Of a DNA stretch of 64,000 nucleotides, positions 1 through 64,000 are shown piece by piece (within the stretch, counting starts at the first letter, position 1; each line of letters begins with the position of its first letter). A program made the translations under genes and the position numbers. The notes under the pieces are model-generated. The model saw only the letters and a list, made by a program, of their open reading frames with translations. It made no database searches and was not told the origin of the DNA. Origin of the DNA: Cyanobacteria bacterium auto_48_18 (GTDB taxonomy: Bacteria; Cyanobacteriota; Vampirovibrionia; Obscuribacterales; Obscuribacteraceae); the NCBI GenBank assembly GCA_036170915.1, contig JAVHQC010000006.1:160001-224000 (forward strand). Direction: 5' to 3'.

Positions 1-4
1 CGGC

Positions 5-1030
5 ATGCTTGCTCCCATTATTGAAAGCATAATTGCTGCCACAGGCAATCCACCGCTAATTTTTACTGATGTACCACCCGACTCAGATATATCTTGCGTC
101 AATCGCGCCAGCGAGTTGGCACGAGCCAATCAATGCAACGCACTTGTGGCGGTGGGTGGCGGCTCTGTAATCGACACAGCCAAAGTAGTAAACATCTGCC
201 TTACGTTCGGCGGCGAACTTATGGATTATCAGGGGCTGAACATAATTGATCGGCCTCTTTTGCCATTAGTTGCGGTGCCCACCACCGCTGGTACCGGTGC
301 GGAAGTCTCCTTTGTGGCTATGGTCAAAGACCATGACGAAGGCAAAAAGCTCATGTTCGGCAGCCCATTTCTCGCGCCTAATGTGGCCGTTCTCGACCCT
401 TTGTTGATCGTGTCGCTACCTGCTAGATTGACTGCCGCCACAGGTATAGATGCTGTCACTCATGGCATCGAATGCTTTGTCGCTTCCGGAACTAATTCTG
501 TTTTTACTAATGCCATTTGCCTGGAAGCATTGCGATTGCTTTTTGAATTTTTACCTCAAGCAACTGTCGACGGCACTAATTTGGAAGCGCGCGGTGCTAC
601 TCTGGCAGCCAGCTGTATGGCCGGTGTGGCGTTTACAAATTCTGGAGTTGGTATCACACATGCTCTTGCACATTCGGTGGGAGCCAAATATGCCACCCAT
701 CATGGTATGACCAACGGTGTTTTGCTGCCTCACGGCATGCGTTTCAATCTTGCCACTACCGCACCACAGTATGCGCGCATTGCTCGCTTTCTCAATTTCA
801 CCAGTGGTGGATCGGACGCAGAGCAAGCACAAATTTTGGTAGATAGAGTTGAAAACTTACTCAAAGAACTAAAACTTCCCCGTACTCTGCGCGAGTTGGG
901 GATACCTGAGTTGACTGCCGATAATCTTAAAGAACTTGTGGATATGGCTAGCTCGGATCCTGCAATAATGTTTAATCCGAAAGAGGCATCTGATGATGAC
1001 CTTCTACAACTTTTGAAAGGGGCATATTGA
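5..1030 (+). CDS. Iron-containing alcohol dehydrogenase (probably 5'-truncated by window edge)
   Basis: GGGSVIDTAK, PTTAGTGAE, DAVTH, GITHALAH and HHG metal/NAD-binding motifs. Confidence 0.9.
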   Translation: MLAPIIESIIAATGNPPLIFTDVPPDSDISCVNRASELARANQCNALVAVGGGSVIDTAKVVNICLTFGGELMDYQGLNIIDRPLLPLVAVPTTAGTGAEVSFVAMVKDHDEGKKLMFGSPFLAPNVAVLDPLLIVSLPARLTAATGIDAVTHGIECFVASGTNSVFTNAICLEALRLLFEFLPQATVDGTNLEARGATLAASCMAGVAFTNSGVGITHALAHSVGAKYATHHGMTNGVLLPHGMRFNLATTAPQYARIARFLNFTSGGSDAEQAQILVDRVENLLKELKLPRTLRELGIPELTADNLKELVDMASSDPAIMFNPKEASDDDLLQLLKGAY

Positions 1031-1443
1031 TGGCTGTCTTTGCCGATACGGACGAATTGCATCATGTCATGGTCGATCTCTGGACGGCTATACAAAGTGA
1101 TGCCGAGATGGCTGCTCCACTTTTGTCATCACGATTGATTGTCACTTTCCATTATCGTGAACCTGACGGTCGATTGACTGTTGATTGCTCTGACGGAAGA
1201 GAAATGGTAATTACTGCCGGCGAATGCGAACGCAAACCGGTGGTGGAAATGTTCATGAAATCAAGCGTTGCCCACGAGTTCTGGATGGGGAAAGTCAACG
1301 TACCCATGGCTTTGATTCAAGGCAAAATTGTAGCGAAAGGCCCAGTGAATAAGGCTCTAGCTTTGTTGCCTGCAATCAAACCGGCTTATGGTATTTATCC
1401 ATCCATTATTGAAAAAAACGGCCTTAAGGTTTCGACTACATAA
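1030..1443 (+). CDS. SCP2 sterol/lipid-binding domain protein
   Basis: C-terminal FWMGKVNVPMALIQGKIVAKGP resembles the SCP2 signature; ATG overlaps the ADH stop (TGATG). Confidence 0.75.
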   Translation: MAVFADTDELHHVMVDLWTAIQSDAEMAAPLLSSRLIVTFHYREPDGRLTVDCSDGREMVITAGECERKPVVEMFMKSSVAHEFWMGKVNVPMALIQGKIVAKGPVNKALALLPAIKPAYGIYPSIIEKNGLKVSTT

Positions 1444-2463
1444 ATGACGGTAATCACCATTGGTGAACTGGTTGTTGATTGGATTGCCACCAAAAAAGGC
1501 ATAGGCTGGAATCAGTCAGAAACTTTTTTGCGTAGTTCTGGTGGCAATGCCGCCAATGTCGCTCAAGCGCTCTGTCGTCTAGGTACCAAAGCCAGGCTGG
1601 TAGCCAAGGTTGGCGACGATATACACGCTGGTTATCTGCTTGAGGCTTTAGTTGCCGCCGGGGTAGAAACCAGATTTGTCTCGCAAACTTCAGCCTTTGC
1701 TACTGCACAATGTTATGTGCTTACAGATGCCGCTGAAGAAAATCAATTCTTTAATTGGCCAAAGCCTAATGCATGCCACCAGTTAACCGTTGACGATCTC
1801 CCTCAAGACCTTTTTGACAAAGCCGTGGCTCTTCATGCCACTGGTATCTCGCTCACAGTAGAACCTCGCAGCAGCGCTGTAATCGAAGCAATGTCGCGAG
1901 GCAAAAACAATGGTTTACTGATTTCGTTCGATGCCGGCTTTCCTACCGGTGAAGGCGACAAGGCGCGAAAATTGGCTCATCAAGCCATGGCACTGGCTCA
2001 CGTGATCAAAGTTAATTTGCCTGAACTCTATTTTTGGCTGGCAGATTTTGACTCGCTTGAGGGCGCAAAAGTCGAACGCAATTTAACCGACAACATTGAG
2101 ACATTGACTGCTTATGGTCAACTTTTGCGGCAGCGCACTGGCGCCGAGATCATTCTACTTACTCTTGGTGCCGGCGGTTCAATTATTGTCAGTGCCGCTC
2201 AAAGTTGCTTTGCTGCTCCTATTAAAGTTAAAAGCCTCGCCGGTGTTGGCGCCGGTGACGCCTATGTGGCGGCAGTTCTTAATCAAATTGCTGAGGGGCA
2301 AAACTCATTTACTGAAGAGCATGATTGGCAGTCGAGGCTCAATTTAGATTGGCCTGCTATTGCCAGATTCGCCAATGCTGCCGGAGCACTGGCAACCAGA
2401 ACCATAAGTGCTTCCCAGGGTCTGCCAAGTCTGGAAGAAGTAAAAGCCTTAGTACGGCAATAA
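1444..2463 (+). CDS. PfkB-family carbohydrate kinase
   Basis: GGNAANVA, KVGDD, KVNxxE, TLGAGG and GAGDAY motifs. Confidence 0.9.
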   Translation: MTVITIGELVVDWIATKKGIGWNQSETFLRSSGGNAANVAQALCRLGTKARLVAKVGDDIHAGYLLEALVAAGVETRFVSQTSAFATAQCYVLTDAAEENQFFNWPKPNACHQLTVDDLPQDLFDKAVALHATGISLTVEPRSSAVIEAMSRGKNNGLLISFDAGFPTGEGDKARKLAHQAMALAHVIKVNLPELYFWLADFDSLEGAKVERNLTDNIETLTAYGQLLRQRTGAEIILLTLGAGGSIIVSAAQSCFAAPIKVKSLAGVGAGDAYVAAVLNQIAEGQNSFTEEHDWQSRLNLDWPAIARFANAAGALATRTISASQGLPSLEEVKALVRQ

Positions 2464-2563
2464 TTTTCGTAGAAGCATCAGTGCACACGACATATAGCTC
2501 TTTGTAGGCTTAAGGTATTGCTGTTACACTGGCATCAGGCTATAAACTAAAATAGGTATCTCA

Positions 2564-2701
2564 ATGGAAGGCATAGGCGAAATATTTTCTACTTTTCACC
2601 TGCTTGCCACCATCGCGGTAATTCTTCTGGTGGTTACCGGCATTGCTGTGGTAGTTATTTTGGCCAGAGTCTTTCGCCGCGACTTCGAGCAGCAAGACTA
2701 G
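2564..2701 (+). CDS. Small single-TM membrane protein (45 aa), absent from the ORF track
   Basis: MEGIGEIFSTFHLLATIAVILLVVTGIAVVVILARVFRRDFEQQD*; AGGT SD-like element and TGtTACACT extended -10-like motif upstream. Confidence 0.6.
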   Translation: MEGIGEIFSTFHLLATIAVILLVVTGIAVVVILARVFRRDFEQQD

Positions 2702-2725
2702 ATCCACTTGATATTGATGGCATCT

Positions 2726-3361
2726 TTATGGTGAGATTATGCGGTCTGCTGAGAATAAATACTCGCAGATGGCAAACATGTTGGTAACTTGTTCGACCGG
2801 CACTTTTTCCTTTAGACCGTAAAAGTCAAGGCAGAGGCCACATGCAAGCACTTCGATGCCTTTATCTCTGAGGTCATTTAGTACCTTTATATATGGTCCG
2901 CCAGGATCCATTAATTTGACACCGCTGTTCACCATTAGTATCGCCCTTGGTTCATGACCCGATTGGCAAATTGTTTGCAAAAAGAGATTGAGCAGATGAG
3001 CGCTGAAGTCGTGCCCTTTTTCAGAATGGTCACCTTCGCCAAAAGTATCGCGACTGAGAAAAACGATGGTGCCTGCAGAATTATCAGTATTGGTTGGCTT
3101 TTTCACTGACGTTTTTGTCTGCTGATGGTCGTGAGTTTGCTCATGATTCTGGCGCTCTAGTACTACTCTAAAGTGGTCATCTGACTCTTCTTTGAGCACT
3201 GACAGATTTTGCGAACCGGCTAGCCGGGAGAGATTTTGCACGTTCACTTCATTGTCTACCAGCGCTTCAATGCAAGTGATAGAGGTGTCGTCAATAAGTT
3301 TCTTTGTTCGCAGCACCGGTTCAGGACAGGTGAGACCTCTGAGATCAACTATTTTTTTCAT
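2726..3361 (-). CDS. yedF: Sulfurtransferase-like selenium metabolism protein YedF (TusA + DsrE-like domains)
   Basis: N-terminal DLRGLTCPEP (CPxP); C-terminal NSGVKL, ACGLCLDFY, VTNM; directly downstream of selD. Confidence 0.85.
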   Translation of the reverse strand: MKKIVDLRGLTCPEPVLRTKKLIDDTSITCIEALVDNEVNVQNLSRLAGSQNLSVLKEESDDHFRVVLERQNHEQTHDHQQTKTSVKKPTNTDNSAGTIVFLSRDTFGEGDHSEKGHDFSAHLLNLFLQTICQSGHEPRAILMVNSGVKLMDPGGPYIKVLNDLRDKGIEVLACGLCLDFYGLKEKVPVEQVTNMFAICEYLFSADRIISP

Positions 3362-3391
3362 TGTCGGTTTTACTCTTACAATTTTGCAGTA

Positions 3392-4555
3392 TCAATTAAT
3401 TACGACATCAATGTGACCAGGGATGCCTTCGATGAATTGACCAATGTCTGTTGCTTCGATGCCGGCATCAGTAAGGCTGCGCACCACTCTTTGGCTGTCA
3501 TGTTCAGCCACCGCAAATAACAAACCGCCCGATGTTTGCGGGTCGTACAAAAGATCGCTTACTTCTAAAGGCAGATCTTTTATATAAGATACGCTCGCCT
3601 CAAATGATTTTCGATTACCGTAGGCACCAGCAGGCACAAACCCCTGTTTGGCAAAATTTAAAACTGATGCTAGAAAACGCAAAGCAGAAACATTCATGCG
3701 CGCAGCCAGCTTGCTACCTTTAGCCATCTCATGAATATGTCCAATCAATCCAAAGCCAGTAACGTCGGTGCATGCATGTATATCTACTGAGCGTGCGATC
3801 TCCAGCGTGCGATCATTCAATGTAGTCAGTGCTGAAAATAATTGGCCCTGCTCAGCTGGGCTGAGTAATGCTGCCTTGAATGCAAGCAGGCTTACCCCTG
3901 TCCCAAGAGCTTTAGTCATGATGATTTTGTCACCGGTTTGCGCACCACTGTTGGTGAGCACTTCATTTGGATTAATCAGGCCAGTTACCGCCAGGCCGTA
4001 TATAGTCTCAGGGCTTTGAATCGAGTGGCCGCCTGTGAGGAGAGCACCTGCTCGTGCCACTTGGTCAGCACCACCACGCAATATTTCGCTGGCAATTGAA
4101 AGTGGATAGTCGCATGTGGGAAAAGCAAAAATTGCCAGGGCCATGATCGGTTTACCACCCATGGCGTATATATCAGAGAGGGCATTACAAGCGGCTATCT
4201 GGCCATACAAATATGGATCATCAACAACAGGTGGAAAGAAATCGACGCTTTCTATAATCGCTAGATCTTCACTTAATTTATAAACGGCAGCGTCTTCAAA
4301 ATTATCAATGCCAGTAAGTAAGTTTGGATTTTTACTTTTTGGCAGCCCAGCCAGAATTTGTTTTAATTCGGTGGCACTGAGTTTAGCCGCACAGCCGCCG
4401 GCTTTGACGTTGCTAGTGAGGCGCCGTTCGCCCACAGGATGTTCAGCTTCAACACCAGTTCTTTCAATTGCTTCGGCAGTTTTTTCAGCAATTTTCTCTC
4501 GCGTTTCCTTTGTGGAATCGTTGCCTGAATGTTGAATAAATTCGTTGGTAGTCAT
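3392..4555 (-). CDS. selD: Selenide, water dikinase (selenophosphate synthetase), Cys type
   Basis: GGCAAK active-site motif, DFFPPVVDDP, NALSDIYAMGG, GGHS, TDVTGFGL, DPQTSGGLL. Confidence 0.95.
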   Translation of the reverse strand: MTTNEFIQHSGNDSTKETREKIAEKTAEAIERTGVEAEHPVGERRLTSNVKAGGCAAKLSATELKQILAGLPKSKNPNLLTGIDNFEDAAVYKLSEDLAIIESVDFFPPVVDDPYLYGQIAACNALSDIYAMGGKPIMALAIFAFPTCDYPLSIASEILRGGADQVARAGALLTGGHSIQSPETIYGLAVTGLINPNEVLTNSGAQTGDKIIMTKALGTGVSLLAFKAALLSPAEQGQLFSALTTLNDRTLEIARSVDIHACTDVTGFGLIGHIHEMAKGSKLAARMNVSALRFLASVLNFAKQGFVPAGAYGNRKSFEASVSYIKDLPLEVSDLLYDPQTSGGLLFAVAEHDSQRVVRSLTDAGIEATDIGQFIEGIPGHIDVVIN

Positions 4556-4894
4556 ATGGATTTACGAAGTATGTTCTTTGAATATCCGCATGGTATGTGG
4601 ATTTTTAAACAGTGGTGTCGCCAGTGGTGATTCTGTTGTTAGCCAAGAAACCTTTTATATTAGTTTGTTTAGTTTCCACTGCTAATGTGGCTTTTAGCTC
4701 TTTAAAAAGTGCATTGATAAGTGTAAATTGTATTGTGGAAATCGAAGAGCACTTCCCTCGACAATTCACCTAGCATAAAAGGTGCATTTGCGTCTGTCCA
4801 GTTTACTAGGCACAACTAGTTTACCGGTATCTTGTGGCGTCGGTTTCGAAAATTTGGTTTTAATACTTTTTTGGAATTTACAAAAAGGAAAGTC

Positions 4895-5101
4895 ATGCCG
4901 AAGAAAGTACTAGTTGCCCTTCCACCAGGTCTGCTTGAACAAATTGATTTCGTTGCTCAAGTTGAGCATAGAACTCGCTCAGATTTGATGCGTGAAGCCC
5001 TCCGTCGTTACATTGATGCCTTCAAGCGCAATCAAGGACCACGAATGCAAGTGAGCAGTGTGGGCTCGCAGAAAATCGCTTTATTGACTGACGCTGAGTA
5101 A
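4895..5101 (+). CDS. CopG/ribbon-helix-helix DNA-binding protein
   Basis: MPKKVLVALPPGLLEQID...RSDLMREALRRY fits the RHH pattern; AAGGA SD precedes ATG 4895. Confidence 0.8.
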   Translation: MPKKVLVALPPGLLEQIDFVAQVEHRTRSDLMREALRRYIDAFKRNQGPRMQVSSVGSQKIALLTDAE

Positions 5102-5171
5102 TTCCCCCACTCTACCTGTTGACGTCCTGGATTATTAAGCATACGATCCATTGGTCAAGTCAGGATGAGTC

Positions 5172-5513
5172 ATGGCAATCGACTTCTGGAAAATTTGCGT
5201 ACTCGAGTTCCTTTTCGTCACCTCTGTGATGTTGGTCCTTGGCTATGTGAAACAGCCACGTTTCTTGATGAAACGACGCCTGGTTAAAGGTTTCCCCTGG
5301 GGTTACTATGCTGACCAGGTGCCGCAAGGTGATCCCAGCAGATTTCCTGGCAATGACAGAGACTTTTTGCACGACACGGGCACAAGCTTCAGTGGGTTGG
5401 AAGGTTTTGGCGACTATGGCGAATTCAGCGGCTTCGGCCAGCTGGGTGAGCTTGGTGGTGCCTTCATCGGCGGCGATGGCGGCAGCGGGGGCGGCGGTGG
5501 TGGCGCAGACTAA
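5172..5513 (+). CDS. Hypothetical membrane-anchored protein with Gly/Asp-rich C-terminal tail
   Basis: N-terminal hydrophobic helix; ends GGDGGSGGGGGGAD; AGGA SD. Confidence 0.55.
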   Translation: MAIDFWKICVLEFLFVTSVMLVLGYVKQPRFLMKRRLVKGFPWGYYADQVPQGDPSRFPGNDRDFLHDTGTSFSGLEGFGDYGEFSGFGQLGELGGAFIGGDGGSGGGGGGAD

Positions 5514-5633
5514 GTCTGATCGGTGCTGTCTAGCGCTGTCAGCTTAAGTCGACACGCCACAGTGTCGTAGATCCTGTAAGATTTAAAATCTAGATTCTCA
5601 ATCTAGAGTTGTTTCTGTGCCGCTTGAGGCTCC

Positions 5634-7169
5634 ATGCCCACTAATCCCCTCCAGGCAGTTATCACGGTACTGCAGGCTCTTGTCGTCTTTGCTGCCATTG
5701 CGGTATTGACCAGCAAATCAAACAGTAAGCCGAGGCTCGTCACTGCCTTGCTTTTGCTCTGCACTATTTTTGTCGGTATTGTCTTCTACAACAATTACAG
5801 CAGCCGCGTCAAAGACCGTAAAGGTGCTGCTGTAATGGAAGCCGCTCAGTCGGAATTTGTCATGCGCCTGGCCCAGGGCATGAAAAATGCATTTGGTGCC
5901 AGCGGTAGCGCCTCTCAGTCTCTCTCATCGGTTGATGGAAAGATGTATGGAGAAGCCGAGAAGAGCATTGATAAGGCGGCCTCTCGCGACCCAGAATCAT
6001 TGCCTTTGCGCTTCAAGCAGGTGGTACTGCGAGCTGAAACCGGCCGAGAATTTAAGACCCAGTTGGCGGAAATTCCTCAGTGCCCTGACAAAGATGGTCG
6101 CAGTGCTTCAGCCGCCGCTCTGCTCGACAATCTCTTCGTCAAGAAGAAACTTGCTACAGGCGAGATGCCTGGTGCTCTGGCTCTGGTAGATCAGCTAACC
6201 TCCTCTGGTTTTTATCGTGATGTGCTTAAGCTGGAGATTTACAAGGCTTCTGGCGACAGCAAGCTATTCGAATCAAAGAAAGCTGAGTATGACGCCAGTA
6301 GCCAATCTTTCATGATGCGCCTGATTGCGCTCATGATTTACATGGCTTTTTCAGTGATCGTGGGCCTGCTCGTCATCGGCACGCAAATTGTGCTTCTGCC
6401 TCGCAAGATTTCAGATGAGGCAGCCGTGGCGAAGATCAGGGCCCCGGCCGCCTATGGCTTTGCCAAAGTCTATGGTGTACTGATCGGTTGGCTAACGCTT
6501 GAATCTTTTATTTCACCCATTATCGTAGCAATTGCCGGTAATTTTAAAACCGGGGTCAAAGACGCTACCGTACTGGCTTTGCTTACTATGTTGATTTATC
6601 TTTTGAGCAATTTGCCGGCTCTGATTTTAGCCTGGTTTATTGCCATCAGGCCCACGGGCACGGCTTTCTTTGAAGCAGTCAAACTGAGGTGGAAAACCAG
6701 TACCCGCAGCACTTTTGGTTTGGTAATGGCCGGTATTCTTGCCTGGTATGCCTGCGTGCCGCTTGCTCTATGTGCTTCACTGATCTCAAAGAATCTTTTT
6801 GGCTCTGAAGGCTCCAGTAATCCGGTTTTGACCATAGTTATGGAGGCAGTGCGCTCGCACAATGTGCTGGCTGGCTGCTTGTTTATTATTGCCATTGGCG
6901 TATTGCCAGCTATTTGCGAAGAAATGCTCTTCCGTGGATTTCTCTATACATCGTTGCGCTGGCATTTTGGGCCGCTCATGTCCATGGTTATATCCGCTGC
7001 TCTGTTTTCGGCAGTGCACATGGATCCAGGCGCTTTCGCGCCCTTGTTTGTGCTCGGCTTTGTTTTCGCTTTCGTCTTTGAACGTACGAAGAGCTTGATT
7101 CCTTCTATGGTTGCCCATTGTCTCTGGAACTCGGGCACCTTCATTTTAATGCTGTCGCTTTTTGGCTGA
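5634..7169 (+). CDS. CPBP (Abi/CAAX type II) intramembrane glutamic metalloprotease with large extracytoplasmic helical domain
   Basis: EEMLFRG, FSAVH, HCLWN motifs; multiple TM segments. Confidence 0.9.
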   Translation: MPTNPLQAVITVLQALVVFAAIAVLTSKSNSKPRLVTALLLLCTIFVGIVFYNNYSSRVKDRKGAAVMEAAQSEFVMRLAQGMKNAFGASGSASQSLSSVDGKMYGEAEKSIDKAASRDPESLPLRFKQVVLRAETGREFKTQLAEIPQCPDKDGRSASAAALLDNLFVKKKLATGEMPGALALVDQLTSSGFYRDVLKLEIYKASGDSKLFESKKAEYDASSQSFMMRLIALMIYMAFSVIVGLLVIGTQIVLLPRKISDEAAVAKIRAPAAYGFAKVYGVLIGWLTLESFISPIIVAIAGNFKTGVKDATVLALLTMLIYLLSNLPALILAWFIAIRPTGTAFFEAVKLRWKTSTRSTFGLVMAGILAWYACVPLALCASLISKNLFGSEGSSNPVLTIVMEAVRSHNVLAGCLFIIAIGVLPAICEEMLFRGFLYTSLRWHFGPLMSMVISAALFSAVHMDPGAFAPLFVLGFVFAFVFERTKSLIPSMVAHCLWNSGTFILMLSLFG

Positions 7170-7261
7170 TCTTTAGTTCGCGCGAAAATTGGGCACAAAT
7201 TAAGTGTATCTGCGCCATACTTTGGTGAGGAGAACAGATACGTCTCCACTGGGAGATCGCC

Positions 7262-7786
7262 ATGGCTGCCAGAACTGCTCGATGCGGCATTACATTAACA
7301 TCGCTGCCTGACAAAAGGCGAGCGGGCTTGTTGCCGCTGTGCACTTTTTTGGCCCTGGGTTGGGCATTTGTGGCGATGTGGTTGAGTGTGGCCCTCTTTG
7401 CTCTGTGGGAATGGCCAGTCTGGCGCATTCTTATCGGTTTAAGCAGCGTTACTTTTGGTGCATTACTGACGCTTTTTGGCGTGAGTGTTATACGTGACTC
7501 AAAGCGTGAATATGTGCTTGAGCTTACCGAAAGCGAAGTGGTGCTTGTAGTAATCGATCGCTATGCAAAACAGAAAACTACACAAATGCTTTTGCTCGAT
7601 GACGTGGTTTATGCCGAGTACTATCCATACCCTGACTCATCGGCGATTATTTTTCACACTAATTATGCGTTGATGGAAGTGCCGCTCTGGCCCATGGGTG
7701 ACCGAGGTCGCGATGTAGTTGACTTTGCGGAAGGACGGGGCGTGCACGTTATTAATGTGCAGTCTGATGAGAGTATTCCGGCTTAA
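7262..7786 (+). CDS. Hypothetical membrane protein (2 TM + soluble domain)
   Basis: GGGAG SD, two hydrophobic segments; no family recognised. Confidence 0.65.
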   Translation: MAARTARCGITLTSLPDKRRAGLLPLCTFLALGWAFVAMWLSVALFALWEWPVWRILIGLSSVTFGALLTLFGVSVIRDSKREYVLELTESEVVLVVIDRYAKQKTTQMLLLDDVVYAEYYPYPDSSAIIFHTNYALMEVPLWPMGDRGRDVVDFAEGRGVHVINVQSDESIPA

Positions 7787-7805
7787 ACTGTTCCTTTGAA
7801 TTTCT

Positions 7806-7834
7806 AGAAAAAAACCTGCGCAGGTATTTTTTCT
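7806..7834. terminator. Near-perfect palindrome; possible bidirectional terminator or operator upstream of zwf
   Basis: AGAAAAAAACCTGC|GCAGGTATTTTTTCT, symmetrical A and T tracts. Confidence 0.45.
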
Positions 7835-7951
7835 GCGCAACTCCCTGCCAATTGATACTAAATATGGTGCCCACGCAGACCTCTGTTGACAAATTATAGC
7901 GGTCACAATGCGTGAAGCACAGCAGCAGCACTGTCTTGTGCCAGGGCCGAA

Positions 7952-7963
7952 TAGTGCTAAAAT
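7952..7963 (+). promoter_or_regulatory. Extended -10 promoter candidate for the zwf operon
   Basis: TAGTGCTAAAAT (TGnTAAAAT); identical 12-mer at 14043-14054 before glyA. Confidence 0.45.
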
Positions 7964-7988
7964 TTCGTCCTTAATCGAGGAGACGACT

Positions 7989-9545
7989 ATGATCGAAGAG
8001 AAAGTGCTTGAAAATCCTCTGTTGGAGGGTCTGGCGCTGGAAAGGCACGTAGATTCACTTTCGTTTGTGATCTTCGGTGCGCACGGTGATTTAACCAAAC
8101 GCAAGCTCGTTCCGGCCATGTACGCACTCTTTTTGCAGGGTCTGCTGCCCAGGGGTTTTGTCTTACTGGGCACTTCGCGCACGCCCATGACCGACGATGC
8201 GTTTCGTACTCTGATGCGCGAATCTTTGATTAAATTCGCTCCAGACCTGCCTTTTGAAGAAGATTCATGGACCAGATTCGCGTCTTCCCTTTACTACCGA
8301 GCCACAGATTCTTCAAAACCTGAAGGGTACGAAGTAATCAAGAGTACTCTGGCTGAGCTTGATAGCAAACATGGTACGAAAGGTCGTCATATTTTCTATC
8401 TCTCTACTTCACCAAGCCTTTATCTACCAATAGTCCAGGGTTTAGCGGCCTCTGGCCTGGTGACAAAAGTGAAAGCTACCGAGCCGGCCTGGCCGCGGGT
8501 GGTGATTGAAAAGCCATTTGGTCACGATCTGGCTTCGTCAATTGCTCTCGATGAGCACATTCACGAAGTAATGCGAGAGCATCAGGTCTATCGTATCGAC
8601 CACTATCTGGGTAAAGAAACTGTTCAGAACATCATGGTTTTTCGTTTTGCCAATGGCATTTTCGAACCCTTGTGGAATCGCAATCATATTGATCATATTC
8701 AAATCACCAATGCTGAAACCATCGGCGTCGAAGGTCGTGGTGCTTACTATCAAGAAGCCGGCGCCTTGCGTGACATGATTCAAAATCACCTGTTGCAATT
8801 ACTTGCTCTGGTATTGATGGAACCACCTATCGCCATGGATGCCGAGGCCACTCGCGACGAGAAAATAAAAGTACTGCGCTGCCTCAAACCTCTCAAGCCA
8901 AGCACTATTGATCGCTATGCCGTTCGCGGCCAGTATGGTGCCGGTTTTATCGTCGGTGCCTCAGTACCTGGTTTCCGTGAAGAAGAGAGCGTGGCTAAGG
9001 ATGCTCCTACTCCAACATTTGCCGCGCTGAAACTGGAAGTGGACAACTGGCGCTGGGCTGGTGTACCTATTTATATACGTTCAGGAAAACGCCTGGCTAA
9101 ATCAGTCACGGAAGTGGCCGTGCATTTCAAAAAGGCGCCACACAGGCTGTTTGACGGCGAGCAATCTGACGTTGAGCAACAAGAGAATGTGCTGGTTATG
9201 CAAATTCAGCCAGAAGAAGGCATCTCACTCAAGTTTGCCACCAAACAGCCAGGTCCTACGACTATGGTGCGCTGGCTCAACATGGACTTTAAGTACGGCA
9301 CCGCATTTGGAGCCCGCACACCCACGGCCTATGAGCGTTTAATTCTTGATTGCTTGATAGGCGACCCATCATTGTTTGCCCGCACTGATTTTGTCGAAGC
9401 ATCGTGGCAATATATCGAACCCTTACTTGAGCATTGGGATAATCAAAAGCCCTCCGATTTTCCTAACTACAAAGCCGGCTCTTGGGGCCCTAAAGCTGCC
9501 GATGATCTTATTGCCTCTACCGGTCATGCCTGGAGAAAGCTATGA
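7989..9545 (+). CDS. zwf: Glucose-6-phosphate 1-dehydrogenase
   Basis: GAHGDL, EKPFG, RIDHYLGKE, DMIQNH motifs; GAGGAG SD supports ATG 7989 over 7908. Confidence 0.97.
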   Translation: MIEEKVLENPLLEGLALERHVDSLSFVIFGAHGDLTKRKLVPAMYALFLQGLLPRGFVLLGTSRTPMTDDAFRTLMRESLIKFAPDLPFEEDSWTRFASSLYYRATDSSKPEGYEVIKSTLAELDSKHGTKGRHIFYLSTSPSLYLPIVQGLAASGLVTKVKATEPAWPRVVIEKPFGHDLASSIALDEHIHEVMREHQVYRIDHYLGKETVQNIMVFRFANGIFEPLWNRNHIDHIQITNAETIGVEGRGAYYQEAGALRDMIQNHLLQLLALVLMEPPIAMDAEATRDEKIKVLRCLKPLKPSTIDRYAVRGQYGAGFIVGASVPGFREEESVAKDAPTPTFAALKLEVDNWRWAGVPIYIRSGKRLAKSVTEVAVHFKKAPHRLFDGEQSDVEQQENVLVMQIQPEEGISLKFATKQPGPTTMVRWLNMDFKYGTAFGARTPTAYERLILDCLIGDPSLFARTDFVEASWQYIEPLLEHWDNQKPSDFPNYKAGSWGPKAADDLIASTGHAWRKL

Positions 9546-10783
9546 GTTCTATGCCGGCTTTGAAAAACGCACCCGACGAAGGTCGCATACTTTCTTTTCT
9601 TTCTGGAAATCTTGCTCAGGTAGATGTGGCCAAGATTGAAAAAGAGCTGACTCGCCTCTGGGATTCTGCCGGGCGTGCCGCGGGTGATGAGGATGTTGCC
9701 TGGAAACCGGTGATTCGCGCATGCGCACTAAATATGGTGCTGTTGTGCGAAGAAGAAAACGAACGCAAGTTTGAAGGATTGTTGTCTGAAATAACTGTAC
9801 GCCACCCCTGCCGAGCCATATTGGCAGTGATTGCTGAGGCGCCCCTAGAGAAGGTTGAAGCCTGGGTCACCGCCCACTGTCACTTCTTGCCTGGGCGGCT
9901 TGATAAGCAGATGTGCTGTGAGCAGATTTCTGTTAAGTGGTCAGGTTCTGCCTTTGTCTCAACTGGTCTGGCCAGTGTTGTTACACCACTGGTGATACCA
10001 GAGCTGCCTTCGTGGTTGTTTGCCGGCAGTAAACAACTGACCAGTGCCGTGATTGAACCATTTCTTTCTTACCTCGATCATTTGCTCATGGATAGCCGCA
10101 TACAAGATGCCGGTGACACCATTTGTGAAGGCGCTCTGGCGGCCTTGAGTTCAAACTTGAAGATTGCTATGGATCTGGCTGAACATACTGTGGTGGTAGA
10201 CCTTGCCTGGTTAACTATTTCGGCCTGGCGCAAAGCAATTGCCTTGGCTTTTGATGATACTGATGTTTCTATTCTGCCCTCGCGCCTTAAAGCTGTAAAA
10301 ACTATCACAGTGGAATATGGTGGTCAGTCTAAAGGCTTCAGCCAGGCATTGCTATTGGCCACCTGGCTGACAACGAGATTGCAACTGACACCGCAAAGTG
10401 CGCAGTTTAAAGATAACGCTGACAATAAAGGTGAGCTCACTGCTGTTTGCAGTAACAAGCATGGTCATAGTTTGAGCGTTGTTTTGCAAGCCACAAAAGA
10501 TGGCGCTGTTGGGGTCAATGGTTTTGAAATGGCCTTTAGCGACGGCGATGATCTGCTCAATGTTGACTTTTCGTGCGGTGCGTTGAAGGTAACCAATAAC
10601 GGCTCTGAAGAGTTTATGGAATTGCCCTGGTCGAGCTCCCGTGACAAAAATGGAGAAGGGGAGCCGGCTTTCACTGAGCTTGTAGATTTCGCATTTGAAC
10701 ATTCTGCTAAAGATCCAGTTTATTTAGCAGCGGCTAAAAGCGCCAACGATTTACTCAAACTAATTTGCAAGGCGAGTAAATAA
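9542..10783 (+). CDS. opcA: G6PDH assembly/allosteric activator OpcA
   Basis: Overlaps zwf stop; IEKELxxLW, HPCR, CCEQI, PELP, DLAW...WR motifs. Confidence 0.85.
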   Translation: MSSMPALKNAPDEGRILSFLSGNLAQVDVAKIEKELTRLWDSAGRAAGDEDVAWKPVIRACALNMVLLCEEENERKFEGLLSEITVRHPCRAILAVIAEAPLEKVEAWVTAHCHFLPGRLDKQMCCEQISVKWSGSAFVSTGLASVVTPLVIPELPSWLFAGSKQLTSAVIEPFLSYLDHLLMDSRIQDAGDTICEGALAALSSNLKIAMDLAEHTVVVDLAWLTISAWRKAIALAFDDTDVSILPSRLKAVKTITVEYGGQSKGFSQALLLATWLTTRLQLTPQSAQFKDNADNKGELTAVCSNKHGHSLSVVLQATKDGAVGVNGFEMAFSDGDDLLNVDFSCGALKVTNNGSEEFMELPWSSSRDKNGEGEPAFTELVDFAFEHSAKDPVYLAAAKSANDLLKLICKASK

Positions 10784-10789
10784 CTGCTC

Positions 10790-11590
10790 ATGAGAAGCAT
10801 TCAAGTAAACCAGCAAACCATAAATATAGCGGAAGACGAGCCAAAACTTTTCACCGCGCTGGCTACTAGAATTGCTGAGATGGCTCATAAGTGCGTTGCC
10901 GACGACAACATTTTTTCCATTGCCCTTTCAGGCGGCAACACTCCGCGCGGCCTTTATGGTCACCTGGCTAAGTTTTCAGCTGAACAATTTCCCTGGAATT
11001 CCACTTTTCTTTTTCTTGGTGATGAACGCTGTGTGCCGCATGCCGACGGCGAAAGCAATTACAAAATGATCAGTGATAGTTTGCTCAGTCACATTTCCAT
11101 TCCAGCTACCAATGTTTATCCCACCATCAATCAAGATAAAGACCCCGAAGATTCGGCCAAGCGTTACGAGCAAAGTTTGCGGCGTTTTTTCAAAATGACT
11201 GAGCAAAATAGTTTGAATGAGCAGAATAAGTCAGGCGAAAAACAATGGCCACGTTTATCACTGGCTCTCATGGGGTTGGGAAATGATGGTCATACCGCCT
11301 CTCTCTTTCCGGGTACGTTGGCACTAGAAGAGCAAGGCAGACTCTGCGTGGCCAACCATGTGCCCCAGCTCGACACCACCAGGTTGACATTGACCAGACC
11401 GGTTTTTGCCCACGCAAAAAAAATATTTTTCCTTGCTGCGGGTGAAAGCAAGGCCGAAATATTTGCCGATGTAATTATGCATTCTGAAAAGAAATATCCC
11501 TCACAGTTGGTCATTAGTGACTGCCCTGAAGGGTCTGTTGAATGGTTTGTAGACGAGTCTTGTGCAAGGCTCTTAAAAGTAAATAAGTGA
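10790..11590 (+). CDS. pgl: 6-phosphogluconolactonase
   Basis: ALSGGNTP, GDERCVP, SNY, GLGNDGHTASLFP, RLTLT. Confidence 0.95.
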   Translation: MRSIQVNQQTINIAEDEPKLFTALATRIAEMAHKCVADDNIFSIALSGGNTPRGLYGHLAKFSAEQFPWNSTFLFLGDERCVPHADGESNYKMISDSLLSHISIPATNVYPTINQDKDPEDSAKRYEQSLRRFFKMTEQNSLNEQNKSGEKQWPRLSLALMGLGNDGHTASLFPGTLALEEQGRLCVANHVPQLDTTRLTLTRPVFAHAKKIFFLAAGESKAEIFADVIMHSEKKYPSQLVISDCPEGSVEWFVDESCARLLKVNK

Positions 11591-11607
11591 TCAATCTGGA
11601 GGATGAG

Positions 11608-13077
11608 ATGGCTGACAGTAAAGACGGCAAATTAAGTGATATTGGTCTGGTTGGCCTGGGAGTAATGGGAGAAAACCTGGCGCTCAATATTGAGCGCAAC
11701 GGTTTTAAAATTTCCATCTTTAACCGCAGTCACTCTAAAGTTGTTGATTTTGTGGAAGGCAGAGGCAAAGGCAAAAATGTGGTGGGTTGCCCTGACGAGA
11801 AAAGTTTTGTGGAATCAATTGCTAAACCTCGCAAAATTATTTTGCTGGTCAAAGCCGGCGATGCTGTTGATCAAACCATTGATAAACTAAAACCTTTCCT
11901 GGAAAAAGGTGACATCATCATTGATGGTGGCAACTCACACTTCACCGACACTATGAAAAGAGAAAAAGCCCTGGCCACCGAAGGCTTTAAGTTTGTGGGC
12001 TCCGGCGTATCAGGTGGTGAAGAAGGCGCTCTGTGGGGCCCGTCACTCATGCCTGGTGGAAACCTTGAAGCGTACAAAGAAGTACAACCTATTTGGGAAG
12101 CTATCGCGGCGAAAGTAGACGGCAGCCCGTGCGTAACCTATTTAGGACCAGATGGTGCCGGACACTTCGTCAAAATGGTGCATAACGGTATCGAATACGG
12201 TGATATGCAATTAATTGCTGAAATCTACGACGTGCTCAAACGTGTGCTCAATATGTCTGCTGCGCAAATGGCTGATGTATTCAGTAACTGGAATAAAGGA
12301 CTGCTGGATTCATTCTTAATTGAAATCACAGCGCAAATTTTGTCGGTGGTGGACCCTGAAACTAAAAAACCACTGGTTGATTTGATTCTCGACAAGGCCG
12401 GTCAAAAAGGTACAGGCAAATGGACTTCTGAGGCTGCCTTAGATTTAGGAGTGCCGGTACCGACAATCGACGCTGCCCTCACTGGGCGCGTTTTATCGTC
12501 AATGAAAGACGAAAGAAAAGTGGCCTCCACGGTATTTGCTTCTGTCACAAATGAGTTGGCCAAATTAGCGCCGGCTGACAAAGCACTAGTTGCCCATCTA
12601 GAAAAAGCCTTATATGCCAGCAAAATTTGCAGTTACGCACAGGGTATGGCTTTGATCAAAGCCGGTTCTGATAAGTACAACTGGGGCGTCAATCTTTCTG
12701 AGTGTGCGCGCATCTGGAGAGGCGGCTGTATTATTCGCGCTCAACTGCTGGAGCGCATTCGCACTGCTTTTGATAATGATCAGAATTTGCCCAACCTGTT
12801 AATCGATCCTGACTTTGCTTCGTGGATGGCAGCCTCACATGAATCATTGCGGGCAGTAATTCAAGAAGCTGTCAAACGCGGCATTCCGGTACCAGCTCTG
12901 GCAGCCAGCTTGTCTTATTTTGATAGCTACCGTAGCGCGCAACTTCCGCAAAACCTCACTCAAGCGCAAAGAGATTTCTTTGGTGCACACACTTACGAAC
13001 GTGTAGATAAACCAGCTGCAGGATTTGTACACACTGAGTGGGCCGAGCTGATTAAAGAGCCAATCAAGACAATATAA
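11608..13077 (+). CDS. gndA: NADP-dependent 6-phosphogluconate dehydrogenase
   Basis: GLGVMG, DGGNS, SGGEEGA, KMVHNGIEYG, QAQRDFFGAHTY; GGAGG SD. Confidence 0.97.
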   Translation: MADSKDGKLSDIGLVGLGVMGENLALNIERNGFKISIFNRSHSKVVDFVEGRGKGKNVVGCPDEKSFVESIAKPRKIILLVKAGDAVDQTIDKLKPFLEKGDIIIDGGNSHFTDTMKREKALATEGFKFVGSGVSGGEEGALWGPSLMPGGNLEAYKEVQPIWEAIAAKVDGSPCVTYLGPDGAGHFVKMVHNGIEYGDMQLIAEIYDVLKRVLNMSAAQMADVFSNWNKGLLDSFLIEITAQILSVVDPETKKPLVDLILDKAGQKGTGKWTSEAALDLGVPVPTIDAALTGRVLSSMKDERKVASTVFASVTNELAKLAPADKALVAHLEKALYASKICSYAQGMALIKAGSDKYNWGVNLSECARIWRGGCIIRAQLLERIRTAFDNDQNLPNLLIDPDFASWMAASHESLRAVIQEAVKRGIPVPALAASLSYFDSYRSAQLPQNLTQAQRDFFGAHTYERVDKPAAGFVHTEWAELIKEPIKTI

Positions 13078-13083
13078 GGCCGA

Positions 13084-14031
13084 TTGCCAACATTCTCGCT
13101 CACAGCCATCAATGTCGGTACTTTCAATCTGGGAGAAGCCGACAAGATTATTACTCTTTTTTCTCGCGAGAAAGGAATACATCGTGCTGTGGCAAAAGGG
13201 GCGCGCAAGCCGGGAGCACGCATTTCAGGTAAAGCTGAATTGCTCAACGTCAATCGCCTGTTACTGGCCAAAGGCAAGAATCTCGACATCATTACTCAGT
13301 GCGAAAATATCGAGACTTTCGCCAACCTGCGCCATGACTTGACCCGGCTCACTTATGCACTGTATTACGCTGAATTGACTCAAGTATTTGGTCAGGGCCT
13401 AAATGAAGAATCTGAGAAATACTTTGATCGGCTCTGCCTTTCAATGGGTTTGATGGCAGCAAGCGGTCGAGATCCGGCATTGCTCTGCCTCGAATTTGAA
13501 TTTGCCTTACTGGATATGCTTGGTATCAAACCGGAGCTGAATTTTTGTGTAGGATGTCGCGCACCGTTGACTGAGAGTAATTTGACGGCATTCAATCATG
13601 AGTTGGGTGGTCTGGTTTGCCAGACATGTTTTCACCGAATGCGCAGGCTAGCTGCCTCTAACGATGGTGTGAGGGAAGGGGCCGAGCGCTACGAGGGTGA
13701 ACCAGAAACTGAATCGCAGGTGCCGGACAGCCAGGAAGAAAATATACGTCTTGGATTGGCGGCTCGCTCAGAAGCACGCTCAGAAGCACGTTCAAGTGCA
13801 ATGGAGGGTCAGCGCACCAATGTCTATGTCACGCCCCTGGTATGGAAGCGTATGGTGCTGGCTAACGTAGGCTCAGAGCAAATTGATATGGAAATTAATC
13901 CTGAGCAGGCAAAAGAGCCAAGAGCGCTGGTTGGGGCCACTATAGCCGCACGAAGGGTAATGCAATCGTATATCGAATACAAGGCCGGGAAGCGTATGCG
14001 CGCTCTTGACCTGCTTGCCAACTTGATTTGA
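13084..14031 (+). CDS. recO: DNA repair protein RecO (Zn-finger type, with long internal insertion)
   Basis: GEADKIITLFSRExG, AVAKGARK, CVGC...CQTC. Confidence 0.9.
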   Translation: MPTFSLTAINVGTFNLGEADKIITLFSREKGIHRAVAKGARKPGARISGKAELLNVNRLLLAKGKNLDIITQCENIETFANLRHDLTRLTYALYYAELTQVFGQGLNEESEKYFDRLCLSMGLMAASGRDPALLCLEFEFALLDMLGIKPELNFCVGCRAPLTESNLTAFNHELGGLVCQTCFHRMRRLAASNDGVREGAERYEGEPETESQVPDSQEENIRLGLAARSEARSEARSSAMEGQRTNVYVTPLVWKRMVLANVGSEQIDMEINPEQAKEPRALVGATIAARRVMQSYIEYKAGKRMRALDLLANLI

Positions 14032-14042
14032 GAATTCCTTGG

Positions 14043-14054
14043 TAGTGCTAAAAT
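14043..14054 (+). promoter_or_regulatory. Extended -10 promoter candidate for glyA
   Basis: TAGTGCTAAAAT, same 12-mer as upstream of zwf. Confidence 0.45.
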
Positions 14055-14081
14055 ACGCTGTACAAGACCATTGGGGTGAAT

Positions 14082-15350
14082 ATGAGTTTAACTAACAGCC
14101 ATCTGGCAAATAGCGATCCGGCACTGTTCGAGATGATCGAGAAAGAGCTCTTTCGGCAGCAGAACAGTATCGAGTTGATTGCTTCAGAAAATTTCGTCAG
14201 CGAAGCTGTCTTAGAAGCCCAGGGCTCAGTCTTGACAAACAAATATGCTGAAGGTTTGCCTGGCAAGCGCTATTACGGCGGCTGCCAGAACGTTGACGAT
14301 GTAGAGCGGTTAGCCATTGCCCGCATCAAAGAACTTTTTGGTGCCCCTCATGCCAACGTGCAACCGCACAGTGGTGCTCAGGCCAATATGGCCGTATTTT
14401 TCGCCATGCTTAAACCTGGAGACACGATTCTAGGTATGGCTCTCGATCAAGGTGGTCACCTGACGCACGGATCGCCGGTGAACATATCTGGTAAGTGGTT
14501 TGATGCCCATTTCTATGGTGTTGATCCACAATCTGGAAGGCTCGATTATGACATGGTGGCAAAAGCCGCATCTGCCGTTAAACCTAAAATGATTGTCTGT
14601 GGTGCCAGCAATTATCCGCGCATCATTGATTTTGCAAAAATGCGTCAGATTGCCGATAGCGTAGGCGCCTTCTTGCTCGCCGACATCGCTCACATTGCTG
14701 GTCTTGTGGTTGCTGGTCTGCATCCTAATCCTTTTCCGCATGCTCATTTTGTCACCACTACGACGCACAAAACACTGCGTGGACCACGCGGTGGTGTGGT
14801 GATGTGTCTCGAAGAACACGCAGCTGCAGTTGATAAGGCTGTTTTTCCAGGTATTCAGGGCGGGCCACTGATGCACGTAATCGCCGCCAAGGCAGCAGCT
14901 TTTGGTGAAGCGTTAAAACCTGAGTTCAATGTTTATCAAAAATCTATAGTTGATAATGCCGCCATGCTGGCTTCTACTCTGGTGGAAGAAGGACTGGCGA
15001 TAGTTTCTGGTGGCACAGATAACCACCTGATGACCGTCGATTTGCGGCCGATTAGCATGACCGGCAAAAAAGCGTGTGCCATTCTTGAAGAAGTAAATAT
15101 CACCACCAATAAAAACGCAGTGCCCAACGATCCAGAGAAGCCTATGGTCACCAGTGGCATTCGGCTGGGTACACCAGCTGTGAGCACTCGCGGTATGGGT
15201 GTGGCTGAAATGAAAATCATCGGCCGTGCTATTGCCTCAACTCTAAAGGCACCAGACGATGAAAGCGCTCGCAAGCAGACCCAGAAAATAGTTGAAGAAC
15301 TCTGTTCAAAATTCCCTCTTTACGAGAGCAAGCTAGCATCGGTTAGATGA
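14082..15350 (+). CDS. glyA: Serine hydroxymethyltransferase
   Basis: LIASEN, [22 protein letters not shown]. Confidence 0.98.
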
Positions 15351-16678
15351 AAACATTAGAACTGCCGACTCAAGAACCAAAAAAACCTGGTCCTAGCCGT
15401 GCTTCACGGTTAGCGATTCCTTTTTTCCAGGTTCTGCTTTTGGCCGTCGGTGTCTGGTGGGCCAATGGCCCTGCAAATAACGATCTTAGTTTGATGCAAG
15501 GTCCGGGCTTTTTAATTGCGCTTTCTATCAGCTGGTGCCTGGTGCCCGAAATTAGAACCAGGGCATTGAAAATCGGCCTGGTTGATAAGCCAGGTGAAGA
15601 CCGGCGCATTCACAAGGTGGCTGTGCCTCGTCTTGGTGGCGTTGCAATATATATAAGCGTGCTGGCCACTGTTATCACCCTGGTGTTGATAGCCGGTCGC
15701 CTGCCTCAAGATGCTCGAGGGCAAGAAGGCATATTTGCCATTGCCGTTGGTGGCACTCTGGTATTTGTCCTCGGTCTGATGGACGATTTAGAATCAATCA
15801 AAGCTAAGTACAAATTACTGACGCAAATACTTGCAGGCTGTGCTGCTTACGCACTAGGGGTGCGGGTCAAATCCATACCCATTCCACAAAATATGCCCGA
15901 CATCGATATTGGATTTTTGCATATTCACGCTGGTGTTCCGATTGAGCTGGGCGGTTGGAGTATAATTCTGACGGTGCTCTGGCTTGTGGGTGTCGCCAAT
16001 GCCGTCAATTTGATTGATGGTATGGACGGCCTTGCGGCTGGTGTATCAGCCATCTCAGCTTTGACTATCTGGGCAGTGGCTCTTGGCGTGGCTAAGCCAT
16101 ACGCGGCGCTAATGGCTGCTGTAATCGCTGGCGCTTTGCTGGGTTTTCTACGCTGGAATTTCAACCCTGCTCGCATTTTTCTAGGTGACTCAGGTGCTTA
16201 TCTAACTGGTTTTATTCTGGCGGCCGTATCCATTACCGGCGTAGTCAAGGGCGCATCATCCACAATGATTGTGCCTACAAGTCTTGTGGTTTTGTTGATT
16301 CTCGCTTTCCCCTTAATTGATACTTCCTGGGCAATTGTACGCAGAGTGGTGAAGTTAAAATCACCCTTTGAACCAGATCGCCTGCATATTCACCACAGGC
16401 TTTTAGACACTGGCCTTGATCAAAAGAAAGTAGCGTACATAATCTATGCGGTCTCTGCAGTGCTGGGTTTTGTGGCCGCCTATCTCGTTAATCAGCATAT
16501 TTTCTACTTGAAACTCTTAGGTTGCGTTCTTGTTATGGCCCTCTTTTTCGCAGAAGTTCTAAACCGCCACCGCCAGCGCGGACAAATCCCCAAAGTCAAA
16601 GTTGATCCAGAGACCGGTCGAGAAATAAATGCAGACGAGCCACCACCTCCGCCAAAACCATCAGAGGCAGGCAGCTGA
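15347..16678 (+). CDS. MraY/WecA/TagO-family polyprenyl-phosphate HexNAc-1-P transferase
   Basis: [44 protein letters not shown]. Confidence 0.92.
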
Positions 16679-16690
16679 TAGAAGATAGCT

Positions 16691-18232
16691 ATGGCTGCAA
16701 CAGAAAATGATGGCAACGGCCTAAACAGTCCGTTGGCAATCATGATTTTGTTGCCGACTTTGATACTTCTAAGTGTGCGATTGTTCTCAGCAGATTTTAT
16801 TTTGGCCCCTCAGGTTGCTCTGCACCTCGACGGCGCCAGCCGAATGCTCGCTGGGCAAAAGCCCTATTTAGATTTTTGGGACTGGAGTCAGCCAGCCCTT
16901 CTGGCACTATATTCGGTGCCGCAACTGGTCGCTGGCCTGATACCTCATTTTCTTTCCATCAGTGATTGGACCAAACTGATTCTCTGGGTGCTGACTCTCG
17001 GCTCGCTAACATTGTCTCTTTTGATCGTCAGGCGACTGGAATGCTTTTCTGCAGTTGCCCTTGCATTAGGATGCGCCAATCTCTCGGTGTGCTCACAATT
17101 TGGCAGCACACAGCATTTGCTGATGCTGGCTCTCACACCGTGGATTTTAATGCGCTGGGCTACTGGTGAACGTCTGAACTCGTCGCTGCCCTTGCAGTTG
17201 CTGATAGCCGGCCTTATTGCCTATGCTTGCGCCCTAGACTTACCTCATCTGGCAGTGTTGCTCTGGTGCGAGGGTTTCTTCTTTCTGCGCTATGGCCTGG
17301 TGAAACAAATGGCCCAGCAGCTTCTGATATTGGCGCTGGCTCTTTTGGTTATTTGGGGCCTTACATTGATGGATACATCCATCTGGCAAAGTTACTGGCA
17401 GTGGACTATACCTCTGCGTCTAGCCCAATATAAATATTTTGATAGTGCTCTAAAAGGCACCACTGTTCCCGACCATGCAAATTTTCTTTACCTTTTTGCT
17501 CTGGTGCAGCTGGCCGCATTTTACTTAAGTGATGGCAAAAACCGCTCTGCCGCAAATCTCAGTGGGGCCTTTGCATCACTGGCTCTGGCCGGGCTAACAC
17601 TATTTATCGCTGAAGGTGAAGGGCTTAGTTGTGACATTGTCATAGTTGTGTACGCCACAGTGTTTTTGCTTTCGCTGTTACTGGTGACTCTTGTGCGCCG
17701 AAACAAGTTGACCGCCTCTAAGCCAGTTCTCATCGCCAGCTTGTCTATAGTCAGCATCGCTTTGCCGATATGCATACTCTCCGTTACTGCTAAACCCGCA
17801 GTGCCTGTTAATTTGATTGCAAATCAAAACATAGACCAAACGATTTTAAAACTCAGTAGTGATGGAGATCAAATAGGCATATTTGCTGAGTATCCAGACG
17901 TGGCTTATCCGCGTCTTGAGAGACTTCATAGGAAATCTAGTGGTTATTTATTATGGGCCAGACCACTGCGCATGCTCTGCGATTTTCAGCAGGGCAAACG
18001 GTTGACCGATGATCAATTCTCTTTTCAAACCTATTTTATGACGAAAATCGCTGAAGATTTTGTCAGCGGCAAAGCAAGTCTAATATTAGTTGAAGAGCCA
18101 AAACAGTCTGAATTGCTGGCCTTTAACGGTTTGGATAGAGTCTTGCATAAAAATTATCTTCCTGCGGGCAATTGTCAGGTTTTTGCTGAGCCCTATGGTC
18201 TAACTAATTTTTCTGTGTGGCGGCGCAAATGA
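16691..18232 (+). CDS. GT-C-like polytopic membrane protein (degenerate paralog of the next gene)
   Basis: About 11-12 TM; GQKPYLDFWD loop similar to the next gene. Confidence 0.6.
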   Translation: MAATENDGNGLNSPLAIMILLPTLILLSVRLFSADFILAPQVALHLDGASRMLAGQKPYLDFWDWSQPALLALYSVPQLVAGLIPHFLSISDWTKLILWVLTLGSLTLSLLIVRRLECFSAVALALGCANLSVCSQFGSTQHLLMLALTPWILMRWATGERLNSSLPLQLLIAGLIAYACALDLPHLAVLLWCEGFFFLRYGLVKQMAQQLLILALALLVIWGLTLMDTSIWQSYWQWTIPLRLAQYKYFDSALKGTTVPDHANFLYLFALVQLAAFYLSDGKNRSAANLSGAFASLALAGLTLFIAEGEGLSCDIVIVVYATVFLLSLLLVTLVRRNKLTASKPVLIASLSIVSIALPICILSVTAKPAVPVNLIANQNIDQTILKLSSDGDQIGIFAEYPDVAYPRLERLHRKSSGYLLWARPLRMLCDFQQGKRLTDDQFSFQTYFMTKIAEDFVSGKASLILVEEPKQSELLAFNGLDRVLHKNYLPAGNCQVFAEPYGLTNFSVWRRK

Positions 18233-19824
18233 TTTCAGCAAAAATTATTTCTAAATCTATTTTCGCAAGTCACAACTGGTGCTTTTGTACAGGCGTTTTG
18301 ATTGTGCTTATGGCCTTATTTTGCAAAATTCCATACTGGTTTGCCCATCCGCTGCTTATTCACGCAGACCAGTCTGTTTATCTGGCCATGGCAGATATGT
18401 TTTTACAAGGAAAGAAACCATATGTAGATTTCTTCGACTTCAATCCGCCATTGATAATTTATTTGAGCACCATACCAGTAGCCATATCAAAGATGGTGCC
18501 TTTGCCGTCGATTCAGATTTTCAATCTAACAGTCAATTTTTTGATGCTATTTTCCACAGCTCTTAGTGGTGCGCTTTTTTATGCTAACCGCCATTCTACT
18601 GATCGCTATTTGTATTTCCCTCTACTTCTTGCGCCCATAATCTGCACTCAGACTCAATCTTATGATTTTGGCCAGAGAGAACATTTGTTTGTGCTTCTTT
18701 ATTTTCCCTTTTTTGTCTGTCGATTGATGCGCTATCGCTCTGGTCATATTCCGGCAAATTTGTCAGCACTGGTGGGAATATTTGCCGCGGTCGGCGTCTC
18801 TCTGAAACCACAGTTTTTGCTTACCGCACTGCTTCTTGAAGCTGTGCTGATGGGGCAATGGCGCACGTTGAAATTTGCCAGTAGCCCGGAGACCAAAATT
18901 TGTGCACTGCTTACGGTGCTCTACCTGGTTCATTTCGTTTTTCTCGGACAGACCGCCCTTGATGTTTTGTTGCAGCAAGCCTGGCCAATTTACACTACCG
19001 GGCTTTCGTATTTTCATATTGGTTTTATTGAGGGGCTAGCCTCACTAAGCAACTTCTCGTATCCATACTATTTACTCGCTCTAGCACTGACTCTGGCCTT
19101 TGCCTGTAAGGGCCGCAGCCCCTGGCTTGAGCCTGCTGTGGCACTAACCCTGGTCTCTTTGTTTTCTCTGCTGCAAGCCGGCAGCATCTGGACCTACCGC
19201 GGCATTCCCTTACAGCTTGGCTGTTGGATTTTAATCGCTCTGGCCACAGGACTCGGCATAGAGTTTTTGTTCACTCGTAAGCCCAAAATTCAAGTGCCGC
19301 TAAGGCTTCTATTGCTGGCAGGTTCTGCTTATATTTGTTTGTGCGCCTTTGCCCCAGATGCTTTTAAAGATAGTGCATCTGGTTCACGCCAATTTGATTT
19401 AGCACAGATAGGCTATAGCGGTAAGTCTCCGCTAAATGATTTGTCGCCTCTGGCGCCCAGTATTGTCGCTCACAGCAAAATGGGCGATAAAGTTATTTAT
19501 CTCGGTAGAGGGGTGCGGCCCGGCTATCCTTCAATTTTGCAGGCGCGCCGAAATTCAGGATCGCGTTATCTGCACGGAATGATTTTGCCAATGCTATTGG
19601 TGTGCATTGAGAAGAATCCGACCCGGTACACGCCGCTGCTCGATAAAGTAATCGCTAACTATGGCGACGACATTCTTGCCAATAAACCGAAACTGATTTT
19701 CATGGACGATATTTTTGTCGCTCCGCTTTTCGCGCAGCATCAATTTGTTCAAAAATACATGACAAATTACGAACTAGTCGAGCGCGTGGAGAAGGCTCAG
19801 TGCACTCTCTACAGAAGTAAATAG
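18229..19824 (+). CDS. GT-C-fold (ArnT/GT39-like) membrane glycosyltransferase
   Basis: First loop HADQSVY...GKKPYVDFFDFNPP, GQREH, LKPQF, many TM segments and a C-terminal soluble domain. Confidence 0.7.
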   Translation: MISAKIISKSIFASHNWCFCTGVLIVLMALFCKIPYWFAHPLLIHADQSVYLAMADMFLQGKKPYVDFFDFNPPLIIYLSTIPVAISKMVPLPSIQIFNLTVNFLMLFSTALSGALFYANRHSTDRYLYFPLLLAPIICTQTQSYDFGQREHLFVLLYFPFFVCRLMRYRSGHIPANLSALVGIFAAVGVSLKPQFLLTALLLEAVLMGQWRTLKFASSPETKICALLTVLYLVHFVFLGQTALDVLLQQAWPIYTTGLSYFHIGFIEGLASLSNFSYPYYLLALALTLAFACKGRSPWLEPAVALTLVSLFSLLQAGSIWTYRGIPLQLGCWILIALATGLGIEFLFTRKPKIQVPLRLLLLAGSAYICLCAFAPDAFKDSASGSRQFDLAQIGYSGKSPLNDLSPLAPSIVAHSKMGDKVIYLGRGVRPGYPSILQARRNSGSRYLHGMILPMLLVCIEKNPTRYTPLLDKVIANYGDDILANKPKLIFMDDIFVAPLFAQHQFVQKYMTNYELVERVEKAQCTLYRSK

Positions 19825-19893
19825 GGACGCATGCTTGTACACTGGTTGCTAAGAGCCTATTTTAGTAGATGGTTACAGCATAATTTGAAGTAG

Positions 19894-20811
19894 ATGAAGC
19901 AAAGACTGACCATAATCTGCCCGGTTTGCAACGAACAGGCGACCGTGCCCATATTTTTCGAGCGCATCAAGCCTGTGATGGTTAAGCTCTCAGAAACTTA
20001 CGATTGCTCTTTGCTTTTTACCAACAATGCTTCCACAGATGAAACTCCGGCTCAGATTCGTAAAATCAGTGCCGAAAATCCTAACGTCTATATGATCACA
20101 ATCAGTAAAAACGTTGGCTACCAGGCTTCCCTTGAATGTGGTTTGCGTAATGCCAAAGGTGATGTGTTCGTATTTATCGACGTTGATTGCGAAGATCCGC
20201 CCGAGATGATTTTAGATTTCGTACGTTATTACGAACAGGGCTATGACATCGTATATGGTGAACGCGTAGATCGCGATGAGCCTCGCCTGATTATGTGGGG
20301 TCGCAAAGTTTTTTACCGAGTGCTCAAAGCCCTGGCAGATGAAGAAGTAATTCTTGATATGGCGGAATTTTCACTACTTGCCGGTCACGTGCGTGATTCT
20401 ATTGTTAAAGACCACACTTCATTTCCTTTCATTAGAGCGTCAATTGGCCGTGTTGGTTTTAACCGCAAAGGCATCGCATACAAAAGGAATAAACGAGTAG
20501 GCGGTGAAACCCACTTCCGTTTCTTAGGCATGGCCCATTTTGCGGTTGCCGGGATTCTTTCCTCGTCGACTTTGTTTTTACGCTTGCCGATTTACATTTT
20601 TCCAATTTGGTTAGCGGCAGTTACCGCCCTGGCAATTATGCGGGTTTATCAGCCTAGTGCCGTCATTGAGGCTGTAATTATTTTTCTTATCTGCAGCTAT
20701 TTTGGTGCTGCCATCTCATTCATTTCAATTTATGTGGGGCGCACCTATAAAAATTCTTTGGGCAGACCAAATTTCGTTATCGACGATAAAAATTCCGTCT
20801 TGCAGGATTAG
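19894..20811 (+). CDS. GT2 polyprenyl-phosphate glycosyltransferase (GtrB/ArnC-like)
   Basis: PVCNE, NNASTD, DVDCEDPP, two C-terminal TM helices, YVGRTY...RP. Confidence 0.88.
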   Translation: MKQRLTIICPVCNEQATVPIFFERIKPVMVKLSETYDCSLLFTNNASTDETPAQIRKISAENPNVYMITISKNVGYQASLECGLRNAKGDVFVFIDVDCEDPPEMILDFVRYYEQGYDIVYGERVDRDEPRLIMWGRKVFYRVLKALADEEVILDMAEFSLLAGHVRDSIVKDHTSFPFIRASIGRVGFNRKGIAYKRNKRVGGETHFRFLGMAHFAVAGILSSSTLFLRLPIYIFPIWLAAVTALAIMRVYQPSAVIEAVIIFLICSYFGAAISFISIYVGRTYKNSLGRPNFVIDDKNSVLQD

Positions 20812-20814
20812 CAA

Positions 20815-22203
20815 ATGGCTCAAACATTTGACTTTAAACCGCAGGTAGATTTTCTTAGTTTTGATGGTGGTGTTAGGGCCCGCGGCTCGCTGGTCAGACC
20901 GTCGCAGAGTGCTCTGCGAGAGCTTTCTGACATTGAAGAAAAGATTTTAGGCGGCAAAAAAGCACGCATCACTTATGGTGCCGGTTTATCTTTTGGCGCG
21001 CCACATTTTGGTGATGACGTTGTCTCAATTGATAATTCTAGATTCACTGAAATTATTGGCTACGATAATGAAAATGGCCTGCTTGAAGTTCAAGCTGGTG
21101 CCACCATGGCCCATGTGTTCAATTTTTTGGTAGAGAAAGAGCGCTATCTTGTCACCCAGCCTGGTTATCCTTCGATTACTGTAGGCGGCTGTATTGCTGT
21201 AGATGTTCACGGCAAAAATCAACTGCGCGATGGCAACTTTCGCGAACAAGTGCAATCGCTCAAACTTTTTCATCCCTCGCGCGGAATTGTTTCTGCCAGC
21301 CCTGAAATCAATAAAGAGATATTTGATCTTACTTGTGGTGGATACGGACTCACCGGTCATATTATCAGCGCCAAGATTCGCACACGCAGCCTCGTTTCAT
21401 CTACCATGGCGCTTTATATTATTCCGCTTGATGATATTCTTGACACTCCTGCGTACATCACCAAAGCGGCTAAAGAAAATGATTTTGTGGTTTCCTGGCA
21501 CGACTTTAGTGCCCGCGGTGCAGAATTTGGCCGCGGTTTTCTGCTGGTAGGTAAGTTTGTTGCTGGATCGGAAAATTCGTCCCATGGTGCAGGAAGAGCC
21601 CCACAGCTGCCACTCTACTGGCCCCTCGATGCTCACTCACGCAAGGGTATTGACCTGGCTTTTTACAGCCTACCTTTTAATCGCCTGGTAAATGTTCTTT
21701 ATGGAGGCATCAATAGATTTTCCACAGAACCGCGTTTAATTACCGTACAGGAGTGTCTCTATCCGGCTCGGACACTGCGTCAGCTTTACTATAAGATGTT
21801 TGGTCAGGCTGGGTTTCATGAAAGTCAGATGATCGTACCACTCGACCGTTTTGCCGAATTTATTGCCGCCCTGAAAAAGTGGTTAGACCAGAATGAGCTG
21901 GCTGTTACTCTGGCCTCTGCCAAAGTCTTTATGGGCACGCAGAGTCTTTTACGTTTTGACGGTGACGGCATTTGCTTCGCGTTGAATTTCCCTCGATGTG
22001 AGGCCAGCGGCCGGTTCATGCTATTTCTTGATCAGTTGACTCTGGACCTTGGTCTAACACCATATATGGTGAAAGATTCCAGACTGCCTCTGGCTATTGT
22101 TAAAAAGGCCTATCCACAATATGACGAATTCCGCGAGCGTCTGCGCAAATTTGACAGAGAGCGCCTGTACCGTTCGGAGCTTTCCAGGCGGTTGGAACTT
22201 TGA
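20815..22203 (+). CDS. FAD-binding oxidoreductase, DprE1-like (polyprenyl-phospho-sugar oxidase)
   Basis: GAGLSFG, PGYPSITVGGCIAVDVHGKN, TCGGYGLTG, KDSR, C-terminal SELSRRLEL. Confidence 0.85.
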   Translation: MAQTFDFKPQVDFLSFDGGVRARGSLVRPSQSALRELSDIEEKILGGKKARITYGAGLSFGAPHFGDDVVSIDNSRFTEIIGYDNENGLLEVQAGATMAHVFNFLVEKERYLVTQPGYPSITVGGCIAVDVHGKNQLRDGNFREQVQSLKLFHPSRGIVSASPEINKEIFDLTCGGYGLTGHIISAKIRTRSLVSSTMALYIIPLDDILDTPAYITKAAKENDFVVSWHDFSARGAEFGRGFLLVGKFVAGSENSSHGAGRAPQLPLYWPLDAHSRKGIDLAFYSLPFNRLVNVLYGGINRFSTEPRLITVQECLYPARTLRQLYYKMFGQAGFHESQMIVPLDRFAEFIAALKKWLDQNELAVTLASAKVFMGTQSLLRFDGDGICFALNFPRCEASGRFMLFLDQLTLDLGLTPYMVKDSRLPLAIVKKAYPQYDEFRERLRKFDRERLYRSELSRRLEL

Positions 22204-22661
22204 TGAAGCTAGACGCTGCCGCCAGCATTTCATTATTGCTTTTTTTCCTTGATCAAGATCGCTACGCTATCGCTCTATCTCAAGTTGACAGAGTTTATCC
22301 GGTGGTTGAAATCACTGGCGCCGATACGGTTTCTGGAAATGACTATTTAGGCTTTGTCAATTTGCACGGTGAGCTCATTCCTGTGATAAACACAAGATTG
22401 CGCCTGGGCTTGCCTGAGAAAGAAATTGAAATCAGTGACATGCTCATTATGATTTTAGATGGCAGCACCAGATTGGCGCTCATAGTTGATAGCGTGGGCG
22501 AAGTGCTTGAGTATAACGCGGAGCAAATGGTCATGGCCGCTTCTTTGCTTTACAGCAAGGCGCAGGTAAGTGTAATTAGTGTGAGCGCCGGCAACATGGT
22601 CGTGAAAGAAATGCGCGAGTATTTAATTGAGGCCGGCTGCCAGTGGTTGAAGGCTGATTAG
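22203..22661 (+). CDS. cheW: CheW-family coupling protein (WspB-like)
   Basis: RYAIALSQVDRV, GFVNLHGELIPVI, LALIVDSV; ATG overlaps the upstream stop. Confidence 0.8.
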   Translation: MKLDAAASISLLLFFLDQDRYAIALSQVDRVYPVVEITGADTVSGNDYLGFVNLHGELIPVINTRLRLGLPEKEIEISDMLIMILDGSTRLALIVDSVGEVLEYNAEQMVMAASLLYSKAQVSVISVSAGNMVVKEMREYLIEAGCQWLKAD

Positions 22662-22715
22662 TTTCTAAGCTGCGGTTTAGTGCTTGCTTGTGATGCCAAT
22701 TTGCTGCCTATGAAT

Positions 22716-22761
22716 TTTTACAACTTACAGGTTGTAAAACCATACAACTTACAGGTTGTAT
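22716..22761. repeat. Tandem pair of an 18-bp palindromic unit TACAAC-TTACAG-GTTGTA (24-bp period)
   Basis: Exact copies at 22719-22736 and 22743-22760 between convergent genes. Confidence 0.85.
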
Positions 22762-22819
22762 TTTTTCTTAGCGTTTTACAAAGACTGCTCGGACCATAGA
22801 CAGAATTTTTCGAAAAGCC

Positions 22820-24091
22820 CTAATTTTTATACTTGGCCACGAGAGTTTCTAAAACCGCCTGAATGGCTGTGAGACTGTGAGCAGCTTCTTCTATTTGTTT
22901 ACTTGAAGCGACATGCTGCTTGGTGGCGTCTTGAATGCCTTGCATGGCAGTGACTACCTGATCTATGCCCGTCAATTGTTCTTGCGATGCTGCGGCTATT
23001 TGCACTGCTGCACTGGCGGCTTCGCTGACGCTGTGAGAAAGAGATTCAATAGAACGACCAGCTTCACTGGATTGTTTCACTGCCGATTCAACGGTGCGAG
23101 TGCCTTGCTCAATAGACGAAGCCGCTTGTTGAGTCGCCTGCTGAATATCACTCAGAATCTTTCGCACTTCTGCGGTGGCCTGCTTAGATTGATTAGAAAG
23201 AGCCTTTACTTCTTGAGCGACTACAGCAAAACCCTTGCCAAGCTCGCCTGCGCGGGCCGCTTCAATTGAGGCGTTTACTGCCAGCAAATTAGACTGTTGC
23301 GAGAGCTCGTCTACTGAAGCAGTGATTTCGGCAATTGCCTGGCCTTTTTCTGTTAGTCCCGCCATATTCATGGCAATAGAACGCATCTGTTCGCGAATAT
23401 CGTTCATTTGTTCGATGGTATCATCGGCGGCGGCTTTTCCAGCCATAGAAATTTGGGCAGCCTGCTGGGCAAGATCAGCCACATAACGGCCTTTTTGCGT
23501 AGCTACGAGAGTTGTTTGCCTGACTTGTTCGGCAGAAACTGTAGTTTGCGTCACAGTTGCCGCGGTATGAGTAGAGCTAACTGACGATTGACTGGTGGAG
23601 ACCACAATTTGCCGTACTGAGCTTGATAAAACTTGTACTGCTTCAGCAATCTGCAAAGTATCTGAGCGCAAATTGTTTACCATCAATTCAAAAGTTGAGG
23701 TGAGCGCGCCCAGCTCATCATCTTGCGAGGCCTTAGGAATTTGGTACTTAAGATCGCCTTGACCGATTTTGTAAGCGGCGTCAGTAAGGTTTTTTAGTGG
23801 AAGGATGACGCTCGTATCCATAAAACTTTTGATCTTTAAGGTAGTAAAAATAACAATCAATGTGGCAACAAGATAGGCGAATCCAACAATTTGATTGGAT
23901 TGCCTCAAACTTTCCACAGTGGCTAAAAGCTCAGGCTGATTATTGCCGAGACCAGCCACAATTTTTTTAATGGCTTCTTCTGAGCCGCACCACTGGCAGA
24001 CGAGATAGATAGTTGTGAGGATGAAGAGAGTGGAAGACCACGCCAGCTGACCGGATAATTTAGACTTGAGACTTTGATTATCAGACGGCAT
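22820..24091 (-). CDS. Methyl-accepting chemotaxis protein (2 TM, HAMP, signalling domain; WspA-like)
   Basis: [34 protein letters not shown] hairpin tip; HAMP DELGAL. Confidence 0.95.
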
Positions 24092-24146
24092 GCTTCACCT
24101 GTTTCAATGTATCAATTCTATTATAGATTCTGGCTTCTCAAACACA

Positions 24147-24644
24147 CTATTGTGCCTGCAGGTCAATTATCTGCCTGTAGGCCATAAGCAAAAAATGACT
24201 CATTCTCGCCTGACCGCCAAGTTCTGGCACCTCTAGTCTTTCGTCTTCAATGGTGAGAATGTTGCTTTGATCTTGGCTGAGAGCGAGTTGTACCTGTGCT
24301 ACAAAAGTCTTCTGGTTGGCTGATTTAAACACGATACCATCGGCAGCGCTGTTCAATATTTCTGCCACTTCAGCTAGCTGACTCGCCGTAATCAGCAAAA
24401 TCGCTTTAATGTCTTTGGTGGCATGATTTTCTTTCATGGCCTTAACCAGCTCATAACCGCTGATGCCAGGCATGTTGATATCTGTGAGCACCACATCCGG
24501 TATGAGTTGATTGAGAGCCTCGAGAGCTTTTTCTCCCGACCTGGCCACGGTTATCTTGTATCCCGCCTGAGTCAATGCATGCTGCATATACATGGCCTGG
24601 GTCATGGTATCTTCCACTAATAAAATTGAAGTTCCTAAACTCAC
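24147..24644 (-). CDS. Response regulator (REC + short C-terminal tail, no output domain)
   Basis: VED, DVVLTDINMPG, conserved K in FKS. Confidence 0.85.
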   Translation of the reverse strand: MSLGTSILLVEDTMTQAMYMQHALTQAGYKITVARSGEKALEALNQLIPDVVLTDINMPGISGYELVKAMKENHATKDIKAILLITASQLAEVAEILNSAADGIVFKSANQKTFVAQVQLALSQDQSNILTIEDERLEVPELGGQARMSHFLLMAYRQIIDLQAQ

Positions 24645-24653
24645 ATCCGCTCC

Positions 24654-25703
24654 TTACACGTGCAGTTTATTCAAGCTTGATAATAAGACCGCTATAGTTG
24701 CCGGCTTCATAACGTGGCAGGCGGCACCAATATCGATGGCAGCACCAGGCATACCGTGTACAACAGAGCTATCTTTGTCTTGGGCGATAGTTATGCCACC
24801 TTTTTGCTTCAAGGCAAGCATCTCGGCCGCCCCGTCCTTCCCCATTCCCGTTAGTAAAAGGGCCAGGCAATCAGTGGGCTTATTATCAGCCAGCGATTGA
24901 AATAGAAAAGAAACTGAGGGGCGGTGGCCCTGTTGGGGCAGGTCTTTAGATAATGTGATGTGGTCTGTCTTTATACCAAGATGATAATCTTCAGGGCTCA
25001 AATAAACGGTACCGTTTTGCAATTTCTCCCCGTTATCGGCTACTTTTACTTTGAGTTTGAGCGAATGCTGTAGCCATTCCACCATACCAGCAAGAAAACC
25101 GGGAGCTATGTGTTGCACCAATAAAATCGCTGCCGGATAGTCGGGCGGCAAATCTTTCAAAATTGCTTCAATTACCGGCGGCCCACCGGTGGAGGCACCT
25201 ATGCCAACTATTTTGATTTGATTATTGAGCAAGCCTGCCGCTTTTGTGCTCTGATCTATTTCTATTTTGCCTGCCCGGGGCCAACGTTTGACCACTTTGA
25301 CCCCGGCCATGTCTTTAATGGTTTGTATCAACCGCGCAGAGTTGGCCTGAAAATCGTCTTTACCGATTGAAATAGGCTTTGCCACCGCAGCTAGTGCTCC
25401 AGCTTCGATCAATTGATAGGCTCGCTCCACATCTGCCACCAGACAGCTAGCACTAACAACAATTATAGGAACGGGCCTGGTTTCCATAATCTGTCTGGTA
25501 ACGGCCAGACCGTCAATTCCCGGCAGATGCACATCCATAGTAATTAAGTCGGGTGAAATTTTGGCTAACTGTGAGAGAGCTTCTTCGCCGCTCGAGACTA
25601 TGGACACCACTTCAATCTGTTTATCTTGCGAAAGTATTTTCACCAGCAGCTTCTGTGCTGTCAGAGAATCTTCAACAATCATCACTCTAATTGGCGCCTT
25701 CAT
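24654..25703 (-). CDS. cheB: Chemotaxis methylesterase CheB (REC + catalytic domain)
   Basis: GASTGGP, VQHI, LTGMGKDG triad motifs; HRPSV. Confidence 0.95.
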   Translation of the reverse strand: MKAPIRVMIVEDSLTAQKLLVKILSQDKQIEVVSIVSSGEEALSQLAKISPDLITMDVHLPGIDGLAVTRQIMETRPVPIIVVSASCLVADVERAYQLIEAGALAAVAKPISIGKDDFQANSARLIQTIKDMAGVKVVKRWPRAGKIEIDQSTKAAGLLNNQIKIVGIGASTGGPPVIEAILKDLPPDYPAAILLVQHIAPGFLAGMVEWLQHSLKLKVKVADNGEKLQNGTVYLSPEDYHLGIKTDHITLSKDLPQQGHRPSVSFLFQSLADNKPTDCLALLLTGMGKDGAAEMLALKQKGGITIAQDKDSSVVHGMPGAAIDIGAACHVMKPATIAVLLSSLNKLHV

Positions 25704-28021
25704 ATAAGCTTTTTAATTACTTCCAGTATGCTGCTTTGTTGCTCATCACCTTTGACTATAAAATCGTCAGCACCTGCTGCCATTCCTTCTTCTCTATGTT
25801 CTTTACCTGCCAATGATGTGATTAGCACCACCGGTAGCTCTTTTAGCGCGTCAGAAGCGCGAATCGCTTTTAGTAATTCAAAACCATTGAGCAGAGGCAT
25901 TTCAACGTCTGTAAGCACCAGATCAAATGTATCGAGTTTGAGTTTGTTCAGTGCGTCCTGCCCATCGACAGCCAGGGTAACTCGATAACCTGCAGCTTCC
26001 ACAATGCTGCGCATAAAGACGCGTGCTGTGACCGAATCGTCAACTATAAGCACCGATTGCTTACTATTGTTTTCATCTTCGCGATCAAGCATGGCCGCCA
26101 GTCCTGACGCTAATTTTTGATCTTGCATAAAACGAGTGTTGACGATAGTTTCCACTAAGTCACTAATATTGAGCACCAGGGCGACTTTGCCATCAGCAAG
26201 AATGGTGGCGCCGGCAAAATTATTTAACTGCCCTAGTGGATAGCCGAGTTTCTTTACCAAAAATTCTTGTTCAATCAAAATTTGATCGACAATCAAACCG
26301 GCTTTTTTATCTCGATAGCTGAGTACGAGCATCTCAAGATATTTAAATCCACGTGACTGGCTGTGGGTAGAATGTATTGGCGCAGCCGGTAAATTAAGGG
26401 CTTTTGCTAACGATGCTACCGGAAGAACTTGGCCATCTACAATAAAGGTTTCGCGCTCATCAACTATTTCTAGTGCCAGCGGGTGAACTCTAATGGCGCG
26501 GTTCAAACCTGCTAAGGGCACCACGAAACGCTGGCCGGCCGCCTCTACCAGCACACCCATGAATGTGGCTAGAGTAGTGGGCACAATAATGCGAAAGCTG
26601 GTGCCTACGCCTCCTGAGCTGGTAAGCTCAATGCGCCCGTTCAGTTCTTCAATTTTTTCTTTGACGATAGCCAACCCCAATCCTCGGCCGGAAAGTTCGT
26701 TCACCGTCTCTCGTGTGGAAAAATCAGGCCTGAAAATCAAGGCATAAACTTCGTCAATGCTTAAGGCCACAGCCTCTTTCTCAGTCAATAATTGCTTTTT
26801 AATGGCTGAGCGGCGCACCGCTTCTTCATCAATGCCTCTGCCGTTGTCGACAATCACTATTTCAATCGTTTCACCGTTCAACTGTCTGGCCGACACTGTC
26901 AGCTGCGCTTGCCTTTTGCCGGCAGCGTGGCGCTCAGTGGTGCTTTCAATGGCATGATCCATAGCGTTGCGAAGTAAGTGAACAAGCGGGTCTTTAAGGC
27001 GTTCTAAAATTCTACGATCGATTTCAAGTTCACCACCCTCGATAATTAAGTGCACATCTTTATCAAGTTCGCGATTGAGCTCTCTTATCAGTCTGGGAAA
27101 AACCTCAAAACAACTTGCCACAGGCAGCATGACTAAAGTTTTGGCGCTTTCAAGATAGCGATTGATAGTTAAGGCCGTAGTGTTGCCGTCTCGAGCCGCT
27201 CCCCGCGCCATGCCTGTCACTTTAGACTGCACCTGTTGAGCCAGGCTGAGAAGAGCACGTCTTTCTTGCGGAGACGAAAGTAAACTGACTTCATCTGTTA
27301 AATGCGTGACCAGACTTTTCAGTTGCTGTAATTGTTGCAACTGTTCGCCGGCTTTTGTTTTGACTGTAATCAGCTCTTCTGATTCGGAGAGCAGTCTGTC
27401 CAACTTCTCGAAAGGCACACGCACTGACGTTAGGTTGTCTATCACCACAGGCGATGGTGCAGCTTGAATTTCTTGCGGCGTAGACTTCGTTGCTGAAACG
27501 TCATTTTTAGGCGGCATCGGCTCTTTCTTCACATCGACTTTTTGGTCTTCTGCGCGGCCGAAAATGTCATAACTGTTGGCGTCTTGGGAAACTGCAACTT
27601 CCATGTTAATGTCATCGCTCTCAAGTATCGCAGCAAGAATCTTTTTTACTTCCGCTTTGATCTTTTCTTTGCCGCTTAGATTATCATCGGCCAGCACCAC
27701 GAGCTCGTCTAACAATTCAAGACTGAGAGTGAGCTTGTGCAAATCGGTGGGCTCAATGGCGCGATTGTCTTTTTTATGATTGCTAAGCGCTGTCTCCAGC
27801 CACTGGCAAATTGTTACTGCCTGACTTTCGCTTACGGCCCGAGCTGCACCTTTAAAGCTGTGCAGAAGTGAAAGTGAACGACTGATATGTGGTAGCTGGT
27901 CACCATATGTAGTACCGGCGTCAGTTAACGCTAAAAGTTTCTTTTGCACCTCCGTCAAAAGCTCGCTGGCCTCTTCTCGGTAGGCCTCTTTTAAACGGCG
28001 ATTAAAGTCTTCATCGGTCAA
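25700..28021 (-). CDS. cheA: Hybrid CheA (Hpt-HATPase-CheW-REC; WspE-like)
   Basis: LHSFKGAAR, DPLVHLLRNAMDH, DNGRG, SGRGLGL, C-terminal TDVEMP receiver. Confidence 0.93.
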   Translation of the reverse strand: MTDEDFNRRLKEAYREEASELLTEVQKKLLALTDAGTTYGDQLPHISRSLSLLHSFKGAARAVSESQAVTICQWLETALSNHKKDNRAIEPTDLHKLTLSLELLDELVVLADDNLSGKEKIKAEVKKILAAILESDDINMEVAVSQDANSYDIFGRAEDQKVDVKKEPMPPKNDVSATKSTPQEIQAAPSPVVIDNLTSVRVPFEKLDRLLSESEELITVKTKAGEQLQQLQQLKSLVTHLTDEVSLLSSPQERRALLSLAQQVQSKVTGMARGAARDGNTTALTINRYLESAKTLVMLPVASCFEVFPRLIRELNRELDKDVHLIIEGGELEIDRRILERLKDPLVHLLRNAMDHAIESTTERHAAGKRQAQLTVSARQLNGETIEIVIVDNGRGIDEEAVRRSAIKKQLLTEKEAVALSIDEVYALIFRPDFSTRETVNELSGRGLGLAIVKEKIEELNGRIELTSSGGVGTSFRIIVPTTLATFMGVLVEAAGQRFVVPLAGLNRAIRVHPLALEIVDERETFIVDGQVLPVASLAKALNLPAAPIHSTHSQSRGFKYLEMLVLSYRDKKAGLIVDQILIEQEFLVKKLGYPLGQLNNFAGATILADGKVALVLNISDLVETIVNTRFMQDQKLASGLAAMLDREDENNSKQSVLIVDDSVTARVFMRSIVEAAGYRVTLAVDGQDALNKLKLDTFDLVLTDVEMPLLNGFELLKAIRASDALKELPVVLITSLAGKEHREEGMAAGADDFIVKGDEQQSSILEVIKKLI

Positions 28022-29622
28022 TTAGTAGCCTCTGGCACCGGCAACTGAGAAAGTATGGCTGAGATTTGTTTGTCTACTGGCGTGTAAAATTCTTTCAATT
28101 CCTGATAGATACTTTTTGCTTCTCGCCAGCGGTTTTTGACGCCGCATTCGGCTAACTGAGTGGCTTTTTTAGCCATGTGACTGAGCCCCAGAGAAGCACA
28201 TGGACCTTTAATCGAATAGGCGAAATGGCTGACAGCTTCTGAGTCTTTAGACTCGACTGCTAGCTCAAGACATTCGACAAATGTTCCGGACACACCTACA
28301 AAAAGACGCAGAATAGCTTCTGACTCAGCGGCACCATAGGTGCTTTCTAGTTGTTTGATATCGATGGGCCCTTCGGCCGATCGCGATGAGAGTAATGAAG
28401 ACGGTTCTCGAGCGTCATCAAAAAGCACCACCCGGGCACGGTTTGCTCGATTTTGTTCGCCCCCTTCAGTTGTTTTGGCTGGCAACCATTTTGTGATTGA
28501 CTGCCGCAAAAGAGTTTCAGGCGAGCCTTTTGTAATAAAGTCATTCATTCCGGCCGCTAAACACTTTTCTCGATCACCTTCACGGTCATAAGCGGTGACC
28601 GCAATAATAGGAATTTGCGATTTTTCCTGTTCAAGAGCACGAATTTGAGTGGTGGCTTCATAGCCATCTACCTCAGGCATATCGCAATCCATTAAAATTA
28701 AATCGAAGTCTGCCGAGCGCACTGCGTCTACTGCTTCGCTGCCGCTTTTGACAAGAGTAACTGCAAAACCCATGCGCTCAAGCTGCAATTTCAGCAATTT
28801 TTGATTGACTGCCACATCATCGGCCACCAGTACTTTTACATCGTCGCCGGCAGTCTCTTTTCCTCGTTTCTCGGCTTCCTCAATGTCAGCATGATCGTGC
28901 ATTGCTAGTTGGTGTTCTTTGTTGGCGCTGTCAGCCAACTCGATATCCTGACTTCTTACCCGAGTAAGTTTGCGACTGAGCATGTCTAGCTCTTTGCTGG
29001 CCAGGGTGATGTTGTCTAGCCGCTGTTCGAGCTCACCGCAAAGATTGCTTAGCTCGTTGACAACCGCCACGTGCTCTGTGATATCGGCTAGAAAAGCGAT
29101 TACGCCGCCAATTTCACCGCTCTCCGGACCGGCCAGAGTAGAAACAGTGACGCGCAGCCAGAGTGGTCTGTCTGTCTGCCCTGGTCTTTTGACAATAATC
29201 TCTGTATCTTCCAGTTTTTTCGCCGAACCGCTTAAAGCTTCGGCCCATGGCAATTCTTTGTCAGTCAGATGCGTCGTGCCGTCGGTTTTAAAAAGCCCGT
29301 GAGCATCGCCTTCGTCGGCATTGAGGCTGCCAGCAAGTAGATATTGGGCACGGTCATTAAAGAGCAGTTTTTCGCCATCGGCGCCAAAAACCATCGCTCC
29401 CACTTGCTTGTTGGACAATATCGATTTGAGAATGCGGGGGAACTCAAGCAGCGGTTCCACTCGTGAATTTTGGGCGCTGAGCAAACCGGTAAGCTCAATC
29501 GTCATTCGCTCGAGTTCAGGCCGAAGCTGATTTTTCGTCTGGTCTATGCCTTGAAGAGTGATCTTCAAATCGTCCAGTTGCAAAATTAGTCTCTGCACTG
29601 GGGCTTCCCATTCCACCGTCAT
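28018..29622 (-). CDS. PAS-like + coiled coil + REC + Hpt-like protein (no kinase core)
   Basis: PAS-like N-half; DLILMDCDMPEVDG receiver; C-terminal AYSIKGP Hpt-like motif lacking the His; alternative start 29655. Confidence 0.8.
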   Translation of the reverse strand: MTVEWEAPVQRLILQLDDLKITLQGIDQTKNQLRPELERMTIELTGLLSAQNSRVEPLLEFPRILKSILSNKQVGAMVFGADGEKLLFNDRAQYLLAGSLNADEGDAHGLFKTDGTTHLTDKELPWAEALSGSAKKLEDTEIIVKRPGQTDRPLWLRVTVSTLAGPESGEIGGVIAFLADITEHVAVVNELSNLCGELEQRLDNITLASKELDMLSRKLTRVRSQDIELADSANKEHQLAMHDHADIEEAEKRGKETAGDDVKVLVADDVAVNQKLLKLQLERMGFAVTLVKSGSEAVDAVRSADFDLILMDCDMPEVDGYEATTQIRALEQEKSQIPIIAVTAYDREGDREKCLAAGMNDFITKGSPETLLRQSITKWLPAKTTEGGEQNRANRARVVLFDDAREPSSLLSSRSAEGPIDIKQLESTYGAAESEAILRLFVGVSGTFVECLELAVESKDSEAVSHFAYSIKGPCASLGLSHMAKKATQLAECGVKNRWREAKSIYQELKEFYTPVDKQISAILSQLPVPEATN

Positions 29623-29720
29623 TTTGTAACCACCACTTTTAAAACTCAGGGGCATTTTAACTCAGTGCCTATGCTCTATACAATAATAATAAGGTCGGCG
29701 TGGCAACCGGAGGCTAATCA

Positions 29721-31172
29721 GTGCAACTAGAGCAAGAGCTTTTAGCCAGGCTGAATGAGGCTCTAGCTGTCACTATCGGCATTCATTTTGAAGCCGATAG
29801 ATTACCTTTTTTGCAAAAAGCATTGATCTTGGCCGGTTCTGAGATGGGGTATAACGATGCCGCACAAGCCCGGGAGCTGGCCGAGAAAGTCTGCAGACAG
29901 TCGGCTACCGCTGAAGAATTGGGTGCTCTGGCAAGGCACCTGACGGTAGGTGAGACGTATTTCTTTCGTGATGCGAAAGTTTTTACTGAACTCGAGACTG
30001 TCTTGGCCGAATTGCTGGCCAAGCAGTGGCACAAAGACCGTGTGTTGAGAATTTGGAGTGCGGGGTGCTGCACCGGCGAAGAAGCATATTCGTTAGCTAT
30101 GTTGATCACCACCTTGCTTTCTGGTGATGGCAAATTTGGCTCATTGAGCCAATGGCAAATTGAAATTTATGCAAGCGATATTAATCGAGATTTTTTAAAA
30201 AAGGCCGAAAGTGGTGTTTATAGCGCCTGGTCATTCCGCGGGGCGGATGGTGACGACCAAATTAAAGCAAAATTTTTCACAGCCTTAGCTGACGGCTCTT
30301 TTGTGATTAATGAGGCGATCAAAAAGATGGTGACGTTTTCATATCTTAATTTGGCAGATGATTATGCTTATCTTGATGTCTTGTGCTGTGAGCCACTGAA
30401 TCTGGTGCTTTGTCGCAACGTTCTGATTTATTTTGCCCCCAGCGTTGCCGGCGCCGTCTTAAGCCGTTTGAGTGCAGCTCTGGCTGCGGAAGATGGCTTT
30501 CTACTCCTGGCTCCCTCCGATCTTCCAGCTGCAGGCACCATTGCTCATTTGCGGCAGAGTCCAAAGTCTGCTTTACCGTTATTTGAACGGGCGGCTTTAA
30601 CCAAAACAGTGGAGAAGACAAACAATAGGCCTCAGCTTGATGCTGAGAAATATGAGTTGGAGTACGCTAGAAAATTGCTTCGTCAGGGTGAGTACCAAAG
30701 CTGCGAACGGGTAATCAATAAAGCGGTAAAGAGCTTATCACTCGGGGCTCGGCGGCGCTTAGACAACACCTTACAGCAAAAGTTTTTAGAGCTAAAAGTC
30801 AATTTGCTCATGAGCTGTGGGCGCCTTGACGAAGCGAGTCGCGAGGCATCGCTGTTGGTGGCGCTCAATGACCGGTATCAGTATTTGTATTTGTTGGCAG
30901 TGGTTTTGCAAGAGAAGGGTGAACTCCTGCCTGCCGAAGAATTGTTGCTGCAAGTACTGCAGAAAAAAGCTGATTTTTGCGCTGCTTTACTGATGTATTC
31001 GTCATTGTTGCGGCAAAGGGGCGAGAAAAAATACGCCGCTGAACAGTTGATCAAATTGCGCTCAATTCTATTAAAATTGCCTGCAGACGAATTGGTGGAG
31101 TACACAGGCGACCTTTCAGTCAAAGAATTGCTCAGTACCGTCGATAACCTGCTAGGTGAAGTTGATGAATAG
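29721..31172 (+). CDS. cheR: Chemotaxis methyltransferase CheR with C-terminal TPR-like region (WspC-like)
   Basis: LTVGETYFFRD, IWSAGCCTGEEAYS, CRNVLIYF; helical TPR-like tail. Confidence 0.92.
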   Translation: MQLEQELLARLNEALAVTIGIHFEADRLPFLQKALILAGSEMGYNDAAQARELAEKVCRQSATAEELGALARHLTVGETYFFRDAKVFTELETVLAELLAKQWHKDRVLRIWSAGCCTGEEAYSLAMLITTLLSGDGKFGSLSQWQIEIYASDINRDFLKKAESGVYSAWSFRGADGDDQIKAKFFTALADGSFVINEAIKKMVTFSYLNLADDYAYLDVLCCEPLNLVLCRNVLIYFAPSVAGAVLSRLSAALAAEDGFLLLAPSDLPAAGTIAHLRQSPKSALPLFERAALTKTVEKTNNRPQLDAEKYELEYARKLLRQGEYQSCERVINKAVKSLSLGARRRLDNTLQQKFLELKVNLLMSCGRLDEASREASLLVALNDRYQYLYLLAVVLQEKGELLPAEELLLQVLQKKADFCAALLMYSSLLRQRGEKKYAAEQLIKLRSILLKLPADELVEYTGDLSVKELLSTVDNLLGEVDE

Positions 31173-31692
31173 CGGCGGTGACCGTCATCTAATTAAGCAG
31201 ATTTTGCGCTCGCGGGCACGTTTGTTGGCCAGGCCGCATGTTGTTGAGCAGAGTCCTGATAAGGTTTATGACCTCGTGGAATTTTCCATTGGCACCAGGC
31301 ATTTTGCCTTTGAAGCGAAATTTGTTGATGAAGCTTTTGGTATCAAAGACGTAAGCCCCGTGCCGCAAACCAGTGAACTGGTCTTAGGCATTACCAATGT
31401 GCGCGGACAAATGGTCACGGTGATTGATTTGAATGTGTTGCTCGGGCTTAAGAGCGAACACAGCGGACCAGCGGACGGTTTAATTTTGCGATTTGGTGCC
31501 TTACGGTTGGCGGTGCGTGTTGACCACGTGCTTTCAGTCAGGCAAATCGATGCTGCTGAACTCTCCGCTAGTTTCACCGGTTTATCTGACAGATTGGCTA
31601 GCTTTTCACTTTCCCTGTCGAGCGACATGCTGATAATTCTGGATGCCAAGCGCATTTTCACTGATGCCATGATCGTTCAATTAGCCGGATAA
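31165..31692 (+). CDS. cheW: CheW-family protein (WspD-like N-terminal ILxxRAxxLA)
   Basis: VPQTSELVLGITNVRGQMVTVIDL. Confidence 0.88.
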   Translation: MNSGGDRHLIKQILRSRARLLARPHVVEQSPDKVYDLVEFSIGTRHFAFEAKFVDEAFGIKDVSPVPQTSELVLGITNVRGQMVTVIDLNVLLGLKSEHSGPADGLILRFGALRLAVRVDHVLSVRQIDAAELSASFTGLSDRLASFSLSLSSDMLIILDAKRIFTDAMIVQLAG

Positions 31693-31833
31693 AGTAATCG
31701 TATTGCCGGTAGCGAGAGGCTTTTGCAACTTGACTGATACTTGCTCTGGTATCAGCCGGTAACTTTGTTGCCACCCGGGTATAAGAAAAGGGCAGAAGAT
31801 AACTGCTGCGCGACATTCGGGGGGAATGTTTCA

Positions 31834-34266
31834 ATGTCTGATAATCGGAACCTTTCGGGTGAGCAAGTAACTGGATTTGTCGCACGCTTTGACAGTCAGG
31901 TGACTCTGCTCAAAAACGCCGTAGAAGAAGTAAGGCGTGCCTCGAATGCGGCGTCAGGTTTAGAGAGGGCCACAAGAGCTCTACTCACCGATGGTGGTGC
32001 CATTGATTTTCCATCCATTCCTGGTGTGCTCAGCCGACTGGCAAAAAATCGGCAGATGGGCGCCCTATTAACCGATGGTGGCGGTGAAGTATTGCTGGCC
32101 AATAAGAGCTTTTACGATCTTACCGGCCATCACAATGCAGATGGTGCCGAGCTTGAACTTTATTTTGAACGTGAGGGGAAACTATTCCGCAGTCTTGATT
32201 TGCCATGGCATGTGGTGCTTTCTACCGGACAGTTCCAAACTCGCAGATTGGCACTGAGTGATGGTTCAAAGGGAGAGCGCCTGCGCTGGTTGCAATTTTG
32301 CTGTCAACCCCTTTTATCTAGTGCTGGTGGTTTGGAAGGCGTGCTCACAATTGTCGCTGAAGCAACTGAAGAAATCGAAATAGAAGATCGTGTCGCTCAT
32401 GTTATTGACCTTTTAGCGCAACAGATTGTCGAGATAGAACAGCCCACCAGCAGACTTACGGCTTTGATGAACAGAGTGCGCGGGCTCGATGACTTTTTGC
32501 CGCACAAAAGCGTCTTGCCGGTTGAGTTGGTGGCGGTTGAAGATACTGTGTCTGAAGATCAGTTGCATTACCGAGCTTTACTTGATGGCACTGCTGTAGA
32601 AGCTAAAGCAAAAGGTAGAAATGGTGCTCAGAGAAAAGCGGCGCCACCTGATTTAGTGCAAGAAGTGCCGGCTCATCAAAGTGCTACAGATATATTGCAA
32701 GAAAGCATTTCGGCTGAGGCCGCTTCGGCAATTCAAGCGTTCGAGGACAGCTTCAGCATTGACCTTGATGCCAACTCGAACGTTGAGCCTATTGCTGAAT
32801 CAGCTATTGAATCAGTGACTGAATCAGAAGAATCAGATGCTGAGTCTGACGATAGTAGCGTCACTGAGCAGGAACAAGATATTTTTGCTTCACAGACTGA
32901 TTTTGCACCATTGCAAGTTACATCTGAAATTGAAGAATTGCATGAAGCAGAAGAATCTGAACCAGAATTAGATTCAGACTCAGAATTAAACTTAGAGCCA
33001 GCGCTAACTGCCGCCGCCGCAGCTGATATTGATCCTGCATCTTTGTATTTACCGACTACAGACGATGACACTCAGCTGTGGAGCGAATTTTCTGACTTTT
33101 CAGCTGAACGAATGTTGCCGGTCGATGATCTTTCGCACGATGATGACGAAAATCAAGATCTGCTCGAGCCTTTGTTAGAAGAAAAGTCGGAAGAACTATC
33201 GGAACAGCCAGAGCTAGAACCAGCACCAGAACAAGAGCTAGAACTCGAACAAGAGCCAGAACAAGAGCCAGAACCAGAGCCAGTTGTCGAATCAAGCGAA
33301 GTACAGCCTCTTACTGAAGAAGCCGTGCAAATTACTGATCAATCAACTGATGCCACTGCTTCGCTACATGCTTCAGAAGCCGAATCAGAAGTTGAATCAG
33401 GAGCTGAAGCAGAAGCTAAATCAGAAATTAGCGTCACCATATTAGAAGAACCCACATCTGCTCCTGTGCTTACACGTGCTGCAGCGGGAAAATGCGCCCT
33501 GATTGTCGATGACATTCCGGTGAACCAAAAGCTCCTTGTTTTGCAGCTGAAGCGCCTCAATTTCGCCACCGACATTGCTAATAATGGCCAGGAAGCCTTA
33601 AACCGCCTGGCAAAGTTCGACTACGATATTGTTTTCATGGATTGCGATATGCCGGTAATGAACGGCTATGATGCCACCATTGCCATTCGCAAAATCGAAA
33701 TGGAGAGTGGTCGTCATATTCCTATTGTGGCCATGACTTCATACGATCGCGATGCTGACAAAGAACGCTGTTTGGCAGCCGGTATGGACGATTATTTAAC
33801 TAAGGGAGTTAATGCCTCCTCTCTCTCTCGTGTGATCGAACGTTGTTGTGACAAGGCGAAAAAAGAAGAAGGCGATGGCGGCTTCGGCATAGACAATTCA
33901 GAAACAGAACCTTTCGATGCTGCCATCATGGCAAGCAACTATGGCAAAGAAGAGCTTAACGAGGTGGTGCGCTTGTTTCTCAGCTCAATGGAAGTCTTCG
34001 TCAATTCAATGCAGAAAGCCATTGACTCTAGAGATGGTGCTCTAGTTACATCTTTAGCAAATTCTATTAAAGGTCCATCAGCGACGCTTGGCCTGCACTT
34101 AATCACTAAAGTGACTAACGACATTTTGACTTTCTCTGAAGCTGAAGATTGGCCACAAGTGCGACTCAAATATTTGAAGCTGAAAACCGTTTATTTGCGT
34201 TCGCAAGAACAACTGCGCAAATTATGCCCTGATGTATTTACCGAAGGAGCCCACCTCTTTGGGTAA
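31834..34266 (+). CDS. PAS-like + long acidic linker + REC + Hpt-like protein (paralog of 28018..29622)
   Basis: FPSIPGVL..L...QMGA parallels FPRILKSIL...QVGA; DIVFMDCDMP receiver; ANSIKGP Hpt-like motif lacking the His; start chosen after GGGGGA SD. Confidence 0.8.
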   Translation: MSDNRNLSGEQVTGFVARFDSQVTLLKNAVEEVRRASNAASGLERATRALLTDGGAIDFPSIPGVLSRLAKNRQMGALLTDGGGEVLLANKSFYDLTGHHNADGAELELYFEREGKLFRSLDLPWHVVLSTGQFQTRRLALSDGSKGERLRWLQFCCQPLLSSAGGLEGVLTIVAEATEEIEIEDRVAHVIDLLAQQIVEIEQPTSRLTALMNRVRGLDDFLPHKSVLPVELVAVEDTVSEDQLHYRALLDGTAVEAKAKGRNGAQRKAAPPDLVQEVPAHQSATDILQESISAEAASAIQAFEDSFSIDLDANSNVEPIAESAIESVTESEESDAESDDSSVTEQEQDIFASQTDFAPLQVTSEIEELHEAEESEPELDSDSELNLEPALTAAAAADIDPASLYLPTTDDDTQLWSEFSDFSAERMLPVDDLSHDDDENQDLLEPLLEEKSEELSEQPELEPAPEQELELEQEPEQEPEPEPVVESSEVQPLTEEAVQITDQSTDATASLHASEAESEVESGAEAEAKSEISVTILEEPTSAPVLTRAAAGKCALIVDDIPVNQKLLVLQLKRLNFATDIANNGQEALNRLAKFDYDIVFMDCDMPVMNGYDATIAIRKIEMESGRHIPIVAMTSYDRDADKERCLAAGMDDYLTKGVNASSLSRVIERCCDKAKKEEGDGGFGIDNSETEPFDAAIMASNYGKEELNEVVRLFLSSMEVFVNSMQKAIDSRDGALVTSLANSIKGPSATLGLHLITKVTNDILTFSEAEDWPQVRLKYLKLKTVYLRSQEQLRKLCPDVFTEGAHLFG

Positions 34267-34271
34267 AACAG

Positions 34272-34637
34272 ATGACTGAAGGCCTTTCTACCAACGTCAA
34301 TAATGAACCTGAACCGGCCAGACTGTCTGAGCTGGAAGAACAATTTGACGTGGAGATGGCCAAAGAACTTGTGGCAGCCTATCTCGAAGACACCGAAGAC
34401 GTGCTAGATCGCATGCAGGAGGCGATTATTGATCGTGATGCCGCAGCACTCAAATCAGTTTCGCACATGCTCAAAGGCGCTTCACGAATTATCACCGCAA
34501 GCGCACTAGAATCTGCGGCCAGTGACATGGAAGAGTTGATTGCCAGTCAGAACTGGCTATTGGCCGAGTCAAAGTATGAAGCTTTGAAAGCTGTCTATAC
34601 GCGTACTGTCGACTATCTGAGGCTATATTTGCAATGA
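34272..34637 (+). CDS. Stand-alone Hpt phosphotransfer protein
   Basis: SHMLKGAS with the phospho-acceptor His intact. Confidence 0.85.
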   Translation: MTEGLSTNVNNEPEPARLSELEEQFDVEMAKELVAAYLEDTEDVLDRMQEAIIDRDAAALKSVSHMLKGASRIITASALESAASDMEELIASQNWLLAESKYEALKAVYTRTVDYLRLYLQ

Positions 34638-36574
34638 TTGGCAGTGACACTCTTGTACTAATCGCATTGGCTCTGGCTGCCATTGCACTGCTGGCAGCAG
34701 TCGTCGGTAACATTGCTTTGCGCAAGCGCATGGATGTTACTCCTGACCGTGGTCGCAATAGTAGTAGCCAACTGAACACTGATATGGCAGCTTTGAAGCG
34801 CGAAGTTGCTATGCTTAGCGATACAGTGGAGCGCTTTCGAGCTCAGAGCCTGGCGGGCATCAGCGAAAGCATTGCTGAAAAAAGCACTACCATCAAAGCC
34901 GATCTCAGTCACGAGTTGCATCGTGAATTAGAGGTTGTAACCGATGAGTTCGACAAGGCGCTTTCATCAATAGTTGAGCGACTCGACCAGAAGCAAGAAG
35001 AGCTTTCTGTGCGCATAGACAATTATAGTAGTGCCGCTTCAGCTGTAGTGGATCAAGCACCACCGGTGCAACCGCCACCGGTACAACTTCCTCCCCCACC
35101 TGACCCTCGCATCAACAACCTTATAGCCGCTTCAGTGATCGACCGCTTTCTCTCTTCACTAGAAGACGGTCAGGACAAACGCAAATGTCTGCTGGCGTCG
35201 CTCGATTCGGTGCAAGATACAGCAGTCTTATCCAAGTTGGCAGTGGCTTATCCGTCTACTAATTCGTGGCTGATTTTAAAAGAGCTGGCCGACCGAGGCG
35301 TGGTTAGCGATATTGCCGGCTGGGCGCTTGTAAGTGGTGCGGCCCTCACTGCTGCTGCCGGCCAGCATCAGCAAGCAGAAGAATTTTATCAGGCGGCCCG
35401 ACTGAGCTTTTCTGCTGCCGGGGTCGTCAATCACGAAGGCTTATATGTTATCGCTCACAGTCTTGCGCGCCTGCTTGCTCAGGGTGACAGGGCTCCTTTG
35501 GCCGATATGCTTAAACAAGAAGCTGAAACTCATTTGCGTTTTTTGATGGAAACAAAGCCTACAGCCATGGCATTACCCGCGGTGCAGTTGGCCGAGTTCT
35601 ATATTAATGAAGAACGTTTTGAAGCTGCCAGTATTTTGTTTCGTCAGATAATTGATCTGGCCAGTCAAGTCTTTCCTGATGCCATTTACAATGGCGAAAG
35701 CGCCGGCCGTCTCTGGCAGGGGTTGGCTTTCAGCCTCTCTCGTCTGGTTAACAAAACTGAACCTAGAGAATTCTTTTTATTCATTGGCGACGATACTATC
35801 GCCTTTTTGGAAAAGGCTCTGGCAGCAAAAATGCCGCTTTCTGATAGCGAGCGTCAGGCGATGCAACTTTGTTTGCTCAGACTTTGTGAGCGTGACAAAG
35901 ATTGTGCTGCTGCTCTAACTGTAGCCAAGAGTCTGCTCGATGATGGTGTCAGGCTGGCTGTTGATAGCGAGAACAAAGAAAGGTTCAATTTTGTCGCCGG
36001 CGAAATATTGTGTACTGTAGATGAATTGCAATTGAGCCGCAAAAAAGATGGTATGCCTCTTTTGAAACGGCTTGTTGGAATTTTTATGGCCGTTAATAAT
36101 CATAATAAAGCAGCCTCGGCAGGTGCCAAGCTGGTAGACGCCACCCTTGATCTATTCGGTGACGCTTCGCTTGAAACTGTGGCACCAATAAACGCTCTAG
36201 CAGAAGTGTACAAAGCTATGGGACGCTATGATCTGGCCGAAGAGTGCTATCGTCAAATTCTTGAAATTCAATATAAAGTCTATCCCGCCGAACACGAAGA
36301 AATGGTTGACGTCTTACTCAATCTGGCTCAAGTGTGCAAATTACAAAAAGACGTAGGTGAGGCCGAAATTTTCTTGGAAAGTGCAATGGAAATGTGCAGT
36401 CATGTTTTTGAAGCATCTGACGAAACCAAGTCTAATTCAGATTCTAATTCAGATCCAGATTCAAATTCAGAGTCGAAATCAGTAGCTGAAGAGATGGAAG
36501 AGTCGCAACGGCGTCGCAAGGCTTTAATGGACCGCGCTGAAGCCTTGAAAGGTCAATTATCGCACGCTCTTTAG
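34634..36574 (+). CDS. Membrane-anchored coiled-coil/TPR protein
   Basis: N-terminal TM, coiled coil, Pro-rich linker, TPRs (NALAEVYKAMGRYDLAEECY). Confidence 0.75.
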   Translation: MIGSDTLVLIALALAAIALLAAVVGNIALRKRMDVTPDRGRNSSSQLNTDMAALKREVAMLSDTVERFRAQSLAGISESIAEKSTTIKADLSHELHRELEVVTDEFDKALSSIVERLDQKQEELSVRIDNYSSAASAVVDQAPPVQPPPVQLPPPPDPRINNLIAASVIDRFLSSLEDGQDKRKCLLASLDSVQDTAVLSKLAVAYPSTNSWLILKELADRGVVSDIAGWALVSGAALTAAAGQHQQAEEFYQAARLSFSAAGVVNHEGLYVIAHSLARLLAQGDRAPLADMLKQEAETHLRFLMETKPTAMALPAVQLAEFYINEERFEAASILFRQIIDLASQVFPDAIYNGESAGRLWQGLAFSLSRLVNKTEPREFFLFIGDDTIAFLEKALAAKMPLSDSERQAMQLCLLRLCERDKDCAAALTVAKSLLDDGVRLAVDSENKERFNFVAGEILCTVDELQLSRKKDGMPLLKRLVGIFMAVNNHNKAASAGAKLVDATLDLFGDASLETVAPINALAEVYKAMGRYDLAEECYRQILEIQYKVYPAEHEEMVDVLLNLAQVCKLQKDVGEAEIFLESAMEMCSHVFEASDETKSNSDSNSDPDSNSESKSVAEEMEESQRRRKALMDRAEALKGQLSHAL

Positions 36575-36577
36575 TGC

Positions 36578-37906
36578 TTAGCTGCGGTTGACTTTCACAT
36601 TAGCAAAAAACTCATCAAAGCACTGAACCATATATTCAACTTTTTCGTCGTTGATACCAGGATAGACGCCGATGACAAAAGAATTATTCATAACTCGATC
36701 AGAATTTTCCAGTGAGCCGACTTGGCGCATATTGATGTTTTGATAGGCCGGCTGCCTGACCAGGTTTCCGCCAAATATGTGCCTGGTGGCAATTTTTTTG
36801 CTTTCCAGATGGTGCACCAGATCGGCTCGTTTAAATTTGGCTTTGTCTTTCACCGTGATTACAAAACCAAACCACGATGGGTCACTACCAGCAGTGGCGC
36901 AAGGCAAAATTAAGTCGTCTTCGTATTTGCTCAGACTTTCTTTGAGCCTGCTCCAGTTGGCCCTGCGGGCTGCGCCAAAGCCAGCGACTTTATTTAGTTG
37001 AGCTACTCCGATAGCAGCCTGCATGTCAGTCAACTTGAGGTTGTATCCGACGTGTGAATAGATGTACTTGTGATCGTAGCCAGATGGCAATGATCCTAAT
37101 TGCCAGCCGAAGCGCTTACCGCAAGTGTTGTCTTTACCAGGGTCGCAGTAACAGTCTCGTCCCCAGTCACGAAAAGATTCGACAATAATTTTAAGAATTG
37201 CATCACTGGTGACAACACAGCCGCCTTCACCCATGGTGATATGGTGCGCCGGATAGAAGCTCGAAGTAGCCAGATCGCCAAAGGTGCCAGTCAGCTGGCC
37301 GTTGTACAAACTGCCGAGAGCGTCGCAATTGTCTTCAATCAAAAAGAGATTGTGTTTTTTTGCAAATGCACAAACTGCCCCGAGGTCAAAAGGATTGCCT
37401 AAAGTGTGAGCCACTATCATTGCTCTGCTGCGTGGGCTCAGTGCTTCTTCTAAATAGTTGACGTCAATATTCATTGTGGTTAATTCCACATCTACGAATA
37501 CGGGGGTCAAATTATTCTGAATGATTGGATTGACTGTGGTGGGGAAACCGGCAGCTACGGTAATTACCTCATCTCCTGGCAACAATTGTCTGTCTTTCAA
37601 GCGTTCTGAAGTCAACGCTGAGACAGCCAATAGATTCGCCGACGAGCCCGAATTACAAAGCAAGGCATAGCGCCTGCCCAGGTAACGGGCAAATTCTTGC
37701 TCGAATTGTTTAGCGAAACGCCCCGTGGTAAGCCAGAAATCTAGCGACGAGTCCACCAGATTGACCAGCTCTTCTTCGTCAAAAATTCGGCCGGCATAAG
37801 GCACGAATGTTTTACCCGGTTCAAAGGTCTCAGCAGGCCAGTTTTCAGCATAGAAGGCGCGGGTCAGCTCTAGAATCTGCGCTCTCAATTGTTCGGATTT
37901 TGACAT
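36578..37906 (-). CDS. rfbH: CDP-4-keto-6-deoxyglucose 3-dehydratase (E1)
   Basis: [14 protein letters not shown] (His at the PLP-Lys position), RDWGRDCYC...DNTC Fe-S motif, YDHKY. Confidence 0.93.
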
Positions 37907-37984
37907 CAAAGTCTCTTACTGTTGCTCGTGAAGACCGGGCCGAAGCGGCTATAATTATAGCCGCCTCTTACAATTGGATAAACC

Positions 37985-38758
37985 ATGAAAGTAGTGATTC
38001 TTGCCGGTGGTCTTGGCACAAGATTGCAGGAAGAGACCTCCGTCAAGCCTAAACCTATGGTAGAAATAGGCGGCCGACCCATGCTCTGGCATATCATGAA
38101 GCTTTATGCTTCTCATGGCTATAAAGAGTTTGTCATAGCTCTTGGATACAAGGGCGGCGTTATCAAGGACTATTTTCTCAATTATCGCCATCGCGACAGC
38201 AATCTGGTGGTCTCACTGAAGAGCGGTGATGTTACCGTAAGCCAGTGTGATGATGTCGAAGACTGGACCGTGCATTTGATTGATACCGGCCATGATGCCA
38301 TGACAGGGGGCCGTATCAAATGCGCCGCTGAGTACATTGGTGACGAGCCATTTATGGTCACATACGGTGACGGTGTAGCAGACGTCGATATCAAAAAAGT
38401 AGTTGAACATCACAAGCTATCTGGGCTTAAAGCAACGGTCACAGCAGTCAGACCACCGGCTCGCTTTGGCGCCATATATCTTGAAAATACTAAAGTAGAA
38501 CGCTTTGAAGAAAAACCGCAGACAGGAGCCGGCTGGATTAACGGCGGTTTCTTTGTGTTGGAGCCTGGGGTAAAAGATTATATAGCCGACTCTACAACTA
38601 TTTTTGAAAGAGATCCGTTGAATCGCCTTGCAAGTGAAGGGCAGCTGGCTTCGTACCAGCACCATGGCTTCTGGCAATGCATGGACACCGTGCGTGACGT
38701 TGAGCTGCTGCAAAAATTATGGAGCGAAAATCAAGCGCCGTGGAAAGTTTGGGGCTAG
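37985..38758 (+). CDS. rfbF: Glucose-1-phosphate cytidylyltransferase
   Basis: LAGGLGTRL, KPKPMVEIGG, TYGDG, INGGFF, FWQCMDT, APWKVW. Confidence 0.95.
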   Translation: MKVVILAGGLGTRLQEETSVKPKPMVEIGGRPMLWHIMKLYASHGYKEFVIALGYKGGVIKDYFLNYRHRDSNLVVSLKSGDVTVSQCDDVEDWTVHLIDTGHDAMTGGRIKCAAEYIGDEPFMVTYGDGVADVDIKKVVEHHKLSGLKATVTAVRPPARFGAIYLENTKVERFEEKPQTGAGWINGGFFVLEPGVKDYIADSTTIFERDPLNRLASEGQLASYQHHGFWQCMDTVRDVELLQKLWSENQAPWKVWG

Positions 38759-38762
38759 AGTA

Positions 38763-39218
38763 ATGAAAGAAATAGATGGAGTGCTGATTAAACCGTTAAG
38801 TCAAATTGGTGACGAACGCGGCAAAATTATGCATATGATGCGCGCCGACGACAGCGCCTTCGAAAAGTTCGGAGAGATTTACTTTTCAGTTGTTTATCCT
38901 GGTGTGATTAAAGGCTGGCATTTGCATAAAGAAATGACACTCAACTACGCATGCGTCAGCGGCAAGATCAAGCTCGTGCTTTTTGATGAGCGTGAAAGTT
39001 CACCGAGCAAGGGCGTTTTGCAAGAAATATTTCTAGGAGAAGAGAATTACAAACTGGTGCAGATTCCGCCTGGTGTCTGGAATGGCTTTAAGGGTGTGGG
39101 CATCAAAGAGGCTATAGTGGCTAATCTTGCCACCACTGCACATGACCCGCACGAGATCACGCGCATGGATCCTTTGAATAATTACATTGGTTATGACTGG
39201 TCACTGATAAATAAATGA
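38763..39218 (+). CDS. NDP-4-keto-6-deoxyhexose 3,5-(or 5-)epimerase, RmlC-like cupin
   Basis: DERG, KGWHLH, IPPGVWNGFK; start trimmed from ORF 38628. Confidence 0.85.
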   Translation: MKEIDGVLIKPLSQIGDERGKIMHMMRADDSAFEKFGEIYFSVVYPGVIKGWHLHKEMTLNYACVSGKIKLVLFDERESSPSKGVLQEIFLGEENYKLVQIPPGVWNGFKGVGIKEAIVANLATTAHDPHEITRMDPLNNYIGYDWSLINK

Positions 39219-40120
39219 GCATCAACGAAATCAAGCGTGCCCTCGTAATTGGCGCATCGGGGCAGGTTGGTGGTGTGATTGCCCGCCGGCTCGTTGCTTC
39301 TGGTGTCACCACCTGTGGTACTTACTGTGGTCACAAGCCTGAACAAAGTAGTAATTACGAACTACAGCATTTAGACTTGCTCGACAGTGATGAAGTTCAC
39401 AAAGTCATAAAAGATGCAGCCCCTGACTGCATTTATTTAGCCGCTTCATACACTGATGTTGACGGCTGTGAAAACGACCCTGAGCGCTCATATGCTGTCA
39501 ACGTCTCTGGTGTGCGCGATATGGTATCCGCAGTACAAGATAAACCTTGCAAGCTCGTATATTTTTCCAGTGACTATGTTTTTGATGGTCTCAAAGGCCC
39601 CTATGACGAAAAAGCAAAGCCGGCTCCCCTCAACGTATACGGTCAGCATAAATTGGAAGCTGAACGCATTATTGCTTCAAGCGGTCTCAGTAATGTAATT
39701 GTGCGCACCACTGTGGTCTACGGAGATGAATGGCAGCGCAAAAATTTTGTGGCTCGCCTCATTGCCACTCTCGGTAAAGGTGAAAGCTTAACTGTGCCGA
39801 ACGATCAAATCGGCAATCCAACTTATAACGAAACACTGGCTGACGCTTCCATTGAACTCTGTAATTCATACAATCAGGGCGTCTTTAACATTGCCGGCCA
39901 GGAACGCGTCAGTCGTTATCAATTTGCGTTGGAAGCTGCTCAAGTCTTTGGGCTAGACCAATCATTAATCAAAGCCACCTCCACTTCGGCTTTGAACCAG
40001 GCGGCAAAGCGACCGCTGGCCGGGGGTCTGATTTTGACAAAAGCAAAATCAGCCCTGAAAACAGAGCTGATTGGCTACAAAGACGGTTTGCTCAAATTAA
40101 AAGAGCTGCTGGCAGTCTAA
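39215..40120 (+). CDS. RmlD-like NDP-4-keto-sugar reductase (SDR)
   Basis: GASGQVG, YTDVDGCE, SSDYVFDG, YGQHK, DQIGNPT. Confidence 0.88.
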   Translation: MSINEIKRALVIGASGQVGGVIARRLVASGVTTCGTYCGHKPEQSSNYELQHLDLLDSDEVHKVIKDAAPDCIYLAASYTDVDGCENDPERSYAVNVSGVRDMVSAVQDKPCKLVYFSSDYVFDGLKGPYDEKAKPAPLNVYGQHKLEAERIIASSGLSNVIVRTTVVYGDEWQRKNFVARLIATLGKGESLTVPNDQIGNPTYNETLADASIELCNSYNQGVFNIAGQERVSRYQFALEAAQVFGLDQSLIKATSTSALNQAAKRPLAGGLILTKAKSALKTELIGYKDGLLKLKELLAV

Positions 40121-40134
40121 TTAATGTAATCGGT

Positions 40135-40458
40135 TTAGTCGTCTGGCCCCATTAAATCTGGAGTCGGTGTTGATGGAGGATTTAGTGGCCGTGGCATGGC
40201 GCTGGTGCCGCTGCCATATTGCTTCTCTTCAATTGATTTTAAAAATGCGTCTTGTTTGGCAGCACCAGCAGCCATTTCATCGGCTTTTTTAGCCAGCATT
40301 TTGGCCTGGGCCATTTCATCCCACCGCTGGCGCTCATGCTCTTCCATTTGCCTGCGGCGGTCAACTTCTTCGCGCTTGCGGCGCTCCACGCGTTCTTGTT
40401 CTACCCGGCGCAATGCCTCTTCTTCGCGCATTTTGCGCTGTTTATCCATTGAAGGCAT
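40135..40458 (-). CDS. Hypothetical highly charged (E/R-rich) helical protein
   Basis: GGGAG SD upstream; fits the gap between flanking genes; low complexity. Confidence 0.55.
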   Translation of the reverse strand: MPSMDKQRKMREEEALRRVEQERVERRKREEVDRRRQMEEHERQRWDEMAQAKMLAKKADEMAAGAAKQDAFLKSIEEKQYGSGTSAMPRPLNPPSTPTPDLMGPDD

Positions 40459-40540
40459 GATTTTTCTCCCAACTGACCCAAATTGGACTCATTCTTAGAT
40501 TTACCCGCTTAAAGGCAAAAATAAAAGGTTGGTCTTTTAC

Positions 40541-42055
40541 TTACTGGCTGATGTCTTCCAGTTTACTTTTTCTGGCCACGCCGGTTTTAATCGCCACTTG
40601 AGCCACTGCTTCGGCCACACGTTGCCCCACCAGCGGATTAAAGACGCCAGGAATAATGTAATCTTCGTGCAGTTCACTATCTGAGATTACATTAGCGATA
40701 GCGTAGGCAGCAGCCAGCTTCATTTCTTCATTGATATCAGTTGCCTGGCAGTCGAGTGCCCCGCGGAAAATGCCTGGGAAGCACAATACGTTGTTAATCT
40801 GATTCGGATAATCAGACCGCCCAGTAGCCATAATGCGCACATATGGTGCAGCATCTTCAGGCATTACTTCCGGTACCGGATTAGCCATGGCAAAAACAAT
40901 CGGATCTTTAGCCATGCGTTTCAATGATTGGGCGTCTATGGTGCCGGGCCCCGACAGACCGAGGTAAAGATCGGCGCCATCTAGTGCATCTTCAATGGTG
41001 CCTTTAAAAGTAGAAGGATTGGTATTTTCGGCAAACCAATCTTTCATGTAATTCATATGCTCGCCGCGGCCTTTATAAATGGCGCCCTGGCGGTCAAAAC
41101 CGATGATGTTTTTGACTCCAGCATTCATCAGAATTTTAGAACAAGCTACTCCGGCGGCACCGACGCCGCTGACTATCACTTTCAAATTGGCAATGTCTTT
41201 CTTAACGATTTTAACTGCGTTTAAAAGAGCGGCCAGCACCACCACTGCAGTGCCATGTTGATCATCATGAAAAACTGGAATATCAAGTTCAGCTTTTAAT
41301 CTCTCTTCAATTTCAAAACAACGTGGTGCCGAAATATCTTCTAGATTTATGCCACCAAATACGGGGGCAATATTTTTGCAGGCTTTGATAATTTCTTCTA
41401 CGTCTTGTGTGGCCAGGGCGATAGGAAAAGCATCTACTTTGCCGAATTCTTTGAAGAGCATGCACTTGCCTTCCATGACTGGGAGTGATGCCTCGGGGCC
41501 GATATTGCCCAGGCCCAGCACAGCTGACCCGTCAGTGATGACAGCGACTGTATTGCGCTTGATGGTGAGTTTGTAGACGTTCTCAGGTTCGTTGTGAATG
41601 GCCATGCATACCCGTGCCACTCCTGGCGTGTAGGCCATGGAAAGATCATCACGGGTGGTCAGAGCTACTTTATTGGTGATTCTGATTTTGCCGCCCAGGT
41701 GCATTAAAAAGGTTCTGTCCGAGACATTGACCACTTCGATGCCAGGCATAGACTTTATTTGCGCTACCAGCTTTTCGCCGTGCTCAGAATTACGCACATT
41801 GACTGTTAAATCGCGCACAATGGCGTCTTTTTCGAAGCCATGAATATCAATGGCACCAATGTCTCCACCAACTTCACCAATCAGCGAAGTGACTTTTCCA
41901 AGCATGCCCGGTACGTTGTTAATTTTTAGCCTTAAGGTAAGGCTGTGACTGGCGCCGGGTTTTACTGAACCGGCCAAAATATCTGGATTTTTTTCGTCGC
42001 TTTTGCCTGCTGATTCGCCAGACTTATTTGTGGGTGATTGAAATTGAGTGGTCAT
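40541..42055 (-). CDS. NAD(P)-dependent malic enzyme with N-terminal ACT domain
   Basis: AYTPGVA, MEGK, INLEDI, FHDDQHGTA, GVGAAG, NQINNVLCFPG. Confidence 0.93.
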   Translation of the reverse strand: MTTQFQSPTNKSGESAGKSDEKNPDILAGSVKPGASHSLTLRLKINNVPGMLGKVTSLIGEVGGDIGAIDIHGFEKDAIVRDLTVNVRNSEHGEKLVAQIKSMPGIEVVNVSDRTFLMHLGGKIRITNKVALTTRDDLSMAYTPGVARVCMAIHNEPENVYKLTIKRNTVAVITDGSAVLGLGNIGPEASLPVMEGKCMLFKEFGKVDAFPIALATQDVEEIIKACKNIAPVFGGINLEDISAPRCFEIEERLKAELDIPVFHDDQHGTAVVVLAALLNAVKIVKKDIANLKVIVSGVGAAGVACSKILMNAGVKNIIGFDRQGAIYKGRGEHMNYMKDWFAENTNPSTFKGTIEDALDGADLYLGLSGPGTIDAQSLKRMAKDPIVFAMANPVPEVMPEDAAPYVRIMATGRSDYPNQINNVLCFPGIFRGALDCQATDINEEMKLAAAYAIANVISDSELHEDYIIPGVFNPLVGQRVAEAVAQVAIKTGVARKSKLEDISQ

Positions 42056-42216
42056 TTATATTGCTCTCGTCTGCTTGGAAACGGTATCGACATTAAGGTG
42101 TCTGCATTTGAGTCTGTGTGGATTATGTTAAGCTGGACCTGTGCCAAAAGGCCATGCTTCTTCCTTTTTTTTAATGGCTTGGCAAGCTTTGTGGCCTTGA
42201 GGAGAACAAGAATTAA

Positions 42217-43002
42217 ATGTCGGAAAAACAAAATGAAAACCTGGGTAACTTTGAGCTGAGTAAGCAGGGTGTGGTTACCAGACGTGACGTATTAATGATG
42301 GGAGCCGTTGCCGCCACGTCGCTTTCAACGAATGCACTTTCGGCAGCGGCTGCGCCTGCGGCAGCAGCGGTCGTTACCAAAGATCCATATACGGCCAAAG
42401 ACTTTAGCGCGCTAGTGACAAAGAATATGGATGGCCTGAGCGGCAAGCAAATAGAACCTCACTTGAAGCTCTACAAAGGATACGTCGGCAAGGCCAATGA
42501 AATTTATAATTTGCTCAAGACCGTCGATTTGACTTCAGCCAATGCTTCCTATTCGCCTTTGCGAGAACTCTTGATGGAGCAAAGTTTTGCTGTCAACGGC
42601 ATGATCTATCACGAATTCTACTTCGGCAATTTGGGTGGTAGCGGCGGCGACCCCAGTGGTGAGGTGAAAGCAGCCCTTGATGAGCGCTTTGGCTCGACAG
42701 GCAAATTTATGGATTTTCTCAAAGCATCAGGCAAATCGATGCGTGGTTGGGTTGTAGTGGGCTATAACACTCGCGGCAATCATATTGATACTTTTGGTCT
42801 CGATACACACAACATGTGGTCACCGCAGAACGTGGTGCCTTTGCTTGTTCTCGATGTTTATGAACATGCCTATATGATTGATTATGGTATTGATCGCCCT
42901 AAGTATCTCGATGCCTTTGCTAAAAATCTTGACTGGCAAGTGGTGGCAAAACGTCTTGAAGCAACTAAGAAGCTTATCAGTGGCGGCGACAGCACCACTT
43001 AA
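42217..43002 (+). CDS. Fe/Mn superoxide dismutase-family protein (ChrC/SodF-like) with Tat signal
   Basis: TRRDVL Tat motif; HLKLYKGY, HEFYF, DVYEHAY ligand motifs. Confidence 0.88.
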   Translation: MSEKQNENLGNFELSKQGVVTRRDVLMMGAVAATSLSTNALSAAAAPAAAAVVTKDPYTAKDFSALVTKNMDGLSGKQIEPHLKLYKGYVGKANEIYNLLKTVDLTSANASYSPLRELLMEQSFAVNGMIYHEFYFGNLGGSGGDPSGEVKAALDERFGSTGKFMDFLKASGKSMRGWVVVGYNTRGNHIDTFGLDTHNMWSPQNVVPLLVLDVYEHAYMIDYGIDRPKYLDAFAKNLDWQVVAKRLEATKKLISGGDSTT

Positions 43003-43033
43003 TTGGCGCTCGAGAAACAGCCAACTAATTCAT

Positions 43034-43073
43034 AAAAAAAGACTGGTACTTTCTAGAAGGAAGTACCAGTCTT
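43034..43073 (-). terminator. Intrinsic terminator (13-bp stem) between convergent genes
   Basis: AAGACTGGTACTT-N9-AAGTACCAGTCTT preceded by an A-tract (U-tract on minus strand). Confidence 0.8.
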
Positions 43074-43100
43074 GTGTATTAGTCTACTGAACAAGCTTAT

Positions 43101-43535
43101 CTAAACTGAGGGCTGTAGCGCCTTAAGCATGGTGCTGACAATCAAGTGGGTCTCGTGTTGCGCCGGCAGAAGCTCATTAGTGATTACGTTTCTAACATAT
43201 TCACCGACAAGTTTTTGCTGCGCTTCATACTGCACCAGTCTTTCCGCTTCGGCAAGTTCCATTATTGCCAGAGCGTCTTGTTCAGTTGAAGCGCTGTTTT
43301 GAGTCATGGCTTCAAATCCGCCCCAGATGCCTGACGTTTTTCCTGGAATGCCATCGAGAGCTCTTATCTCAGCTGTGAGCTTTGCCACACGGTCTGCGTG
43401 CGACATCTGACATTTGAGTAGTGCTTGTCTGACATCAGCATCTTTCACATGCTCCATGGCCAGTGTGTAGGTGTCTACAGCTGAGATTTCACCGCTCAAT
43501 AAAGTGTTGAACTCTTCGATGTATTCGGAACTCAT
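43101..43535 (-). CDS. Ferritin-like four-helix protein (DUF2383-like)
   Basis: LLSGEISAVDTY, SHxxRVxxL, SGIWG, PAQHETH; AAGGAG SD. Confidence 0.75.
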   Translation of the reverse strand: MSSEYIEEFNTLLSGEISAVDTYTLAMEHVKDADVRQALLKCQMSHADRVAKLTAEIRALDGIPGKTSGIWGGFEAMTQNSASTEQDALAIMELAEAERLVQYEAQQKLVGEYVRNVITNELLPAQHETHLIVSTMLKALQPSV

Positions 43536-43586
43536 GTGCTCTCCTTCGATAGATAAGACCTGTATGATTGTTACACTGATTACTTT

Positions 43587-43859
43587 CTAGACAGTGCCGC
43601 CTCGTCTGTTGAAGCCTCGCCCGATTAGCGAAAGTACAAAGACAAACAGAGCTGAACCAAGAATTGCTGGAATTAGTGAGATACCGGCCAAATCTGGTCC
43701 GATGTGTCCCATCAAGTTGCCGCCGATCCAGGCACCAATAATGCCAACAATCGCTGAAGTGAAGAAGCCTCCAGGAACTGAGCCTGGTACGATTCGCTCG
43801 CCGATATAGGCACAGACTGCAGCTACAATTAAAAATAGAATGAACGATAAAATAGACAT
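43587..43859 (-). CDS. GlsB/YeaQ/YmgE transglycosylase-associated membrane protein
   Basis: Three TM segments, IVGIIGAWIGG, PAILGS. Confidence 0.85.
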   Translation of the reverse strand: MSILSFILFLIVAAVCAYIGERIVPGSVPGGFFTSAIVGIIGAWIGGNLMGHIGPDLAGISLIPAILGSALFVFVLSLIGRGFNRRGGTV

Positions 43860-44052
43860 TGAATTATCCTCGCGAAGTAGAAACGAATTTTCGAAACGCG
43901 GTTTTCTTCGGGTTGCTAAATTCGTGCTTCCCTTCGTTCCGTTGGCTCTAGTGACTACGGTTGAGTCCTAAAGTTCCATTTTCAGTAAAAATCGGCAAAC
44001 AGGCACCAAGTGGCCGCACCACTGATGGGCACAGTCGTTTTACTTTGTTCTA

Positions 44053-45408
44053 TTAGTTATCTGCGGGCGCCATACCAAGTTTAGCGTCGGCCACAGGACC
44101 TTCCATAACTATATGCATAACGCCGTCAGGGTCTTTTTCGCGCCGCTCAATTAATGCCTGCATGGTTTTACTGTCGTCGAGCATCACTTGCTCTTTGCCT
44201 TGTGTTTCGTAAGCTTTGTCTAGTTTCATGGCACCCAGTTCAGGCTTAACGGCAAAGACATGGAACTTATCTGGTTTGTCGTTCACTTTTAATGGAAACG
44301 GGCCCAACCTGTCAATTTTGCCAATATCACCTTTGTTAATCAAAGCCAGGTTATCGAAATTTTCTGGCGGATAACAACGATAAACTCGTACTTCTTTAGC
44401 GGCCGGATTGCTTTTGATGCGCTCGGCTAAAGTAGTTTTGGCCTGACCAGGCGACACTTCACCAAATACGTAAACATAGCAGCTGCTGCGCGGTTTGATC
44501 ACAATTTCGCATTTTTCATTGAGCATATAACCATTTTTCGGCCGATTGAATTGAACATTAATAGGCTCAATGGCAGGCTTTTCAACTTTGTGAGCATCTA
44601 CTTCTTTTCCACCCAGATAGAATGCTGCGGCCACAAAGGCAGTGAGAAATGCCAGTATAAATGATGCCACCAGTGGTAGTGTCGAGGGGCTAGTGTTGGG
44701 CTCTTCCACAATTGAATTGGCCTGGACGCCGAGCTCTTTTAGAGCATCTATAGAAAGGCATAGTCGAATGGATGTGGTCGGTAGATTTAACCCTGGTAGC
44801 GAAGCAGTATCACCACAGTGCATTGCCACCACTGTATATTCATCAAAAATTGCCGAGCCTGAGTCTCCAGGCGACAAAGCCAGATCATGTAACAGGTGGA
44901 AATTGTCTTGCTTGCGCAGCGGTCCAAGTAAGCGGCCCATTTGCGCCAGCGGGTTAAGTGAGCTGAATTGCCCTAAATGAGTAGGGAAACGCACCGCAGT
45001 AAGTGACAACTGAGTTGGTAAATTGCGGTCGTAAGCAATCGGTAGAGGAGTCGCTTCTGACTCGGGGAAAGACAAATCGACGCTAAGCAGGGCGGCATCG
45101 AATTTGACTAAATGATTGAGCTGAGGGTCGCGCATAAAGTTCGGATGTAACTTAATTTCGTTAATGGCATATTGACTGCCTGATTTAGGAAACCGCACTG
45201 CCAGTGCCGGCAGGTCGTCAAGATGGCCGTCCACCACATGACCGCAAGTAATCAATTTGTTGAAACCGACCAGCCAGGCCTGACCCAAGACCTGCTCTTG
45301 TTTTCCGTTTTCGCTGATTTCCACTTTGATGATGTGGGCAAGGGCGTCGCCGTAGGCTTCTATATCAAGAGGAGCCATTGATTGACTTAAATTTTGGCCA
45401 GTTGCCAC
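44053..45408 (-). CDS. Trypsin-like serine protease + TM + DUF4384-like C-terminal domain
   Basis: TCGH, FDAALL and GDSGS catalytic triad; single TM; Y-x-L-N-E...CYVYVF...YP pattern. Confidence 0.8.
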   Translation of the reverse strand: MATGQNLSQSMAPLDIEAYGDALAHIIKVEISENGKQEQVLGQAWLVGFNKLITCGHVVDGHLDDLPALAVRFPKSGSQYAINEIKLHPNFMRDPQLNHLVKFDAALLSVDLSFPESEATPLPIAYDRNLPTQLSLTAVRFPTHLGQFSSLNPLAQMGRLLGPLRKQDNFHLLHDLALSPGDSGSAIFDEYTVVAMHCGDTASLPGLNLPTTSIRLCLSIDALKELGVQANSIVEEPNTSPSTLPLVASFILAFLTAFVAAAFYLGGKEVDAHKVEKPAIEPINVQFNRPKNGYMLNEKCEIVIKPRSSCYVYVFGEVSPGQAKTTLAERIKSNPAAKEVRVYRCYPPENFDNLALINKGDIGKIDRLGPFPLKVNDKPDKFHVFAVKPELGAMKLDKAYETQGKEQVMLDDSKTMQALIERREKDPDGVMHIVMEGPVADAKLGMAPADN

Positions 45409-45490
45409 TTTTTACGTTCCAGTCTTAACTACGTCGTCTAATCTTATACAATGGTAGGGCTTCAGCTCATCAAATCGATGCTCATTTTAA

Positions 45491-45937
45491 GTGATGAATC
45501 CCGCCAGCAATCCCAAACAAAATACTGTACCTGTATCGCCGTCACCAAAGGGTAACATAGCGCGCAGTCTCCGGTCGTACTGGTGGATACCAGTCTCTTA
45601 TTCTGTTCCATACTTAATTGTTCACTCCATTGGTTTAGGTCAGCCCGGTGTTAGTACCGCTGCCAACACAGAGCTGACAATGTTGCGATCTCATTACAGT
45701 GGGCTTATAGGCCTGGCGGTTGCTACTGCTATATTCTCGTTGTGGCGTCTGGACTGCACTTTTGGGGCCCGCCAGCTTCTACATTTGTCACGAGATTCAC
45801 AGGCGAAAGCTCTGGTGCATATACTGGGAATGGCTTTGTGGGTATGCTGGGTAGGTATTAGTGTAGTAGCCTGTATGGCCTATGATCAGGTCCATGAGCT
45901 GGTCCCTAACCTGCCAGGACTGGGCGCACCTATTTAG
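45491..45937 (+). CDS. Hypothetical membrane protein (about 3 TM)
   Basis: ORF fills the gap; hydrophobic segments; no family recognised. Confidence 0.55.
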   Translation: MMNPASNPKQNTVPVSPSPKGNIARSLRSYWWIPVSYSVPYLIVHSIGLGQPGVSTAANTELTMLRSHYSGLIGLAVATAIFSLWRLDCTFGARQLLHLSRDSQAKALVHILGMALWVCWVGISVVACMAYDQVHELVPNLPGLGAPI

Positions 45938-45973
45938 ATTTCTCATCCAGATATTCAAGTATTCAGGTAACAA

Positions 45974-47422
45974 TTGCTGACCAGCCCTACCGAATTACAA
46001 GAGATTCTCACCCTGGCGCCCGAATGGCAGTCAGTGGTCGAAAGCGTGGCTGCGGCAAAAGACGTAAAAACTGTCAGCTCCTATCAACTTTTTGAGAGAC
46101 TTGGTGCCAAGGCCATTTACATGAAGGCCGCGGCTCTCAGTAATCAGAAAAGAAGCGAGTTTGAGAGATTGCTGCGTGATCATTATTATCAGCCGATCAT
46201 TGCCAAGATGTTCAGTAACAACCAGAACCTGAAGCGTTTCTGGGCTCAGCGCAAGCATCCCTTTGACTGGCAAAAAGGCCAGGCTGTTTCAATGTCGGTG
46301 GAGCTATCCACAAAAATGGAAGGGGTGCTGGACAGGCATTTGGCTAATAAAAGCGCTGATGGCTTTAAGGTTTTGCTACCAGCCTATGTGCAGCGCTCAG
46401 TGCAAAATGCAGTAGTTGATTACATAAAAGATGAGTGGCAGTGGGAAAGAGAAACTCTGCAAGATCTCAATCTTGACCCTGAGCATGAAGACCCGCGCTC
46501 TTGCACCGCTGACGACGTTAAATATGCTCCTGAAAACAAAGCTATATCTGGTGAGCAAGTTTTACAACTGAATCAGTTACGCACTGAACTCAAAGCCATG
46601 CTTGATGATCGCTCTCAGCCCCAAGAAGCTCTTATAGTGGTCGACTGTATGTTCGGCCTGGGCCTGACGCCTAAGTCTAAGAACGGCGAAGAGCTCACTA
46701 TGCGGGAAGTATGTGATTTGCTGGCCATAGCAGGTGAAACTCAAGCTCGTAAAATCGCTCGCTGTCAGGTTCTACTTGACAAAGGCCTTGATTGTATTCG
46801 CGCGCAAGTACGCAAGAATCTGCCAGGAGTAGCCGATTGCTGGCAAGCGGACGTTAACATCAACACTGCCTCAAGGCGCGAACTTTCACATCTGCTCGGT
46901 TTGACCGAAGGAGAAGTAGAGAGACTGCTTGCTAACCGCCAGTATTATTGCCTCAGTGAACTTGTCGAAAACAGTGTAATCAAAGCGCCGAGATTAGATG
47001 ACTTAATCAAACACGGTGCCGTGGCTGCTTTTGTACCGGTGGAAGTCAATTCTTGCACCACTCGTGATCTGATTGATGTGCTTGGTTTCCCTAAAGACAC
47101 GGCTCAGAAATTCGCCACCAAAAGGCCGTTTACTACTTTTGATCAGGCCCTGCGTGACAATTTGCTTAGCGATGCTGTGTTGCAACAGGCAATTAAGCGT
47201 GGCGCAGTACTCAAGCCCCCAAGCACCGGCAGTGAAAGACTTGATCTCAATAACTGCCAGGGCGAAAATTTGGCCGCCCTTGGTTTAGGCGTAGCTATGG
47301 TGCAGCGCATCACTTCCGGTCGGCCTTTTACCACCTGGAACGAGCTGGAAGAGTACTTAGCGCCGGATAATCGCGAATGGTTGATACTGCGTCAAAAAAC
47401 TTGTTTGGGTATTTCCGACTAA
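45974..47422 (+). CDS. Sigma70-like factor fused to three ComEA-type helix-hairpin-helix units
   Basis: Region-2-like AYVQRSVQNAVVDYIK; region-4-like FGLG...GEELTMREVCDLL; HhH starts VNINTAS, VEVNSCT, LDLNNCQ. Confidence 0.65.
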   Translation: MLTSPTELQEILTLAPEWQSVVESVAAAKDVKTVSSYQLFERLGAKAIYMKAAALSNQKRSEFERLLRDHYYQPIIAKMFSNNQNLKRFWAQRKHPFDWQKGQAVSMSVELSTKMEGVLDRHLANKSADGFKVLLPAYVQRSVQNAVVDYIKDEWQWERETLQDLNLDPEHEDPRSCTADDVKYAPENKAISGEQVLQLNQLRTELKAMLDDRSQPQEALIVVDCMFGLGLTPKSKNGEELTMREVCDLLAIAGETQARKIARCQVLLDKGLDCIRAQVRKNLPGVADCWQADVNINTASRRELSHLLGLTEGEVERLLANRQYYCLSELVENSVIKAPRLDDLIKHGAVAAFVPVEVNSCTTRDLIDVLGFPKDTAQKFATKRPFTTFDQALRDNLLSDAVLQQAIKRGAVLKPPSTGSERLDLNNCQGENLAALGLGVAMVQRITSGRPFTTWNELEEYLAPDNREWLILRQKTCLGISD

Positions 47423-47494
47423 TTTTTGTGCCCACGTCGTTGATGACAATGTGCAGATCAAGTCAAAACTATTTAGAGCCACCGGAGACGCCTG

Positions 47495-48736
47495 ATGTCT
47501 AGCTTAATCAATCAGAATCAACACGGTCGAATCGCTCTCAGTGCCGAAGTGGTGCGAATGGCTCAAATTCGAGCCAACCGCCAGGGTGTGCAGTTCAGGC
47601 AAGAATTGGCCAGGCTGGTGGCTGAAGAAGCAATTATGGCTTTAGATTATGATCTTGGCTTGCTGATTGAAAGTAATGCTTTGAGCCAATCTGATGCCAT
47701 GGCTGCGGCTCTCGGCGTCAACGACCTTGTGGTAAATGGCCAGCGCATGGACATTCGTGCTCTCGATGAAGACGGCGAAGTCAGTGTTGCCAGGGCTCTT
47801 GTGGGCTCGCAATATTTGAGTCTGGGCAGCTTGATTGTCGAACTGGACGGCGTCAGTGGTGGAAGCATCGTCGGCCATGTAAGCTCCGGTGCCTGGCTCA
47901 AGGCCGAAGACGGTTTGCGCGACGCTGAGACTATTCGTATGCCAGTTGAGATTAAGGCCGATTTTGATCTGAGCCAAACCATAGTGGCACTTGCTCAAAA
48001 AGCACCCTTTAAGCTGCCGGCTGTAGCTAAGTTGGCTAATTTTGAAAACGACGTTAACGACCTTTTCAACAACAAGGGCCGCCTGATTGCTTCTCGTCAG
48101 AAACAAATTTTTTCTTACCTCTGCGCTCACTGGTCTGATGAAATGCTGGCGCAAGTAGAAGCTATCGGCTGTAAATTGCCTGCTGCCAAAGTCACACGAG
48201 TTTTGTTTGCTGCCGGGCGCTGGCATGCTACATCTGAGCGGCTGGCCGACAAACTTGCTCTGCGCTTTAAAAAGCTTTCCCGTGACCAAATACTCGCTCA
48301 AATTTTGACTGTGGGTGAAAAACTGGGAGGGGAGATTAAGGCTCCTGCTTTCAGGCATGAATTGCTCACTGGCCTGGCTGCTTCTGAGCTGGCCATGAAT
48401 GACGGCATTCAGGCCAAAGCCGCACAAGCGGTCATGGCTAAAGTTATGAGTGGTGCCAGCGCGGTGGAAGTGGTGAAATCTCTGGTGAAAAACGCGGTGG
48501 CAGTGGATTTAGCCCTTGCTATCAAGAGTAAGCGTCAGGCTGCAGCAGGCTTCATGGCCGCCACTGCCGAAGAAATTGGCATGGCTTTTCAACAACTGGC
48601 ACTACAGCCTGCCTATGCCACCCATAGCAGCGGTGATTCTGGAGTAGATTCCATTAATGAAGCGCTGGCTTTGCTTCAAGCTACTGACATGGCCGACATT
48701 ATTGCTGCCTGTGATCAGGAAATGGCGCAGTTCTAG
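47495..48736 (+). CDS. Hypothetical protein; N-terminus resembles DUF1822 family
   Basis: NDLVVNGQRMDIR...LIVELD...IVGHV pattern; lies right after the sigma-like gene; GGAG SD. Confidence 0.5.
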   Translation: MSSLINQNQHGRIALSAEVVRMAQIRANRQGVQFRQELARLVAEEAIMALDYDLGLLIESNALSQSDAMAAALGVNDLVVNGQRMDIRALDEDGEVSVARALVGSQYLSLGSLIVELDGVSGGSIVGHVSSGAWLKAEDGLRDAETIRMPVEIKADFDLSQTIVALAQKAPFKLPAVAKLANFENDVNDLFNNKGRLIASRQKQIFSYLCAHWSDEMLAQVEAIGCKLPAAKVTRVLFAAGRWHATSERLADKLALRFKKLSRDQILAQILTVGEKLGGEIKAPAFRHELLTGLAASELAMNDGIQAKAAQAVMAKVMSGASAVEVVKSLVKNAVAVDLALAIKSKRQAAAGFMAATAEEIGMAFQQLALQPAYATHSSGDSGVDSINEALALLQATDMADIIAACDQEMAQF

Positions 48737-48780
48737 ATTGCAAATTTCCTGTTTGGCAATAAGTTCGGTACAATCGGCAC

Positions 48781-49551
48781 ATGCAAGCGAGCACCAGTGT
48801 AGTTGATTGTAGTGGTTGTGGAGAGCAAAACAGCTCTGACATGTCATTTTGCCTCAAGTGCGGCAAAGTGCTCTCTTCGGCCGTACAGGAACAACGCGAT
48901 ATTCGCGGAGTTAAAAAGCGGCAGTGCAAAAGTTGTGGCCGGGCTGATGAACTCAATCATCGATATTGCATTTTTTGTGGTGCCGACATTAAGGCATTCG
49001 TTGCCAAAGCTGCCAACCCTGAAGCCTTAAATAGATTTACCAGTGAGCTTTCGCAGCTAGCGGCCGACCCAGATCCCAATGAAGCGCTGCAAGTTGCTAG
49101 AGATCAAAGTAATTCTGCGGCCAGTAATTATCACGCACCAGTAGTCTATAAAAATAAGGCTGCCACAAAACCATCATATGGTGCGCTGGTTGTGCAATTG
49201 TTCTTGCTTCTAGGATTGGCTTCAGGAGCTGGTCTTGCCTATTTCTTCAAGGGCCCGGCCTTACTGCAGGCTTACAATTTAGTCACAGGAAATAGCTTCA
49301 AAGATGGACTTTTAATTTTTACCGAACAGCCCACTGTCAACATTGTCACCGAATCGCAAGATCGCAAACAGTACACTATTGGTCAAACCAAAAATGGCAG
49401 CATGGCCATATCTGGAATCGATCCAGGAGTTCAGCGTATTACTTTTTCGCTGCCTGATGCCTCAATCATTGAAGCGGTAACTTTGCTTCCATCAAAATTA
49501 AATATGCTTGGATACGATCAAAAAGTTGATGTCAACGCTGGTAAACACTGA
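48781..49551 (+). CDS. Double zinc-ribbon protein with one TM and a beta-rich extracytoplasmic domain
   Basis: CSGC-x10-CLKC and CKSC-x10-CIFC; TM LVVQLFLLLGLASGAGLAYFF. Confidence 0.8.
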   Translation: MQASTSVVDCSGCGEQNSSDMSFCLKCGKVLSSAVQEQRDIRGVKKRQCKSCGRADELNHRYCIFCGADIKAFVAKAANPEALNRFTSELSQLAADPDPNEALQVARDQSNSAASNYHAPVVYKNKAATKPSYGALVVQLFLLLGLASGAGLAYFFKGPALLQAYNLVTGNSFKDGLLIFTEQPTVNIVTESQDRKQYTIGQTKNGSMAISGIDPGVQRITFSLPDASIIEAVTLLPSKLNMLGYDQKVDVNAGKH

Positions 49552-50795
49552 TGACCGCCAAAATTAATTGTCCTACCTGCCAGCGCTCTTTGCCCGCCGC
49601 ATCAAAGTTTTGCGGGTTTGATGGTACCGATTTATCACTGGCTGCCGAAGGCCAGGCATCACGCAAAGTCTGCTCCGTATGTGGTCGCTTTTATCCTGGT
49701 TATGCGCAATTTTGTGCTTTTGATCGCAGCTCATTGCAGATAATGAAAACACAAAGAGAGTTGGCGCAAGAAAGCGAATCGCCTTCTGATCAGGCTTTAG
49801 AGCGCTATAGCGGCACACAGTCAAACGAAACTGTAGTGGTGCCCGTGCTGCCACCGGCGACCTCAACTGCACAAATTGCTGCTGATGACAGATTGTTTTC
49901 GCCTGCTGATTCCAACATGCCTTATTCAGAGTTGGTTGGTAAAACCATCGACAAAAAATATTTGATTCAGTCTGTACTGGGTGAAGGCGGCATGGCCGTT
50001 GTCTATCGCGCTCATCAAATTCAGATGGAGCGCACGGTTGTGATCAAAGTTATGCAAGGCTGGTTGCTTTCCAACCGCAATTCGGTAGAGAGATTTGAGC
50101 GCGAGTGCAAACTCACTGCCAAACTCAATCATCCAAATATTGTCTCAGTCTACGACGTTGGTTTAATTAACGGCAAAGAACCATATTTGGTGATGGAGTA
50201 TATCAAAGGTGAATCACTGGCAGACAAGATTCACAACTCGGGCGCGTTGCCCTATGCCACCACCGCCAATATCATCATTCAAATTTGCCGCGGCTTGCAA
50301 GAAGCGCATACGTCCGGCATTATCCACCGCGATTTGAAACCTGACAACGTTTTGCTGCAACATAAATCAGATCGGCCTGACTGGGTAAAAATCGTAGACT
50401 TCGGTATTTCAAACTTTGTGCACGGTAGCAAGAAGCTGACTAAAACAGGACGCATGGTAGGCACACCTGAATATATTGCTCCAGAACAATTAAAAGATCG
50501 CCCGATTGATATGCGGACAGATCTATACGGCCTCGGCATTATGATGTTTGAAATGTTGGCTGGCCGTGTGCCTTTCGATGGCGAAAGCGCCGAATCGATT
50601 TTGATGAAACATTTGCTTGAAGATCCGCCCCAGATGGCTGAAATTCGTCCAGAATTGGCTGAGGGAAATCTTTTCCAACCAATAGTCGACAAGCTCTTGA
50701 AGAAAAACCCAGACGAGCGCTATCAAACCGCCACGGAATTGCGGCTTGATGTGGAACATGCATTAAACGCCGTTTTACTGAAGAAAAACACTTAA
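49551..50795 (+). CDS. Hanks-type Ser/Thr protein kinase with N-terminal zinc-ribbon-like motifs
   Basis: GEGGMAVV, IK, HRDLKPDN, DFG, GTPEYIAPE; CPTC..CGFD and CSVC..CAFD; TGATG overlap with the upstream gene. Confidence 0.93.
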   Translation: MTAKINCPTCQRSLPAASKFCGFDGTDLSLAAEGQASRKVCSVCGRFYPGYAQFCAFDRSSLQIMKTQRELAQESESPSDQALERYSGTQSNETVVVPVLPPATSTAQIAADDRLFSPADSNMPYSELVGKTIDKKYLIQSVLGEGGMAVVYRAHQIQMERTVVIKVMQGWLLSNRNSVERFERECKLTAKLNHPNIVSVYDVGLINGKEPYLVMEYIKGESLADKIHNSGALPYATTANIIIQICRGLQEAHTSGIIHRDLKPDNVLLQHKSDRPDWVKIVDFGISNFVHGSKKLTKTGRMVGTPEYIAPEQLKDRPIDMRTDLYGLGIMMFEMLAGRVPFDGESAESILMKHLLEDPPQMAEIRPELAEGNLFQPIVDKLLKKNPDERYQTATELRLDVEHALNAVLLKKNT

Positions 50796-50847
50796 TTAAG
50801 TGTGGTTTCAGACTTATTCTCGTGTTGTCTTTATCTAAACTGGTGGC

Positions 50848-51453
50848 ATGCGCCGAACTTTTATCAAAATCTGCAGCGCGCTTTTACTACCGCCGCTGCT
50901 GATTTCAGCTTACGCACTGTGGTGGGGAATCGTCTATCGTCTGCCCCGCTCAGCCGACAAAGTAGTGGACCTGCGTACAAATAAAGCAAGCTCTCAAGGG
51001 GCCCGTCGCATATTTTTTTGTGCCGGCCTCGCCAATAATCCGCACGGGTTTCCTGGACATGCTTATGTAGTTTGGTCGAAAAATTTAGCTGCCAGTGTAG
51101 CTGTAAGCGCCGGGGAAGCCAATTTTAAAGATTGCGAAACCCTTGGCTATTGTCCTCATGATTTCTGGAGTATCGTTCCATCTGTTTATACTGCAGTGCC
51201 TGGGGTTGTGGACGACCGCGCCTCCAGCGGTAACGATCGCAATGTCGAGCGGCTCATAGTGCTGGTTGACGATGCTGCTTTCGAGCGCTCAAGAGAGGCC
51301 TGCCGACGGTGGGATGCCACCAATTTTAGGACCGGCAGCCGTGATTGCTGCGCTTTCATTGATTTTGTCGCAACTGAAATTGGACTGGCTGTGCCCAGGG
51401 CCCAGTTTAGCTATCCACATGACCATATTCTCAAGCTTAAGACTCTAAATTGA
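50848..51453 (+). CDS. Hypothetical membrane-anchored protein, possibly permuted papain-like hydrolase
   Basis: N-terminal TM; PGHAYV and RDCCAF in His-before-Cys order. Confidence 0.5.
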   Translation: MRRTFIKICSALLLPPLLISAYALWWGIVYRLPRSADKVVDLRTNKASSQGARRIFFCAGLANNPHGFPGHAYVVWSKNLAASVAVSAGEANFKDCETLGYCPHDFWSIVPSVYTAVPGVVDDRASSGNDRNVERLIVLVDDAAFERSREACRRWDATNFRTGSRDCCAFIDFVATEIGLAVPRAQFSYPHDHILKLKTLN

Positions 51454-51512
51454 ATGCTAGGATAAGCGGCTGCCTGCCACGTGGCGGCTGCCACGCATGC
51501 TAAGAGGGGTCA

Positions 51513-51902
51513 ATGTTGTCTACTGAATCTAGAGAAAAAGAGCGGCGCGATCCCGCTATTCGGGTAGTGCTTCAACCGAAAGACACCAACAAAGCCGGCA
51601 CCATCTTTGGCGGCATTATTCTTAGCTATATCGACTTAGCTGGGGCGGTTGAAGTAGGTAAGACTACTCAACAGCGAATCGTCACTGCCGGAATTAAGGA
51701 AGTAGAATTTAAAGCTCCGGTACTGGTAGGTGAAGTGGTGAGCTTCTACACTAAGACCCTGCGAGTTGGACGTACCTCAGTCACCGTTTCAGTAGAGGTA
51801 GAATCTACTCGAGGTCATGAATTTGTGCGAGTGACCTCAGCTGAGCTGACCTTTGTTTGCCTTGATCAAGATGGCAAACCCACTCCTGTAGTACAAAGCT
51901 AG
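51513..51902 (+). CDS. Acyl-CoA thioesterase (hotdog fold, YciA-like)
   Basis: PKDTNKAGTIFGG, DLAG, VGRTS. Confidence 0.9.
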   Translation: MLSTESREKERRDPAIRVVLQPKDTNKAGTIFGGIILSYIDLAGAVEVGKTTQQRIVTAGIKEVEFKAPVLVGEVVSFYTKTLRVGRTSVTVSVEVESTRGHEFVRVTSAELTFVCLDQDGKPTPVVQS

Positions 51903-51915
51903 TAGTGGAGCGCGT

Positions 51916-52509
51916 ATGACAACTCTCGATCCGGTTTTCGAAAAGCCCAGCGTAGAAAAGCTTCGCCTGTACTTGGGCACTGGGGCCGGTAAGACTACTG
52001 CCACTTTTGGTCTTGCCTTGCGCGCGCTGAGCAAGGGTATGAATGTGACGCTGGTTTTCTTCGATAAGCTGGAAGAAAACTCTTCTGAAGGCCGCGGCCT
52101 GCGCATTTTAGCTGATACCAGGGCCGAAGGTTTCGGCCGATTAACCATGAATTATACGGGCGTCAATCGCCTGGGCACCGGGCCGAAGGGCAGCTTCCGA
52201 CTCTATAGTTCTCCCAATGGCATTCTGCCGGAAGATAAAGAGGCCGCTTTGCAGGGCCTGCATTTTCTTGCTGATGGACTTAAGCGCGGAGATGACCTGG
52301 TGATTGGCGACGAGCTATTAGACGTAGCGCGAGTCGGTCTGGTGGAATGGGATGACGTGAAGCGTCAACTAGATCACAGACAGGACCCTTCGGTATTGGT
52401 TTTAACCGGTCGTCGCGCACCAGATTGGTTAATGGAACAGGCCAGCACCATATCTGCCACCACTCAGTTGAAGCATCACGGTCGTGCCATAGAAGGCATC
52501 GACTGTTAG
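51916..52509 (+). CDS. Cob(I)yrinic acid a,c-diamide adenosyltransferase (CobO/BtuR family)
   Basis: GTGAGKTTATFGLALRA, DE, LVLTGR, KH...GID. Confidence 0.8.
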   Translation: MTTLDPVFEKPSVEKLRLYLGTGAGKTTATFGLALRALSKGMNVTLVFFDKLEENSSEGRGLRILADTRAEGFGRLTMNYTGVNRLGTGPKGSFRLYSSPNGILPEDKEAALQGLHFLADGLKRGDDLVIGDELLDVARVGLVEWDDVKRQLDHRQDPSVLVLTGRRAPDWLMEQASTISATTQLKHHGRAIEGIDC

Positions 52510-52540
52510 TCAAGACTTAAAGAAGACTCGCAAGCTAAGA

Positions 52541-53935
52541 CTAGGGCTTTTTGAATGTGCCGCCGGTTGGTGAAGCTTGAGCCGTGTGGTTTGAAGTTTT
52601 GCTGATTTCTTGTTTCATCACTTCAATGGCTTTATTCAACTGGATATCTTTACCATCAGACGCACCACGTTTGAAGTTGGCTAGTGTGGGATCAATCCAC
52701 CATGGACCTTTCAAATCTTTAATATCGTCTTCTTTGAGCTCAACTTTGAAGTCTGGCACGATGCCTGTTTTGTGAATATCAGTGTCATTTGGAGTGAGAT
52801 ATTTAGCAATGGTGACATTGATACCGGAGCCGTCTTCAAGGCGGTTAATGGCCTGCACCAGACCTTTACCAAATGATTTTTCACCTACCAGTTTTGCTCT
52901 GCCGTTATCTCGCAGGGCACCACTGAGAATTTCACTGGCTGAAGCAGACCCGCCATTAATGAGCACTACCAGTGGTTGCGTATTGATTGGCACGCCAGCG
53001 GAAACTTGCGATTGTTTATAACCTTCAGCATCAATGGTGCTTACGATCACACCTTTTTCAAGGAACATGTTGGCAATTTGCACAGCATTGGAAAGCAATC
53101 CGCCAGGATTGGAGCGCAGATCGAGAATTACACCATCGGCCTTTGACACTGTATTTAGTGCTTTGACCATTTCTTTGTCGGCTTTATTAGAAATAAAGCT
53201 CTCAAGGCGTATATAACCGATATTGCCTGGGAGTATTTCAGCAGTACCAACAGCTTTAATTGGAATTTCAGCTCTTTGCAGATTGACTTTTTTGCGCTCG
53301 GCTTTGCGCATGAAAGTGATTGAAACTTTGGTATCAATTGGTCCGCGAATTTGTTTGACCACAACATCAAGCGACTGACCCTTGACCGGCTTGTTGTCGA
53401 CTTCGATGATTTCATCGCCGGATAGCATGCCGGCATTGTAGGCAGGAGTGCCTTCAATTGGCGCAATGACTACGACTTTGTGCTCTTTGTTCATTCCCAG
53501 TTGCATGCCCACGCCAAATAAGTGGGCTTCAATCTGATCTTTCTCGTCAGCGAAAGCTTCACGGTCTAAAAATCTTGTGTAAGGATCGCCTAAGCTGGCC
53601 AACATTGTCTCTACAGCTTTGTGCGATTCGTCACTGGTTTTGAGCTTACCGTCATAGTGGTGCTCCCAACGGTTCCAGTTCTGGCCAGAAAATTTCTGGT
53701 CATAATATTGTTCTTTAATCATCTTCCACGAGCGGTGATAAAGGTCCTGAGGACTGATTTGATTTTTCACCGTCTGAGCAATGAAAGCATGAGGCGCCTC
53801 AGAGGCACCATCAGCAATCAGTGTTTTCGAGATTGCGTCACCTTTACCATTAGCGAAAAGCCAGCTCTGTAAACCAAAGAAAGCCAGGCAGAATGCGAGC
53901 GGTATGCCAACTCGAGCGACTACTTTCCTATCCAA
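52541..53935 (-). CDS. ctpA: S41 carboxyl-terminal processing protease (PDZ)
   Basis: LGDPYTRF, DLRSNPGG, SASASEI, FGKGLVQ. Confidence 0.92.
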   Translation of the reverse strand: MDRKVVARVGIPLAFCLAFFGLQSWLFANGKGDAISKTLIADGASEAPHAFIAQTVKNQISPQDLYHRSWKMIKEQYYDQKFSGQNWNRWEHHYDGKLKTSDESHKAVETMLASLGDPYTRFLDREAFADEKDQIEAHLFGVGMQLGMNKEHKVVVIAPIEGTPAYNAGMLSGDEIIEVDNKPVKGQSLDVVVKQIRGPIDTKVSITFMRKAERKKVNLQRAEIPIKAVGTAEILPGNIGYIRLESFISNKADKEMVKALNTVSKADGVILDLRSNPGGLLSNAVQIANMFLEKGVIVSTIDAEGYKQSQVSAGVPINTQPLVVLINGGSASASEILSGALRDNGRAKLVGEKSFGKGLVQAINRLEDGSGINVTIAKYLTPNDTDIHKTGIVPDFKVELKEDDIKDLKGPWWIDPTLANFKRGASDGKDIQLNKAIEVMKQEISKTSNHTAQASPTGGTFKKP

Positions 53936-54258
53936 CTTTCTACCTCTACCTTCAAAAACCTTTGCTCTAACTCAAATCTTAGATCACTATGCCCTGGGCT
54001 CGCCCAGACTACGCTTACATGGTTGACCTTTTGTATTACTCTTAGTACTGACAAAATATGTTAGCGATTTATGAGCAGCCTTGCGAATTTTTAATTGTAG
54101 CCCCTCTTTCGGCCTGCCGTCGATAAAAAGCATGCATATGCAGGCGATTTTTTGGTAATTGCCGCAAGTTAATTATTTTAGGTTTCAAGTATCTTGGCAT
54201 TTACCCTATCATTAGGCGCGTGGGACAGCATTGTTATTTAATTGGAGGCGGCTTCTGA

Positions 54259-55362
54259 ATGTCGGCCAATAAGGGAACCAAAGGCGCAACACTGGAGAAA
54301 GACCTATCACCTTCGGTTTCGCTGGAAGCACGTCCCAGTCAATTCGACGGTGGAGACCAGTCTGCTCCAGCTCGTCAGTCTATAACCGCCAGGCTCAATG
54401 CCATTAAGATTTCTCCTGCTGTCAAGTTGCGGGCTAAAATCGGCATTTCTGTGGTGCTGTTTGCCAGCTTATTCTTATTCGGCAAGGTCGATTTATCGAA
54501 GTCTGTTGATGTGGCTCTGAAAGCCAACCCCTGGTACCTTCTGGTTGCCGTAGCACTTTTCCTCGGTTCTACCTTTCTTAACGCGCACCGCTGGAAACTA
54601 TTAGCCAGTGCTGTCGGTCTGCATCAACCTTTGCTGAAAATGGTGCAGTTCTGTTTTGTCGGCATTTTCTTCAATTTATTCCTGCCATCCACTGTTGGTG
54701 GCGATTTCAGCCGCTGTTATTACCTTTCTAAAGGCACCGGAAAATATTCTCACGCTTTCTACTCAGTGCTGGCGGACCGCACAGTGGGTATAGCAGTGCT
54801 TTTCCTTTTCGCCTCGGTGGGCATTCTATGCGGCCCTGGCGGCGACGGTTTGCCTCTGCAACTGAAATTGCCGATTTTGCTCGGTACTGTGGGGCTGTTT
54901 TCTGTTTTGCCATTCCTTCCCACTCTGGCTTTGCGCATTCTAGGGCCGGATAACTGGATATCGAAACAGTTAAACAATTCGCCGGCGGCAGTCTACTGGC
55001 ACAACAAAAAGCTTATGGCCATCACTATTGGCTTGTCTGTGGTGATGCAAATAGTCATTGTCATGTGTCACGTGGCCATTGGCCTGGCGCTTGGCTTGAC
55101 CAACATTCCTCTCTGGTATTACTTTGTCTTTTATCCATCAGTAGCCGTTCTTGGTTTCATTACACCAAGCTTTAACGGTATCGGTATTCGCGAGTGGGCC
55201 TACACTTACTTTCTCACTCTGGCTGGCGTTGATCGGGCCCCTGCGCTTACCTACGCCATTATCTGGCTCAGTCTCACCACCCTAGCCAGTCTGGTGGGTG
55301 GTCTGGTTTATTTGCTCGGCCATTTCAAGATGCCGAAAGCAGATAAAGACCCTCAGGACTAA
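54259..55362 (+). CDS. Lysylphosphatidylglycerol synthase TM / flippase-like (UPF0104) protein
   Basis: RW, FFNLFLPSTVGGD, DR, GIGIRE; GGAGG SD. Confidence 0.85.
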   Translation: MSANKGTKGATLEKDLSPSVSLEARPSQFDGGDQSAPARQSITARLNAIKISPAVKLRAKIGISVVLFASLFLFGKVDLSKSVDVALKANPWYLLVAVALFLGSTFLNAHRWKLLASAVGLHQPLLKMVQFCFVGIFFNLFLPSTVGGDFSRCYYLSKGTGKYSHAFYSVLADRTVGIAVLFLFASVGILCGPGGDGLPLQLKLPILLGTVGLFSVLPFLPTLALRILGPDNWISKQLNNSPAAVYWHNKKLMAITIGLSVVMQIVIVMCHVAIGLALGLTNIPLWYYFVFYPSVAVLGFITPSFNGIGIREWAYTYFLTLAGVDRAPALTYAIIWLSLTTLASLVGGLVYLLGHFKMPKADKDPQD

Positions 55363-55398
55363 CACGAATAAGTACTTGTTGAGGCGGTTAACTTAATC

Positions 55399-56886
55399 AT
55401 GGGCGTAAAAGTCAGCTTTCTGCCCGGCTGCAATCCGCTTGAGAACCAAACGATTTTAGATGCTTTTGCCGTGGCCCGTGAAGCCGGTTGTAAAGCATAT
55501 TTGGTTGGTGGTTGTGTTCGCGATTCAATTGACGTAAATGATGGTCACTCTGTGACCAAATTTTCGACCCGAAATTTGCTCGATTTTGATTTTGCGGTTG
55601 TTGATCTGAGTGGCTGTCAGGCAAGCCCAGCAATTGCTTTGGCTGAAATGGCAGCGGAAAAACTGGGTGGGCATTTTGTTCTTTTAGATAGTTTGAACGA
55701 TATCGCCAGAGTTGTTTTGGACGAATCAGTTCTAACCTACCTTGATTTTGCCGGAGTGACCGGAAGCATAGACTCTGACATCATTCGCCGTGATTTCACC
55801 GTCAACGCAATGGTTTTTGACCAGGACCATCCCGGTGAAATTCTTGACCCCACTGGCGGACTGGCCGATCTGAAAAATAAGGTTATTCGGGCAGTCAGCG
55901 AACAAGTGCTTAAAGAAGACCCCTTGCGCATCCTTCGCGCTTATCGCTTTGCCGCCAGCCTCGGCGCACAAATTGAGCCGCAAACAAAAGAGTTTTTGAG
56001 AAAGCATGTGCACCTTCTCGGCCAAGTGGCAAGAGAGCGCATCAGCTATGAGTTTTTCACCTTAATGGAGTGCCCCAGAGTGGCATCCCTGGTGGTTGAA
56101 ATGGGTGAAATTGGCCTTCTGGAAGAGATCTATCCAGAGCTGAAAGATTGTCGTAAAGTCACCGCTAACAGCTTTCATCATCTCGCCTTATTTGACCACT
56201 GTGTGGAGACTATTCCCCAGTTAGAAGAGCGCTGGATGAACTTGCCGCCCTGGGTGCGTCAATCGGCGGATCAGGAACTTGCAGGGGGCATCAGTCGGCG
56301 CGCTGCTACTAAAGTTGCCGCACTATTGCACGACATCGGTAAGCCAGGCACCTGGGAGGTCACTCCTGAAGGACGGCATACTTTTATAGGCCATGACAAA
56401 CTTGGTGCCGAAATGGTGCGGCCCTTAGCTGAACGAGAGAAGTGGTCCAAAACACTCACTCGTTTCGTTGAGCGATTGGTGCTCTGGCATCTGCGCCCTG
56501 GACACCTTTTTCACACGGGCACGCCAACTGCCAAAGCTCTTAATAGGTTCTATCGCACCGTGGGCGAAGAAGTACCCGAGCTGATGATGCTTGCCTTCGC
56601 CGATTTTGGTGCTACCTGTGGGCCAGGCTTAGCTGGTGAAGACAGAGAGCGACTGGAGAAATGCCTGGTTGAGTTAATGGATGGATATCCTGCTTATATA
56701 GAAGCGTCGAAACGTTTGCCCAAATTGTTGTCTGGTCAGGATGTAATGAGGATTCTAGAGATAAAACCGGGTCCAATAATCGGTGAAATTCTCAATGCCT
56801 TGACTGAAGCGCAGGAAATTAACGAAGTGCTGGATCTGGCTCAGGCAGAAGCTTTCGTGCGAAATTACCAACCTGTTGAAAACTAG
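55399..56886 (+). CDS. Class II tRNA nucleotidyltransferase with HD domain (probably CC-adding)
   Basis: LVGGCVRD, DFD, RRDFTVNAM, EDPLR, ERI, LHDIGK; flexible loop absent. Confidence 0.88.
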   Translation: MGVKVSFLPGCNPLENQTILDAFAVAREAGCKAYLVGGCVRDSIDVNDGHSVTKFSTRNLLDFDFAVVDLSGCQASPAIALAEMAAEKLGGHFVLLDSLNDIARVVLDESVLTYLDFAGVTGSIDSDIIRRDFTVNAMVFDQDHPGEILDPTGGLADLKNKVIRAVSEQVLKEDPLRILRAYRFAASLGAQIEPQTKEFLRKHVHLLGQVARERISYEFFTLMECPRVASLVVEMGEIGLLEEIYPELKDCRKVTANSFHHLALFDHCVETIPQLEERWMNLPPWVRQSADQELAGGISRRAATKVAALLHDIGKPGTWEVTPEGRHTFIGHDKLGAEMVRPLAEREKWSKTLTRFVERLVLWHLRPGHLFHTGTPTAKALNRFYRTVGEEVPELMMLAFADFGATCGPGLAGEDRERLEKCLVELMDGYPAYIEASKRLPKLLSGQDVMRILEIKPGPIIGEILNALTEAQEINEVLDLAQAEAFVRNYQPVEN

Positions 56887-57124
56887 CAAAAAAGAAAGTT
56901 CCCGCTTGATAACTAAATTTCAGGGTTAATTGGAAGTTTAGCGGGCATAAGAAATGCAGAGAAACTAATGCCGTTCCAAGCGAACGCAGCAAAAGGATTC
57001 TTAGAACAGCAGACAAAGCAACGGCCCCAGCCGAGGGTCTTGTTTCCAACTGCCCCTATTTTAAAAGTACTTTTTCCAATCTATATCTTCCTGGCTTACA
57101 AAATCTGGTTATAAGGTGAACAGA

Positions 57125-57382
57125 ATGAACGCTAAAGTGGACAAACTTCAGAACTACACAGTAATTGCTCGTCTCGATGATGCTATTCCTCTAAATACTG
57201 AAGAGTGGCTCGCCACCGAACGCTTGCTCAACCAAGTAAGTGAGTTCGTGCCCATGTCGATGCTCAATGCTTTGACTGAATCAATCATCAATTATGCTGA
57301 TGATCAGGCTCGTCGAGGCTACATACTGGGTCAAGAAGATCTGGTCAATGAGTTGAAGAAAAAAGCTTCCAAAATCGCCTGA
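57125..57382 (+). CDS. Small helical hypothetical protein
   Basis: AAGGTG SD; followed by a strong hairpin. Confidence 0.7.
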   Translation: MNAKVDKLQNYTVIARLDDAIPLNTEEWLATERLLNQVSEFVPMSMLNALTESIINYADDQARRGYILGQEDLVNELKKKASKIA

Positions 57383-57406
57383 ACACTTAGTCTGAAGATA
57401 TAGATG

Positions 57407-57449
57407 TTGCCCGCCACTTTCATTACGAAAGGGGTGGGCAATTGATTTT
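57407..57449 (+). terminator. Probable intrinsic terminator
   Basis: TTGCCCGCCACTTTC-ATTAC-GAAAGGGGTGGGCAA followed by TTGATTTT. Confidence 0.6.
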
Positions 57450-58205
57450 ATGTTCTATAATCAAGTGGTGAAAATTAAAAAGCATAAGCGCTCATTTGAG
57501 GGCCACGGAGAACATTTGCAGAGTACACAAAGTACACAGACTACAAAGATTACGCAGAGTACCCAGATTACACAGGCTACGCAGAGTACTCAGAGCCAGC
57601 AAAGTTTTCGCGTACGCAGCTGGACAACCATTGGTCGAGAAAAAATCGCCGACTGCAGAGTGTTTTCCGTACATAAACAAGTTTCTATTCGCACCACTGG
57701 TGATAGCAGCGAAACTCACGACTTTTTCGTTTTTAGACCTAACGACTGGGTCAATGTCATTCCAGTAACCAGCGATTATCAAGTCGTTATGATTGAACAA
57801 TTTCGTCATGGCATTGAGCAGATTACTCTCGAGATACCAGGTGGCATGATTGATTTAGAAGAGACGTCAGCCATTGCCGGGCGACGCGAGCTTCTCGAAG
57901 AAACCGGTTACTGTGGCAACGATTTGATCTTCTTGGGCCGCAACCATCCTAATCCGGCAATTCAAAGCAATATTTGCGATACTTTTTTATCGCTCAATGT
58001 TGAGCAGATTCAAGTGCCGATTTTCACTAGCACTGAAGAAGTGGCCATCAGGCTGATTCCAATCAAGAATATCCCGGCCTTGATCAAATCAGGTTTGATC
58101 ACCCATGCCCTGGTGATTGTTGCTTTCCATTATTTGCAACAATTTTGCCTGGAAAATAGCTCTGTGGAAGGTCTAGATGTAGACAGGCTCAATCCGTTTT
58201 CTTAA
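57450..58205 (+). CDS. NUDIX hydrolase (ADP-ribose pyrophosphatase-like); start uncertain
   Basis: Nudix box GGMID...AGRRELLEETG; QFRH, LEIPGG. Confidence 0.88.
   Translation: MFYNQVVKIKKHKRSFEGHGEHLQSTQSTQTTKITQSTQITQATQSTQSQQSFRVRSWTTIGREKIADCRVFSVHKQVSIRTTGDSSETHDFFVFRPNDWVNVIPVTSDYQVVMIEQFRHGIEQITLEIPGGMIDLEETSAIAGRRELLEETGYCGNDLIFLGRNHPNPAIQSNICDTFLSLNVEQIQVPIFTSTEEVAIRLIPIKNIPALIKSGLITHALVIVAFHYLQQFCLENSSVEGLDVDRLNPFS
57519..57605 (+). repeat. Degenerate 9-bp tandem repeat (Q-x-T tripeptides)
   Basis: cagagtaca caaagtaca cagactaca aagattacg cagagtacc cagattaca caggctacg cagagtact... Confidence 0.75.
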
Positions 58206-58222
58206 ATTTGGTTGGCACTAAT

Positions 58223-59503
58223 TTAGCGCACGTAAGCCATGGGATTGTTTGGTTTGCCGTTAACTCGCACTTCAAAGTGTAAGTGTGGTCCGGTAGAAAA
58301 TCCGGTGGTGCCTTCGTAAGCGATGACGTCACCTTTGCTGACATTGTCACCGGCACTGACGGCGGCGCGCGATAAGTGAGCGTAAAGTGTAGCCATGCTG
58401 TTGCCGTGGCTGATGATTACTACTTTTCCGTAGCCGCCATACCAGCCTGTATAAAGCACGTTGCCACCATCTGCGGCGTGAATAGCAGAGCGGTTCGGGC
58501 CAGCCAGGTCAACTCCTGAGTGGAATTTGCGCACACCGAAAATGGGGTGTTTGCGCCAGCCGAAAGGTGAAGTAACAGGTGCTCTCAACGGCATGCACAT
58601 GCTGCCGGAGCCTACCGTAATAGGTCCACCTTTTTTGCGATTGGAGCTCTCCATGACAAAAATTTGCTTTTCCAGGCGGGCTGATTCGTTTGCCAGCTCG
58701 CGCTCAGCCTGCTCGTAGAAGGCGCGTTGACTGCGCAAACGCTCGGCTGTCTGTTGCTGGGTTAGTTTTTCTTTGGCGATGGCCATGGCTCTTTCTGCTA
58801 TCTGTGAAACCATCTCAGAGAGCATATTTTTTTGAGCGCCGAGCTGCTGCTTATTGGCTGACAATACAGATTCGCGCAATCGCAACTCGTCTATCAATTT
58901 TTTGTCTTGTTCGGCAACTCGTTCTTGATAGTACATACGATCCAAAAGCGATTGCAGATTATCGACCTGGAAAAGCATCTCGACAAAGCTCAGTCTGTTG
59001 CCTTCATAAATTTCACGTAGACGCGAAGCGGCTGAGTCTTTCAGACCTTCTTCTTTTGTCTTGACCGTGGTCAATTTGGCTTGAGTTTCAACAAGCTTAC
59101 TTTCGGTGTGGCTGACTTGATTTTTTGTGTTAGTGAGCTTGCCGGTGGTGGCAGTTAGTTCTCGTTGAATAACGCCTAACTTCTCATAGGCTTTCTTTTC
59201 ATTCTTGCGGATGGCTTGAGCTTTGTTGTGATACTCGCGCTTCTCTTTCTCGAGCTTGTTCTTCTCTTGCTGCAAAAGACGCCTTTTGGCGTCTGAAGAA
59301 TTGCTGCTCTCGTAAGCGACAACAGTGCTGGCAGAGTGATTTAAGTTTGTACGTACGTCTGCGGCAACCGCGGCTGACATAATAAAGGATAGCGATACTG
59401 CCAGTAGTGCAGCATTTTTACAGAGTTTTTGATTTCCGCCGGGCTGGGCCGGTGCACTGTTCGCCGCTATCGGGAGGCTCTGATATTGGACTTTGTTAGA
59501 CAT
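58223..59503 (-). CDS. Coiled-coil + M23 peptidase (EnvC-like architecture, Zn ligands intact)
   Basis: HSGVD and HLH motifs, GYG, YAH; start uncertain (59503 or 59548). Confidence 0.9.
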   Translation of the reverse strand: MSNKVQYQSLPIAANSAPAQPGGNQKLCKNAALLAVSLSFIMSAAVAADVRTNLNHSASTVVAYESSNSSDAKRRLLQQEKNKLEKEKREYHNKAQAIRKNEKKAYEKLGVIQRELTATTGKLTNTKNQVSHTESKLVETQAKLTTVKTKEEGLKDSAASRLREIYEGNRLSFVEMLFQVDNLQSLLDRMYYQERVAEQDKKLIDELRLRESVLSANKQQLGAQKNMLSEMVSQIAERAMAIAKEKLTQQQTAERLRSQRAFYEQAERELANESARLEKQIFVMESSNRKKGGPITVGSGSMCMPLRAPVTSPFGWRKHPIFGVRKFHSGVDLAGPNRSAIHAADGGNVLYTGWYGGYGKVVIISHGNSMATLYAHLSRAAVSAGDNVSKGDVIAYEGTTGFSTGPHLHFEVRVNGKPNNPMAYVR

Positions 59504-59848
59504 ATGCTTCCGTGGTTTAGGGAACGCTGTCGCTGAAGGCGCTGGCAATTATTTCAACCGACGTGCAGTCTACCATTGAAAACCTGACGAGGCAAAGCTC
59601 CCTCAATGTGGTTTTATTCGATACGCGCGAGATATGCCTCTAATTAGCTATAATTTGGGCAGTGCTGCTGCTTAAGGCAGGCACGCGGGCTGTCAAGGGT
59701 CCAGGTGCGCCTACACAGGGCGTTTACGAAAGCTTCAAACTTCGTTCTATTTCTAAACAAGTTGTCACATGTTGTCATATAGTTATCAATGTTGAATGCA
59801 ACGATTCTGGCACCATCTATAAATCCCCTCTAATGCTGAGCAAATAAA

Positions 59849-61297
59849 ATGTTGAAAGAGATTGTCAAATATCCGCTATCTATAAAAGGTTATGAGGGCG
59901 GTGAATTTTCAGAAGTGAAAAGCCCGTTTAGTGGGGAAGTGGTGGCAGTGGTCGGTCAGGCCGATGAAAAGGCTATAGACGCGGCCATCACCAGGGCTAA
60001 AGAAACTTTCGAAACTGTCATGAAAAAGATGCCTGCTTACACGCGCTCTGAAATATTGGCAAAAACATCTCAGCTTATTCTGGCCAATATTGAAGACATG
60101 GCCCAGACAATTGCTCTTGAAGGTGGCAAGCCAATTAAAGATGCAAGGGTCGAAGTCAGTCGGGCTGCTAATACTTTTGCCATTGCTAGCCGTGAAGCCT
60201 TGCGTTTAGATGGCGAGCAATTGCAGATGGACACCAATGTCGGCAACGAATCACGCATCGGTATGATTTTACGTGAGCCCATTGGTGTGGTGGCGGCGGT
60301 GACACCATTCAATTTCCCTCTCAATTTGGTGGCGCACAAGTTGGCACCAGCAATTGCTGCAGGCAACACTATTGTTTTGAAACCGTCATCGCAAACTCCA
60401 GTATCGAGCTTTAAGTTGGCTGAGCTTTTAAAACAGGCTGGGCTGCCTGATGGGGCCCTGATTGTCACTCCTTGTCGCGGCTCTAAAGGCAACGCTCTTG
60501 TGCGAGACAGTCGCATCGCTTTGCTGACTTTCACTGGTTCGCAAGAAGTGGGCTGGCGCTTGCGTGGTGAAGTGCACGCCGGTGTGCGAGTAATTCTCGA
60601 ATTGGGTGGCAATGCCGGTATTGTGGTGCACTCTGACGCCGATATTGAAGCGGCAGCCCGTGCGGCTTGTCGTGGTGGGTACGCACATGCCGGACAAATT
60701 TGTATCTCAGTTCAGCGCGTTTATGTGCAAAGCAGTGCATACGATAAATTCTTAGCCAAATTCAAAGAACTGACCGAAGCCTTAAAAGTTGGCGACCCCA
60801 TGGATGACGGTACAGACGTAGGACCATTGATAGATAGCGGGTCAGTCGATAAAACTATTGAATGGGTAGAAGAAGCGGTCAAGGCTGGTGCTAAGCTCGT
60901 TAGCGGCGGCAAGAAATGCGGCAACAATGTGGTTGAACCTGTAATTTTGACTGAAACCAAAAGGGGCATGTCAGTAATTTCAGAAGAAGTTTTCGGGCCC
61001 ATCGTCAGTGTGATGAAATATGACACTGTAGATGATGCTATCGCGGCCTGTAACGATGCCAGGTATGGTCTTCAGGCCGGCATCTTCACAGCCAATGTAG
61101 ATGTCGCCTTTAAACTTGCCCGCGGTATCGATGCCGGTGGCGTAATGGTCAACGATGCACCGACTTTCAGAGCAGATCATATGCCTTATGGTGGACGCAA
61201 AGAGTCAGGTTTAGGTTTAGAGGGAATTCGTTACGCCTTAACTGAAATGACCCAACCTAAGTTTATCTGTCTAAATCTCAATCCTAATGTTCAATAA
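59849..61297 (+). CDS. Aldehyde dehydrogenase family protein
   Basis: PFNFP, FTGS, LELGG (catalytic Glu), GQICIS (catalytic Cys), EEVFGP, PYGGRKESG. Confidence 0.93.
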   Translation: MLKEIVKYPLSIKGYEGGEFSEVKSPFSGEVVAVVGQADEKAIDAAITRAKETFETVMKKMPAYTRSEILAKTSQLILANIEDMAQTIALEGGKPIKDARVEVSRAANTFAIASREALRLDGEQLQMDTNVGNESRIGMILREPIGVVAAVTPFNFPLNLVAHKLAPAIAAGNTIVLKPSSQTPVSSFKLAELLKQAGLPDGALIVTPCRGSKGNALVRDSRIALLTFTGSQEVGWRLRGEVHAGVRVILELGGNAGIVVHSDADIEAAARAACRGGYAHAGQICISVQRVYVQSSAYDKFLAKFKELTEALKVGDPMDDGTDVGPLIDSGSVDKTIEWVEEAVKAGAKLVSGGKKCGNNVVEPVILTETKRGMSVISEEVFGPIVSVMKYDTVDDAIAACNDARYGLQAGIFTANVDVAFKLARGIDAGGVMVNDAPTFRADHMPYGGRKESGLGLEGIRYALTEMTQPKFICLNLNPNVQ

Positions 61298-61303
61298 GGG
61301 CAA

Positions 61304-62086
61304 ATGAAAATTCGGGAGTCCTTTCAAGAACGCATTCAGTCAATCGACGGCGCTCTTGTGGTGTCTTGTCAGGCCAGTAGCGGAGAGCCGCTCAATCGGC
61401 CTGAGCATATTTTGGCTATGTCTCTTTCTGCCATCAATGGTGGTGCCAGAGCACTGCGTTTGGAAGGTGTGGAAAATGTGCGTTATGTGCGAGCTGCCGC
61501 AAAGGAGCTATTCTCTGGGCACCTACCACTGGTTGGTTTAACAAAATCTGAAATTCCAGCCGCCGACAAATTGACCTCTGTATACATCACCGCTAGTTTT
61601 GATGAGGCCCGCGCCCTCGCTGATGCCGGCGCCGATTTTATCGCCCTTGATGCCACCGCTCGCAAGCGCGCTGACAACCAGACTTTGGCTGAAACTATTG
61701 CACGCATTCACACAGAGCTAAACCTCCCTGTATGGGCCGATTGCGCTACTTTTGGAGAGGGCATCGCCGCCGGTGAAGCCGGAGCCGATCTTATTTCAAC
61801 AACGCTTTTTGGTTACACTCAAGAAACCGAACTGCCGAAAGAACACGGTCCAGGAATGGACTTATTGAAAGAATTTGTAGACCATCTAAATGTGCCTGTG
61901 ATTCTTGAAGGACGAGTGTGGACCCCCGAAGAGTTGACCATCGCATTTGAAATTGGTGCCTACGCAGTGGTGGTGGGTTCGGCCATCACGAGACCACAGC
62001 TGATTACAGAGCGTTTTGTTAAAGCGATTCCATCAAGGCGCGCTAGAATGCCCGCTTTCAAGGCTATTGCCGCGTCGGTCCAATGA
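61304..62086 (+). CDS. nanE: N-acetylmannosamine-6-phosphate 2-epimerase
   Basis: LVVSCQA, VYIT, IALDAT, TTLFGYT, EGR, VVVGSAITRP. Confidence 0.9.
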   Translation: MKIRESFQERIQSIDGALVVSCQASSGEPLNRPEHILAMSLSAINGGARALRLEGVENVRYVRAAAKELFSGHLPLVGLTKSEIPAADKLTSVYITASFDEARALADAGADFIALDATARKRADNQTLAETIARIHTELNLPVWADCATFGEGIAAGEAGADLISTTLFGYTQETELPKEHGPGMDLLKEFVDHLNVPVILEGRVWTPEELTIAFEIGAYAVVVGSAITRPQLITERFVKAIPSRRARMPAFKAIAASVQ

Positions 62087-63714
62087 GCCTGCACGAATAT
62101 TACAGCTTGCTGCCACTGATCATCCTTACCGGTATATCGCTGGGTGTGCGATCAATGGCCCCCTTTGCCTGGGGCAAGGGATTGATTTCTCAATGCTTGC
62201 TCGTACTTATGGCTGTGGCCTATGGCATTTTGCTGCACAATATTTATGTCGCTCAAATTGCCGGCTGGTTTCTTTTTCTACTTTTTCATGTGCCAGCCTG
62301 GTATGTCTTCGGTCAAGTGAAGCGTTCCATGAGTCGTATGGATACGGACGAAATGACGAGGTGGAGCAGGCTTCTACCCTATGTATTTTGGGGAGTGCCT
62401 GGTCAGTTTTGGAAGGATATGGTCAATGCCTATATTGCCTTTTCAGGTGAGGATGCCACCGCCGGCGAAGCGCTGGTAGACAAATGGCAAAATTATAAAG
62501 ATCTACCTGCTGGGCTTCGAGATGTGCCTATTCAATACAGGTTAATGGGCAATTCAATTTGCTGGCACTGGCAAAGTGTTGTAGACGACTTTGAGGGTTT
62601 GCGTTTTGGGGCCCGCAAGGCCTCGCCCCTGCTCTATTTTTCTGCATCGCGCGCTTACATTGAACTCGGCCTCTTTCAAAAGGCTGCAGAATGCTTGCGG
62701 CAGTCACGCTTTGATGAATCAATTACGCCACTTGATTTTTTAGCCAATGCTCTTTTGCCATTCTTTGCTTTGTGTGGCTCGCGCACTCACGTCAACCAGT
62801 TGTTGGCAATCACTGCGGAGACCAAAGCAGCCCTGCCGGAGGCATTGTCGCTTTACTGGACCGGACGCTGCTTGCAGAAAGAAGGCGAAATCGCTCAGGC
62901 TCAGGCGGCCTTTGAGCAAGCACTGAATAAAACAGAAGTACCAATTTTGCGCAAGCGCTTGAACTTTGCTCTGTCAGGCCAGCCCAGTCAGGCTATGGCT
63001 TTCAGCCCTGAAGAATGCCGTGCTGAAGTAAAAGACATCTGGGCGCATTTTCAGCGCGGGGCTTTCATTCAAGAAATTCTTGCACCACGTCGCAGTTCAC
63101 CGGTAGTCAACGCTATCTTGTTTGCCAACATCGCTGTCTTTTTGCTTTCCAATCCTCAGAACTATTTGCAGCTGTCCAGCAGTTTTGGTCAGTTTATATT
63201 TGAAAACGGCCTGTTGTCCGACGCGGTAATTAAACAAGGACAGTTTTGGCGGCTGCTCACCTATATGTTTTTGCACAGTTCGATTATTCACCTGGGTGTT
63301 AACATGCTCGGTCTTCATGCATTTGGCCGCATCACAGAAAATATTTTTGGTACCAACAGATTTCTAGCCATTTATTTTGTTGGTGGTATTTTGTCAGGAT
63401 TGGCTCACTTATTTCTAAGCCCCGGCATTCCAGCTGTAGGCGCATCAGGAGCGATTCTTGCCATATTTGGTGCTGTAGCTGTTGGCATTTATAAACTGAA
63501 AGCCATATTGCCTGGCTCTTTGCGTGAGCGCTATTTGATTTTCATGGCGGTGATTGCACTTTCGCAACTAGTAATGGATCGCTTTCTTCCACACATTGCA
63601 GTTTTCGCTCATCTTGGCGGACTGATTGGTGGTATCGCATTAGGTGTGATAACGTCTATTCGCACACCATCTAAAGAAGCCATTGACGGAACGCAGAAAT
63701 TTATTGGCGGCTAA
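62083..63714 (+). CDS. Rhomboid intramembrane serine protease with N-terminal TM + TPR-like region
   Basis: WRLLT, HLGVNM, GASG, AHLGG. Confidence 0.88.
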   Translation: MSLHEYYSLLPLIILTGISLGVRSMAPFAWGKGLISQCLLVLMAVAYGILLHNIYVAQIAGWFLFLLFHVPAWYVFGQVKRSMSRMDTDEMTRWSRLLPYVFWGVPGQFWKDMVNAYIAFSGEDATAGEALVDKWQNYKDLPAGLRDVPIQYRLMGNSICWHWQSVVDDFEGLRFGARKASPLLYFSASRAYIELGLFQKAAECLRQSRFDESITPLDFLANALLPFFALCGSRTHVNQLLAITAETKAALPEALSLYWTGRCLQKEGEIAQAQAAFEQALNKTEVPILRKRLNFALSGQPSQAMAFSPEECRAEVKDIWAHFQRGAFIQEILAPRRSSPVVNAILFANIAVFLLSNPQNYLQLSSSFGQFIFENGLLSDAVIKQGQFWRLLTYMFLHSSIIHLGVNMLGLHAFGRITENIFGTNRFLAIYFVGGILSGLAHLFLSPGIPAVGASGAILAIFGAVAVGIYKLKAILPGSLRERYLIFMAVIALSQLVMDRFLPHIAVFAHLGGLIGGIALGVITSIRTPSKEAIDGTQKFIGG

Positions 63715-64000
63715 TCAGTCGTTTTCACTCGCTTGCCCATCGCTTAACCACTGCCAGGCGCCCAGGCCTGCTCGCTTGCCTGTGGCAAAGCAACCGGTGA
63801 GCAAATAGCCGCCGGTAGGTGCTTCCCAATCGATCATTTCTCCGGCGACGAAAACACCAGGCAAATTTTTGATCATCAAGTTGTCGTCGAGTGCGTTGAA
63901 GCACACACCACCAGCGGTGCTGATCGCTTCTGCCAAAGGTCGCGTTGAGCGCACGGTTACTGGTAGAGCTTTGATAAATTTAGCTAGAGTTGGTGCATCG
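63715..64000 (-). CDS. C-terminal part of HI0933/BaiN-like flavoprotein (truncated by window edge)
   Basis: AISTAGGV, GEMIDWEAPTGGYLL. Confidence 0.85.
   Translation of the reverse strand, partial: DAPTLAKFIKALPVTVRSTRPLAEAISTAGGVCFNALDDNLMIKNLPGVFVAGEMIDWEAPTGGYLLTGCFATGKRAGLGAWQWLSDGQASEND

Follow-up and report, generated by a model that had tools for sequence, protein, structure and literature searches.

The closely spaced genes at positions 44053..51453 of the window (the whole 64,000-nucleotide stretch analyzed here) raise the question of whether they form a single cascade leading from the membrane to transcription, as the first-pass annotation had proposed. All seven open reading frames of the region were found at their claimed coordinates, with intergenic gaps, in order, of 82 bp (between the divergent trypsin and small membrane protein genes), 36, 72, 44, -1 and 52 bp, the negative value being a one-base overlap between the genes for the Zn-ribbon transmembrane (TM) protein and the kinase. 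Pfam matches among the window proteins comprise Trypsin_2, HHH_3, DZR, and Pkinase combined with DZR. Most of the gene run is a conserved module of the Obscuribacteraceae, which are non-photosynthetic relatives of cyanobacteria: the sigma gene adjoins the gene for a 413-aa partner in 52 of 52 related loci (24 genera), and the trypsin gene is divergent from sigma in 51 of the 52 (23/24 genera), so that the synteny by which the earlier proposal was to be judged is present. With its protease, candidate inhibitor, sigma factor, kinase pair and common promoter, the set probably serves to pass signals from the cell envelope on to a small number of genes whose products are exported.

The sigma factor (45974..47422, plus strand, 482 aa) is a divergent ECF-type sigma followed by three ComEA-like helix-hairpin-helix (HhH) domains, with sigma2 at about residues 35-165, an acidic linker, sigma4 at about 190-288, and HhH domains at 293-352, 354-415 and 420-480. 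The fusion of a sigma70-like and an HhH part, first read from the sequence, is upheld by the predicted structure and by fold searches, not by the sigma models of Pfam and NCBIfam, neither of which matched the window copy. No homologue passed the Pfam cut-off for Sigma70_r2 or r4, and 7 of 73 matched Sigma70_r2 weakly (best E 0.037), while HHH_3 is present in 73/73; source annotations name these proteins ComE-like DNA uptake protein, GspK or hypothetical. In the AlphaFold model (pLDDT 88), VIA-align matches were mostly sigma2 and sigma4 domains, spanning residues 34-286, and included SigL sigma4 (Z 8.6, rmsd 2.6, 80 aligned) and ShbA sigma2 (Z 8.7, rmsd 7.0, 113 aligned), as well as the ComEA HhH domain (Z 8.6, rmsd 1.8, 61 aligned); the best Foldseek matches were likewise sigma factors (E 0.05-0.4). 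The model has sigma2 and sigma4 folds without sigma3, as in ECF (group 4) sigma70 factors. The gene is single-copy and was found in 82 of 96 Obscuribacteraceae genomes, but in none of 204 genomes from the rest of the class.

Residues of regions 2.3-2.4 and 4.2 (Tyr138, Asn145, Asp149, Arg259, Arg263) are present in 53/53 loci, and Ser106 in region 2.2 is invariant in 53/53 loci and 73/73 homologues, with Glu/Asp110 and Lys114 kept. In the preferred register, set by eye, region 2.2 reads Q-A-[VIL]-S-x-x-V-E, with Val, Ile or Leu at motif position 3 in 47/53 and Ser at position 4, as against DxxDxxQE, the usual core-binding motif of ECF factors (PMC13147305); moving the register by four residues keeps one acid and aligns an invariant Lys with the Glu of the motif. 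As neither acid of DxxDxxQE is present in the preferred register, binding of core polymerase by the unmodified sigma is uncertain. The HhH tail probably adds non-specific contacts to DNA or protein, its role being the least constrained of all.

An ECF-like bipartite promoter (47415..47444, plus strand) lies upstream of the partner gene and overlaps the sigma stop codon; its elements are CTAA at 47419-47422, a T-tract, and GT at 47439-47440. The motif CTAA-N16-GT precedes the partner gene in 53/53 loci, in six of which it lies off the stop codon. In a held-out test it was found ahead of 36 of 43 genes for soluble secreted DUF4384 proteins (17/18 genera) and 14 of 22 secreted genes behind the kinase, compared with 2 of 370 unrelated genes in the held-out control. 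Off-locus hydrolase-DUF4384 genes carry the motif in 12 of 25 cases, versus 1 of 5 for hydrolase-only paralogues. It does not precede the receptor genes, nor the sigma gene (0/53), so that, by motif evidence, sigma is not autoregulated. Genome-wide, the motif is not enriched (21 matches versus 16 shuffled matches at score 16), and 31 genomes gave 59 matches versus 41 in the control; no shared RNA structure was found at the promoter region in the five loci folded. Of the three target genes at the locus, two have been lost in the lineage of the window.

The partner (47495..48736, plus strand), a soluble 413-aa protein and candidate anti-sigma factor, is predicted to consist of an N-terminal PD-(D/E)xK-fold domain akin to the DUF1822 N-terminus, a helical middle part, and an invariant, low-confidence loop at Pro372-Ser378; the model has a pLDDT of 85, falling below 50 at residues 373-379. 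Pfam gave no match to the window copy. After re-ranking, the best 10 fold matches all had the PD-(D/E)xK (restriction-type nuclease) fold, with I-Ssp6803I at Z 8.1 (rmsd 3.2, 116 aligned) and NhoI, Hjc, PvuII and DpnI at Z 4.8-5.8. Its description as DUF1822-like stands for the N-terminal domain, which profile comparison identifies as homologous to the DUF1822 N-terminus through a transitive link only, and fails at the PF08852 cut-off, which none of 35 partner homologues and no protein of the host genome passes. The link runs through a family, f6, of DUF1822-N proteins that adjoin an ECF sigma and bear a TonB_C end and an anti-sigma-domain-like segment: the partner profile matches f6 proteins in 15/15 loci (E 1e-8 to 5e-4; hhalign 81.5%), and f6 proteins pass the PF08852 cut-off (hhalign 95.9%), whereas direct comparison of the partner with cyanobacterial DUF1822 gives a weak match (E 0.03 and 0.05).

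The gene position, directly behind a sigma-type gene and with a protease nearby, is also that of DUF1822 genes; of the 19 cyanobacterial DUF1822 loci scanned, 12 have a CHAT protease downstream and one has a trypsin there. The f6 segment matches an anti-sigma-domain (ASD) profile of 31 sequences (hhalign 51%, E 1.6e-4), and a PDB sequence search with this segment returned no anti-sigma factor among its matches. The partner itself gave E 0.36 against the ASD profile and E 0.015 against the f6 segment, the latter comparable to the values of unrelated helical windows (0.022-0.027). No significant profile link joins the sigma factor to f6 or cyanobacterial sigmas (E 0.024-0.1). The promoters in f6 nevertheless follow the pattern of the present locus and so favor a common logic: the DUF1822-N gene is preceded by a GGAA-N16-GT promoter in 12/15 and the sigma gene by an extended -10 element in 15/15.

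The candidate receptor protease (44053..45408, minus strand) has an N-terminal trypsin fold predicted to be cytoplasmic, one TM helix at about residues 244-262 and a DUF4384-like outer domain. This agrees with its earlier description as a trypsin-TM-extracytoplasmic protein: Trypsin_2 matches at E 6e-9, the triad is intact and there is one TM segment. Among homologues, His57/Asp104/Ser183 are invariant in 51/51 sequences and a single TM segment is found in 50/51; 15 of 20 match DUF4384 (two at cut-off), and the window copy does not. The likely S1 pocket residue, by inferred numbering, is Ala, Pro or Gly rather than Asp, and specificity for Lys/Arg is therefore unlikely. Trypsin-like/DUF4384 paralogues also occur elsewhere without sigma.

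The remaining conserved genes encode a double Zn-ribbon TM protein (48781..49551, plus strand; DZR, one TM helix and an outer beta domain) and a soluble Hanks-type Ser/Thr kinase with a double Zn-ribbon (49551..50795, plus strand), which overlaps the preceding stop codon; domain content and translational overlap thus agree with what had been noticed at first. The kinase (Pkinase, E 6e-55) has the Lys, Glu, HRDxKxxN, DFG, activation-loop Thr and APE motifs in 42/42 sequences, with Lys166, Glu185, Asp261, Asn266 and Asp283 invariant and the six Zn cysteines in 41/42; its neighbor has one TM segment in 38/41. We infer that the TM protein supplies the membrane part of a receptor kinase that is split over two genes. 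The pair is linked but separable: it is at the locus in 41/52 cases, lies away from it in four genera (2.8 Mb off in one closed chromosome), and has shifted together in 5/5 genomes tested where it is non-adjacent. The host genome contains 88 kinase-like tblastn matches.

Two genes fall outside this core. The small membrane protein (45491..45937, plus strand; no Pfam family at cut-off) is an accessory, present in 31/52 loci and 9/24 genera; of 30 homologues, nine have the three hydrophobic segments first assigned to it, 15 have two and six have one. The ORF at 50848..51453 (plus strand), TM-anchored and without a Pfam match, had been called papain-like, a reading whose only basis is a His...Cys motif recognized visually in four sequences. 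It occupies this position in 1/52 related loci and is a recent insertion; a homologue lies on the opposite strand in two other loci, and the promoter motif precedes 0/4 such genes. In its place relatives have a gene for a secreted protein of 340 aa and one for a TPR-CHAT protein, the latter gene following the kinase in 11/24 genera; within 44053-51453 Pfam detected no CHAT/caspase gene.

The idea of a single cascade is thereby narrowed. The seven genes are not one unit, the papain-like and small membrane protein genes being sporadic and the kinase pair movable, with a linkage near background. What remains is that the trypsin and kinase arms are tied to sigma by a shared promoter and by joint absence: in sigma-less genomes, which represent one or two lineages only, the trypsin, kinase and soluble DUF4384 genes were not found (5/5 each), the partner is absent from 4/4 tested, and the Zn-ribbon TM gene was not found in five except for one weak 60-aa match.

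The best explanation, to which we give slightly better than even chances, is a protease-controlled alternative-sigma circuit of the Obscuribacteraceae. Its firmest element is that sigma would read the CTAA-N16-GT promoter, which is likely. With rather less assurance, though still probably, the partner would bind and silence sigma and be induced by it, giving negative feedback. Somewhat short of an even chance is the proposal that the DUF4384 domain receives a signal from the envelope and thereby switches on the trypsin in the cytoplasm, which would cut the partner, most plausibly in the invariant exposed Pro372-Ser378 loop, and free sigma; the induced secreted DUF4384 protein would then tune the receptor. 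More tentatively, the Zn-ribbon TM protein and kinase would act as a split receptor kinase providing a second input, on Ser106 of sigma or Thr376/Ser378 of the partner, and phosphorylation of Ser106 may be a second lock on sigma. A bolder version, which we consider unlikely, has sigma doubly locked, so that it would become active only once the single-pass trypsin receptor has removed its inhibitor and the split Zn-ribbon receptor kinase has phosphorylated Ser106, with its three HhH domains gripping DNA, and extends DUF1822 to a phylum-wide class of protease-cleaved anti-sigma factors. Were it true, DUF1822 anti-sigmas would be a dead restriction-nuclease fold cut at a P-A-(Y/F)-A-x-x-S loop, by CHAT proteases in cyanobacteria and by trypsin in Obscuribacteraceae.

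Among the alternatives to the protease-controlled circuit, the one that survives best, and is still improbable, puts phosphorylation first, as in ECF43: the Zn-ribbon kinase would activate an intrinsically inactive sigma at Ser106, the partner would be merely the first target, and the trypsin would act elsewhere. The preferred region 2.2 register with its invariant Ser, the retained residues 110 and 114, and an intact kinase for which sigma-less genomes yielded no orthologue all fit such a scheme. Yet, as described for EcfP/EcfK, the phospho-Thr occupies motif position 3, whereas Ser106, in the register set by eye, is at position 4 (PMC8999054); the kinase pair is off-locus in four genera, with linkage near background; and kinase-linked ECF groups are reported to have, as a rule, no anti-sigma encoded beside them (10.1101/2019.12.11.873521), while at this locus the closest linkage is that of partner and trypsin.

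A little less plausible again are two or three separate units held together by ancestral gene order, with another ECF sigma reading the promoter and the HhH protein being a sigma-derived DNA-binding protein independent of RNA polymerase. Background synteny is indeed high (neighbor pairs are kept in 94 of 121 co-oriented cases and in 29 of 49 divergent ones, as against 52/52 for the partner and 51/52 for the trypsin), and superoxide dismutase and malic enzyme likewise stay within about 9 kb in 16/24 genera; the host genome has 12 other Pfam-recognized sigma2 domains, region 2.2 is non-canonical, and there are the trypsin-like/DUF4384 paralogues without sigma. One promoter common to all three units, their joint absence, and the invariant or nearly invariant residues of regions 2.3-2.4 and 4.2 speak against this reading, as does the loss of the intact site before the target genes retained in sigma-less genomes (2/2).

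Inducible defense, of the sort proposed for cyanobacterial EACC2 neighborhoods, appears quite improbable; the partner would then be an active PD-(D/E)xK nuclease effector that the protease sets free or sigma induces. The nuclease fold, with Asp77 in 33/35 and Asp86 in 34/35 homologues, the conflict-type neighborhoods described for ECF/DUF1822 genes (PMC8195603) and the TPR-CHAT gene behind the kinase point in this direction, but the catalytic Lys position, assigned by motif, is Arg in 31/35 and Ala in 4/35, the locus is single-copy and stable in 24 genera, and the genes predicted to be its targets encode exported proteins instead of toxins. Chance neighborhood, which holds for the papain-like gene and in part for the small membrane protein gene, is very improbable overall, and locus synteny and promoter counts refute it for sigma, partner and trypsin.

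The first-pass annotation recognized no named system here, but the theme of sigma, DUF1822 and protease is already in print for cyanobacteria: activation by an autopeptidase with a transcriptional output was proposed for EACC2-caspase (CHAT)/ECF sigma/DUF1822 neighborhoods (Kaur et al. 2021, PMC8195603). Common to those neighborhoods and the present locus are an ECF-type sigma, an adjoining gene related to DUF1822, and a protease whose sensor varies and in many cases is extracellular, with TM helices. In the Obscuribacteraceae, however, the trypsin-TM-DUF4384 protein replaces the EACC2-caspase as the constant protease, the sigma carries three HhH domains and has no detectable profile link to the EACC2-neighborhood sigmas, the partner shares the N-terminal domain only, by a transitive link, the locus is single-copy where EACC2 loci are multi-copy and variable, and the present analysis adds a promoter with candidate target genes. 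DUF1822, treated in that account as a TPR protein, is here modelled in its shared domain as a restriction-endonuclease fold. The comparison suggests that the sigma/DUF1822 pairing is older than the split of photosynthetic cyanobacteria and Vampirovibrionia, with sensors differing per lineage.

Triads of protease, anti-sigma and ECF factor have precedents in Csx29-Csx30-CASP-sigma (PMC10028731) and CalpL-CalpT-CalpS (10.1101/2024.05.08.593097), where it was shown, as we propose here, that a protease devoted to the task cuts a soluble inhibitor of an ECF-like sigma in a poorly structured loop; the present core is without CRISPR, SAVED, Lon or CHAT components, and its trigger would be extracytoplasmic. 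The Haliangium SAVED-CHAT/PCaspase/PCc-sigma/PCi/PCk cluster (10.1101/2023.06.23.546230) similarly groups protease, sigma, small regulator and Ser/Thr kinase, but, as described, with cysteine proteases, cyclic oligoadenylate signalling, an inhibitor acting on the protease and no membrane receptors. With ECF43 EcfP/PknT and EcfK/PknS (PMC8999054, PMC13147305) the locus shares a Hanks kinase neighbor (separable here) and, in the preferred register, uncharged residues at the acidic positions of region 2.2 with a conserved hydroxyl residue. That residue, however, is Ser at position 4, where ECF43 has Thr at position 3 (QTTA consensus); the Zn-ribbon kinase is soluble and the TM protein a separate one, the partner gene is constant, the C-terminal extension is large, and no sequence similarity to ECF43 sigmas was found. 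ECF41, ECF42 and ECF238 also fuse a C-terminal module to the sigma2 and sigma4 core (10.1101/2019.12.11.873521); the extensions named there are SnoaL, TPR, Cys-rich, DUF1835 or TM, "helix-hairpin-helix" being absent from the main text, and such groups are said usually to lack an anti-sigma, for which a candidate partner exists here.

A sigma factor invisible to standard annotation now has a testable promoter and candidate targets, and proteolysis and phosphorylation may both converge on it. For DUF1822, a functionally uncharacterized family with several copies in cyanobacteria and a sparse literature, there is now a fold and the hypothesis of a sigma-induced inhibitor cut by a neighboring receptor protease, which is applicable to culturable cyanobacteria. 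Set against the known systems, the proposed circuit is a variant of protease/anti-sigma/ECF regulation, and what is new here is its CTAA-N16-GT promoter.

Re-reading of the window bore out the seven open reading frames between 44053 and 51453, with their strands and gaps, which the first-pass annotation had tentatively joined into a single transmembrane-to-transcription cascade. On the minus strand lies a trypsin-TM-DUF4384 gene (44053..45408), and on the plus strand follow a three-TM gene (45491..45937), a 482-residue sigma-HhH protein (45974..47422; named relatives from Candidatus Obscuribacter and Obscuribacterales), a 413-residue DUF1822-related partner (47495..48736), a Zn-ribbon TM protein (48781..49551), a kinase (49551..50795) and a papain-like ORF (50848..51453). 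GC content across the window is flat (0.45-0.50). Every gene of the locus is single-copy in its own genome except the trypsin, which has weak paralogues, and the kinase, which has 88 tblastn hits; the kinase as a neighbour, taken alone, therefore means little.

The synteny check across related genomes proposed with the annotation was carried out on 52 loci: 12 from close relatives, placed in the window's genus by identity, and 40 chosen for long contigs and genus spread among 82 sigma-matching genomes, together spanning 24 of the 31 genera that have the sigma. The partner stood beside the sigma in all 52 loci and the trypsin in 51, while the Zn-ribbon TM gene and the kinase were each found in 41 (21 of the 24 genera; two of the 11 misses are contig ends), the three-TM gene in 31 (nine genera) and the papain-like gene, at the window's position, in one. 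As a background, adjacent gene pairs in 800 kb from four other genera were checked against the own genome, where 94 of 121 co-oriented pairs and 29 of 49 divergent pairs within 2 kb were also together. Against this control, sigma-partner and sigma-trypsin linkage exceeds background and linkage of the kinase pair does not. We conclude that the locus is a real, family-wide signalling module of the Obscuribacteraceae, with a core of sigma, partner, trypsin and a promoter described below, and that the seven-gene version shrinks accordingly: the papain-like gene is outside the module and the three-TM gene probably so. The Zn-ribbon/kinase pair likely belongs to it but is separable, since the two genes occurred together elsewhere in all five tested genomes with a pair not adjacent to the sigma, in one closed chromosome 2.8 Mb away.

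In relatives, the trypsin is backed by a secreted DUF4384 gene (18 genera), and the kinase by a gene for a secreted 340-residue protein that matches no Pfam family and then by one for a TPR-CHAT protease (locus L003:14932-19389). All three are missing at this place in the window's lineage, where the papain-like ORF sits in place of the latter two. A 'FecR-like' label for the 340-residue protein was dropped, as it was made by eye and Pfam gives nothing. At 42217-43002 lies a Fe/Mn superoxide dismutase gene whose product, judged by eye, has a twin-arginine-like N-terminus; in 16 of the 24 genera a superoxide dismutase and a malic enzyme, both lacking the promoter motif, are found no further than about 9 kb from the sigma. 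In one genus (g14) a TldD/PmbA metallopeptidase pair is inserted between partner and Zn-ribbon gene (L018:3339-7024, L039:12401-16146). Paralogous receptor-like genes with trypsin-like segments, DUF4388, a TM segment and DUF4384 adjoin the sigma locus in three genera (e.g. L033:3865-7561), one of them followed by a DUF4384 gene, and lie elsewhere in the own genome (contigs C34:73230-76807 and C16:140246-142897).

In the window sigma, Pfam and NCBIfam detect the HhH region only, and its homologues carry database names such as 'ComE-like DNA uptake protein', GspK or hypothetical. An AlphaFold model built on an alignment of 73 sequences (pLDDT 88) retrieved sigma factors first in Foldseek, albeit weakly (E 0.05 and above). 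VIA-align matched residues of about 35-165 to sigma2, about 190-288 to sigma4 (SigL, Z 8.6, rmsd 2.6, 80 aligned) and the tail to ComEA-type HhH (Z 8.6, rmsd 1.8). Within regions 2.3-2.4 and 4.2, Tyr138, Gln140, Asn145, Asp149, Thr242, Arg259 and Arg263 are invariant in 53 loci. The ESM Atlas placed the sigma part at 0.93-0.94 to unnamed and sigma-70-named clusters, which serves as a lead only. The gene was found in 82 of 96 other family genomes and in none of 204 other genomes of the class. A sigma-core profile search of 1.84 billion representatives gave 15 hits. Fourteen of them have alignments that start inside the core and resemble members of the family or fragments (two inspected); the outlier, P0135, a repeat protein rich in Lys and Glu, was taken to be a compositional match. 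Nothing meaningful was returned by a PDB sequence search with the core, and profile comparison gave no significant link to the DUF1822-linked sigmas of Cyanobacteria or of f6, another family of the same class.

Within region 2.2, what we take to be the 'QExxxK' consensus can be aligned on Glu/Asp110 and Lys114. This register places Gln103 and Ser106 at the two Asp positions of DxxDxxQE, the acidic region 2.2 motif of ECF sigmas given in PMC13147305; an alternative register, shifted by four, is possible. Ser106 is invariant in 53/53 loci and 73/73 homologues.

The promoter motif is an addition of the present analysis and was absent from the first-pass annotation. Gibbs searches found a strong motif upstream of the partner (13.8 bits vs 8.4 shuffled) and stayed near the shuffled level upstream of sigma (9.4 vs 8.8) and trypsin (9.0 vs 8.4). 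It begins with CTAA, continues with a T-tract and has GT placed exactly 16 bases behind the CTAA; it precedes the partner in all 53 loci (window 47415-47444). A terminator or RNA element is disfavoured by folding z-scores of 0.19, 0.43, -2.3, -2.4 and 0.55, with hairpins in differing places. The TAA of CTAA doubles as the sigma stop codon in 47 loci, which could make the motif a stop-codon artefact; this was ruled out, as the remaining six sites lie off the stop codon and none of 52 partner stops carries the motif.

A matrix trained only on 34 partner sites was then run over positions -300 to +60 around each ORF start of the loci, a score of at least 9 with a spacer of 15-17 counting as positive. 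Positives were obtained for 49/51 partners, 36/43 soluble DUF4384 genes (17/18 genera) and 14/22 genes of the 340-residue protein (6/10 genera), compared with 2/51 trypsins and 2/370 unlabelled genes; no gene for the sigma (53), kinase (47), Zn-ribbon protein (41), dismutase (37) or malic enzyme (31) scored. Some soluble-DUF4384 sites fall within trypsin coding sequence, and codon constraints may play a part there. Away from the locus, the motif core lies upstream of 22/25 members of an alpha/beta-hydrolase-DUF4384 family, 12/25 scoring 9 or more vs 1/5 hydrolase-only paralogues. The own genome encodes a secreted member (C6:102829-104633, minus strand, also delimited as C6:102829-104580) with the motif 24 bases upstream; a homologue of this gene adjoins the sigma locus in one genus (g2). 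Searched genome-wide, the motif was not enriched relative to shuffled sequence or to other spacer lengths close to 16, so the predicted regulon is small. Among 20 off-locus sites fetched, only hydrolase-DUF4384 (two), TPR (two) and 340-residue family (one) genes recurred or were linked to the locus. All 43 soluble DUF4384 proteins have a hydrophobic N-terminus, and export of the target proteins points to envelope or cell-contact sensing.

The partner had been called DUF1822-like, which holds for its N-terminal domain and by a transitive route. None of 35 homologues gave a convincing Pfam match, the ESM Atlas was uninformative (best 0.75), and the direct hhalign comparison with cyanobacterial DUF1822 is weak (E 0.03-0.05). 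In 32 of 48 genomes of f6, a family of small, AT-rich genomes that is probably Gastranaerophilales, the partner profile does match large proteins at their N-terminus, and these proteins exceed the PF08852 cut-off in 35 of 40 f6 genomes; hhalign links partner to f6 at 81.5% and f6 to cyanobacterial DUF1822 at 95.9%. In the structure model (pLDDT 85), the N-terminal alpha/beta domain resembles PD-(D/E)xK nucleases (I-Ssp6803I, Z 8.1, rmsd 3.2, 116 aligned). Two acidic residues of the site are kept and the Lys position is Arg in 31/35 and Ala in 4/35, which makes nuclease activity doubtful. A sigma2-like reading of residues 228-303 (sigma rows Z 4.9-5.6; E 0.034 to the sigma N-terminus) was rejected as noise level for helical bundles, and the segment that corresponds to an anti-sigma-like part of the f6 protein, described below, could not be told from noise. 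Pro372, Thr376, His377 and Ser378, in a loop of low model confidence, are invariant in 35/35; the loop is similar to one that reads 'P-A-F-A-F-R' in short DUF1822 proteins of Cyanobacteria (second hhalign hit, E 0.22) and may be a cleavage or phosphorylation site.

In f6, the DUF1822-N gene is followed by ORFs of 180-200 and 980-1000 residues in 15/15 loci. Scans of four loci found sigma4 in the shorter product and, in the longer one, a double Zn-ribbon along with TPR and, for the most part, AAA hits; in three of the four the DUF1822-N protein ends in TonB_C. The DUF1822-N protein also has a segment like the zinc-free anti-sigma domain (51%, E 1.6e-4), for which a PDB sequence search gave nothing meaningful. 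The conserved three-gene unit (L083-L096, L098) encodes a DUF1822-N/anti-sigma-like/long acidic linker/TonB_C protein, a 190-residue ECF sigma and a double Zn-ribbon-AAA-TPR protein. A GGAA-N16-GT element, identical in spacing to CTAA-N16-GT, precedes the DUF1822-N gene in 12/15 loci (GGAATA in 15/15); the ECF sigma gene has an extended -10 instead (15/15). By their placement, ECF-type promoters are predicted to drive the partner, not the sigma, in both families. Scans of cyanobacterial DUF1822 loci gave a sigma4 hit for the upstream neighbour in 10 of 17 cases; the downstream neighbour was a CHAT protease gene in 12 of 19 cases and a trypsin gene in one. Inspection by eye of the region upstream of 26 cyanobacterial DUF1822 genes showed no comparable promoter motif. 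In one locus from another class of the phylum (L097, G351:C73), the two ORFs flanking DUF1822 are large and AT-rich and lack Pfam hits, and no sigma could be recognised.

Five genomes of three genera (g4, g5 and g8; 88-98% complete) had no detectable sigma, four of them also by profile search. The partner was not found in the four tested. Searches of all five gave only weak partial hits for the trypsin orthologue, nothing beyond generic kinase domains (36-42%) for the Zn-ribbon kinase, a single 60-residue hit (E 0.008) for the Zn-ribbon TM protein and, in a search run without a positive control, nothing for the soluble DUF4384 protein. In a quick RpoB tree, g4 and g8 are nested among sigma-bearing genera (SH-aLRT 86 and 89) and g5 sits at the unresolved base, which suggests that a single loss is likely and that there were no more than two. 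Two of these genomes retain the 340-residue gene; neither has an intact motif near its start, a CTAA-like half site is visible, and one has a loose match further upstream.

A second, stand-alone RNA polymerase beta subunit (1277 residues; plus strand, C35:289171-293004, L235:9171-13004) is encoded outside the window. It is 43% identical to the canonical RpoB (C16:70440-73973), with conserved blocks kept but altered, and no second rpoC1 or rpoC2 was found. It occurs in 29/30 family genomes (one partial) and 0/4 outgroup genomes, within a block conserved in 9/9 genomes viewed: a divergent LuxR-type response regulator, a TPR gene, rpoB2 and three unknown genes, one of which one genome lacks. No mention of it was found in the literature covered, including the available part of PMC8047818. 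Because it also occurs in sigma-less genomes, the model does not include it as a mate for the unusual sigma.

Directly supported are the folds, intact catalytic residues, topology by hydropathy, linkage, promoter and joint absence; hydropathy gives one TM in 50/51 trypsins and 38/41 Zn-ribbon proteins and none in 39/42 kinases and 32/35 partners. In the mechanism that we propose, the sigma would read the promoter motif and induce the partner, which in turn would inhibit it. The trypsin, its protease domain facing the cytoplasm and its DUF4384 domain the exterior, would cut the partner upon an envelope signal, and secreted DUF4384 proteins could feed back on this receptor. The Zn-ribbon TM protein and kinase may form a split receptor kinase that licenses the sigma at Ser106.

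Phosphorylation is described for ECF43 in PMC8999054 and PMC13147305, and a passage of Kaur et al. 2021 (PMC8195603) mentions an ECF sigma and DUF1822 beside EACC2-caspase genes. Searches on DUF1822, ECF sigma C-terminal extensions or HhH, Melainabacteria/Obscuribacter sigmas and EACC2 found no description of the module in a literature that excluded most subscription journals. The main text of the ECF classification (10.1101/2019.12.11.873521), as far as available, does not mention DUF1822, HhH or Melainabacteria; its supplements may bear on novelty. Protease/anti-sigma triads are known from PMC10028731, 10.1101/2024.05.08.593097 and 10.1101/2023.06.23.546230. Compared with such protease/anti-sigma/ECF systems, what is new here is a previously unrecognised sigma architecture together with a defined promoter.
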